NCBI GenBank assembly: GCA_051362555.1
Contig: CM120641.1
Location: 23,690,401 to 23,754,400 of the forward strand
Direction of reading: 5' to 3'
Length of the DNA: 64,000 nt
Origin: Lingula anatina
Lineage: Eukaryota; Animalia; Brachiopoda
A model generated the notes under the pieces. That model was not told the origin of the DNA. It did not search any database and saw only the letters and a list, made by a program, of their open reading frames with translations. A program made the position numbers and the translations under genes. Below, piece by piece: positions 1 through 64,000 of the stretch (the first letter of the stretch is position 1; each line of letters opens with the position of its first letter).

Positions 1-3000
1 TATATTAGAACCTATCAAGCTCTACTCTGTAACCAGTTTTAAAAATGCTTCTACCTAACTGCTTATCTCTATGACATAACCCCCCCAATCTCTTTTTAAT
101 TGCTCCTCCAATAGCAAGATAAAAGTATATCACTCAGTACTGTAGTATTATGCCAGATGGCTTTATTTGCCATTAGAAAACACTTCAGTACTGTCTTACA
201 AGTGTGCACTTAAGGCAAGAGCAAGGTTACAGGCTAACTGATTGATACAGTGGATTTGCTGTGTGAAAGATGTTAGATGTCTATGGGCGCATTCCCAATG
301 CAACTATTGTTCTATGTAGATCGATCTAAATCTGCAGGGACCCCCAGAATGCAATCAGATTAACAAGTTAACCATCAGTTAATTGAGGAGAATACAGAAA
401 AGCTTGTGATTATATGAGTATGTTGAAAATAAGAGGAGACCTGTTAATCTGATTGTGCTCAGTGAGAGTCCCTGTGAAGTTGTTCAGAAGTTTGTGAGAC
501 TGGACTCAAGTTTATGTGGAGCAGGCCAAAAAGCACATCTCATAGATGGATAAATTCTGAGAAAGTCGATATTTTTACCCCTTAACTTGCCCCAACTTGA
601 GTAAAAGCATAGATTTTATTTTAAAAGAAACAAGTGAGTAGCGCCAGTTAAATAACTTATGGTGCAGCAGTTTCTTACATAATTAAAAAAAAAAGAAACA
701 ATAGCTTCTAATTTTATTATGTTCCTTATTTTTGAATATGTTGATGAAGTCTTCTTTTTAGTGTAATTTCCCCTGCCCTGTGTGAGGACAAGTTGGGACA
801 TAAAAGCATGGTGATGGCTGCCTTGGGCAGAGCACAGCAATAGACACAGGCAGATGGATGTAACATTTAGCTATAATTGCAATGACAGGATGGAGAAAAC
901 TAGAAAACATTATTTCATTAGCAGCGGAAGTGAAATGAAATATATTGTTCCTTTCATCTTCTGGAGCTAATGCCCTCGAAAACACAATCCTCTAATTAAG
1001 CTGCCAGAATGATGAAACTGAGAAGCAAGCGTCAGGTGAAGTTATGAACACAAAAACAATTAGTTGGGATATGAAATTGTAAAATGTTGACTCCCTGACT
1101 CTGGATGTCACATTATCCACGTAGTTATGCAAATTTAATTATGGTGGAAGGTAACTGTCAGCAGGGAGGCTCTCAGTTAGTGCAAAGAGTCATGAATTAA
1201 GACCTGACATATCATGGTCGGGCTTCTTATGCATTTGCACGTACAGATGCATGCACGCACTCACGCATGCACGTAGGTATGTAAGCACGCAAGCACGCAC
1301 ACACACACACATACGCACACTATTTTTACAAACACTATTTTAAAAACTAGTTTTGCAGTGGCAAGATTCTTTTTGCATATAAAAGTAGTTATTACACATG
1401 ACAGCTTCTTAAAGTGGCATCTCACATTAATTATTTTACTTTAATCCTACTAAGATCTAGTTTTACTTATAAAATCTTTTTCCACCAGTTCCAACCCCAT
1501 TTCTCTTCCAACTTTATTCTACAAATTAAGTGAAATTTTTTAAAATTGATGGCTGTTTCTGTGTAGAAGTGAAGTTCCTGTTTGTTAGTTTAATCTCCAG
1601 ACTGAAAACAAACCCTCACTGTAATAGTTGAACCATTTTGACTCCAACGTAAGATAAAACATATACATAAAAAGTGGTTTACATGTCAGACTGGGTGAAT
1701 CTAAATAACTTCCCCAGTGCTGTCTCGGGGGCTACATGTATGTGTATAATGTCCTAGTAAGAAGTTGCGGTTGGGGAATATATAAGTATAGCATGTTGTA
1801 GAGTATTAGGCAGACCCTGGTATGCAGATTATATATATACTGTGAGAGCAACTTTGCTTTGGTGACCTTCATTAATTATGATGGCCTAGGGATGACGCTG
1901 GGCCTTCTGTCACCTCACTAAAAGAGTAGGCAGGTTTGATAACTGGCATCATCCTGAATTCATAGACCAGGGTGGCATTATGCTGTTTGATAAGCATTTT
2001 TTACATCAGTTATCACCCATAGGATGTCTTTGAGAAGAGACATATTTGGGTTCTTTAAATCTCATTAGTGTATTTTGAAAATATTATAGTTCTCAATATT
2101 TCCTGCAAAGTAATACTTTTGATATAAAAAAATCCTACCACTGGTGGTTTTATAATGGCATAAAAAAAGCATATGGTGTTATATGGTGGTATGACACTGG
2201 AAAACCAAGGGTAAACCATGACAGTGGAGAGAAACTTCCTTCTTTTTATTTTTTTCCTTTATTTATTTATTTATTTTTTTTTTGTTTCCTTGTTTGTTTG
2301 ATTTGATTTTATTGTTTGTTCAGTATAACCTGATCAGAAAGGGCCCATGATCAGTGATGGTTTGAAGTCAGTTTTTACAGAAGTGCCGACAAACTGGTAT
2401 ACAGTTGGGTCTTATAAATGAATTAGCTGTTTGCTAACTTGAACCTTTAACCTGCTCACAAATCCAAGGCGCGCGATCCCAAGCAGCAATATCGTTTATG
2501 AGGCCTAACAGTGCATTCTGGTATGTCTCCTCAGTGGCCATCCTGCCCCAGTTATCTAATTAAGGTGGCACACCAGGCATTTTAGAAAAGAATGTTTATT
2601 TGTTGGCACATTTCCTATTGTAATAAGGAAGGGAGGTGTCTCTCTCTGTGTTCTAACTGTTATCCAGGTAACTGTACTACATCAAAGTCCCAAGGAGATC
2701 TTTGATGATATAACACTGAGAAGACAAAATGGAGACCAGGGGACAGCATGAATAATGGAGCAGTATTAAGTTCAGACTAGTGTGACCATGAATATTTATT
2801 ACATTTAAGCACTGAATTTCCTCTTGTGGTTATAGTGGCTGGATGTCCATCTGTGAGTGGGAACAGGGCAATAAAAAGAATCTTAGTACATAATGCTATC
2901 AAGGCATTTATGGAAATTAATTTTCATGGCAACAGCATGTCCTGTTGTAATTAGGAAGGGAGGTGGTCATATAGGTACATAATACCTGCTGCTAGGGCAT

Positions 3001-3449
3001 TTATTTTAATCACAGACCTTTTTCCTGGGCTAGGTACCAAGGGAAATTGAATATTACTCTCCAGCTATTTCCGAAGGTAATATGTTTTGGAGGGGTCTTT
3101 ATTAGAACTTTGTGTATTACCACTAAGTTGGTTATTATGCAACAACTATATAGTAACTTTGAAAAATTCTTTCTGATGATTTTCTGTTGTTGGTATACAG
3201 TATACAAAGCATATGTGTGCTGATTCATATACGACATGTGAAGAAATGTGTATTTTTACCTTTTATGTATGATTAAGTACCTTGTGTGTGAAATTTGCCT
3301 AAGTTTACACATGAATATAAACTTTTGCCTTCATACATATATGATAGGCTTTCAGATAGATAAAATATAAATTAGAGTGTCAGTATACTTCATGTATTGT
3401 CAATCTGTATAGCAAGCATCAAGCACACTTTCTAAAAAGTTCACTTATT

Positions 3450-5187
3450 ATTATTGTACCACCAGCGTTAGCGCTGGCGGTACACATGGTTTCGGTCCCG
3501 TCCGGATCGTTCCGCCGGCTCCGCCGGCTCCGCCGGACGGCTACCGTTACCGCTTCTCCTCCTAGACGGTAAGGGCCCCCGTACCCATCTCATGGATTTA
3601 GGTCACCTATAATCTCAACTCGTTCCACGTAAAATTTGGACTTTGTCGGTATTGGGGTCTGGGTGTGGCACTCATTACAATGCACCCTTGTCTAAAAATG
3701 GCAAAATTAAATGCTTATTATCTACCCTACGGAAGGAGTTATGGGAAAAATTTCTATAGACGGCCTTCCAAAAGTCATATGTGTAGATTTCAAATATACC
3801 CTTGGATTTGACCTTTGACCTTTACTTCAAGGTCAAATGGGTCAAAATTTTCAAAAAAATGAAATTTTTTACGAAAAAAATTTTTTTTACCCTGTTATTC
3901 AGACACTACACAGACTTAACCAATAATATTATTGGAAAGTGTTACCCTTCAGGTCATCTTTCATCTCCATGAATTTGGGGTCAATCGGTGCATTTTCACG
4001 GGAGTAGCGGCCATAAGATACCGAAACTGAAAACTGTCTCTAATTCGGGAACCGTTAATGCTAGAGACCCATTCTTTTTTGCATTTTGTAGAGCATGTAA
4101 AGCCCAACACTGGAAGTGGTCTCCGTTTTTTTGTATTCCATACGGTTTTCGAGTTACGCTGTATCAAAAAGTACATATTGGTGGTAAAAGCAAAATGTGC
4201 AGTACGGTAATGGATAATAAATTTTGAACTCTGGAAAAATAAAACATAAGGCTTGGCAAAGCAGACAACTTGTGTTCAAAAATGACATTATTTCATCAAA
4301 TTTGAACTTCTGAAACTTCAGAGCACCTCCTATTTCAAGAATTTTGACCAAAATGACTTTTTCTTTATTTTAATTAATTTTTTCTGTACGAAATTTAAGG
4401 CACATTATGGTAACTCCAAAATTATAGCATTTAGTCCCTTATATCTCCAAAACTGGCAGAGATAGGTCCATAGTTACTATTGAAGTTGAATAGGAAGTCA
4501 TATACTGGCAATCTTACTGTGACCTTGAAATTGACCTTTGACCTACTTTCCACCATGAACTGAACTTTGCAAATTTTGCTTCCCTTTTATCTCCAAAACT
4601 GGCAGAGATAGGTCCATAGTTACTATTGAACTTGAATAGAAAGTCATATACTTGCAGTCTAAATGTGACCTTAAAATTGACCTTTGACCTACTTTTCACC
4701 ATGAACTGAACTTTGCAAATTTTGCTTTCCTTTTATCTCCAAAACTGGCTGAGATAGGTCCGTAGTTACTATTGAACTTGAATAGAAAGTCTTATACTGG
4801 CAATCTAAGTGTGACCTTGAAATTGACCTTTGACCTACTTTTTATCATGAAGTGAACTCTGCTAATTTCTTTCTCTTTTAACTTCAAACTTGACAGAGAT
4901 AGGTCCATAGTTACTCTTGAACTTGAATAGGAAGTCATATAATGGCAATTTACTGTGACCTTGAAATTGACCCTTGACCTATCTTACAAAGAACTTAAAT
5001 TTGATTGTACCATATATATTTTTTGCAATAGTTTAAAAATTCTTGTTGATTGCATTTTTACAGCTTGTCAAGCACAAAACTGGTGGCTGTGTCCCTTATT
5101 TTGTGTATGTGGGGGTCTATACGAATGCGCTTGCTCCAGCTGGTGGTACAATATTCGGAGGCGGTATCGCCTCTCTGATCCTCTAGT
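3450..5187 (+). mobile_element. Non-autonomous Helentron/Helitron-like element (HINE/DINE-1-type) with internal satellite
   Basis: Perfect 15-bp subterminal inverted repeat TATTGTACCACCAGC (3452-3466) / GCTGGTGGTACAATA (5139-5153). 5' hairpin at 3455-3484 is followed by a GC-rich microrepeat. 3' hairpin GAGGCG-GTAT-CGCCTC (5158-5173) is followed by CTAG and a T-run. Confidence 0.85.
4435..4985 (+). repeat. Tandem array of ~146-bp units (about 4 copies) inside the HINE
   Basis: CTCCAAAACTGGCAGAGATAGGTCCATAGTTACTATTGAA recurs at 4445, 4591, 4737 and ~4882. Each unit carries TGACCTTGAAATTGACCTTTGACCT. Confidence 0.92.
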
Positions 5188-5219
5188 TTTTTTTCCAATT
5201 TCACATTTTTATATTGCAG

Positions 5220-6875
5220 TCATCAAGTGTGCCCCCCAGTGTGATGGCAGTTGCTATGGCAGTGGCCCAGTGGAATGTTGTCACTACCAGTGTGCCGGAG
5301 GGTGTACAGGACCAACCAACAAAAACTGTACTGTGAGTGCTGGTAGAGGTCCCTTTCACATCCAGTGGTACATGTAACTGGACCGGTCCACTTTTATTTT
5401 GAGAGATCCTTGATTATAATTACCCTACAGCTGGTTTTTGCTTCCTTTTACAAGTTCTACACAAGTTCCATTCCTGCTGTTTAGTTGAATTAATTAATCA
5501 GTTGTGCCAAGCATAGGGGAAAGGTGGTGGTACTCTGTTTAGGTGGCTCTTAGGGTGCTTTCCCAGAGATTTAGATCGATCTAAAGATTAAGTTTTAGAT
5601 CGACCTAACTCCCTGGGGGTTCACGCTAAATTGCAGTCAGCCAAGCGGGCACCATAGTTAATTACCCCCTTACAGCTTTTAGTAGGTGGGACAGACGCTT
5701 AAGCCGGCCAAGCTGACAGTAATCTAGTGAGACTCCCCACAGGGATAGATCGATCTAAAAATCTATGGAAATGGGGTGTTAGTCTGGCTGTAAGTTGTCA
5801 ATCTCTCAAAGTTGACCAGTCTTGTTGAGTAGTACCAATCTGTGTGAAAAGGACCTAAGCTTATTGTGTATGCTATATTGTTTTACTTCTGCCCTCCTCC
5901 ACGTTTTGTTTCTTCTCTGATAAAGTGGCATTGGAGGAATTAATCACTTTAAGAGATGGTTCTAGTTTAACACTTAAGCAGCATTCAAAACAGTTTAGTT
6001 TATCACTTCTAGCTTTTTTTTTATTCTGTGGGTATTGCTGCAGATAAGCATTTTAATGTCATGACAAAGAAGGCCCCTCGTGTGTTTAACGTGTTTTGTT
6101 GGTCAGACAGAAAACGTTCATGTTGACACACAATTTTATGTATACCTTTCAGCAAATTTTACTGTATAATATTTAATTGGTGAAAAAAAATATTTTTATT
6201 CACTTCATAAAGTGAAAGTAAAATGATCTCTTGTCTAGATTTATAATGACATATTTTTTGCAAACAGCTACATTTCTGACTTTCATGTTCTTTGTTAACA
6301 TACTACTTACTGACTTACCAGGCCTGCCGACATTTTCTTGATGACCGAGCATGTGTTCCTTACTGCCCTCAACGTCAAATATATGATGAAAAGACATTTA
6401 CATTTGTGGACAACCCAAAATTTAAGTACACATATGGATCCTTATGTGTAAAGGAGTGCCCAGGTACGTGTATAATAAAGGCCTCTGTGTGTGTGTGCGT
6501 GTGGCTGCTTACATGCAATCATTTGTCTGAGTGTGTGTGTGCATATTTTGTTTACTGATTTGGGCAGTGAAAATCAGATCAGTCTGAAAAGCCCCATAAA
6601 CATAAATTGATAAATCCATTAGGTAATATTATTAAAACCCAAATTAGTTGAATTACATGCTTGTGTTTGAATGTCTGCTAAGCCAAATGCTATAATATCA
6701 TTTTGTGTACAGATTTGTTCACTATTTTGATGCCCACTGTCATGTTTTAGATCACCTTCTTATGGACCAGTCAGGTTGTGTAAAGAAATGTCCAGAAGGA
6801 AAAGTGGCCAACAACCGTAAATGTGAACCTTGTAAAGGACCGTGTCCCAAGAGTAAGAGCTTTTCTGGTTTTACC

Positions 6876-6917
<42 letters not shown>

Positions 6918-9900
6918 GCTGGTTAAATGTGTTTTGTTGGTCTATCAAAAACTCTATAACTCCATTAAGTATGAAGTTAATTAATTTACTCTGAGTACAC
7001 ATCAGCAACATTTCAATTGAACTTCACAAATTAATGTTTTAGTTAAATTTCATAGTCAAATGATTTTATGTTCATTCCACTATTTAGGTTGTAATGGAAC
7101 AGGGGATACATACATCACTTCTCAAAATATAAACAGTTTCAATGGATGCACCATTATAGAAGGAAATCTGAAAATATTAAGTCCGACTATTGATGGGTAA
7201 GTGTGAAGGTGATATTATCTCTCTCTCTCATACCAGTATGGGATTGTTGGCCTTTTGTCTGTTCTTACATCTTTTCTCTCAGTGTAATTTTTAACTAACA
7301 TCTTTCCCATTCATCAGACCTCGCACAGAGGTTAATATGTCCATTACATCATCTCAATTGGAAAAGATAGTAGCTTTGCAGGATATATTGAAAAAGAAAA
7401 ATAACTTTAGGACATTTTCAAATGTGGATGGTATATACCCTTGAAGATTTCTTTGCTATGGCTCCGATATTGTCTTCCAGGGACATGTTCAACAATATAC
7501 CACCTATGTCGCCCTCGCAGTTGGAGGCATTAAGTCAAGTTCGAGAAGTGACACACTATGTCCTGATTCAGTCTAATAGTCCAAACCTCACCAGTCTAGC
7601 CTTTCTCAGAAATTTGGAGATAATCCATGGCAGGGAGTTACATACGTATGTATAACATGCATGCCGCCACTTATAAGTTTGAATAAAATGGACGTTTCAA
7701 ATTTTGTTCAAGAGACTTACACGTTCAGGAAACACAAAATTGTTTAAGTTGCAAACAGTTTGCTGCCAAATTTGCCATTGAAACCACCATTTTGTTTGCA
7801 TTTTTTCTTAATTTTATATGCAGATACGCAATAGTCTGTATATACCCTTTTTGTCCATCTGTATTTATTGTTACTGTAAGTTGACAAAGAGGTATGACTG
7901 CAACAAGCTGGTCTGTCTTCTTTTCATACAAAGCTGAATTTCCAGGCAGATGGTCAATTTAGAAATATCAGAAAGCAATACGATATTATTTCTCTTAAGT
8001 ATATTCTCTTTTAATTTGTATCTGCATATTTCCAGCTTTGCTGATCAGGCCATTTATAGTGCACATGTTTTGTTTGGCATTAGACAGTTCTGTTTTAGAT
8101 ACTATGTAACTGCATAGTAGACAATTAGAATGGTTATTTCGATTTCAGTTAAGTTTGATTTTGAAGTAAAATGTTACTAATGTAACTGTTATAATGGTAA
8201 TGCCGCAATTTTATTTGACCTGACCTCTGACCCCTGACCTATGACCCTGCACTCCCCCACCCTGTCACCTGGAGGTTTTGGCATGGACTGGGTTTATTTG
8301 TTTTGTCTTTCAGGATTTATTTGGTCTTATTGAAGCTTGAATTTTTTATATCAAATTGATATGCTTGTCTGTCTGTCTGTCTGTCAGTTGTAAGTGGGAT
8401 GAGTGGGTAGAAACATTGTGGAAAGGAATTACACATTATTGTTTATTTAACAAACCTTTTTAGTGCAATTAGTTTTTGCCTTGATGATAAGATATTATGG
8501 GAGAGGGTACACAAGGTGTTTATGTTTATTTTATTTTAGATAAATATCCCAATTACAGTATAAGGTTAAAACAAAGGGCTGTTTTAGTTCAATCACCAAT
8601 AACATAGGAAATTAAGGAACCATGGTTTTTTGTTTCCCTGATTTGGTGTCAAGTCTAACTGCATAATGATGATTCATTTAAAAGTAAATGTTTTTTTAAT
8701 GTACATGGTGTGATAAAATAAAATGAAAATATATCTAATCATATCTTTAAAGACAATCATTTTTATTATTAATGAAAGAACAATAGCAAATACTTAAACA
8801 AATAAATAAAATATACATTCAGTTCATGTATGTTTAATTTATGTCTTTGAAGATAATGATGGTGATGGCATAGAGTACTCCTCCCATGGACTTGAGCTGA
8901 TCAATGATGTTTTATCTGATCAGTGTAGTTATCGGCATACAGAGTGCACAATGCCTGTATTCGGCAGAGATAAAGGAAGGTCCTTTTCACGTCAGTGGTA
9001 CAGTTTTCTGTACCACATCAGTTTAACTGGCCCAAACTCCCACTGTACCATCAAATATAATAGAGTTAATTGGCTATGCCGCAAGCTGGCTTTAGAGTTG
9101 TCAATCCCTCAACATAGGAAGTTACAGATAACTGTATCACTTGATGTGTTAAGGACCAATATTTCTATTGGGTGAAACATGAGTAACCAGGAGAAGTTCA
9201 TGTGAGGAGAATTCTCTCTGGTCTTCATTATTTACATTGACATTGTATATCCAGCAATATTAATGCAATTTGCTAAATCCTGCTGGATCACTGATAATCT
9301 TCATAAACTTACTTATAGACGTGCATTCATCTGTAAATGTTTCAGTTTTGTGGTTTGAATTTTGATGCATTTGAATAAACTAATTTTTGTTATGAATAGA
9401 GTAAACCTAACAGGTTTTTTTAAATTTGGATTTATGTTATTTGCTTGATGGCATTTGTTCTTAATTGTTTGCATTTTTTTGGTTTTTTATTTTTTCCCTT
9501 CACACAACAGGGGGGGTAAAGCAACATTAGGAGTCCCACAGAGGTAATTTCAACTTCTGTTTTGTATAATGTCTGCACGAATCCGTTTCTATGTGTTACT
9601 CTATAATGCTTCACCCTGGCAGTGTAATGTGCCCTAGCAGGTAGACAATCAATACATACACCATCATCTACAGGTTAAATAAACATCATAGATGAACTAC
9701 TTGGGGAAATCTGTCCTCTGAAATGTGATCACCAATTGTTGTAATAAGATCTTATTAACATGAAGAAGAGCAAAGGCATGTTCCTCATGCCTGAGTGCAG
9801 GATCTAAGCTTCACTGACAACCTTTCATTCAGTAGATGACATATCTAACCTTAAAAGAGCACATTAAACCCTTCTGATGTTAAAAGCAGCTCCTTACAGG

Positions 9901-12900
9901 TCCCCGTAGGCTTCTTGGTGACATTTTAAAGATGGCTATATAAGCTTGGTAGCTGCCAAAGGGATGGCTTCACTAATACAACTGTAGTAGACTCTGCTCT
10001 AGACTAATGTTAGAGCTATCCTTATCAACAGTGTAATCTGAGTGAAAGTTTTAACCCTTTGTCAAGATCAAAAGTACAAAAACATATTTGTAAGTTGGTC
10101 AGGGTTGCATTATAGAAAATTATTTTTGATTCATGCTGTCACACTTAGAAATGCTACTCACTAATAAGGAACATTCAAAGGCTTTTTTGAACAAAATGTA
10201 TAAAATTTATATAAGAAAAAAGTATATGCATATATGCATTTAAAAAATAATTTAAAAAACAGTATTGGGAAAACATAGTTATGGTTCTCTTATTTTATAT
10301 GCAGAGATACCAAGTAAAAGGACTCAGAATCTAGGGATAATGATTTGGTAGATAGTCTTCCATTTAATAATATGGGTTGAATACGAATTGAATTTTCTGA
10401 ATTCTGGATAGTAAATCAACTAAAAATTGTTTTACAATATTGTCACAGTTATGTGCATGTATTACAAAATTGTTTTACAACATTGTCACAGTTATGTGCA
10501 TGTATTACTGAGAAATTGAAATCTTGGAGCAAACACCTGTTGTCTACCATCAGTTCATTAGATTAAGAATATAGGTGTGAAAACTGGTGATTCCCTGATT
10601 AGGTCTGAATCCCCTATGACAATGCAACAGACAGTTTTCAGACCTAGCCAGTCTCTCAGACCTAACCAGTCATTGAAACCTAGCCAGTCTCTCAGATCTA
10701 ACCAGTATCTGATACACCAACAACAGGTCGGTCTGGATGCCTTTGTTGGCATGGGCCTAATATGAAATGTAAACACAACAAAAACACAGGATGATGTAAA
10801 GATAAGTTGAAATGTCTCTGTTGGGGAGGTGCAGGATATTTGCTTGTTCCATCTGAAGTTAAGAATTTTACATTTGGCCTCTTCTTCTGATATGTTGGTT
10901 TGCGAAGATGGATTCTTTTTTAAACTTTGTCTTTCTCTAGTAAATTAAACTCTCCTTTGCGATGTGAACTTCTTGACTGCAATTATTTTGTAAAGTGGAA
11001 TTTAGAACTTCAGATATGTCTTGTACGTGAGTATGTATGTGTGTGTCATGTATGTGTGTACCATGTTACAAGATTCTCACCAGTATGTGCCTTTTTAATA
11101 CAAGTTTGAATTACAGGGACAGTATACAGGAGTGTCATGTCTAAAATTTACCCTTTTTCTGTTTAACAAATGTTCAAAGGCATTTTTTTTTCATTGCCAA
11201 ATTATTGCATCTCCATGTTAAAAAATCACATTTTTACATGCTGCTGAAATGCAAAGCATGTTTGTAACTGCTTATTAGGGCAGCAGCACTTAGATTTACA
11301 CTTTGTCAATATAAAATTTTGCCATAGTCGTATTTAGGAACACTTTAAAGTAAGTTTTTAGAATGAACATTTATAGTGAAAGCTGTGCCATTAATCTAAT
11401 TCTTGTGGGACATGGTGGCACAATACTGATTTCTTGGTTTGAATGTATGGCATACGCAGTGACTCTCACAAGTGTAGTCAAAAAATCCCCATGTTATGGT
11501 TCACTGCTGGAACCAAGTACCTATTCTTTAATTTGCATAGACCAAAAAACAGAGTCTAATATGTGACAAATTTTGTAAAGCTAGCAACAAGAAATGTGAC
11601 CCTTAAAATGAACTGTTTTTAGTTGGGAACTCAGCTGAGTGATGATGAGTGAGAATTAAATTGTTCCAGTTTTGTCCTTCAGAGAACCTGTATACTGTCC
11701 TTTTGTCTGCATGAAGCCTGCTACAAAACAATTTATGATAACTGTTGTTGCTTGAACAACTAATGTGGTTGTGAATTCTAATAACTAATCTTTTCTTTTA
11801 CTATATTTTTACAGGATAAAAGTGGGTTATTGAGGAAGATATAGCACTTAAATACTTGTGTGTCTTAAAACAGACTTGCTTAAGACTGTTTGTAAAACGA
11901 AAATCATAATCTTTATAATGAAAAAGAAAAAAAAAAAGAAAGAAATCTTACTAATCACAGTATTCTATATGAATATGGTCTTGTTGGCAGCTTGTTCCTG
12001 TATCAAGGTGGCGGTGACACTCGTCTTTATGTGTGTGCTTGTTTTTTTCTGCTTCCAGAGGATCAGCACTTGATGTATATTCACAAACAGTGACATACCT
12101 GGGGTTTAGTTCTTTGAAAAGGGTAAATGGTGGCGAGATTCGGATCACTCATAACAGTGCACTTTGCTACTGGTACACCATAAAGTGGGAGACCCTTACA
12201 GGTCCAAAGAGTCTCCATTTTGTTGAACAGAACAAGATAGAGGCAGAGTGTGGTGAGTCTGCATGTCAATCTCTGGACCATGTACCATGCTTGACGCCCA
12301 GCCATATATCCACCTGTCTCCACCTCCTCCACCTCCTCCAGGTTTTATTTTCATTTTTATTTTTTATTTTTAACCTGTCTCTATTGCATGCATTCAAGTG
12401 TTATTTAGCGTGTCTTTTGCATGGTTGCACCTTTTTCAGAGGCAGTGCACTGGACATTTATGTTCCAAATCTCAGAGCATTGAATTTAGTTTCCCTGAAA
12501 TCAGTGATGCATGGCGATATAAAAATGGAGTACAACAGCAATCTGTGCTACTGGTACACCATTCAGTGGAAGGATTTTCTTAAAGATAATGCAATCTTCG
12601 CTGGCAAGGATAACCCAAACAAGGCAACCTGTGGTAAGTAGGGATAGCTAGTCAGACTCTGACATCTTTATGCATCTGCTATATTCCTGTGGTAAGTTTT
12701 CTCCAATAGGTGCAGTTATGGAAATGCTGCTTCTTTGGATATTTCCAATGATTTTTGATGACAGCATTAGGGATTTGTTACCTGATGCTGAACCTCAGGT
12801 GAAATATAAAGAAACTTTTTTTTTCATATTAGATTTTGTTATCACTGAGAACCAATTTGTTAGTCGAGAACAAACAAACGAAAAGCCCATTTTGTGTCCT

Positions 12901-15900
12901 TGATAAGAATACAATGGAAGTCAACATTAAAATTATACAATGTGTAATTAGTGGATTGATAACCTTGAGGGAACATTTTCACAAGGGGTTACAAATCCAC
13001 TAATTCTCAAATGTTGTCACCACTAGTTGTTTTATTATATACCCAAGGCTATGCACACTTGTCTTCTTGAAAAAAAGAAATTGTAATCCCTGGCAGTGAG
13101 TTACGACATTTTGCTCAAATGATCCTAATTTGGTCAATGACCAATCTGGCCTGGTAATGGGTATATAATCAAATGATCAAAATTAGGAATGGTAGCCAGA
13201 AGGATGCAAAATGGGCTATGTATCAGTGGTTCCTGAAAAGGCAAAAGCATGTCAGAGTCTGAAACTTTTTTAAACTTATTTTTGCTTGCTTAACATGATT
13301 ATTTTTCATAGCCATTTTCTTCTGTTTAGTTATAGTTTTAGCAATTTTTTTTTGACACAAACTGACTGAAGTGTACTTTTCTGTTTACACAATAAATCGA
13401 ATTTGGGTTGAACTAAAAATGTCAGCATTTTTTTTTTACTTAATAATCATGAATATTGTCATCTAAACAGTGGATTTTGCCAAATGCCAATCTGATATCT
13501 GCTCATGTCTGGGATTCAAACCCAGTCTGAAATTAATATATTGGATATAATATATTGCTGGCATTATGACGTGTAAGGTCAAGGTCACAACAGAAATCAC
13601 TGAGGTCAGGTGATGGTGTAGTTTTATAATTTTAATTATTTTATTAGTTTGGATTGATAGTTTAAGTTTTTTAACCTTGTGGCATCATTTCACCCCTCTC
13701 CCTTCCCACACCCCCCAAATTCCTTTTCACTCCCTTGCCATGTGTAATGCAAGCATTGTCATATTACTGTATTTAATAGTTACTGTCATAATCCAGAACT
13801 TATATGTTACTAATATTGTTTTGGATGCAAAACTGTTTTGCTTAAATGTTATACATAAATGATGGAATGGAAATAGATGTATTTTGAATGGCTTTTACTA
13901 GCATTGCATTGTGAAGTAGTTTACATAGCTTTGTGAAGTAGTTTACATAGCTTTGTATTTCTGTCATTATCAGTTATGAAACCTTATTCTTAATAACCAA
14001 AAATACGTATTAAATATGTCAAATTATGACATGGAATTTTGAATGCCCACAAAATTGACTGGAAACCATTGGCCCAGAAATGAAAATTAACATGAATATC
14101 ATTATTTTGAATGTTTCTGTGAACAAGACTATTACAAAGTTGTTCTAAAGTGTGCTGGTGTCTTTTATATAAAAATTGTCATCTAGTGATTTATAATTGT
14201 TGTTGTAATTAGTTTGAAAATTGCTCATTCTTGTGAGTAGCATCCATACCAGCTGATTTTTTTAACACAAATTTCAGATGCACTTTAATAGTAATCTGTA
14301 TTCTTGACATGAAAACTGCATTTTTAACAAAACCATCTAACATGAATGTCCTGGAGATACATGTAGCATATCGCCAGCATTCAACTGTGGAAACCCTTTA
14401 GATTTATTTATTTTTTTAAAGTTATGTTTTTCCTTAATAATGCCTGCAAATTTTTGCCCAAAACATCAGTGTCAATCACTGCGATCTTGTAGATTTGATA
14501 GTCATTTTATTTATGTAGCTGAAGATGCAATACTTTAAAACTGCTACTTTAAAACTGATATTTTTGTCTGGTCGTTAAGCCAATTTCTGGTTTCAGAAGG
14601 TGACCATCTGGCAACAGGCACAGACAATCTTGTGTCTAAACTAGCATTTATACATATGTTATAAAAACCACTGTAAGAACAGGTTAGTTGTATGGATGTA
14701 TAAAGGCGAGATAAGTGCCTTGAAATATTATCTTGGCCCTGGAAGAATTTCTCATGGCAGTAAAAGCATTTTTCAAAACATGAAATACAAAATGCTTATA
14801 TTATTGGAAAACATGATGTATAAAAAAAAACTAAGAAAGGTTTGCCAAACATCATATTTGTTTTCAATATTTTGTTGCTGCTGCCTTCCAGAGCGAGAAG
14901 GGCGTGTGTGTAGCGCCGAGTGTCGAGATGGCTGCTGGGGACCAGGAGACGACAAGTGTGTCAAGTGTGCTAACAAACGCCTTGGGAACAAGTGTCTAGC
15001 AACATGTGACCCGAGTCTGGGAATATACACCAAAGATGACAACGTCACCTGTGACTACTGCCATCCAGAGTGTGCCAGGACATGTACTGGACCAGAGGCC
15101 AAGGACTGCGATAGCTGTAAGAACTATAAGAATGGACCATACTGTGTGAAGGAGTGCCCAGAGTCCATGTATGGTGACAACACCACCAAGGAGTGCAAAA
15201 AGTGCCATGAGAATTGTCTTCTGTTGCAGGAAGAGAGCGGGTATTACTTGTTTTCTATTGTATTATATTATATTTTATTATATTGTATTGTTTGAAAGAA
15301 GAAAGATTTTATTTACAGTGTTTGGTGAAAAGACTGAAAGCTTGGGTAACTTTTAAAATTATACAATGTGAATAAGTTCATTTGTTTATTGACTGTGAGT
15401 AAAAACAAATTTTCTGAGGTTAATTTTTTGCGTTACTTTATCTCAATAGAGCTAAACATATCTCACTAACTCACTCATGAATGATTGAATTTCAGTGGAA
15501 GTTTTATTTTTTACAATTCAGGTGCTCGGGTCCTGGGAACTTTGTTGGTCCAGGAGGCTGCTCCAAATGCAAGATGTTTATCTATGACAAAAGGACCAAG
15601 AACGTCACTGAATGCCTTCCTACATCAGACAAGGGGCAGCCGCAGTGTCCAGCAGGATATTATGGTCACAGAGTCACATCCCATGAACACTTAAATACAG
15701 CCTACGGGCTTCAGGGCATGCAGTCCTGCGAATTATGTAATCCCTTGTGTAAGACCTGCTTTGGGGCCCTGCCAACCGAGTGTAATGAATGCACCTTCTT
15801 CAAAGACATCAGCATGTCTGTGCATTTTTGTGTTGTCTCTTGTACTGAGCGAAATTATGAGGACCACAATGATAAGACTTGTAAGCCGTGCAATTCCGAG

Positions 15901-18900
15901 TGTCGCAAAGGATGCACAGGACCCAACTCTACACAGTGTAATTTCTGCAGTAATGTGAAGGTGCCACTTGGAATTACTGTGAATGGAGTGGATATGGTAA
16001 GTAGAAAATGAAACAGACAAACTTCCTCAAGTTTTTGTACAGGTCATAATTCTCAGGTTCTTTCATACATTTCTGTTCTTTTTATGAAAATTATACTTGT
16101 TGGGTCATAGGTATTATAAAATGGATTACTAACAAAATAGATGAATAAGTAAATGGAGAAATATGATAAATACTGATTCTAGCAGTTCAGGTAGTAATAT
16201 AAATTTAAATAAACGAGGTCTAGTTCCACTATGTTGACCATCAGATTCCATTTTTTTCCCTTCTGTTCTTCAGTTCAATTGCTCCAGTGAGTGTCCTAGT
16301 CATCTGCCTCACAAAAGACGTGAAGCTGGGGACGAGGTGTGCAGCACGCCACCTGTGATGTAAGTAGATTTTGAAGAAGTTTTGATTAAGAGTGGCTGTT
16401 GGCTATAAGCAAGTTGTAAAATAAAGAAATATATAGACTGAGGGAGACGGGAACTGTAAATGCTTAGTTTCAAAATTGTGTCATTTTATTTTTCAGTGTG
16501 TAATGTACTTTTCCACAATATTATATAAGTATTATATTATCGTTCATGAAAAGTCAAAGAAAGAACAAAACATGTCTGATACATTACTATTCATATCCAT
16601 TATAACACTTGTGGTGCAATCTCTATTAAGTAGTGTACACTTCTCTTAACCTCTCATCTTTTTTGCCTTATTCCAGTGGTCTAGCCACCGGTCAAATTGC
16701 TGGCATTGCGGGAGGTAGTGTGGTGTTTGGTCTCATCTGCATCATTTTACTCGCCTTCCTGTGCTACAAGAGACAAAAAGCTAAGGAGACAACCATTAAA
16801 CTAACCTCTAAGATGATTGGCTATGGAGATGATGAGCCACTGACGCCTACAGACGCCGTTCCAGATCTCTCCAAATTGAGACTTATTAAAGAGTGTGAAA
16901 TACGGAAAGGAGGAATCATTGGTTCTGGTGCCTTTGGAACAGTGTATAAAGTAAGCTAGACAAAGAAATGGCAGATTAATTCATATTTAAATTATCAATA
17001 TCTGAGAAAAATTCATATTTTGACTCAGCAAAAAACAAAGAGTGTTTGAAATACATATAATGCCAAGATGTTACCGCTGACCACAAAGTTAATCTCGTCT
17101 TTCAGGGCGTCTGGATACCTGATGGAGAGAATGTGAAAATACCTGTTGCCATCAAAGTCTTACAAGAAGGCACCTCGCCCAATCACAACAGAGAGTTGCT
17201 CGAAGAGGCACGTGTCATGTGTTCTGTGGAGCATCAATGCTGCGTGCGCATTCTTGCAGTGTGCATGACAGCGCAGATGATGTTGATTACACAGCTGATG
17301 CCCCTGGGGTGTTTGCTGGATTATGTCAGGAAGAACAAGCAGAATATAGGGTCCAAAGTATTGCTCAATTGGTGTGCCCAGATAGCTAAGGTACGTGCAT
17401 TTGAATGTCCTAGAAACTAAGATGCTGTATAGTTAATATGGGCCCCATTAGCACAGATGATTAGACTACCTGTATAAACTTTTCCAGTGTCATTTACTGT
17501 CATCTGTGCCCTTTGGAAATATAAGAACTTATTTCCTCAATTACGGCCAAAGATTGATTTTTCACTAGATATTCACATATGAATGCTCTCTCTCAGCAGA
17601 GAAAATTGACATAAATTAGCCAGACACATATCTATGAATATGTAGTGAAAAATCAATCCATAGCCCTGGTAGAGGTTGATATGAAACCTATGTATTATCA
17701 TTTACTGTTGATGTACTCTTTTGGAAACATGAGAACTTGACACCTACGGTAATGTGCCATGAATTTCGAACAGTAAAAAATAATTAAATTTGGGAAAAGA
17801 TCGTTCTGGCCGAAATTCATGAAATGGAGGTGCTCAGAACTTCCGAAAGTTCGAATTTCATGGAATTCTGTCAATTTTGACCGGAAGTTGTCTGTTCGTC
17901 GCTAGGCCTTCTGTTATCTTCTCCCTACGATCTATTTAGAGTTACCATAATGTATGATGTGTGAGTGTCGGTAATTGCGACCAAAGGTATACACGTACTT
18001 TCACCCGATCACTGTGTATGGCCCATAGATAGAGCGGTACTGTTGTCTAGGGCCGCAAAACAGCATCGTTAACAGTAGTGTCGTTTTTCAAAAGCGATTC
18101 TGGCAGCCAGAAACAAGTGTCGTTTTTCAAAAACGATCCTGGCGCTCAGAACGGGAGTGGACGAAGGGAGAGACGGCCGATGATTAGCGTCTGCCACGGC
18201 CAGATAACCTTTACTATGGAAGCTTAGTGTTACCGTTGCTCCTTTCCGTGCACTGAAACTGAGACGACAGCCGATCAGTGTCTATGGCCCACGTGCAGGT
18301 AGCCTTCATCTGCGATAAGTGTCTTCCGCGACCAGGTTCGTTGCCTTTACCGTTAAAGTCGGGCGGAGCTTTACGCGCGAATGTGTCCTCATCTCGCCGT
18401 TCGCGGGTCGGTGTCTCCGACGCATACGTAGCCTTCCCTGCAGAAGCCGGCCTCGGCACTACGGCCTCTCCTCCGTGCGGGGAGGCCACTACGACCGCAG
18501 ATCGGTATGTGCAGCGCACAGGTAGCCTTCGCCACGGCAGCCGAACTGTGTATTAGGGTCTCTCTTCGTCGTGCGCTGCGACCAAGATGACCGCTGATTG
18601 TTGTCTGCGATCAAATATACTAGGTTTTTTTTTTGGGGGGGGGGGGGGGGGAGGGGGGGGGGGCAACCCAATCTTAACCAGCAGCAGCAACTGATTTCCT
18701 GGCGCATAGTTGCGTCAATGTACGCATTTGAAAAGCGTGTACGTTTTGTCATTGAAACCATCTTCAAACAAACGCAAGAGATAGGTAATCTAGAGTAAAC
18801 CGAAAAGGCAGCTTTTATATTCGTTCAAGGGACTGGAAGATCGTCAATGGGAGATAGTGAGCGATCTGAGCGCGACAATAAGCCAATTTCCACACTAGTT

Positions 18901-21900
18901 CCACACTAGACTTCGTTACTATATTCGTCAGCAAGAGATCGTCTGCGATCCGAGCAAGCATAGAAGCTTGGACTTTTTGTCCATGCTAGAAGGCAATTTT
19001 CATGTAGTCAGCAGGATATGGTTTGCTGGTTTGCGACAGGGGCGTAACCAGGCATACGCACGGATACACTATGCGTATATAATTTTTTGGCCAACCATGA
19101 TATTATTCTCTATAAATCTAGTGTACTTTTCAAGGAATATTATCGAAAATCCCCTTCAATTATAAGTTAATGTCACCTGAATGTACAAATTCTCTAAATA
19201 ATTTATATATGCACCATTGTTCTGACACCCTTCTCGTTTGCTTTCACAGAACTGAGGTAAAGAATACTAGTTACCATCTGAAGTCCGATCTTAATCGTCC
19301 ATCTAGCTGGAACTTGCTTTACCTCTTAATTAGAGGGTAAAGTGCCCTTCAGCTCACAGGTAGCTTTTGTCTTGAGTGTATCGAACGCGATATTTATCTC
19401 AGATAAAAATCTACCTGTGTGTTATTTCAAAGAGCTGCTCCAACAGACCTGGGGGCACTAGATAAATCTGATCATCGGGCTAAACAAGGAGCCAGAGAAA
19501 CAAAGGAAGATTGATTTTTCCTGCAAAGTTTCAAAGAATTTTGACACGGACTTGATCTAGATTAACCCTCCAAACTAACGGGGTGGCATGGGCAATTTTT
19601 ACAAAATTTACAAACAATTAAACTTAGATATATTACAATTTTATCCTTTAATATAATTTTGGGAGGCATGCACCCGCATGTAAGCTGGGTGATGTCAGTA
19701 AGCCCCTAGTTAAATAAATATACCCTTATGAGCAAGGCTTTTCCCAGTGAACCGTCCAGCCGTCATTTGGACGGCCGCTGACATCACCGGACGGCCTATA
19801 TTTTCAAAGACGGCTAGACGGCTTGCGACTTTTTTTTAAATGACGTCTTGGCTTGTCGGGACAGCCGTGGACGTTGTAAGAAATTTTCTTAGAGTAATTT
19901 GACGTACCTAGCTTTTATGATGCGTCACAGATGAAAGGTACTACTTTGTAGTGTACGCTGATATTCAGTCAGGACGAAACTACTTCCTAAAGCTTACAAA
20001 ACACAATAAAATGTTTCTATGAACTTTAAGATACACATTCCATGCCGTATGCAGCAGTGACAAGAGTGACCTTCATGCGGTACAAAACACTAAGCAAACT
20101 ACAGGCCAATTTGTGAAAGGGGACACCTTCCGGACCTTCATACGCACGGCAACTGACAAAGCTGATTGACAAAAAGGAAAATTTCAAATTTTCAGCGAGA
20201 GATTGTTCGCAATCCGAGAGAGACCAGGAGGCAATTTTCATATTTGTTAAAGAGACTTCGTAAGCCAAAGGGCGAGACGAGAACGCAATTTTCGTGTCGT
20301 CAGCGTCGCAATCCGAGTGAAACGAGAAAGCTCACACTCGTTCAGTGGCTTTCGTTTGCGGCAGATCGTCAGCCGGAGATCATTCTCGATTGTTTTTAAC
20401 CCTCCATCCCTCCCCATTGGAATTTCCATCCCTCCCCATTGGAATTTATAATTTTTAAAAATATTTTTCATTTCATTTGTACATTTCAAGGGACATCATT
20501 AGCGGAAGATCGTCAGCGGGAGATCGTGAACGATCTGAGCGAGACAAGAAAGCAATGATGGTAATCTTTATTGCAGCTCTTAATATTGCTCTTTTGTTCT
20601 GTTACTGAAGTCTCTACTGTTAACAATGCTATTATGCGCCTCAGCAAAACTACCGATCGCTATCTCACACCGAATACTGCGGTAAAGAAACAACAGCCCG
20701 ACAGTGCAACTCTTAATAGATTCTCCTGTTATCTGAATGAATGGATATGACGATGTTGTTTAGCGTCCTAAACTAACTGTACTGATCGTAATCTTGCACC
20801 TTGGGTCGCACACGTAGTACTCAGGTAAAGGTACGCTAGGGCAACATTGCCGACTGATAGATCTTTATAAGCGCGAGAATAGAGCGGTGGCCGATTTTAA
20901 GGTGTACGAAATTCACGAAATGAAGATCGCGCAAAATTGCTTACTGGCCGAAATTCATGGTCCAGAAAAAACTCCAGACGGCCGATTTTAAGATCGTTCG
21001 AAATTCAAGAGCCGTTCGAAATTCATGGCACTTTACCGTAATAACATGCTTTCTGGGTGCTCTCCTGACACAAATGCTCACTGCTTTTCTTGATTTGCAG
21101 GGCATGTCGTACTTAGAAGAGCGAGGCATTGTCCACAGAGATCTGGCAGCAAGAAATGTCTTGGGTAAGGAAAATAATCAGCATAACTATGAGAGTTTTT
21201 TTATCAACATTTGTATTAAGACACTATTCCAAGAAGAATCTGGTGATGAATGATTTGCTTACATATTATAATTGGACATTTAGGATAACATACCATTCCA
21301 CTGACAAAATAAAAGGTTGAAAGACTTTCAAGCAGTTTAGAGTTTAAAATGTATGTAGTGCAAAAAGCTATCTTTTCATTGCATTATTTCAGTTGGAAAG
21401 TTCAAGCAAGGTAACCATTATTTCCTTGTTTTTTTTTCAGTTCAAAGTCCCAGTTATGTTAAGATCACAGACTTTGGTCTGGCCAAACTGCTGGACTACA
21501 ATGAGGCAGAGTACCATGCGGCTGGGGGCAAGGTCAGTAAAACAGAATGGCCACGTGTTATAACTGCTAAGGGATCAGGATTTAAAAACACAGAAAGCAC
21601 AGAACATGTCTGATATAGTGCTACATCATCCAGAAAAGAGTTAACAAGGCATCATTTTTTTTATTGATATCTTGCATTTTGAATATTTAAGGGCCTTGTC
21701 TGAGAGATGCTAAAAAAATGTCTTCTGTTTTCTCATTCCAGATGCCAATCAAGTGGCTAGCATTAGAATGCATTCAACACAGAATATTTACTCACAAAAC
21801 AGATGTATGGAGCTATGGTAAGAAAATAATATCCATTTACACCCCTGCTGGTAGGGGAGGAGGGTTCAATAGAACTGCCCTTTTGGCTCAAAAAAAGTAT

Positions 21901-24900
21901 GCTCTGAATCAAAATTTGATGTACTAGTAGATTCCATACCATTTCTCAACTGCGGACAACTAAGGGGTAAAAAGGTCCATTGTTTACAAAAACTCCTTAA
22001 ATTGCCAGCTACAGATCTAATTGATATGCAATTTCCTATGTAACCAGGCCCTCAGTCTTAACAGAGAGGTGATAAAATTTTTTTTAAAAATCAGGCTAGT
22101 TGTCAATTTCTTACAACTTATTTATCTTTTACAGGTGTTACAGTTTGGGAGCTTCTTACATATGGTTTGCGTCCGTATGAAAATGTTCGAGCACGTGATA
22201 TCCCAGATTTGCTTGAGAAGGGAGAACGTCTTCCTCAGCCAAGTATTGCTACAATAGATGTATATATGATCATGATCAAATGTAAGTGTAGGTGTGGTTT
22301 GTGAATGTATTTGCAGGGATTAAGGCAAAGGAATAAATAATTTCATTACCTCAAACTTTTTTATATTATTAAGGCTGTTACGTTTTTGGGATAAGTTGTG
22401 TCGAAGTTAATCATTGTGTGATTTCTACCATGATTTTTCATCTAGGTTGGATGTTGGATGCAGAGAGTAGGCCATCATTCAAGGAACTCCATGAAGAATT
22501 TAGTAAAATGGCCAGGGACCCAGGCAGATATCTTGTCATTCATGTAAGTATGAGAGAAGAACTAAACACATACATGTAGCTATGTGAATATTGGTATTTA
22601 TGCCCCTTTTTACATTGAGCAGTACACTCAACAGGGCTTGTTCACTTTGAGAGATTGACAACTTAATAACCTGGTTATTTCACAAGAGAGTCATCAAAAT
22701 GGAACCTCTGTACTCGGCACAACCACTTAATAAACTAAATAGCAGGTAGTGAATCTATGGAGAACTTGTGAAAGGGAGTAAAAAACCCTCTCTCAAAGTG
22801 GACCGATCCAGTTAAATGTACCACTTGAGGTAAAAAGGACCTACACTAGAGGTTCAAAAACAGGCTGTGATCAGTGTTACAGGACTAATCCCCTCATAGG
22901 CATTACATTACACATATATCATAGGTATTTTTTCGATGTATATTAGGGATATATTATGTCCCCATTAAATGAGTAGGAACTGTAAACAAATGGTTTTGTA
23001 GTATCAGCAACTTGAAGAACAGACCAAGTCAGAGAAATCAGGAGTACAAAGTATATTTAATGGCCAGGCTTCAGAACTTATTTATGAAAGCTTGGGAGAT
23101 GACAGTATCAAGGAGCAATGCGGGGAACAGCCTGAACCCAATGTCCTGAGTCATGTGACTAATCAACCTCTGGGAAAAGACTACTCCAATTTGGCAGCTG
23201 GATCAAGACTCTGTGAGAATAATAGTGATTTTGTGCTTCAAACAAATAATCTGGACCCTGATAAAGCTGAACTTGATCTTCATGTAGCTGTCCTTGACCT
23301 TCATAAATCTGACCTTGACCTCCCCAGTGCAGATCACTCGACTCCAGAATACCTGGCTTTGATAGCCACAGATGATGTAGGCAAATCTGTTTTTAGAGTG
23401 CATTATGAGTCTCTTTCCAGCTTTCATAGAAGATGAACATTATGTATTTTCTCTCCTCTTTTGGCAGTTTTTGAAATGGATTGTGCTTGTCTGATTTAAG
23501 GCTTAAGATTGTATTGATATATTTGCAGTGAACTTAGTTGTATCATGTTCAGAATATTTTTGTTTTTTTTTTAAGTACTCTTTTTTCCTATCTACATCCT
23601 ATTTATTGAGATTGTTGTGCTGAATTTTGTTTTAAAAAGACCATAAGAGAGAAATGATTTTTAATAACAGTAGAATTGTGTTGACAATGGGCAGTGACCA
23701 GACAATAAAGATTTAAATGGATAAACAGTTGGTAAAATTTAAATGAGCATATTTTCTATTTAAAAAAATTCTTGTCCATGCCCCTGTGGCATAAAATATG
23801 ACACACCCATTTGCCAGTTGATGATAAATGTTCCTCATTGTGTCCTTATGATATCATGATGAGAAAGTTTGATATGGAATCTGCAGTCTGATATAATTTC
23901 CTTAAAAACTACAGCATTGCAAATGTTAAAATTGTAAAGTGGAGCATAACTACTTAAAGATGCGACAGATTTAATTAATCAGATGTCATTCTCTGACCCT
24001 CAGGGCGACAGACTGATGCGTCTCCCTAGCCATACCTACGACAAGCGTGATCTGATCCGCAGCATAAGTGGGGGGACGGAAGGGCCCGAGGAGATCATGG
24101 AGGCTGAGGACTACTTAATGCCACGGTCCAGTACAGAGAATGAGCAGGGGCCCATGTCTCCCACGTCCCCTGTCTCTCCCAGTGGGGGCATCACGGTGAG
24201 TGGTTTTATCCTGGTTGGGGAAATATATATATACACACACACACACACACTTTTGTATTTGTTTTTGTAGAGGAGGTAGAATTAATATATATATATGCAG
24301 TGAGTGATAACATATATAAGGATTTGAAATGCAATTTAGCTTTGTTTTTAATGGAGTTTCTCTCATCAATTGTTGTCTTTGATTTTTAAAGTCACAATAA
24401 GAGAAATGAGCATGATTTTTTTCTGGATTGAAATATTGAAGGCCATCATTAAAATGGAGCTATATTTTTCAGAAACCACTTCTTCCTGTTAGTGAGCCAT
24501 ACGACAACGACAGAGGTGCTAGAGCCTACCCAAGAGGGGATTACTTAAATACTGAAAATAAGAGAGACAAAAAATATGGCAACCTTGAGGCAGCCAGTGC
24601 AGCCTCCAGAGGACGAGGCAATAGTGTTAATTCCAGATATAGCTCGGACCCCTGTAAACTACTGGTGGACATGAAAGGAAGAGGTAGGTTGTTATAATGG
24701 AGAGTGTCCAGTTGGCATTATGACTAACTCTATTATCCATAAAAATGAGACTAATTGAGACTAGGACAGAAAGAAGGCTGTTTACCATTAGATTAGAGAC
24801 TTGTGGATTATGAAAGAAAGCAAGTTTAGGTTATTAGGCTTGCCTTGACTAGTTTTCTCCTCTGACTATCTGGCTATGTATTGTGATGATGTTTTCCTGT

Positions 24901-26327
24901 ATTAAGGTTTCTTTGAGAGAATCAAGGAAGGTAGGTCTAGCACAAAAACTTAGCGTCCTTCATCAACATCCCATGCTTGCCAAGAAGATCTGTTGTCTAT
25001 GTAGAACCCTTAGCATTGTGAATTGTTTGGTATAATTCTAAACATTACATTATTTGAATGTTCTATTTTCTGTAGATTCGTATTTGTGGTTTATTTTTTC
25101 CTCTTAGAAATCATAATGTGTATGTGCAATTGAGGCCTTCTGCTTTTTATATTTCCATCTTTTTTTTTTGCATCGATGACCTGTGTATTTTTATATATCA
25201 TTGTGAATGTGGTATTCAAATTGTATTATATCCAGTTCCATATTATTTTGACATGCCTTTTAGGGATTTGCTAATTATATATGTGTGAATTAGATATGTC
25301 ATGCTGTCTGGTAATATTCACCCTACACAACTAGAGTCAAAATGTATGGGACACCACCTGCATGTCACATATGTTGATCTATGTATATCTGCAGGCCTAC
25401 ATATACATGTAGGGCATGTGTATGTTCATATGGTTGATATTTACAGTTAAATGGAAGTCATCTCACTTCAACTCAGATTGCACTGAATTATTTACACAAT
25501 TACCTTCTAGTCTCGGCATGGATTCTTGATTATTGTCAGATATCTTTCATGTGAAAGAAACTACTATGTAACAGAGAAGATTTTATCTTTTATGATATTA
25601 TGTAGATGAAATTACATCATGAACATGTAGCCCAGACCAGTGACATTTGCCCACAGTTTCACATCTTGCTCAGATAAATTTTAAACTAACCTATTTATAT
25701 CAATATTTTCAGAAGATGAAGTTGATTCTCCAGTAAACCCGCAGCAGAAATCGCGGCCCGACCGTCCTCCTATGTTACCTGTAGACGAGGATGATTATCT
25801 CCAGCCCAAATCCACCAATCCAGCTGCTTACATGGACCTCATTGGTGGAAAAGGTAGTGTATCTAGGATCCTGGCCTTTTTTTGCTGTTGCTTTGTGGTA
25901 AAATACAGTCGCCTTTATTCAATGACACCTTTTTTTTTAAGCCTTTTTTTTTTTCAATTGATTTGTGGGGTATTCTATACATATATATTGTTTGTATGTA
26001 TCCTGGAAAATCGATTTGAAATAATTTGCATTTGTATGCATCATTTCAGAACAAGTTGAAGAGCCAAAGGACAATCACGACAATGATGTGTTCACAGAAA
26101 CTGGGAACATTGATAATCCAGAGTATTTTGCAGCCTTCAGTCCCACAAGTCCAGAGACCCCACTCAATGGACCTTTTAGTGATAAGAGACCACTGTATAA
26201 TCACAACAACAATAACAATAGACAATTAAACAAATCCTCAGCGTCAGCAGAGGACCTGCCTGATAGAAACTATTACAACGATATTCGTCCCATGGAGATG
26301 TCAAAAGTGGAAGAATCAAACTGCTAG
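5220..26327 (+). CDS. EGFR: Epidermal growth factor receptor (ErbB family RTK), 5'-partial, multi-exon
   Basis: GT-AG exons chain in frame: 5220-5332, 6322-6463, 6751-6852, 7088-7196, 7481-7645, [12059-12252 or 12440-12633], 14892-15240, 15522-15996, 16274-16359, 16677-16950, 17106-17390, 21101-21164, 21441-21532, 21742-21817, 22135-22281, 22446-22543, 24004-24195, 24473-24683, 25713-25853, 26050-26327. They encode furin-like Cys-rich domain II ([13 protein letters not shown]), the L2 domain ([10 protein letters not shown]), extended Cys-rich repeats, a TM helix ([21 protein letters not shown]), the kinase ([52 protein letters not shown]) and a Tyr-rich tail (EDYL, DDYL, NPEY). The exons for the signal peptide and L1 lie upstream of the window. 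Confidence 0.96.
5552..5782 (+). mobile_element. MITE family copy (AGATCGATCTA family)
   Basis: Aligns as the reverse complement of 30460-30663 over its length (e.g. CTGACAGTAATCTAGTGAGACTCCCC). Has terminal IRs with AGATCGATCT palindromes. A degenerate relative lies near 285-520. Confidence 0.8.
6877..6916. repeat. (TAA)n microsatellite
   Basis: Direct reading. Confidence 0.95.
10424..10507 (+). repeat. ~42-bp tandem duplication
   Basis: AAAATTGTTTTACAA(T/C)ATTGTCACAGTTATGTGCATGTATTAC occurs twice. Confidence 0.9.
10639..10710 (+). repeat. 18-bp minisatellite x4
   Basis: CAGACCTAGCCAGTCTCT / CAGACCTAACCAGTCATT / GAAACCTAGCCAGTCTCT / CAGATCTAACCAGTATCT. Confidence 0.85.
12059..12252 (+). 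CDS. EGFR: EGFR domain III exon, variant A (candidate mutually exclusive exon)
   Basis: ttccag|AGGATCAGC...GAGTGTG|gtgagt; 194 nt, phase 2 to 1. Encodes [64 protein letters not shown], equivalent to human EGFR exon 12. Confidence 0.9.
12440..12633 (+). CDS. EGFR: EGFR domain III exon, variant B (candidate mutually exclusive exon)
   Basis: tttcag|AGGCAGTGC...ACCTGTG|gtaagt; 194 nt, phase 2 to 1. Encodes [64 protein letters not shown]. Confidence 0.9.
17551..17658. repeat. Short foldback element; related partial copy at ~32200-32285
   Basis: GATTGATTTTTCACTAGATATTCA ... TGAATATGTAGTGAAAAATCAATC inverted repeat. The downstream CCCTGGTAGAGG is shared with the insert at ~32270. Confidence 0.55.
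17747..21038. mobile_element. Non-autonomous TIR DNA transposon, TA TSD (Tc1/mariner/pogo-type ends), in an EGFR kinase intron
   Basis: TIR CGGTAA(T/A)GTGCCATGAATTTCGAAC, 24/25 match, with TA on both sides. Repeated subterminal CGAAATTCA(T/C)G motifs. CpG-rich interior with no transposase ORF. Confidence 0.88.
23002..23436 (+). CDS. EGFR: Candidate alternative terminal exon of EGFR (alternative cytoplasmic tail, 144 aa)
   Basis: Acceptor ggttttgtag|TAT at 23001/23002 is phase 0, matching the donor at 22543. The frame is open for 144 codons starting exactly at the acceptor. All five Tyr are YxxL. AATAAA at 23704. Confidence 0.7.
   Translation, partial: YQQLEEQTKSEKSGVQSIFNGQASELIYESLGDDSIKEQCGEQPEPNVLSHVTNQPLGKDYSNLAAGSRLCENNSDFVLQTNNLDPDKAELDLHVAVLDLHKSDLDLPSADHSTPEYLALIATDDVGKSVFRVHYESLSSFHRR
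24907..24930 (+). CDS. EGFR: Candidate 24-nt in-frame microexon in the EGFR tail (GFFERIKE)
   Basis: ttttcctgtattaag|GTTTCTTTGAGAGAATCAAGGAAG|gtaggt; phase 1 to 1, frame-preserving and stop-free between exons 24473-24683 and 25713-25853. Confidence 0.45.
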
Positions 26328-26639
26328 CAGTGGAGTCATAGTCATGTGATGATATAGGTCCAAGGATGTGAAGTGAAATGTCCAGATGGGAAAATTACAC
26401 AAACTTGTCATAGAGCTCATTATATAATTTGTATACAAACCAATCTGCTGGCTTAGAGGGTATGGTGTCTGTTCTTCCAGTGCAATGTGGTGGCTATACC
26501 AGCTTCAGCCTGGCTTCTTGTATTCCTGGTCACAATGACTATTTCAAAGGTCATACACATGTGGGCACATCTCTGCCTGATAGATGCTGTAGTTTTCTTG
26601 CAAATTTCGTGTCATACTGCAAATTTGCCTTTGTAATAT

Positions 26640-26791
26640 CAGGTCCATAGCCAGCAATTTCAAAAAGGGGGGGGGGGTCTTTTTCAAAAAAAGTGGACCT
26701 TTCACCATCAAACCTTTAGGTAAAATTTTACCCATAGGGAACCTTTTCCCAGCAAAAAGGGGGGTTCTTTCAAACCCTGGCTACGGGACTG
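26640..26791. mobile_element. Small TIR element in the EGFR 3' UTR
   Basis: CAGGTCCATAGCCAG / CTGGCTACGGGACTG (12/15 inverted match), G-runs inside, AATAT on both flanks. Confidence 0.55.
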
Positions 26792-28653
26792 AATATTATC
26801 TGTAAAAAATGTTATGTTGCATTTAGTTTTTGTAAAAGTCGCATGTTCCCAATTATGGTAGATGATCAGGTTTCTTAAACACCAAGAACAACAAATTTTG
26901 ATTCAGTAAAAATTATTTTGATATTATTATACAATGAACACCAACACTATGGATCTTGAGTCAAACAGTGTTGTAATATCTACAATGTTTTGTAAAATAA
27001 GTAATTATGTTCAGGAATTGTGTAAAAGGGTGATGTAAATGGAAAGACCGATTTAGAACAGCGCGAGATTTAACTTGTCATAGTCAGACTTTTACAAGAA
27101 AATGAGGGATAATGAGTCAATTATTAACCCTGTCCTAGTCCAGAATGCTGGCAATATAGTGGTCTTCTGCTGTATGTGTGAATACAGGCAAACATTGGTC
27201 AAAGTAAAGGTTAAGGCCGGTGAAGATGGAAGATTCCAAAAGAATGTTATAACACAGGCACGAAGAAAAGGTTTCTATACAAACCATGTGGAAAATTACT
27301 GCCAAGTGAAACTTTATTGTCCTTACACAGGGATAGTTGAATCGTTTGCCATTTGTATATAGATCAATCATAAGAATGTCATTTTAATCATTTGACTCCT
27401 TAGTCATGTGGTCTGATCAAAATTATTTGTAGTCATTTTTAATGAGTTGAATTATTATTAAATATTGAGCTTTTAATAGTAAATATTTTAGCTATTTGAG
27501 TACTGTCAATACTGCCATATAAAAGCATGTCTCAGATCTATGGGGTTATATATATATAAGAAAGGTTGTGCATATTTCCCGTTTTGATAACTGTGTATAT
27601 ACATTATTACGATATTTTATGTTCAGAATTATCAAATAACTTGTTATATAGTATGAAGCAAGTGAACATTATCTTCATTTTTGCCAAGACTCAATCATAA
27701 GCTGTTTCTGTAGATATAAATTTAATGTTAATATCCATATTGGAGAGCAGGAGTATTGTGGATTGAGACAATTTAAATACCTAACTGCTGAGCAAAAATC
27801 TAGAAAAAAAAAATTTGTCTGATGGTAGAAGAAAAAAACATCAAAAGCAAGTTATGCCATGCAAGCGTCTTCAATTTATGTAGCTTCATATTTCAAATGA
27901 TAAGATGTAATATAGTTGTGTTAATAAATATTTTTATTATTTTGCAATCTGGTTTAAATTCAGTTTCGTCCTTTTTAAATGCTAGAAGAGCTACTACATA
28001 TTATCACGGTACAAAAGTCCACAACCTGCAAGCAGTCGAAAGAATTAATCCCAACACAGGCAGTTAATACTGATAACGAAAGTCCTTGATAGAGGAACTT
28101 TTACTTCCATGATTAGAAATTAATTTCTTGGTATGTCTTCCGAGTTTCTGACTCTTTAGGATTCCATGCATAGTCACAAAATTCTGCCTTGGAGAGTGGA
28201 AAAAACGATCTGGATTTCCTGTTAAATATATCAAATTTAAAAACAATTAAAATGGCAACTGCAAATTTCTTTTATGATTCACAGTTATGAATGGAATCCA
28301 GTATGCAGCCAAATAATATGCCTAATTTAAAAGTAACCTGGTCTGCTTTAGGGACAATTTTCTCCAAAATTACAATATTCTTGTTTTGTATTTCATAACA
28401 TTGTTTTTAAAATAGCTTCATTTTTTTCACAATAATATTTCCTAATGAACTTTCATCATCAGGATGCTTTGTTTGCAATGAACAGACAAGATGATGATTA
28501 CATGAGCTGGGTTGATTTATTACATATCCTGGTGGGTAAAATTGACTGTGTGGAACAAGAACTGTATGAAGTGTCAATATTAGTAGTTTATACTTTAGTG
28601 CAATATTAGTAGCTTGAGTAGCCTGTGGACCATAAATTAAAAACAATATAAAC

Positions 28654-31600
28654 TTAGCTGGTGTGTTTATAACATCTTGACAGTAAGCAGTTCCTGAAAG
28701 AATGATACATTATGTTAAGCACCCCGCACACGGTGAGCAATTGGCGTGCGCCACTTGCGCTGTGCCGTTTTCTCACCGTTTGCGGGGGTATTTTGGTGAG
28801 ATTTTTGCCTCTTGTGCAGCAGAGCAAAATATCTCACATGTTTGATATTGTTGGCCTCTTGAGGCAAATGGCTCAGCGTGTGCGGGGTGCAAGCGCCGAT
28901 TGCTCAAGTCATGCCAACAATGCGCATGTGCCGGTAGTCGGAAGTCGGAAACAAAAATGGCAGCCCCCAGCAAAGTCAACAAAAATGCACACAGTTATAG
29001 TTAGTCTGATTGATTAACGTGGTCACCATTTTCCATTACTTTCAGAAAAAAAATCAATATGTAATGTTTCCTTAATCACATGATCCCACAGTTCACGGTG
29101 CGTCCAATAGGAGCAGGCCGGGAGGCACCTCTGCTGAGCAAAGAGCGCAGCGTTTGCGGGGAGCTGAGGAGCGCGAGCATCTGGCGCAGCGCAAGTGGCG
29201 CGCGCCAATTGCTCACTGTGTGCGGGGTGCTTTACTATGATATTTTGTATTAGTATGATATATTGTATCACTCGTGCCCACTGACCTGTGTCCAGCTCTG
29301 ATCCTTGTATCCTGCATGTCCATCTCCACCAGTCTGGGAAGGTCAGTCACTGTGACAGAGGTCAGTTCATCTGTGTCCAGACTGCTGGCTACCTAGTAAC
29401 ATTAACAAAACAAAAATTAAAGTATGCTTTAAGAAAAAAATGAATTAAAAGAAAATTCACTAATGGTTGTGAATTAACCAACTACATGTTTTTCTGTGAC
29501 ATTTTGAATTGCAGCAAAGAACAGATCTCATAAAGTATTAAAAATGCCTGCCACTCACACACTGATCACTATTATTGGACAGCATTCCTTTTCCATATAT
29601 CAACAAAAATGATCTCTACTGATTCAGTCCCCCCCCCCCCAATGGACTGTTTGACACTCTCTCTTGGGTCCCGCTATCACCTTTCCCTTAAACCAATTCT
29701 AGCTCCCTCCCTATAAATCAATTTTACCTTGCTCCCAGGGGGACTCAGTATAGCACACGACCTATGGGCCCAGTACCCTGCCCCTTTCTGGACCCAGTCA
29801 GATCACCCCTGTAAAACCCTGTACCTGCCAGCATGGCTCAGTGGCCACCTTTGTCAATGCACACTTCCCAATGATGCCAGATGTCTTCCCCAGGGGTGGC
29901 AAGAACACCCCTCTACTGCTGGGTGGCACCTGCTGAATACCACTCCTCTCACATTTTTCTGTATGGTTTGATACAGGTGGTGTCAGCTGTGGCAGCTCGG
30001 TGGTAAATTCCAGGATTATGGAGTGAGCAGATGGCAGCTCTAACTCTGAAACAATGTTCCTGAACCTGGAAAGGTCCAAATAAATGTGTTTGCATCTTAT
30101 GCTGTATTGAAATACCAAATTAAATGACAATTGTCTTTATATTAAAAATAGAAACTAACCAAAGTGATACACTTTGATTCTTAATTTTAACTCAAAAGTA
30201 CAACCAGTACTTAATTAGTGCAAGACCGTAAAAGAAACTAAATAACTAATTCTATGTCTGAATATTTACACATGATCCAACTCAGAATTCAGGAGACTTC
30301 TTATCATTTCCATCTTTTCATCTTCACAAGCCCATCTTTCAGAAAGCTGGAATATCAAACCAGGTCACAAATCATCATGTGTCTACTTTTACTTACTATA
30401 ACTGAGAGTGTAGGAGGAAGGGGAACATACGCTAGCTGTTGCACCAAACTGCATTACTAAGGGCGTATTCCCAGAGCTATCCCGCGGGGAGTCTCACTAG
30501 ATTACTGTCAGAGAATCCGGCTTAAATGCCTGTCCCGCCTACTACAAGCTGTAAGAGGGTAATTAACTTTCGTGCCCACTCAGCTGACAGCTATCTAGCG
30601 TGAACCCCCAGGGAGTTAGGTCGATCTAAAGTAGATCGATCTAATCTCTGGGAATGGGGTCTTACTCTGGTAACAAAATTTGGGCATCTTTGCATGTTTT
30701 ATCTTACCCTAGAGAAAACTGCAGAGAGTTACTTCTACCAGATAAAGATGCAAGGAGTGACAAAAAAAAGTCTGATACTATTTTGAAGTTGTATAATGTA
30801 GGAAAGATAGAATACGGTAAAGTCTTGAAAATTTCGTCGTTCTTGAAAATTTCGTCGGCAGACGATTTTCCGCCGACGTAATTTTTTTCCCTTTGAAAAC
30901 TTCGTCGACCTTGAAAATGAGGCACTCGATAATTTTTGAAAAGTTCGTCACCAAATATGGCCGCGTTGTCCAGCTCAAACATGAAGGTAATGCGTCAGTT
31001 GATTCAAGACAATGATACGATCAGGATATCATTGCCGATAACACTCTCAATGGGAGATAGGAACAATAGTGCGCCCCTGCGAGCGGTTACTCACAATATA
31101 GATGGTTTAGATGTGAATTCCCGTTCTCAATTGCGGGAACGTCGGCCTTTTGTCTTTAGTTTCATTACTATTACCTGGCTTAAGGTGCGTTATCAAGCCG
31201 GCAAATAGAAGCCACAGGCCGCGGCTTTGTTATTTGTAACGCCGTTATTGTTATCGGCGGCTGTTCTAAATGAGGAAGACACAATGAAAAAATCAAGATA
31301 TTATCTCGAAGTGAAATGTACCCGTCACTTCTATTCATTTCCATGTTCAATTTAGGACCATTTAACGATTACCTGGCTCGTACATGGAGATCGTTCGCAA
31401 TGCGAATGGGACGAGATGGCAATTTTCAGATCCTCAGCGGGAGATCGTTCGCGATGTAAGCGAGAATAAAATGCACTTTTCATATTAGTTCAAGGGAACT
31501 TCGTTCGTGGAAGATCGTCAGCAGGAGATCATTATTTTAACCCCCTCCCCCTTTGAATTTTATAAATAATATATATTTTTCATTTTATCTTTAACCCCCC

Positions 31601-34600
31601 CTTCCCCCGCTCACGGCATATCTTCAGCGGAGAATCGTTCGCGTACTATCGTCAAGACTTTGTTCGCGTAAAATCGTCAGAGGGAGATCGTTCGCGATCC
31701 GAGCGAGACGAAAAGGCAATTTTCATATCTTCATCGGGAGATTGTTCGCGATGTAAGCAATAATAAAATGCAGTTTTCATATTAGTTCAAGGAACTTAGT
31801 TTGCGAACGATCTTCAGCGGGAGATCATTATTTTAACCCCGCCTCCCCCTTTGAATATTATAAATAATATATATATTTAGTTTTATCTTTAACCCCCCTT
31901 CCCCCGCTCACGGCATATCTTCGGCGGAGAATCGTTTGCGTAATATCGTCAGGACTTTGTTCGCATAAAATCGTCAGAGGGAGATCGTTCGCGATCCGAG
32001 CGAGACGAAAAGGCAATTTTCATATCATCATCGGGAGATCGTTCGCGATGTAAGCAAAAATGAAATGCAATTTTCATATTAGTTCAAGGGATTTAGGGAA
32101 CTTCATTCGCGGAAGATCGTCAGCGGGAGATCATTATTTAACCCCCCCCCCCCCCTCCCACACACACTTTGGATTTTTTTTAAATATTCATTTTCAGTCA
32201 GCTAAAAATGACCCATCTATCTAGCTAGAGACATATCTGTGAATATATGTAAAAATCTATCAGTCTATACCCTGGTAGAGGGTACTCACGGCATATGTTC
32301 GGCGGAGAATCGTTTGCGTAATATCGTCAGGACTTTGTTCACGTAAGATCGTAAGAGGGAGATCGTTCGCGATCCGAGCGAGACGAAAAGGCAATTTTCA
32401 TATCATTATCGGGAGATCGTTCGCGATGTAAGACACTGACACTCAATCCTGGGAAAAGCCCTATGCAACAAACGTTCCCAAGTGCGTAATTTTTTTAATA
32501 TGTCGCGTCCAGGTTATGATGCAAGGTTGCAATTAGGCTTATCTTGATCCTTCTTCTTTATCAGGAAGTAGGTTTCTTACCGAGAAAATAATTCTCAACA
32601 TGTTTTCGGGTACAGTAAGTTAAATATAACTTAATCGAGATGCACTAATAAAAAGATTATTATTTACCACCAGGAAATGACTTAGGAAGTAATAATAAAT
32701 ATCCCACAATATAGGAGGGTCAAAGATAACAGTCGCTAAGGATAAAAGCCCAAAGGCCGGATTTTTGAAAATTTCGTCATACCCAGGAGTCGGGGAGAGG
32801 TAATTTTGAAAAATTAGTCGGATTTACATAATTAAAAATATTAATTAATTTTTAAGCGACGAAATTTTCAAGACTTTACCGTACAATAGTCTCACCAGTG
32901 ACAGCTTTTGATCCATGTTTTGAACATATAAGTTGACTTTATCATGTCTCTCTGGGAGAAGATTTTCAGTCTCCAGGTATTTCAGCAATTTTGCTGAAAT
33001 GACAATTTGAAACTAAGAAAAATGAGCAAAAAAAAAAAAAAATGTTGTAAAAAACAGCACCTCTGGTACCAGACACTGGGAAATTGTCTCCCATCCATAT
33101 CTACAAACTGATATAAAGTGTGCCCCCCCTACCCATCTTTAATATGATTTTTCCTACAGAGAATCATATGCTTTATATACCTTTGATGCCATTTATCCTG
33201 CAGAAGATAACATATCTAGTGAATAATCTCTGAAGACGTACACCTGCTACATCCATGGATTTCTCTAGCAGCCTCTTAGTTTCCTGACAACAAACAACAA
33301 GTAATATAAATTCAATGTAGGTTTTGCACATAAGGATGCTTGAAAAGGAGCAAAAACTTATAAAAAGCTGTTGTGTAATTATATGTAAAGACCTCTGGAA
33401 GATAGTTGGTCCAGTAAATTAAGTATGCTGCCAGATGTAAAAAGGCATTTGACCCCTTTTATTAGTTCATTTCTTTCTGATTGAAAGTCAAAGGGCTAAA
33501 AAATAAAATAAACATCCATACTTCATATCTCTCCTGTGATATTTTGCTTTGCCGATAACTTGACTCCAGGAGCTCCAACTTTTTCTTGTAATCCTTGCAT
33601 TGACTGCAAGGCCTCATTTCAGGCAAAGATGTCAGGCCAGGAACAGAAGATTGGGAATATTGCTGGAAGAAAGTAAAATGAAAACAGTCATTGCAATAAA
33701 TGCACCCCTTCCATTTAGAAATGAAAAAAAGAAAAGGTGATGAGATACTGTTTGCATGATAAAATCCTGAAATATGACACCAAAAACTTGTATTGCATGC
33801 TTTGTACATACATTTCTTACTACCCTTCCAGTGCAGAGGTTGCCCAGGAACATATGTTTTTTTGGGAGTTCAACTTTTAGGAGAAAACTCAAACAAATAA
33901 GCACTGTCTTTGCTTTCTAGTAAAGCTCACTTTTATTACATCTTTTTAAAAAGTCTCACTCAAAGCCAAACTGACTGTTTTTATTGACCAGGTATAGCCC
34001 GGCCCTGATTGAGAGAGAGGATAATTATGTAAATATGATTTAGAATGTTCTATGAGCACATTTTTGGATCATACTTCTTTGGGAAAAATCTTAAGTGCTT
34101 CGGTTTGTCAACTCTTAATTTTTCACATTAAAGGCTACCTGCTTTTGCATTTCCTTAACCATTTCTTTATGAGCTTGAAGTTCTTTCTGCAATTTACCCT
34201 TTCTCTCTTTTATCATTTCCTTCATTGCAATTGTTCTATTGGTTTTGGTCAAAACATTTTGCTCCCTGCAAAACAAACAAAAAAAATTAATTTATAAACA
34301 AACAAATAAATAAAATCCTTCAGGTTTTTTCACATTAGCACACATAGTCATAACTACTACTCAGTGCAAACAATTAAGCTGTCAGGGCAATTTTTTAAAG
34401 AAAATTGTCAGGCTTAGCTTTGTTTGCTAATTATAAATGACCGATTTACAAAATGTAAGTAAGTATGTGAAGGCAATTTTAAAGCAGTCATAGGGGCCTT
34501 TGGAAATGAGTGAGGTAGCTATAGCTAATGCACAGTTACTCCATGGGGACAATTGCTGAATGCTATGAGATTAACAGACAAAAAAACACCTCTTGACATT

Positions 34601-37600
34601 GAACAAAATACAGAAAAGCTGGTATTTATATGAGTATGTTGGAAACAAGAGGCGTGTCAGTCTATTAATCAGCTTTCAGCAAGAGTCCAATTACTGTGGA
34701 TTAGCTTTTGTGAGCTAACTCATTTTGAATGGCTTCATAATAAGTCTAAATTTATAATGATAACCATTCAACAAGATGGACAGTGGGTCTTTTACATTCC
34801 AGTTTCATCAGGAGCAGTCCTTCAGAAAACATATAAAGTAAACTTACAAGAGCTGGTAGTCCTTTTGTAAAGCATTAAATTGGCCCCACAGCCGCTTGTA
34901 TCTGTCCGTCAAACTGCCATACTTTGTGTTCTAAGGGGAAAACCGATAAGTATTGTGAATAAATAAATATATCAGTTAATGAGAGTTTTTTCTTATTTCT
35001 CTGGTTATAAAACATATACAAAATAGGCTCCTATGTGCAATAGATGCTTCTATGTTATCATAAATCAAAACTGAATTTAAAAATATTTATATTGCCTTCA
35101 TCAAAATTTAGGGAAGACCATAAAACTATGGAGATTATATAAGGAAACAGTGTATCTTTTTCACCTCTTCATTTCTTATTCCCTTGAGTGCCTCCTCGGC
35201 AGCAGACAGTTGTTGTTTGGTTTGCCTAAGTTCATCTGTCATCTGCTGGTTGTTGTGTTTTACTTTCTTCATCACTGCCATTATAGTCTATCATATGAAA
35301 AAAATGACTGTCACAAAAAAGAATCAATGTTTATCCATGAGAGAGTATCTGCATTTATTTCTATTTTAGGTTAAAATCATATTAACAACATTCAACCATT
35401 TGTTTATCTGAACAATAAGAAATCATTATTATATTATGATATTCTTCAGTACAAACATACATGCAAACATTACAATAAAACTGATAACACTGTACGCAAT
35501 ATTTCTAACCTCCAAATCTTTGTTTGCAAAAGCTTTGGCTATGGTGTTATCCTTGATTTCAAACCTCTTGTTCAGCAGTGCTTGGGACAACTTGAATTCT
35601 ATGGCAACCAGCACTAAAAAGATACAATGGTGCTAATAACAATAAAGAATATCAATTATTTCTCTTTTTATTTCTGTCAGATTCTTTTTTTTTGTTTCAT
35701 CTATGGAAGATTTGATAAGCTAGTATGACAGAACTGTCTGCACATTGTAAAATTTCTGCCATAACAAAATTGATGTTCCTATATAGATCATATCTTTTTG
35801 TCTAAACTGATGGAGATAATCCTACTTACGCTCAACTGCATTGCTAGCCATTTGTCCCAGGAGGAACTTGGCGTCACTGGGTACCTGAAACAAATGAACC
35901 ACACCGACATGAATCCCCTATTAAAAGTTATGGCAGAAGACGTATACCCACTAGGACGCAACTGCACCTGTCCATTCAGAAAGGTCCCCAGGCCAAACTG
36001 ATTTAATTTTTAAGGCTGACATCCTCTGGAGACCTATAAAAACTTATGCGAGTAGGTGGAGACAGAAAAAAAATGCTGCTAAAGTTAAGAAATACCCCCC
36101 CTCTAAATCCGCCACTGAACCATGAAAATGTGGATCAGTCCAGAGAAAAGTGAAAAAAAAAATTAAACAATATTTTTATATCATCCTCTTACTGGAAGAA
36201 TATATAACCACCTGTGGTAGCTATGGATTTAATTGACCTACTTAATTCATATCTGCTAGCTACATTTAATTTTTCAAATGCATAGACATGCTTTTTTCTA
36301 AAAGATGGTTATAAGAACATATTATGGATGACATAATGTGGAAAGTCTTGTGCCTCTTGCCTTGACTAAGAACACGTGGTTGCTTTGGATTACTAAGGGC
36401 ATGCCATATAATGAACAGATACAATCAAATCCATGTGAATAAACTTACTTCTTCTGTGGGTAAATTAGCCAACTGCCGGACGTAGTAGGCAGCATCTGGT
36501 AGATTCTCTTTGTCCAATATTTGTGCCACTGTGTCCTTGAACCGATTGATGGCTCTCAGCAAGTGTATGCTTTCCTTGTGGATTCCCAGCAACTGTTCCT
36601 TATGCTGTGCTTCAACTTTCCTAATGGTTGCCTCAGACCTTCAAAGGAAAAAGTAACAACTACAACACTGTAGTCTTCTTCATGACTTGGCGTGAAAACC
36701 CAAACTGCTATTAGATTTAAATTTTGCTTAACAAATGTCCAAACTCAACAAAACACTTTGGCCCATAGAGAGGTATTAATCAAAATCAATATATCATAAA
36801 ATTTTATATATAAATATAAAATAATGTTAATGACAAGCCTGCAAGTTTTTCAGATATTTGTTTATCATTAACAGAAAACTGAGATATAACAGTTGACTCA
36901 CCTCTGCTTTTCCTTATGAACAAAAACCTTCAGTCGGTTCACCTCTCCCTCATACTCATTTTTGAGCTTGTTGATCAATTTAGCTATATCATTTTGTGAC
37001 TTCCCTGACTTTTTCTCGCTGCCACTACTCCCAGCTGCACCTTCATGGTCAGAAATGGACCTCTGAATGTCTTCTAGCACCATCATCAGCTGATACTCTG
37101 CCTTCACTTCACCAAGTCTACTTTCTTGAAACTGAATCAACTCGTCTTTCATTTTGAGGTCTTGCAACAACCGCTCCACTTGCCTTTCAAGGGTGTCATT
37201 CTGGAATGAGATACCAGTACTAAAAGCCTGCCAGTGAAGGAAATTAAAGCATGATCTGACATGCCAAAATCTTTTCATCAAAATGAAAAAATGCTCAAAC
37301 CTTTAACAATTCAATAAACTCCTGAACAGGGATATTGCTTTCTATGACAAATGTCATATGATAGTCTTAAAACAGGAAAAAGGCAATTTGAATAGTATTC
37401 TAGTAAAATGTTAACAAAAATTTTTGTTAATAGGAAAATGGAAGCTATTATGATTAATAGAGAAAGGAAACACAATAAAGACACCTTCTGGTATAGAGTT
37501 CTCATCTGAAGGTTCAATAGGGGTCCTGTAGATTCTGGGGTCATTTCTCCAATTCTTTCCTGTTCTATTTTGGTCAATTCAGTCAAAGAATCAACCTTCA

Positions 37601-37830
37601 TCTCAAGTTTAGCCACCTTCTCTACAGATAATTAAACAGCAAGCAGATAGAAAATAGTGCAAAGATGTGAAAAAGAAACAAGGAAAGAGAAAGAATGCAT
37701 GAGGTGAGAAAATGGATGAAACAGTGAAATAATAGAAATCTGAAAAACTTCCTTGCAGTTTCAGTTGTTCATGGATTAGGCCAAATAAAATATTCAACAC
37801 AAATTAAATCCCAAGTCTCTCTCTTTCTGT

Positions 37831-37913
<83 letters not shown>

Positions 37914-40778
37914 GGCATATACACAGCATATGGCACAGAAAGATGACCAAGGTCTGCATTTTGTTCAAATCATGATTTGCTGGTTGTGGCACAAAGGAAG
38001 GCAGTGGATAGAAAAAAATAAAAAATTATAAGAAAGTAATGTCCATATTGTATCTTACAACCAAAGTGATAATTGTGTGGCTACAAAGTGTTGGATATTC
38101 CTACCTAAATTTTGCTTCATCTGCTTCTCCACAACCTGTTTCTCGTTTTCCTTTTCTTCAGCCAGGTTCTAGAGATACAAACAGAGAGTTTGTATCATGC
38201 AGCAGTATACATGAATATATGTATAGATTTTGACATACAATACAGCACTGGGAGCTTAAGTAATTCACGTTTTTCTACACTAGAGAATGAGGAATATTTG
38301 TGCAGCTTAACTGTTACAGTAACAATCACATCAGCGAGATCTGCTGATGATGTAGTTAATGAAGCAAATATTGATTACAAAATGAATTGAACTGATATGC
38401 ATTCAGTACAAGCTTATAAATAAAGCTCATAACTCCAAGCATAAAAAATTTATACAGTGTAGTTCAACTGTTTTTCTTGCTGCCTAATATTTGGTGCATA
38501 GACAGTGAAGCACTGTTTGGATTTCCTTTTTCTCAAACAATTAACTGACATCAGCTATAATCATTTTTTTTTTTGGTAAATTTCATGGCAAACAGGAGCT
38601 TAATTTTTACTGTTGGAATTACTTGGTTAATTTGCTAGTATTGCAAGCAGTAGAAATGGATGCAAGAACTAAACATCAAAATGATATCTAGTTTACAGGG
38701 TATGTTTGATTTAAATCAGTTCTTATAAATTTGATTTTGATTCAATTTAATTCTTAACTCAATTTGATGGAAAGCCCATCAACTATCATAGGGTACCTTA
38801 TAATACTGAATTTCTTCTTTCAGAGCTTCAACAACTGGATGGCCTGCAATAAAGTTCTGTTTAACTGATTCACTCATTTGCTCAGCTTCTGAAGTTTTCC
38901 CTAAAATGTGAAAAACAATACTGATATTAAGAGAGTTTAACATATGAAAAGTATATCCTCTGATAGAAATTATACGGTCTATCAATTTACAATAAACAGA
39001 CACAATTATGCCTAAAAACAATATCTTGTGTCATTTTCATTATATTTTAAGTTTGTTATTGGAAATATCATAATTTTTAATTTAAAATCAAATAATTACA
39101 GATTAGGTTATCAAAGAATATAATAGACATTTCCTTACTTATAACTGATTCTTTACGTTTTGGTAACTTGGCTCGACTTGAATCTGACTTGACCAGTGTA
39201 ACTATACTTCTAGTTTTTGATGTCTTCTTAACCACTTTCTCTTGTTTTTGTTTTTCTTCTTGAAGTATCTTTAACTTCTTTTCACATTCTTGATATTTTA
39301 TTTCACCCGCAGCCATGCTCTCTTGCAATCGATTCTGTGAAAATGATGAAAGCGATTTCTCACAACAAATCCATATTTTTCTACTCATTTACCTTTACAA
39401 CTCCCCCCCAACCCCCTTCCATAAAAAAAGAACTAAATAAGCAACACACACTCAAGTAAGCAGAAATGTTGATTGCTTACCCCTTAAAATAATAGAATAA
39501 ATGTTTTTTAATATTTTGAGCCTATTATTACAAATAACTCAAATAAATTTTAAAAAATATTTTCCTAGGAATTAACTTCTGCCACACTGATTCTTACCAC
39601 AGTCATATTCAGCTGGTCAATTTGTGCATCTAAAGTTTCTAGCCTGGTTCCTTTTTCTTCGTTCTCCCTCTTTAAACGTTCTGCAGCATTTGTAAGTCTG
39701 TCCACTTCCTAGAACAGAGTATAACAGAAACATAGAGAATTTGTCTAGAACAAACTGTACATTAAAAGAAATGATCGTCTAAACTGAGTAGATCCTATTA
39801 AGCTTTAATAAACCCTTAACCCTTATACTTCAACATTCTAAAAATATTTATCACTGATAAAGAAGTTAGATCTAGGCACTTTGCAAGATTAAAAAGCCAA
39901 CATTTACATATTTACGAAGATACTCACAACACCCATTTTCAACAGTTCTTGATCTTTTTGTTCTATTTGTTCTTGCCTCATTGCAACAGCTTTTTTTATG
40001 AACCGGAACTGCCGAGCACCATTTCTAAGCACTAAGGGAAAAAAGACAAGATGAGGTAAACACTTTTAAAATTTCTCTGAGCAAAGAAAGCATTTTAGAT
40101 GTCAACACTTAAACACACAAAATCCAGGCAAGTGCCTAATTTTTATGGTAAAAAGTCAAATTAATCACACCACTTCTATCCTCAAAACTGTATGCAAGCT
40201 GTAAATTCATATTGTGAAAGTATATGAATAGATATACTTCGATGCTGTAACCAATTATCATTTATTAACCAAGTTCCCTATAAAAGCAAAATGTCAAAAA
40301 GTGAAATACAGAGATAATAAAGAAATGGAGAAGAAAATGGCAGAATTGAGAAGTTTACCTTTTTTAACATTGCCTTTTACAACTCTGCTGGCATCATCCA
40401 GAGTCCTGCTGACAGTTTTCAAGGCAACCTCCATGTTGTTGGGATCACTCAGCAACTTGGTCTCTGAATGTTCAAAAATAAAACACTTTGTATTTGAGTA
40501 CAAGGTCTTGTTAAAAATCATGAAAAATTCCATCGGTGACTTGTTTTACTACTTCACTTCTTTAGTTATGGGGACATATATTACCATCCAATGCTTCCTT
40601 TGGTATTACTCTTTCTCCTCTCAGAAGTTGTCTCATTACTTGCTTTTTTTCTGAACTGGAATGGAAGATATACACACATCTATAAGTTATGCATTCTTTA
40701 CAGTGTGCAATAAAGTTCTATGGTATATTTCTCGCTCTCACTCTTTTCCTCTCCTTTCAACACGCACGCACGCACGCA

Positions 40779-40838
<60 letters not shown>

Positions 40839-43324
40839 CAAAAACATAACATTTTGGAGAGGATCAATTTAGGCTATCCAAGGGTGATGTGCCCACTCTT
40901 CCCTATTAATAAATAAACGTGATATATACATACAACAGCCATTACATGTACAACGTAGAAGTGAGTCTGCTAACCACATACAAACAGATTCACTATAATT
41001 CAGATTACCTGACAGAAGGGTCATCTTCCTCTATCAACCCTGCTTCAACCATCACTTTATGGCCAAGAACTTTCAGTTTTTCTCCAGCTTCTTTGGCAAA
41101 CTCAAGAGCATTTCTAAAATTAAACGATGAAAGGAAAGGAAAATCATTATGGTACGTGTATTATGCCAACTTACATTAGCAGACTTATTTTAGGCTTGTT
41201 TGATGAATAGGGTTGTTGATGTGACCATGAAATCTTGTGTAATATACAGTCACACTAAACATTTTATTGGTAAAACAATTACAACCTAAGTTTTAACAAT
41301 TAAGTATGTTAAAATATAAAATGAATATACAGTATTGTGTAAATTGAAATAAGCACAGGATGAAAGATAAGGAAGTCTATGTTAAAAATGTCACACAAAA
41401 CTTACAGTATTTCTAGATGGCTGACTTGAATTTCAAGCCCTTTGGCTTCTAACTGCTCAGGTGAAAGACAGTCCTCTTCCTGTAAAATATAACATTACAG
41501 AAGATACACATCTCTTATACACACAGTAAAAACATGACCAACATAACCCTAGTGCCCTCTATCTTTTACAAAACATCCCATTATGGATTTAGCTCTTAGG
41601 CCACATTAAGCACAGTAGACTAACTAGTCCACTTGTCAAATATGGCCAACCCACTTGAATACTTCCCCATGGGGAATCTATTTAGTGTCTATTTGCAGAT
41701 TAGACAGCAAGCTTTTTAGTGGGTTGCCATATTTGACCCCCAAACTAGTTAGTCCACTGTTCTGAATGCGACCTTAAACTCACCTAATATTATGAGTATC
41801 ATTTTGCAGGCATTGGTATATTACAGTGTACTCAGAACAAAGATGCCTGAAATCAAGTTTTTTAACAGCCAGTTTCTAACTCAACCCAATTTAATCATGC
41901 ATACACATTCACTACATTGTGCTGACTTACTAAGTCATTACATGAATCCAACCACATTTCAACTTCTTTCATGAGCTGAAGTCTTTTTTCACAACCATTT
42001 AAATATGTTTTCACCAATTCCATCATATTATGCTGTTCTGCTATCTGAAAATCAAAGTAAATTAAAAAAAAAAAAAAAAATTTCACTCTTATATTACTGC
42101 GGAGGTATTTTAAATGGCACCAAAATATTTCTCAAGTAAAAAGGTATATTTCAGATAGTTAAAAATAACAAAAAAGAAGTAGACTGAATATCATCAATGA
42201 TTTTCTTTTTATTCAATTTCCATAATTTTTTAACAATTGTCTTACCCTTTTCTTCTTTTCTTTTATATCAAAAACTGCAGTGGGTGGTTTACGCTGAAGC
42301 TTTTGTAACATTTCACGCTGAAATGTGTGAAGTCAAAAGTTACTTTTCTCTGCCAAAAAAGAATGTAATTGCAGAAATAATAATTTTGCTATCAATCAAA
42401 TGCAAATATGTCTGCATTTGGTTTGAAAAAAAAAAAGAAATCCTAATCTCAGCACCAGACACAAATAATCAAACAAGAAACCATAAACTTCATGAAGTAA
42501 CAAAATAATCATATGGAAATAATTCAATGAAAACAAACAAGGAAATGTCAGTTACTATCATAAAAGAAAAAAAACAAAGCATTGGTGCTTAATTGTGTAA
42601 GATAATTTACCTTATTCGTTTGGAAAGGAAGCAGAGAAGAAAAGGTTTAACAATTTGATAAGATGTCAACAAAAATAAAATAAAATAAAGTAATAAATTA
42701 GCTTTTTTGGTTAATGAAAATATATGAAAATTACTTTATATCTCCAACCAAATATTTTGACTTATATCACAGTCGTCATGAAGAAGAAAAAGATTAAATG
42801 AATACCTCTGAAGATGAGGAGTAGATATTGGTGACCATACCAGCATTTTCATAAGCCTGAAAAATTCAAAATAGAGAAAATGCAAGGAAATGATATATAT
42901 TCCTGTTATCAGTACCTTTTTCTTAAATAAAGTGATATATCAGAAATGAACCCAACATGTCTTCCTTTAAAAGTTCAAACTTTGTGAATGTTGTTTATGT
43001 TACCCACAGATCTGTATTTTTATTTTTATGAAAATTAAAAAAAAGATAAAAGGAGGCAGCTAGATTGCTTCCATGTTAGTTATTGGCCTTTTTCAGTCTT
43101 ACAATTTTAATCCTCTCGTGAATTATGTTCAATCTGGCTGCAATATCCAATTTCTTCCTGTCAGCCTCCTTCCTGTCATTCTTCTCTATCACCTCCAATG
43201 CATGTGCTGGCAGGGGCACTTTCATAATGTCCACTGGAACCAGAACCATTGGATTTCTAGAAGCCTTTGTTTTTTTCTTATGTAGCATTTTCTCATTTTT
43301 CTTTTTCCTTTTTGTTGGTGGCAT
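28654..43324 (-). CDS. FAM186-like long coiled-coil protein, multi-exon
   Basis: ATG at 43324 (MPPTKRKKK...), followed by many short coiled-coil exons (e.g. 42806-42856, ~39141-39335, ~36930-37200, ~36449-36638). The 3' exons chain in frame: 33181-33283 (LEKSMDVAGVRLQRLFTRYVIFCRI), 32896-32993 (VNLYVQNMDQKLSL), 30270-30346, 29825-30065, 29286-29392 (DLPRLVEMDM), 28654-28693. These recall the FAM186A/B C-terminal motifs (RLQYLCHKYIFYRRL, NLYIFLENIDR, DIPRLLTLDV) as remembered. Not all middle exon borders were resolved. Confidence 0.75.
28718..29231. mobile_element. PIF/Harbinger-type (Tourist-like) MITE
   Basis: ~48-bp TIR AGCACCCCGCACAC(G/A)GTGAGCAATTGGCG(T/C)GCGCCACTTGCGCTG(T/C)GCC; TTA TSD at 28715-17 and 29232-34. 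Confidence 0.9.
30460..30663 (-). mobile_element. MITE family copy (AGATCGATCTA family), inverted relative to 5552-5782
   Basis: Ends GGGCGTATTCCCAGAG ... CTCTGGGAATGGGGTC with TAA/TTA flanks; interior matches 5552-5782. Confidence 0.8.
30815..32881. mobile_element. Non-autonomous TIR DNA transposon, TA TSD, in a FAM186-like intron
   Basis: Perfect 25-bp TIR CGGTAAAGTCTTGAAAATTTCGTCG with TA flanks. Subterminal TTGAAAA(T/C/G)TTCGTC repeats and an internal tandem array. Confidence 0.9.
31388..32430 (+). repeat. ~297-bp tandem repeat (about 3.3 copies) built from ~50-bp GAGATCGTTCGCGAT subunits
   Basis: GAGATCGTTCGCGATCCGAGCGAGACGAAAAGGCAATTTTCATATC at ~31685, ~31981 and ~32359, with a degenerate copy at ~31388. 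The third interval contains an ~80-bp insert. Confidence 0.88.
37833..37910. repeat. (TA)n microsatellite
   Basis: Direct reading. Confidence 0.95.
40760..40834. repeat. (CACG)n/(CA)n microsatellite
   Basis: Direct reading. Confidence 0.95.
41599..41773. mobile_element. Short palindromic Harbinger-type MITE
   Basis: Imperfect ~30-bp TIR (GGCCACATTAAGCACAGTAGACTAACTAGT / ACTAGTTAGTCCACTGTTCTGAATGCGACC), inner IR GTCAAATATGGC..AACCCACT, TTA TSD. Confidence 0.8.
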
Positions 43325-43569
43325 CTTGAATATCTGATAAAGCCATATAGAAAGTACAATTTAAACATTTATGACTAATTTGAGTTTCAGTTCTGCAAAT
43401 GCCAATTGACTTTTTTTTTTTGTCTTCTAAGCATGCAAGGCTGCATGCCTTACTGATTGATGAAAATCATTTAAAAGGACATTCTCAATGCATTCTACTT
43501 TTCCATTTACCAGAGTCTCAGGTTATGACAAATATTAAATTGTGTTAAATTAAACTGTTGTAAGATCTG

Positions 43570-43693
<124 letters not shown>

Positions 43694-44049
43694 GTTTAAT
43701 ATTAGTGCTCAACAAAAATATAAACGCCTCACGTTTTATCAGCATTATGGGTTATATACATACTCAGTATGTACTGTCCGCATCCCAATATTTACAATTC
43801 ACATTAGGGGGGTTTTATACTATATATATTTTTTGCTCAGTGTATATGAAGCGCAGACTAAACTCGTTCTGTCGGCCCCCGCAGAACGGACCCGAGAAGC
43901 TGTGTTGTTTGATTTAACATCTTGGGGAAAATCGATTTTACACAATTAGATCTATGTGATGAGGAAATACATCACTTGAAATCGCTAGGGTAAATTCGGG
44001 ATCACACATGCATTTGACATTCCACAAAATGCATTGAGCCCCACGTCGT

Positions 44050-44589
44050 AACCAACAACGGAAACACTGGTGTTGTTGCAGTGTAGCGATTGGACCACTG
44101 AAAAATGTTCAACTTACATTTTCACACTTTAGAAATTACATTGCGTGCCGAATGTCTCGTATCCTTTGTGACGCAGTCACTGTTTACTTGTCTACGCGGT
44201 TCCACGTGCTCTGCGAGAACACAATGTTGACCTAAATAAAATATAGGTCATATTTTCCGGTTCCCAGTAAAAGGGGTGAAATAAATCTAATCTAGTATAA
44301 TGGTATCGTTCTATGTCTAAAAATAATTTTTAAAATTCTAAAATATTTTACTTATTATTTTTTAAATTAATTGGACATCTTAAATGGGTAATTTCTGAGT
44401 TAATAGGGATATAATAACAAGGTAGTGGGACCTTTACCCCTTTGGATTTATAAACTCGTCCTAACCTTTTACGGGAAGGACGTTGTTTATTGGTCGGTTT
44501 GTTGTGACGTCTTCGACATGATATGATGGCAGGCCTAGGCCATTGAAGAAGTCAGACCTGAAATGTGGTAATTTTCCATTCAAATACAG
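44050..44589. promoter_or_regulatory. Divergent promoter region between the FAM186-like gene (-) and CSRNP (+)
   Basis: Local CpG enrichment; inverted CCAAT (ATTGG) at ~44089 and ~44489; CRE-like TGACGTC at 44505; CACGTG at ~44203. A minus-strand donor (cttac ~44114) and a plus-strand donor CAG|GTATGT at 44589/44590 flank the region. Confidence 0.55.
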
Positions 44590-47500
44590 GTATGTTTCAT
44601 TATTGATAATTAAAAACCGGGGATCGTATTTTAAATCATATCTTCTCCTAAAGAAGTAAAGTCTTATTATGGTATTTTATAGGCTAAGAAACACACGCGA
44701 GATAAAATCCTGTGCCTTTAAATGCCGTCTGTGTACACCTTCAGATTGTCATTTTGGATAATTATCATTTAAGTCTAGCTCTGACGGCGAACTTAAAAAT
44801 ACTATTATTATAGGTACTTGCTTTCTTGTAGTTTTAGCAGTTTAACAGGTAATGCAAAATGCATTTTTATATTGCAGGGTATTAACTGGATTTAAAGTGA
44901 AAGGTAAGATTTCAAGCTCATTATTATTCATCACTGTCTCAGGCGGGTCGGCCATTGTTGTAGCATGATCAGCTGATTTGTTTTAATCACTTTCCAAATA
45001 TAAATGATAGTTAATAAATAAGCACTTAGTTATGTGAAGTATATCCAAGGTAAATTTCGAAGAGATCTGGTTTGGATCAAGAATTTACCTTCGCAGTGGG
45101 GCGCCCAAGGTATATAATTAACTGGGTCATTTTATACCTCCTTAAATGGCAGGGAGAGAAATGGTATGCAGCAGTTTACCAATGATTTTTATAAAAACTT
45201 TGGTTGGTGCACTCTACACTTCCTTGATATTTTATCAATTTATTCAACTGTTATATCTTTTGTTTCAAAAAAACATTAAGTTTGTTTAGATGAACAGGTT
45301 TTAATTGTATTATATTTTAAGGCAAATCTCTTTTTTGTTGAATCTACAAATACAACAATTATTTTTTGTGACTATGAACCATAAAGAAATTTGAGAACAT
45401 TCATCTCAGAAGCACTTTATTTGAATTCATGTTTAAAATAAAAATGCTGTGTGATTGAACATTACAATGTTATCAAAAAATAAAGACGAGGGGGGAGAGA
45501 CTTGTACTAATATAAGGCATTTATGGTTGAATTGCATTATGTGACATCATTCTGCTGTGAGAAACAAACAAATTTATTGTTGTAAACTAAGTAACAAGAA
45601 TTAAAATAATTATTTATGGCCAAAATTCAGGAATAACATTTTAGATTAATGCAATCCATGATGCTAATGAAAAAAAAACTGATAATCCAGGGATTGCATT
45701 TATAATGAACAGTGTTTTGAATGATAGAAGAAAGTTGACATAGGTAAAATGTAAAAATTATTAAATGGTTTACTGATGATTTTTGTGTCAACAAAATGAT
45801 TTGCCCTTCTGCATTAAATTTGTCCTTTTTTTTATCTGAAATACGTTTACAGCTTGTAGCCGGTTTTTCTTTTCTTTCTTTTTTTTAAGCATTATAGGAC
45901 AGATTATAAACCAAAATCAAATAACATTGAGATTGTTTTTTGAGTATATGGGTTTATCAGTTATCTAAAGCAAACAGGCAGAATATGGTGAACAACATTG
46001 TAAAAAAATTGTTTGTGTGGAGACTTCTAGAAACATAATCTCTTGAGACTTACTGTTTTTGTAAGACCAAAGAATTATTTAGTTCAACTTCAAAAAAATC
46101 CACTGGGGTTATGAGGATTGAATAGCTATGTGTGTAGAAATGAGTTTTTATGAGAGAGAGGTCAATTTTAATAGTACTGTTGTTCTTTGTTTTTCACAAA
46201 AGGTATTCAGCCTCTTGTTAATATTAATCCAAGTCTGTTTTTAACCTTTATATTTAGAATGATGGAGGCATTAATGGTTCGGAAACATGCAGGTAAATTG
46301 CTGATATTGGCACATGAGGTGGGATATATGGAAGGATTAACAAGTTACTAGTGATTCATTCTGCTTTAAATCATTCATCTTATCCTTGTGTTTTATATTT
46401 AAAAAAAAGAGAGGGAGACATCAAATCTCAGGGCTGCTGGGGATTTCTGCGAAGTGGTTAATGAAGTCTGTATATTGATTTTCCTCCACAGCTCTGAATG
46501 GGCCGGAGCAATGGTTTCCAGAGGTATTGATCCTTTGCAGTAGCATCTGGGTCAATACTAGCACTAGACAGAATAATTAATTAAATTGAGGGGACGAGAA
46601 CATTTCCACAACCAAACTGAATTAATAGGAAAATATATTGTTGCAATGTGTGACATTTGGTGCCATTATTACAATAGCAGTGATGTGAAGTGTGATATTG
46701 CATGTGGGTGTGCTTGCATATGTGATGATGATTTGCCCCAATATGAATATCTGTTTTCCAGACATTCGCTATGGTGTAAACAAATTGAAGCAATCTTTTC
46801 ACCGAAGTGAGGATTTTATTCTCTATTGTAAATTATGTTATTAAGGAAGACTTCTACAAATCCATTGACCAGACAACTGTGAAGTAATCATACCTTTGTG
46901 TAACAGTTTGGTGAAAGGACAGCATTTTTGTGCAGAGAAGGCAGCAGACTGGAAATGGAAGTGGTTGTTGTTATGCATTGTGACCCAGTTAAGGTTGTCA
47001 TGCAATCATCATAGCTTTCCTTGGTGCACTATTTTTGCATTTGGAATGCATTGAGTAAAATTTATGTTATTTGCCTTTGAACATACAAGCTAGTTATTGC
47101 TGTTTTCATAAGCAGATTTATAGGTTGGAAATATTGTGACCTTACTGTGGGCTCTCAATGTCAACACTGACCTGTGATGTGTAAGGTGAAGAAAATCATT
47201 ATGCAAAGTAATTGGAAAGATGCTGTAATTTTTTATCCTACTTTTGGGGAACAGATAACAGAACTGGTGTCTTACTTCATGCAGGTTGACATACTACACA
47301 CTAAAAAAGCACCTGAAATATAGCCTGCTGCTTGAAGTAGATTAAAAATGTTAACAAAAGTAGATTGATGATGTATGTTGCTTATGAAAGTCAAACCTGG
47401 TTGCATTTGATGTAATTAATTGGCAGATTTTTTTTTTTTTTTTTTTTGAAATATTGTATTTTATCAATGGTTCTGTTAAGAACACATTCTAAATGTGAAG

Positions 47501-48476
47501 TGGACATTGCTGGACTTGTAATGGTGTCATCTTTTGTCATGCAATATACCAAACCATGCACAGCATGTTAGAATATAAGTGTAACATGGAATCTCTAATC
47601 ATTTGACAGTGTTCTGAGGTCGTGTCCTGAGAGCCATGGAGGTAGGGGCGGTCTGCTTTGCTATTCTCCAATTGGGAAATTTAAAAAAGAAGATGTATTG
47701 ATCTTTATAGCAGTACCTTTTTGTGAGCTGGAGAGGGTTCACTTGTTGTTATGGCAACCATTTGTATATGTAACTTGAAGTATGAATTATTCATAGTTTA
47801 TATATGGGCAATTTCAAGAACGTGCCAAGAAAATTAAATACTTCAAAGCACTATTTTGAATGACGATTAAGTGAAGAATGCCCTTGTATTGTAGAAAGTT
47901 TTAAGTAAAAAAAAAAGCAAAAGGATTGCATTGTGTAAGACTTTGAAGTTGACTCTACTAGAAAATATAAGAAACAATTGAACACACACTCAAGCTTTAT
48001 CTTAAATTTTGGCAAGGAATACACCATTTTCATTATAATTACATATGTTATAATTATTATTATTATATCATACAAACGGACATTTGGTTCTGTAAACTAA
48101 ATACAAAGAGAAAAAAATATGACAGTGATAATTGTTCAGGTATCTGTAATCATGTGTAAATGTAGGTCACTCATAAACATAAAAATTGAACAAAATCCAG
48201 GTGAGGCAAGTGCAGATTGCATGATAGCAGTTACCTGTATCAGTTAGATATATCTTGATTGCCTCCTGTTTTAATAGAAAACTTATTATTTCATGTATAA
48301 CCAATACAAACAAAAGTCTATTATATGAGACGACTTGCATTTGATATCGTAAAGTATATAAAGCTTTTATATTTTTTTTTCTTTTAGACCAAGTAATGGG
48401 AAGGAGCTAGCCAGTACTACAGTATTCCCATGAAAATTGATCCACTGGGTTTGTGCAATACTAGAAACCTGCCAGC

Positions 48477-49249
48477 ATGCCAAAACGCACCTTTGACAGC
48501 GTTAGCTCTGAGACCAGTGTTATAGCGTCTGAGTCTGAAGACAGTGTAAACAGCAGTATAGACAGTACTAACACAACTGGTAGTACAGGAGTTCCATCTA
48601 GTCGGGGTGAGTAGACAACAGTAGTCTAGAGTGTGAAGACAGTGTGAACAGCAGTATAGACGGCACAGATACAACTGCTAGTACACAAGTTCCAATTAAT
48701 CTGGGAGAGTAGACGGCAGTGACTGAAAACTGTTAGCAGCAATACAGAAAGTACAAATATAAGTGGTAATTCGAGAGTTTCGTCTCTTAAAGAATAGTAA
48801 AAACTAGTGTAGTCAAGAGTCTTTAGACTTGACAGCAGAATAGACACAAGAAGTAACTGTGGAATGTATCTTATTTTGGGCAAGTAGAGATCAGTGTAGT
48901 TTATAATCTAAGATATAATTTTGTAGTTAAAGAAATTATATGTCCCAGGAGTTTTTTCAATATTTAACTCTTATTGGTGGTAATTTAAAGAGTAGAATAT
49001 AGATGCTATATGAAATGTAAAGATTCATTTTAAAATATTAATACCTATTAAGTGATGTTCATATGACTTTATTCCACAGATGAATTACCCCCTCAGAAGA
49101 AGAAGCAGAAGAGGTCTGTGAATTTTAATGGAGTCACAGTTTTCTACTTCCCCAGAAAGCAAGGGTTCACTTGTGTCCCCAGTCAGGGTGGATCAACACT
49201 GGGTAAGGGATGCTATAGTCACATTTGTGTGCACGCGCACACACACACG

Positions 49250-49308
<59 letters not shown>

Positions 49309-52300
49309 TAGTGCTGTTTGCAATTCGAAGTGGTACCAGCAAGTGATTCACAGGCAAAGATGGCAATTTGTTAGCATGAAAATGATTTTGGTTGCATTTC
49401 TGTTTCCCCCCTCCCCTCCCAATGCTCCAATCAATCATGCAAACACTGTACCTAAACTTTTTTTTTATTACATCATTAATGGAAAGGTTTTGGCCCAAAT
49501 AAAAAAAGTTACTAGCAAGTAAACTTTGTTAACATGTATAAGAATTTTACCTAGTAAAGGGTTTAAGGGCTCTAATAGTAAAAAAAAAAAAAAGAAAACA
49601 CATCAACAATTCTTGACTGTACTTGACAAAGAACTTAATAATTTATAGATAGTTGGGTTTAGCACTGGACTTAAGTATTTTACACAAAGGAGAATCAAAG
49701 ACCTACATATTTGATGAAATACAATACAAACTGTTTTCGGTTTATAAATTTGTACTGATAAATTAAAGAGTGTAGAAGCTGTGTATTTATTTGTCTGCTG
49801 TATGTTATGAAAAGAATTATAAAAAAATGATAATGCATTTCAAGACTGGCAGATTTAACATAATAACGTAAAGGAATAATAAATATTAGGTAGTCAAGTG
49901 TGTTAGTTTACAAAACCTCTACTCAGAGCTACATTTTGCGCAAAAAGAAAAATGTAATTATGAAATACTAAAAATCCTTTTGCTAAAATAAGAAATGCTC
50001 TGTTGCATTCAAAGTTTATAAATGGTCAAAAGACAAGACTTTTTTTTTCTACTTTAGTTATGTAGGAGTTGAGCTTTTTGTTTACATTATTGGACATGTC
50101 AGCATTAGAAATATGTACTCAATGAAAATAAAGATGTAAGAATTTAGTTATGTCATTTACAGCTAAAGTAAGCTCTTGAAAAAGCTAGCTGTTGGGGGGT
50201 CTTTTGCCATGTTTCATTGCACCCATACCTAAAAAGTGAACATGTGTACTCGTAATGCAGCTTAATAAGCATTGAAATTAATACTCTCTAAGTTTGTTCC
50301 CATGGATACGCGTCCCATTCCAATGACCTCTTAATTTCTCCCAAAGAGTTTCAGCATGAATCTTTGTCGTTTTAAAAATTGTAGATGTGTTAGTTTGTAT
50401 GCCCAACACTATGGGCATTTTGGAATGGGTAATTACATAGCAGGATTACATGTCATAGATGATATTAGAATGCATTCAGTGCATTTAACAACATTTTGGC
50501 CTTTGATCCAGTGACGAGGACAGGGTTCAGGAGGGTTAAGGCAGGTCAGAATTCCTGAGTTAACTGACGTCAGTGTTAACAAGTAGCCAGTGGGTGTCCA
50601 CTGTGGTTAAGAGAAGACTGGATAGATAATGCAAGAATGTTTTTTTGCTTCATTTGTGGCAAGATGAAACAGCAAATTATTCAAAAGGGACAAAATTATT
50701 GATAATGAGTTTTTGTGTAAAAGTTTTGTTTTTTTTTTGTAAAGTTGAAAAATATTGTTTTCAATTAAAATGGATCTTTGGATACCGCAAATTTGTTAAC
50801 ACCATTAACCCAGAGTTTTTACAGGTCACCATTCTAGAAAATCCTTTTTTCTTCAGAAGTTAGCTTTAAATATTCCAGAAGGTCATCCCAGACTAAGGAA
50901 TTATTCCTTCCTGTGTTTAAAGGCCACCTATGGCTAACTGATATGAAAATGCATCAAATGCCAATTATTATAATGCAATTCTTGGAAACAATATTGCGGA
51001 AATTACTACCCATATTTCATGGATTAATGGACCAAAAGAGTATTTTTAACACAAGTTACAAATGACAGATTTTCTTCTGGAAGGGGGAGGTTCAAAATTT
51101 TTGCATTACTTGCCCAACATCTCAACATCAAATTCAAATCTCAAAAATGAGTTACATTTTAAAAACCATTCTCTTCTCTTGTCATGAGCAGGTGTACTGT
51201 CAGGGAAAAGAAAGAAAAACAAATGAAGTCATGTGTGTTAGGTTATACATCATTAAAATTTTTTCCTTTCATATTTCCCACAAAACATCAATGTTTGTAT
51301 GCTAAAATGCATGATTTGTAATCCTTTGTTAAGTTGATAGTATTCATGGAAACTGAGAACTATATTATGGTGGCACGGCAGGCCACGTGCATATTGAATG
51401 ATATCTGAAAAATCATGAAATTCATTAATGAAATGGTGTTTTCAGTGTAGCATAGGAAGATGCTGTGTGGAATGTTTGTTCTTTTGTCATGTCAGTGGTT
51501 TCTGTTTGCCACTTATATATATATATATGGATGGTATCTAATGACTTTGGTAACATTTTTGGTTGGAGCCGTAAAAGATAATATTAAATCAGTAAAGATA
51601 TTTATAATTAATATGTTGTGCAATAAGACCAGCATATGACAGACTGTGGTTTGTATATGTTTTAGGTATGGGAGAGAAACACACTCACACAGAGAAGTTC
51701 ACCTTGAGTGAATACAAACGTCTGCAGCATCAGATCCACCAGCGTATGATCAAGGAGCAACGTCAAATGCAGAAACAGCTTCAGTTACAGCACCAGCAGC
51801 AGCAACAACAAGGACAACAACAGCTGATCGAACAAGAATCTCATAGTGATGCCTCATCTGACAGTGACAATCCAACGTCCTCCGACTCTGAAGATGAAAC
51901 TGATCTATATTTCTTACAGCCAGTCTCCACACGACAGAGGCGCACACTACTACGACAGTCGGGCATTAAGAAAATTGACAACATGGAGAAGGATGAGTGC
52001 AAGCAGATACGCGTGTCCCGTGAGGTGTGTGGCTGTGACTGCAAGGTGTACTGTGACCCAGAAACATGCGTTTGTAGTCTGGCTGGAATCAAATGCCAGG
52101 TGGATCGTCTTTCCTTTCCATGTGGCTGCACCAAAGATGGCTGTGGCAACCTGGCAGGGAGAATAGAGTTCAATCCTGTGCGGGTGAAAACTCATTTTAT
52201 TCATACTCTGATGAGACTGGAACTGGAAAAGAAAAACAATATGTCACAAGGCTCTGACATATCAGGAGGATGGAGTGAGAAGGAGGAGAATTCACAAGGT

Positions 52301-53485
52301 AGAGACAGCAAGAAAGCTATTGACTTATCACAGTTCAATAGTAATGAAAGAGGGAGCTGTCGGGACTGCCAGAACTCTGCTGTCAATGACATTGTTATGA
52401 GAGATGTACAGCTGAGTACCGGGAATGTGGCTGACTTGGAAGGCTGCATAACCAATACTGACTTTGCTGCATTACATTATGGCAGCGAGGCCCAAATGGA
52501 GGCACCCATGCCCAATGCAGGCAGCTCCGATACCATCCCTAGAGTTATGTTCTTTAACGATAGCAGTGACGAAGAGTTCCATCACAGTGAAAATACCACC
52601 AGCATGCTGTTCCAGCAGAAACCACCAGAAGAGAGCTCGTACTCTGAGAGCAGCGACGGCTCTGAGGGGACATACGAGGATGCTTATCACAACCTGACCT
52701 CCTTCCAGGAGACGGCTGCCAGTCACACAGACGTCATTGCGCTCAACTCTCAGTCAGTTCAAGACAACACACCAGAACACAAATACCTTGAACTGGATGG
52801 GGGATCCACCTCCTTCAAGTTGGAGCCTATCTCAGAAATGCTGAATCCCATCCGCTTCCCTTCCCTGCCTCATTCCAGCAGTCCTAATCACCAACATCGG
52901 CCTTGCTGGACAGAGGGCAGTGAGAGGTCATTCACAGCTGACCCGGTGTCACCAGCAGCTTATGGTGCTAGTAATGCTTATTCCTTGCAGAATGTTTCTT
53001 CTACAGAGAGTTCATTTTTAACAGGGGAGTATGTGCAAGCTACAGGGGGTTCTAGTACAGGGTCATTATATTCATGTAACCCAGGGTATAGTCAAGTTTC
53101 CCACCAAAGGAGTCCTAGTCAGAATGGAGGCGACTATGGGAATGCAGGGAGTGCCATGGCATGCATTTCTAGTGTCACCTCCGAGTTTTCTGTCCAAACT
53201 AACGGCTTTCTTGATTCCATTGACACAAATCCTTTTAGTTCCCATTTTACTAGTAACCAGGCTATCAAAATTGAAGGCCCTGAGACGGATTCTACCTTTG
53301 ACCCACCCCTCCCCACCTCCAGCTCCGCTAGTGGAAGCGCCACTCATAACAACTGCCGTCACCCATCACTGGAGAGTACTCATATGGAGGGAACAAATCA
53401 CAACTTAAATCAGGACCAAAGAGATACTGGGCAAACCTTTGGAGAGATTATAAAAGAATCTATCGTAGAAACTGTATCTGCCTAA
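48477..53485 (+). CDS. CSRNP: Cysteine/serine-rich nuclear protein (CSRNP/Axud1 family)
   Basis: Exons 48477-48606 ([12 protein letters not shown]..., in-frame stop upstream at 48462), 49080-49202 ([35 protein letters not shown]) and 51666-53485 ([67 protein letters not shown]). These are the diagnostic CSRNP motifs. AATAAA at 55667. Confidence 0.95.
48531..48722 (+). repeat. 98-bp tandem duplication spanning the end of CSRNP coding exon 1
   Basis: GAAGACAGTGT(A/G)AACAGCAGTATAGAC at 48537 and 48635. The second copy lacks the GT donor. Confidence 0.85.
49252..49306. repeat. (CT)n microsatellite
   Basis: Direct reading. Confidence 0.95.
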
Positions 53486-56479
53486 GTGAATCATTCTGAA
53501 GACCAAAAAGAGCTGTATTTTAGCACAGCTTTTACGGCACCAGCGAATATTATGTGGATTCCTTACATAATACAGATTTAAGAACATTATATGCCTTTAT
53601 GTAACATTTCTGGAACATTGTTGGCAACTATTTATTTTATTGAAATTTTTTATTGGTAACAACACAGGACATCTGATATACAGCCAGCATTCTCATTTTT
53701 TGCAAGGTTCCTCATTTCCAATTTGTGATTTTTTTTTTGTTCAGACTTTCAAAAATAAGAAAATACAAGGTACCTTTTATTCTCCACCTGTACCCCAAAT
53801 TCATTTTTGCAGCAAAGGGAATTTTTCTCATTAAGGATGAAGATAATTTCTTAATGGTAGTGTTCTTTATGCTATCAATTTTTCTCATGCTGAGGCTCTG
53901 TTAGGTCTGAGCATAAAATCAATAATCAATTTCATAAAAATTCTATCTGTAAGATAAACGAGGGGTAGTTCCATACCTCTGTAGAGTGGGAAAAAAAATC
54001 AATTCTTGCCAATGAGATGTACAAGTATTGCTTTACATTTTCCTCCCATTATTATAGTCTGCCTCAAAGGGCAGCTCGTCCATCAGGAATACATCATAGG
54101 GTGATCTGTTTCTGTCCAATTTATTACCCAATGGAAAGACGGGTCCTTTAAGATGATAACAGTTGGCTAATGGCGCTACTTGTCATCGATAGAAATAATA
54201 CGGTAACTGTTTGTAAAATGGGGGGATGGTAGATAAGAGTTTAATCTAATGGGGTTAATTTATTTAAAAAAAAGGGGGGGGATAGATTGGGATCTGAAAA
54301 TTTTGTCTGATGGTGCTTTTTTGACATAAGTTAAAAAGACCATCTTAATTTGTCATTAATGGTGTTAGTCACAAGTCTTAGGTGTGCAAGTTTTAGGTGA
54401 AAGGTAAAGATCTCAGACTGGTTACATTGTATCAAATGTATTCCTTGGATTTTGTGGATGTATAAGTGTCTTTTCTGATGTGTTGAAATAATATTATTCC
54501 TACACTACACTAAGTGTATGCCAGTGTGAAGCTTTTAGAATGTCATCGCAGTATTCAGTGTTCGATTATTCTGAAAAGCATTGATTCACAAGCAATAAGC
54601 TGGCAAGGTGTTGTAATTGCTGTACATCAATAATGTGAATGTAAAAGAAATGAATACAAATGTCATCTTTATGTGAAGAACATATTCGCTTGCCATATTG
54701 GTGCTCATTTTTGTTCCCCTTGCTTTGTATATTTATGATAAGTTATTATTTTATCTAGTATTAGGCAACTGGATGACAGTTTTTAAACTGGTGTTAGGAG
54801 AGTATTTTTGTCTGTTAAAAGGCATGGCAGCCTTGGCAGTTAGTCAGCTGGTGCAATAAGAATATTATGATATAAAAAATGGCATTGTGAAGTCACCTTA
54901 GGAACATTTTGTTGGTATTTGTGTCCCGATTCCATCATTATTAAAGAAGACTTTCTGGTTATGCTGTAAGGTAATTGGTACATCCATGTTGTAATTATGT
55001 TATTTTTATCATTATTATAAAAGTGTTGCTGATGTCATAAACATTTGGTTTTAGTTGATTAGTCACTTATTTTTTTCTTGCTGCAATAAGTATGGAAAAA
55101 ATTAACAGGTAATAATGTTCAAATAGTGTATCTAAACTTCTTGTTATATTGCTTTAAGCATGGATTGATAAATTAATATTTGCACTGAATTTGTTTACTT
55201 GGATTTTAAAAGTAAACTTTATATTCTATGCTAGTCTATTAAATGGATGCTTCAGTATTTATTGACATATTCTTACATTTTGCAAGGTGCACATTGTTAC
55301 AGGTAGAACTTCAATTTCTGGTGCTCTGGTGTTTCCTTCAAAGTAGCACTGAAGGTTTTATAAAAAAGAAATGTATTTTTGAAATCACATTACTGAAGTA
55401 TATATGGGGAGATAGATCTTTATTATGTAACTTATTGTAAAAGTAATGCTATTAATGGTATTCAGTGTATTATGGTATTTTATGGGGAATTTTTACACCT
55501 ACAGTTTATTGATATATTATGAACAAAGTTCTGGCCTAGGATATATGTTTACAACTGTTCTTGCCTTCAGGAGGTAGAAATCTTAATACCAAAGTTCTCC
55601 CTTTCTAGAAGACTAAAGATGCCATAATATATTGGAAATCTATGTTGTCAGTGTACATTTTTGTGCAATAAATGTACCTGCATGAACTGCTTTGTTGACT
55701 TGGTCTATCTTTTTTCCAATTTCAATCTTTTTGGGATTTTTCTCACCTTAAGGGGTCCTGATCCCCAGGCTTAAAGCAACCAAAACATTTTTCCTACTTT
55801 TTTCTTTCACACAACATTAAATAATGCCTGTATTGAAACTGGCCCATAAAATAGCTGATAAATCATTTGCTTTCAATAAAGACAAAAATGCAAACTGGAT
55901 GACCCAGTTGTCTTCAATCTTTATTTCTTTACTGATCTTTGCATCTTCAAATTGCAAACTTAATCGTGACCACTGAATTAAAACTGTGACTACAGAATGG
56001 GACTGTGTAACATGAATGAAAAGAATTATGGTATTTTTAATGCTGTGCTCCAAGGCCAGTATGAAATGCTGCAAAATAAATGTCTCTGTCGCAATAATAC
56101 TAGGGTTTTGTGTAATTGAATGATCATGGAAAGAGAATGACCTTTAGTAAAAAGAACATCTTGTGCAATTGACAGCAATTTCCCTCAGATTCTACATTTT
56201 AAAAACTGGTCCTGTTTGTATCTTTCTCCAGATAGTTGCCTTTTGACAATTTTGCCAAACAAGTGTTATGAAACAATGACATCCACCATTATTAAACTAA
56301 TTGACTACCACAACTTCCCATAAGGATGACACAAAGTGCTGCGCTCAGAAAATAAACTTGGAATTCTGTTCACCAAAAGGAATGCAATTATGACTAGTAT
56401 GTAAAGGTTTGTGATGCAAGGTTTGACTGTAGCAGATTTCCAAAGATACTCTTTGCCAGGTATACATTCTTTCCTGTAC

Positions 56480-59400
56480 CTATGTTGTTTGTGGGTCCTT
56501 TGTTGACCTGGGTAGGTTCCAAGCCAAAAAGACTGGTCCGTGAAGTATCAGTGACAAGCTAGGACCTGGAGGTTAATAAAAGAAAATGCATACAATGAAA
56601 AACTGAAATGAACTTCACTTCTTTGTATCAGTATAAATCCTAAAATTTTGGCTTTATAACAATTATTGCAATTGCTCCCCAGAATCCCTACTTAATACTG
56701 CCATCACACCAAAAGCCCCCTTTAAACTGGACGTCCTCCTTTCTGCGTCCCGTAGTACTGCCCTGTTTCAGTTTGAGTGCCAAAAAAATTACACTTTACA
56801 TGCCAATAACTGGCTGATCATTGAGCATTCATTCTGCAACCAAAGCAATGTTTGTGCCTCCTTTCTACGACCACAACGATGCCAGTTTCACGGTCACCGA
56901 AAGGACGCAGAAAGGACACTACCCAGTGTAAAGGGGGTTTAAGTAAGCCCCAAGTGCCAATCAAATTTGATCTGATTAAATGGCAATGTCAAGCCAGGCT
57001 ATTCACTTGTCACATTTTCAGACTGGTGTGATACTAGAAATTTAGTGGTAGACGTAAAAAAAAAAATTGTTACTTTTTTAAGTTTTTGTCTGGGTGGGTT
57101 TTAGTCTAGGTGGGTTTAAGCTACACTGCTGCTGTCACACACCTGTGCAAGCTTGACTGAGCTGTAACCATGACTTCATATACTGTACTTGCTCATCTTT
57201 GGTTAGACTGTAGGAATTAACTCCTCGGTCAAAACATGCCTGAAATGACCATACAGCTATTTAGATTATCTCCAAATTAAAAAAATAAAATAAAATGAGA
57301 TTTTTAAAAATATGTATACAGATTTAGGTATATCTGTTAGTGTTAACGTGAAATCTAAATCTTATTATTGCTCTATATTAAATCTGATTAACTATTCTTG
57401 TTCTAGCACACTTATCCAAGATTTTAAACCACAAATTTCTCATCATCCAAATAAAAGTACACCCTAGCAGCATAAGACCATCAGCCTTGTCAATAAGACT
57501 TCTTAGGACAAAGCATAAGATTTTAAACACATTTTTTTACTTAGTCCATAAACCACTCCTTGTTGAACTTAGGTGGGCAAGTAATATCCCTTATCATTAA
57601 TTAACAGATAAATGTCACAAATTAATGTTGCCAAAAAATCATCAAATTTATCACCTCCTGAAGCTCCCAGCCAGCTGTCTGCTACCCTGACACAGTTTTA
57701 AAAACCAATGCTCATGTATGAGTCTTTTTAATTTACTAGATTTTCACAGAATTATGGCAAGAGTCCAGAAAAGAGGATCAAAGACCTAAATACCTTTTAC
57801 CCCAGGAAAATTCATTAAGTAATTCATAAGTATGAGATTTTTACAGAAAAATCTTAGGCTGGACACTTTATATCAGAAAACAGATTAAAAATGCATCTGA
57901 TATAATGGTTATAAGAAATATAGAAGACATGATTATTGACAGTTGAAGTGTAATAAGAGTAATGAGGTCTAAAACTTACATGTACGCAAGGAATCTAAAA
58001 TGATATTTTTGCAAGAGAGTGATAGAGGTGCACAAGGTCTATTGGGCCTTTAACTATGTATCACAATGTTTTGAGAGATTTAAAGCTGATAGCCTGGCTG
58101 TCATTTAAAATAGTAATCTAAGTACAGCCCAACACACACAACAACAGCAATCAACCTTCACATAATTAATAATTACATGTTCGGACCAGTCAAAACCCTG
58201 CAATGCAGATGTGAAAAGGCCTGAATTTCTGAACTATTGGTGTAATCACCTGCTGCAGTTCTGCATTGCTTAGCATATGTATGCCTTCTTTGTGTATTAC
58301 TTGATCAATGTTATGAAGCAGCATAGCATCTTGGATAAGCTTAGCCTTCATTTTTGGCATATCCATGGCATATGCCACATGATACTGAAAATAAAAGATC
58401 AAAAACCACTTCTAATGCATTTTGTTTACCATATCAAAGTACACTTTAATCTGTGTTCATGACACATCTATTAAATATGAAATTGTGAATGTATGAACAC
58501 AAGAACTGGAACAAGCTGATACTTAAACGAACCATTATTATCCACCAAGATAAAGTACCTTCAACTCTCATTACCCAACAGTCATTTAGAAATAAAATTT
58601 GTTTCATATTGGAAACATACACCACAACTACTTTAATACATTTCTTTACACAAGTCTCTGGGTTTGTTGAAACATTTATCATTGAATACCACTTTTTAAT
58701 ACTTGAAAAATGTATCGAAACCCCCAGAACAAACATAATTTTTTAAAAAGATAGGACTTGTGTCAAAGCTTACCAAGTGTGCCATGTTTAAGGACCACAG
58801 GCTCAGTGGTTCGTGTTCAAATAGATGCTTCACTGTCAACAATTCTTCTACAGACACTGAGCTCTCAGGTATCTACAATGTCAAAGTTATTTGGGATGTT
58901 TTGAGAATAGGCATTGCATAATTTTTGCAAAATTAAAACACTCACAGTTTCAGTAATTGTAAAATTTAATATAATTTAATTCATTTAACCAACTTGCTTT
59001 TCAAAAACATTACAATCCTCACTTTCAGTTATTGTTTACAAACACTGAGCTACTTTTTCAATTTTGTTTGGCCATTTACAATACCAATAGTAATTTTAAA
59101 ATCCTTTTTATTGTCATTAATAGCTGAAATTGTTGAAAATTGCTTATAAGTGACAAAATTTATTTCATGCCTTGTTGAGAATATCTAGCAGTTTTTTTCT
59201 TTCTCTTTCATCCTTTAATTTAGAGGCCAGTGTCTTAAGCTTAGCCAATAACTTAGGGAAGTGGTCCACCTTGTGTTTATGTTTAGAAATATCAAACTCT
59301 TGTTGTTGCTCAGCAGTCCAAAATTGTCTACTCAGCAAATGATTGGGGTATTTGTACCTAACAAAAAAGAGAAAAAATCAAATATTTCACTGTAAAATAT

Positions 59401-62400
59401 GCATTTATCTCCATGATATTTATTTAATCTAAAACTTTGACAGGTATTAAACAAGATTTATTTCAAAGTAGGATTTTCGATGAAATTCCAACAGACAAAT
59501 ATTATAGATAGGAACATAACAGAAGTCACTTATTACCAGCAAGACTAGATTTTCAAAATTGCTTTATAACAGTTATTACAGTTTCAGTGAATCATCAATT
59601 TTTTCTCTCATTTATAATTCATTTCAATAAAACTCACGCAACAAAGAAAACTAAATTTCCTACAAATGGCACAGTGCTCACAAGGAGTACAAATCCTACT
59701 TTCCTTAAGTCTTTCGGTACCTAGTGTGTAAATAAAAAAAAAATCTGATTAAGTTTTCAATAATTTATGTATTAAATCATGTATAATTATTATGTGATTC
59801 CCGTGGTGTGTATTCATCCAACATCAGGTTAAATGTCTTTATAAATGAAATATACACTTATTCAAACTGCATCACCATGTTTACAGAGTATTGTGAGATG
59901 TCATATATCTCTTTAGCCTATCTTTAAACTTCAGCCACCATCTTACAGCATGGCCTACATGTACTCCCTGGTGCACATTCCATAAGTGTGAGTTGTGAAA
60001 GCCATGCTGGCTACCTTTTCATTTCAGCCCAGCCAAGTTAAATTACACTTCATCTTTTTTACATATATATATATATATATTTTTAAATATTTCTGAGTGG
60101 CAAGAAGATTGTAATCCCTAAAAGTTTTTAAGATGCAAATTTTAACATTCAAAGTCTTATGAAAATTTGAAAATTTTTCAAACTTAAAGGGATAATAACT
60201 CCTAGAGTAAACAACAATTTTCCCATACTTACCAATGGTTAATGAATCCATTTTTACATTCAAAGTTAGCCCCTGTTTTTTTTTTTCTAAAAAGTTTGGT
60301 TTTTTTTTGTTAAAATCTCTTATGAGATTATAACAGAGTACAGCCATCAATGGAGGTCACGTGGTCTGAAGACAGGCTAAGTTATCAGAATAATAGCTAT
60401 AAGTGCCGTTTTTCTTGTACGACAGAATATATTATATTTCTATGAGTTGTTCACAATGTTTTTATTGTGAAATATAGATCTCATACGAAGAGTTATTATC
60501 CCTTTAATAATTCATGTGAGAGGGGCCATTGTCTTCGTTGGGAGATAAATAATTAAGCGAGTTCTGTTACATGTATATCCATGTCAGGTTAGTTTACAAG
60601 ATTTGTTTTCAAGAGGCATATTTTTATATTCCTTATCGTCAATATATCTTATACTGCAAAGGATCTACATTAGCATAACAGAAGATTGGGTGACGCTGGA
60701 TGTTTGATTTAGCCAAATCTTTCACCAAATGTATATTAAATTGATATTAAATGATCACCTATTTCAAATACTCTTTAATGATATTTAATTGTATTTAAAT
60801 TCCTGTTCAGCAGAAGAAAATTATCAAAAGAGTTGAGCAAAATGCATTCATAATCCCACCTGTCTGTAGGCCATCAGTTGTTCCCTGTTTAATGAACTAT
60901 AATCTACCATACCCTTTCTCATGTTATATAGCTCATAGACTGCACCGCTATACACCTTCATGTCTGCCAGTAAACTCTCTATTCCTTCAACACAAAAATA
61001 AAGAAAGAGTAAAAGGTAAGGGTGTGTTCACAATGAAGCTATTGTACTTGCTAATGGGCACTACTGGTAATACCACAGGGACTCTCACTAAAAGGAATCA
61101 GATTAATGTTCATGAGTACACTCCATGAACACTATACCCATGAACACATTTACTGATTTTCACATATTATGTAGATGTTAAAAAGACTTAAAAAAGAAAT
61201 TTTACACTGATATCTCAATGAGTTTCAGGGTTACGGCATTCCAAAGATGTGTCCAGCCTAAGATTTGCTGTGATTCAAATACATCTGTTGGCATGCAGGT
61301 CAAAGTGACCTACTCATGTATTACAAATCATGCTCTAAAACACAAGTATCCTATTGCTGTATATGACTTGGCTTTCATATTCTTTTGGGGAGGAATCCAA
61401 CTATCACATGGAAAATGTTGTATCGCATATTCAAAATGCATTAATTGTCTTTTTGAGTATAAATTTGGGTGCGTGACAGTAATCATAGAATCAGTGCTCA
61501 TAGAACTGCTCATATACCATACAAATTTTTACTTGTATCATGCATCATTATTTTTGTCTACAAAATACACCAATCCATTTAATTGTTTCACTTCATAGTT
61601 CAAAGGTAATTCTTTTAAATGACATAAAACACATATAAATATATATCCAGAGGGAGAAATCAAGAAAAATTCGATTAAAAAGAAGGAGTGTCCTTAATCC
61701 TGGAAAAATGACACCAATTCTCAAAAGTTAAAATTTATGCATTTTAAATAAAATTTTCTAGTCTGGATGAACAGTGAACGAGCTTCTAACATGTTTTTTG
61801 TGTTTACCTTTCTTGGATACAGCATATACTTGATATAATTTTGGATACTTCTTCTCCAAATTTGAAATCAATTTCAGGTAGTTCTTAGCTATAGACTTGC
61901 GTATGATACCAGGTTTTTTAACGATGTCTTTCTTCTTTTTGAAATCATTCTCTTTATTTTCTTTTCTGAAAGGCAATCAAAGAAAATTGTATATTTTAAC
62001 TTTTAAATGACCTGTTAAGTTTACTGGAAGACAAATAAGTTCCCAAGATGTTCTACTTCTAATTTATTGCTCAGCTGAAGTTATGTTATCTTTAATATCT
62101 TGTTTTCAATTCACCATCACATTTGTTGAATCAATGACACCACGAAAGTTGAAGCTGAGGTTAATCTTGAAAGGTGAATTTTTGGTACTTTTGCAGTGTC
62201 CTCTATCACCTCAACCCACCTTAGTGGTAATTTCAATGGTAATAAAATTAAGGTTAAGTGTTAATTTTGCTCAATGCCTCTGCTATTTAAATATATGTTT
62301 GGATATTTACTTCTTAGGTTTTCATCTTTTTCCGTTAAACTTTCAAGCTCATTGATCAATGAGATTACAGCAAAATTTCTTTTCTGCATTGGTATTGACT

Positions 62401-62829
62401 GTCATGATTACATTCCAATCGACATCAAGTTCATTGTAAAAATAAACAAATATAAGTAAATGGATTGCCAAACTAGTTTATATGAATAGCTGAGATATGC
62501 TCAAAGGCACCACATAACTAAATTTAGAAAAATTATGAAAAACCAAATCACAATTCAGGTAGAGAGAATATATTACAATAAAGGTACTAGCATTAGTAAG
62601 AGGATATGTTTGGCAAGTTAAACAAGGAAAATTAAAAATAGGAACATTTATGATCCAACTAATGAACATTTTTCTCATTTACAAAAGAAGAGGAACTTTA
62701 CCCATCATTGTGAAATTGTCGCCCTTTCAAGCCTGAAGTATGTGAAATTATTGCTCGTAAAAAAAGCTTGTCGTAAACGAACGATTTCCGAAAACATCTA
62801 ACACAAATTTGCACCCTGTTCCCAGCCAT
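56480..62829 (-). CDS. LETMD1: LETM1 domain-containing protein 1 (mitochondrial)
   Basis: Exons: 62702-62829 (basic presequence-like), ~61808-61965 (LEKKYPKLYQVY), ~60860-60984, ~59638-59720 (VSTVPFVGNLVFFVA), 59171-~59357 (YPNHLLSRQFWTAEQQ), ~58774-58872, ~58250-58384 (LLHNIDQVIHKEGI...LSNAELQQ), ~57143-57240 (ACFDRGVN...WLQLS), 56480-56565. Motif order and exon breaks match LETMD1 as known. Confidence 0.88.
56713..56940. mobile_element. MITE in the last intron of LETMD1
   Basis: Imperfect TIR: AAGCCCCCTTTAAACTGG...TCCTTTCTGCGTCC versus GGACGCAGAAAGGA...CCAGTGTAAAGGGGGTTT. Confidence 0.7.
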
Positions 62830-64000
62830 TGGCAGACAGCAACTACAGTTTTCAACCTTCAAATAAAGAAGACCTGTCTCACCTACTTCAACTTGTCGCA
62901 ACTACCACATTTTTTCAAAAGGGCTGATGTGCACGTAGAGCCCTGGTTGCCCCCTTAGCTTTTTTGCATAAATTGGCAATCTTTTTCATACTGATGATAT
63001 TTAAACAAAGAATCACTCGGATTGTTGTGTCAGTAGATACAGATTAAATTAGTGATACAGAAGGATAGATTTGCTTGAAATGAAGAGAAATGAAGTTTTA
63101 TTCCAATTTTCAGTCTTGCATCCGATTGCATCGAGTTCCAGAATATCGTGACCTCTAACGAACGCATTTTTTAAAAACCAAGTTTCAAGAGAACATTCTC
63201 CTGTCCTCTTGTCTTGTATGGCTTAGAAGTGCCATACAAACATCAGTGTTCACAAGTTTCTCATTGACAATGTGAATAATGAAGTCAATTTTAAAGCATA
63301 CATCTCTATATCGTTACAACGTCGTGCCGTCTCTTCTCAGCAAGTGTATGAAATTCGTTAAAAAACATAGACCAGTTTATACAGCATTTACAAGTGTTTA
63401 TTTTTTTTTATAAAATCAATTGCTAAAATAAGGGATCTTTTACAAACATTGGAAAGGACTTACATATACTTAATTTACACTAACTTTAGATGACAGTGTT
63501 CTAACACTAGTTATTGAAATCGATTTGACTGATCTCTGCTAGAAATTTGTGCAAAGTATGAAGAAAATCTTTAAAAAAATATTTAAAAATTGAAATGCTT
63601 GGATACAGAATGACTTGAATGCAGATCCTTCTGATCATTTCTTTGTCCTTTTGTTGGTATGTCAAATGTATTTTGTCAAAATGAAACCAAGTTTAGACAA
63701 AAATGTTCACATCAAATGGAAATAAAGTCATCGACTACAGGCTGCTGAAACACATAGAACTGAAACCACTGTTCACTTTTACTGCATCCCATCCAACCTT
63801 TTGTCACCTACATATCTTCATTCTGAAACGAAGGGAACATGAAGACAGTGAAAATGCATTACGTAATGCAAACATTTAAATGGGTCATTCTAACAGAAGC
63901 TTAAAATGATACAAAAGATTTTAAATGTTGTACCCGAAAAAGATCACATTCACACCCCATTACGACAATCTCTACAACAACAACAAAAAGAGGCCAAGCC

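Follow-up and report, generated by a model that had tools for sequence, protein, structure and literature searches.

Paired tandem exons for the last part of domain III in the EGFR gene of the brachiopod Lingula anatina

The EGFR gene of Lingula anatina contains two exons, A and B, that fit tandem-duplicated mutually exclusive exons: they are adjacent, homologous and equal in length and phases. Both are expressed, and RNA-seq reads demonstrate that they are used as mutually exclusive exons. Each encodes the last part of receptor domain III, and an optional microexon lies upstream of the pair.

Structure and use of the exon pair

The gene lies in the 64 kb stretch of DNA analysed here (the window). 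Exon A is a 100% match to one database protein, Lingula anatina EGFR isoform X1. Protein P0001 aligns with human EGFR along the full length of both and has the domains PF01030, PF00757, PF14843 and PF07714; the gene is an EGFR/ErbB receptor tyrosine kinase with an L1-CR1-L2-CR2 ectodomain, one membrane span and an ErbB-type kinase. The window begins within the gene, and residues 1-227 map to nothing in it. RefSeq holds isoforms X1-X5 (XP_013383048.1 to XP_013383052.1), automatic predictions without interpretation in which both exons and the microexon are present; in the five of six cluster members compared, isoforms X1-X4 take A and isoform X5 takes B. The relevant features are as follows.

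7481..7645, + strand: constitutive upstream exon, middle of domain III, phase 2 donor; residues 383-437 of P0005
9511..9543, + strand: optional microexon, 33 nt, frame-preserving, adds 11 residues; in RefSeq isoforms X1-X3; overlooked by the initial annotation
12059..12252, + strand: alternative exon A of 194 nt (phase 2 to 1), covering the last part of domain III; RefSeq isoforms X1-X4
12253..12439, + strand: A-B intron, 187 nt, with three TGCATG motifs at 12260, 12385 and 12418
12440..12633, + strand: alternative exon B, the paralogue of A, also of 194 nt (phase 2 to 1); RefSeq isoform X5 (P0002)
14892..15241, + strand: constitutive downstream exon, where cysteine-rich domain IV starts; phase 1 acceptor; residues 502-618 of P0005

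The initial annotation had described two 194-nt exons with equal phases and canonical splice sites, free of stops and indels, and re-measurement confirmed this description. Both acceptors are AG and pyrimidine-rich, and the donors are GT (GTGAGT for A, GTAAGT for B). Both exons are open in the same frame. An ungapped alignment reproduced the reported identity of 26 of 64 residues, with 100 of 194 nt identical, and its BLOSUM score of 135 compares with a maximum of 8 in 2000 shuffles. Receptors made with A and with B differ at 38 residues and are identical elsewhere. In test translations of the RNA spliced between 7645 and 14892, A alone or B alone stays open, joining A to B gives a stop at codon 100 and skipping both gives a stop at codon 28; the frameshift predicted for double or zero inclusion thus reaches a stop in either case. 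Because the exon runs from phase 2 to phase 1, any tandem duplicate of it is automatically an either/or exon. Only A and B matched a family HMM of 46 related segments in a six-frame search for a third copy in the window, and no second duplicated exon elsewhere in the gene was seen among the Lingula EGFR isoforms compared.

RNA-seq evidence comes from eight of the nine runs with the species label (X1-X5 and X7-X9; X6 was left out). Between 6 and 30% of each run was read, and junctions were listed from 3 reads upward. Runs X1, X4, X7 and X2 were examined over 7400-15300. Runs X8, X9, X5 and X3 were examined over 9400-12760, where junctions were read from loose ends bearing the letters of the neighbouring exon (best rows, with 3 more beyond). 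All four junctions named in the initial annotation were found. In runs X1, X4, X7 and X2, respectively, 7645>12059 has 13, 19, 18 and 13 reads, 7645>12440 has 2, 8, 30 and 0, 12252>14892 has 8, 21, 24 and 10, and 12633>14892 has 6, 0, 17 and 0. The loose ends in X8, X9, X5 and X3 give 24, 20, 17 and 13 reads upstream of A and 7, 17, 12 and 14 downstream of it. For B they give 37 and 33 upstream in X8 and X9 (none among those listed for X5 and X3) and 22, 21 and 5 downstream in X8, X9 and X5 (none among those listed for X3); depth within B is zero in run X3. Over the eight runs, A has 137 upstream and 113 downstream junction reads, and B has 110 and 71.

Both exons are therefore joined to both neighbours. 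Among the joints listed (at least 3 reads, 6-30% of a run), no A>B joint occurs in any of the eight runs, and no joint skipping both exons occurs in the four runs that cover both flanks (X1, X4, X7 and X2), in agreement with the rule of one exon per mRNA that had been proposed from the reading frame. Decay of RNAs with both exons or with neither could hide such joints.

The share of B among junction reads is 0.28, 0, 0, 0.17 and 0.15 in runs X1-X5 and 0.53, 0.66 and 0.59 in runs X7-X9. By study it is 0-0.28 in P1 and P2 and 0.53-0.66 in P3, with tissues coded and study and population confounded. Runs X7-X9, which make up P3, are a single study whose reads show about 5% divergence from the window despite the same species label. 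Since tissues are coded and the B-rich runs come from one diverged population, the shift in A:B ratio between studies may be genetic or technical rather than regulatory. The X7-X9 animals possibly represent a separate population or a cryptic species, and domain III is possibly evolving fast.

The microexon inserts at the loop equivalent to human Q408/H409-G410. Its joints are 7645>9511 (3 reads) and 9543>12059 (5, 2 and 4 reads, 11 in all, in runs X7, X8 and X9). Despite the predominance of B in these three runs, the listed joints include none from the microexon to B, a pattern that hints at coupling of microexon inclusion to A. Predicted proteins of other animals carry inserts at the same junction, an optional 15 residues in Glandiceps and about 19 residues in a Dermacentor isoform.

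Several other features were observed in and around the gene. RefSeq isoform X2 has a signal-peptide first exon, located upstream of the window, that differs from that of X1 and X3-X5. A second small optional exon of 8 residues, at about 24909-24930 in the EGFR tail (GFFERIKE region), is missing from isoform X3. Downstream of EGFR, exon-like open frames of another gene lie on the minus strand at about 33400-42200, and some are coiled-coil-like (e.g., 36901-37302). Foreign reads pile up at about 9002-9033 and 15256-15289 with loose ends on both sides, and these sites are likely dispersed repeats.

Candidate splice control

The + strand of the 64 kb contains 22 TGCATG motifs, and the A-B intron holds the only cluster of three or more. 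A fourth motif lies inside exon B at 12508, giving four in 250 nt (12253-12513). A fraction of 0.0004 of 5000 dinucleotide shuffles reaches three motifs in the intron, for a cluster that was noticed post hoc. RNA-seq reads cover this intron only thinly. Single TGCATG motifs also occur in the upstream intron at 7658, 10454, 10497 and 11708. Proteins of the Fox-1 family favour an exon when their motifs lie downstream of it and repress it when the motifs lie upstream, and they act in this way on FGFR2 IIIb/IIIc and egl-15 5A/5B (PMC2777236).

From this arrangement we infer that an Rbfox-type protein governs the choice between A and B. A mature Lingula EGFR RNA takes one of the two tandem copies; the protein, bound to the UGCAUG cluster, would promote A, which has the motifs downstream, and repress B, which has them upstream and inside. 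Rbfox-rich cells, which in other animals are muscle and nerve, would then make A, sometimes with the microexon lengthening the adjacent contact loop. Joint inclusion is likely blocked by this regulated choice, and leftover transcripts would be cleared through the frameshift stop by nonsense-mediated decay.

Two other means of exclusion were considered. Docking/selector pairing is unconvincing, as the best complementary matches are 9-14 nt long and mostly of low complexity. Steric exclusion of A+B splicing looks unlikely: a branch-point-like TTAAC lies 117 nt from the donor of A, and this far candidate is favoured over another, TTGAC, at 38 nt.

Position in domain III and possible function

Alignment puts the swapped segment at residues 411-475 of mature human EGFR, in domain III as initially placed, a segment that we take to be human EGFR exon 12. 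For human EGFR, 16 domain III residues are tabulated as contacts of EGF-family ligands (Table 1 of PMC11400634). By alignment ten of these fall outside the swapped exon (nine precede it and H409 sits at the microexon junction) and six fall inside. At the equivalents of F412, A415, V417, I438, K465 and I467, A and B have S/S, D/D, Y/Y, R/K, F/A and E/K, where the K465 and I467 assignments hinge on a one-residue gap whose placement follows the conserved Asn and Cys together with a modelled strand. Three positions are thus identical, one is conservative and two are different, and the resulting 50% identity is no lower than the exon-wide 41%. The equivalent of S440 is T in A and E in B.

By homology, then, the exon would encode ligand-contact residues (six of the 16 human contacts), with a site 3 pocket centre that appears common to A and B and a rim that appears to differ, including one charge reversal. 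Such a pattern points to tuning rather than to a swap of surfaces. The initial proposal of a swapped ligand-binding surface was overstated, given that only six of 16 contacts lie in the exon and three of those are the same in both copies. The hydrophobic human pocket has a polar counterpart in Lingula, so the human contacts may not carry over.

A predicted model of domain III in the B form, the only form modelled, has a pLDDT of 97 and TM scores of 0.92-0.94 to EGFR/ErbB4. Its strands at exon positions 2-7, 26-30 and 53-56 match the human register. Differences between A and B cluster in loops and towards the C terminus (positions 44-63) rather than at the pocket centre common to both.

We lean, by a modest degree, towards ligand tuning as the function of the pair, with A and B receptors differing in tightness or selectivity for an EGF-type ligand. 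Exon choice would tune the site 3 rim at the equivalents of I438 (R/K), K465 (F/A), I467 (E/K) and S440 (T/E), and the pocket would not be replaced. In conservative searches, two other brachiopods each yielded a single EGFR and a single EGF-type ligand, and C. gigas and S. purpuratus likewise yielded a single EGF-type ligand apiece (PMC4914847 and its Table 2). If those inventories of one ligand per species are complete, the exons cannot select among ligands and would instead affect sensitivity or some other property.

A less probable reading, which we hold as a minority possibility, is that what the exons alter is not ligand binding. Candidates are basal activity or autoinhibition, the way domain III packs against domains II and IV, a co-receptor, and evasion of a binder from a microbe or parasite that targets the exposed face of domain III. 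The location of the A/B differences off the pocket centre fits such a role, as does LET-23, in which a reoriented domain III packs on domain II (PMC13416820). Population variants fit it too, being mostly amino-acid-changing in the domain III exons, as if the whole of domain III evolves fast. Between the window and the diverged population, changing/silent codons number 4/0 in A, 4/0 in B, 6/2 in the upstream exon and 5/8 in the downstream exon; these counts are tiny, come from the best-supported 40 rows per comparison (125 and 66 more lie beyond) and are too few to test. Against a role apart from the ligand, the contact-equivalent positions are those that differ in other lineages, and neither A nor B contains an N-glycosylation sequon.

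Divergence and recurrence of the exon

A and B have dN of about 0.63 and dS of about 2.7, the latter near saturation, for a dN/dS of about 0.23. They agree at 14 of 19 family-conserved columns versus 13 of 46 variable columns (p=0.001). Both remain intact in the population sampled by runs X7-X9. An open frame alone survives in 5-14% of neutral simulations and is weak evidence. The duplication is old and under purifying selection, as the initial annotation had suggested.

Because single-copy orthologues of the segment share only about 30-45% identity with one another, similar to the 42% between A and B, divergence by itself is no sign of new function. Such figures would suit redundant copies, that is, functionally equivalent proteins both kept since different cells came to splice different ones. 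The frame arithmetic, which applies to any duplicate of this exon, and the 11 of 19 clusters without a swap among listed members (below) would suit them as well. We consider redundancy improbable, and more so than a role apart from the ligand: the Lingula isoforms have no other duplicated exon, yet this one recurs in four lineages; both copies persisted to synonymous saturation; and one database open reading frame, P0208, groups with B against A (support 97/81 and 89/59 in two trees), suggesting long retention. Lastly, the reading of one copy as a decaying pseudo-exon, as an artefact of assembly (an uncollapsed allele) or as splicing noise, at which the absence of B from two of eight runs (X2 and X3, at low depth) might hint, is refuted by junction reads for both exons and hardly credible besides, since B is the majority form in three runs, is open, keeps the fold in the model and is intact in the diverged population, and since A and B are covered in the same runs by 99% identical reads, with unspliced reads spanning the surrounding intron bins.

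Nineteen EGFR clusters from other species were compared in two sets (10, then 9), the second chosen after leads from oysters and echinoderms, so the fraction with a swap is biased. At most 15 members per cluster were compared, and these are predicted proteins only, so tandem exons there are inferred. The same segment is exchanged in at least 8 of the 19 clusters, in 10 other species (oysters, a clam, crinoids and a sea urchin), for three phyla in all. The mollusc clusters are those of Mercenaria mercenaria, Crassostrea virginica, Ostrea edulis, Saccostrea (echinata, cucullata) and Magallana (gigas, angulata); the echinoderm clusters are those of Antedon mediterranea, Anneissia japonica and Strongylocentrotus purpuratus. 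In nine swap pairs the proteins are identical outside a span of 64-75 residues, and the M. gigas pair differs elsewhere too. No swap was seen among the listed members for Owenia, Lineus, one Octopus cluster, Haliotis, scallops, Watersipora, Mytilus, Ptychodera, Glandiceps, Branchiostoma and Ruditapes, where annotation can miss exons. Contact-equivalent positions are more different between copies than in Lingula, with 2 of 6 identical in the clam and 0-1 of 6 in both oysters and echinoderms. None of the EGFR homologues collected carries both exons in tandem.

A profile search of 1.84 billion representatives for close orthologues of A and B returned no named brachiopod and a single open reading frame bearing the CYWY motif, P0208. 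A tree of 46 segments over 68 columns groups A, B and P0208 together (92/85), with P0208 sister to B. In it the clam copies nest within a heteroconch clade (96/90), one copy from a crinoid pairs with one from an urchin (96/87), and each of the two oyster types forms a clade spanning four genera, without the two being joined to each other. A 21-row tree also recovers the Lingula group (83/90) and the clam group (78/93) as clades, and there oyster monophyly is not rejected (p 0.24). In AU tests, uniting Lingula A with clam or oyster copies costs 4-11 log units and is not rejected (p 0.09-0.10); four unions were tested, all with Lingula A and none with echinoderm copies. Separate old duplications are thus favoured, not proven, over one shared ancient duplication, which the best trees disfavour though the AU tests do not reject it. 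The exon was likely duplicated more than once, in a brachiopod, heterodont clams, oysters and echinoderms. The second oyster copies (P0171, P0194, P0405 and P0475) evolve far faster than the first, with 41-62% identity among genera versus 82-83%, and oysters may have more than two exon copies.

The closest design is that of chordate FGFR1-3 IIIb/IIIc, a tandem duplicated either/or exon for the second part of the ligand-binding domain of a receptor tyrosine kinase (PMC5703972), and the analogy drawn at the outset holds in this respect. As in Lingula, UGCAUG lies upstream of and within the second FGFR exon (PMC5703972, PMC2777236), and the FGFR region has been termed a hotspot for recurrent alternative splicing (PMC5703972), which parallels the recurrence of the EGFR exon. 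Unlike the Ig segment of FGFR, the EGFR segment is part of an L-domain beta-helix, and the Lingula copies share the pocket centre. FGFR has been proven to switch ligands and to be regulated between epithelium and mesenchyme, whereas a ligand effect of the Lingula EGFR pair is putative. C. elegans egl-15 5A/5B offers an invertebrate receptor with either/or ectodomain exons under Fox-1 family control through UGCAUG; egl-15 is an FGFR gene in which Fox-1 shifts splicing from the upstream exon, which it represses, to the downstream one, the opposite order to the Lingula prediction (PMC2777236). TGF-beta receptors likewise underwent repeated independent exon duplication of the ligand-binding region, but they usually splice both copies together, which the Lingula frame forbids (PMC13187141). 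ErbB receptors have splice variants of their own (ERBB4 JM-a/JM-b and CYT-1/2, soluble EGFR, EGFRvIII, vIV and vA); as described in PMC5343918, these truncate, delete domains or change the juxtamembrane region or tail, and none swaps a ligand-binding segment for a paralogous copy.

The initial annotation considered such a switch unfamiliar in ErbB receptors. No published description of the EGFR exon pair or microexon was found by title and abstract start (few subscription articles were reached, and supplements, e.g., for the sea-urchin events of PMC5703972, could list the exon), while both forms were already predicted in RefSeq. The pair is apparently undescribed in papers though present in RefSeq, and it is expressed, conserved and recurring in three phyla. 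New here are the microexon, joined only to A among the joints listed, the TGCATG cluster and the swaps in 10 other species.

EGFR is among the best-studied receptors, and to our knowledge its ligand-binding domains are treated as fixed for each gene. We tentatively propose, as an idea less likely than not, that the site 3 exon is a hotspot duplicated separately in four lineages, accompanied by microexons in Lingula, a hemichordate and a tick, and that invertebrates with one EGFR obtain a cell-type ligand code by Rbfox-type splicing. If true, splicing reaches what vertebrates reached with four ErbB paralogues and FGFR with IIIb/IIIc. The exon pairs are natural matched pairs for finding the site 3 residues that set affinity. 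Exon choice would alter the interpretation of EGFR expression and knock-down studies in oysters, clams and sea urchins, and splice choice at site 3 would explain cell-specific growth-factor sensitivity in animals with one EGFR.
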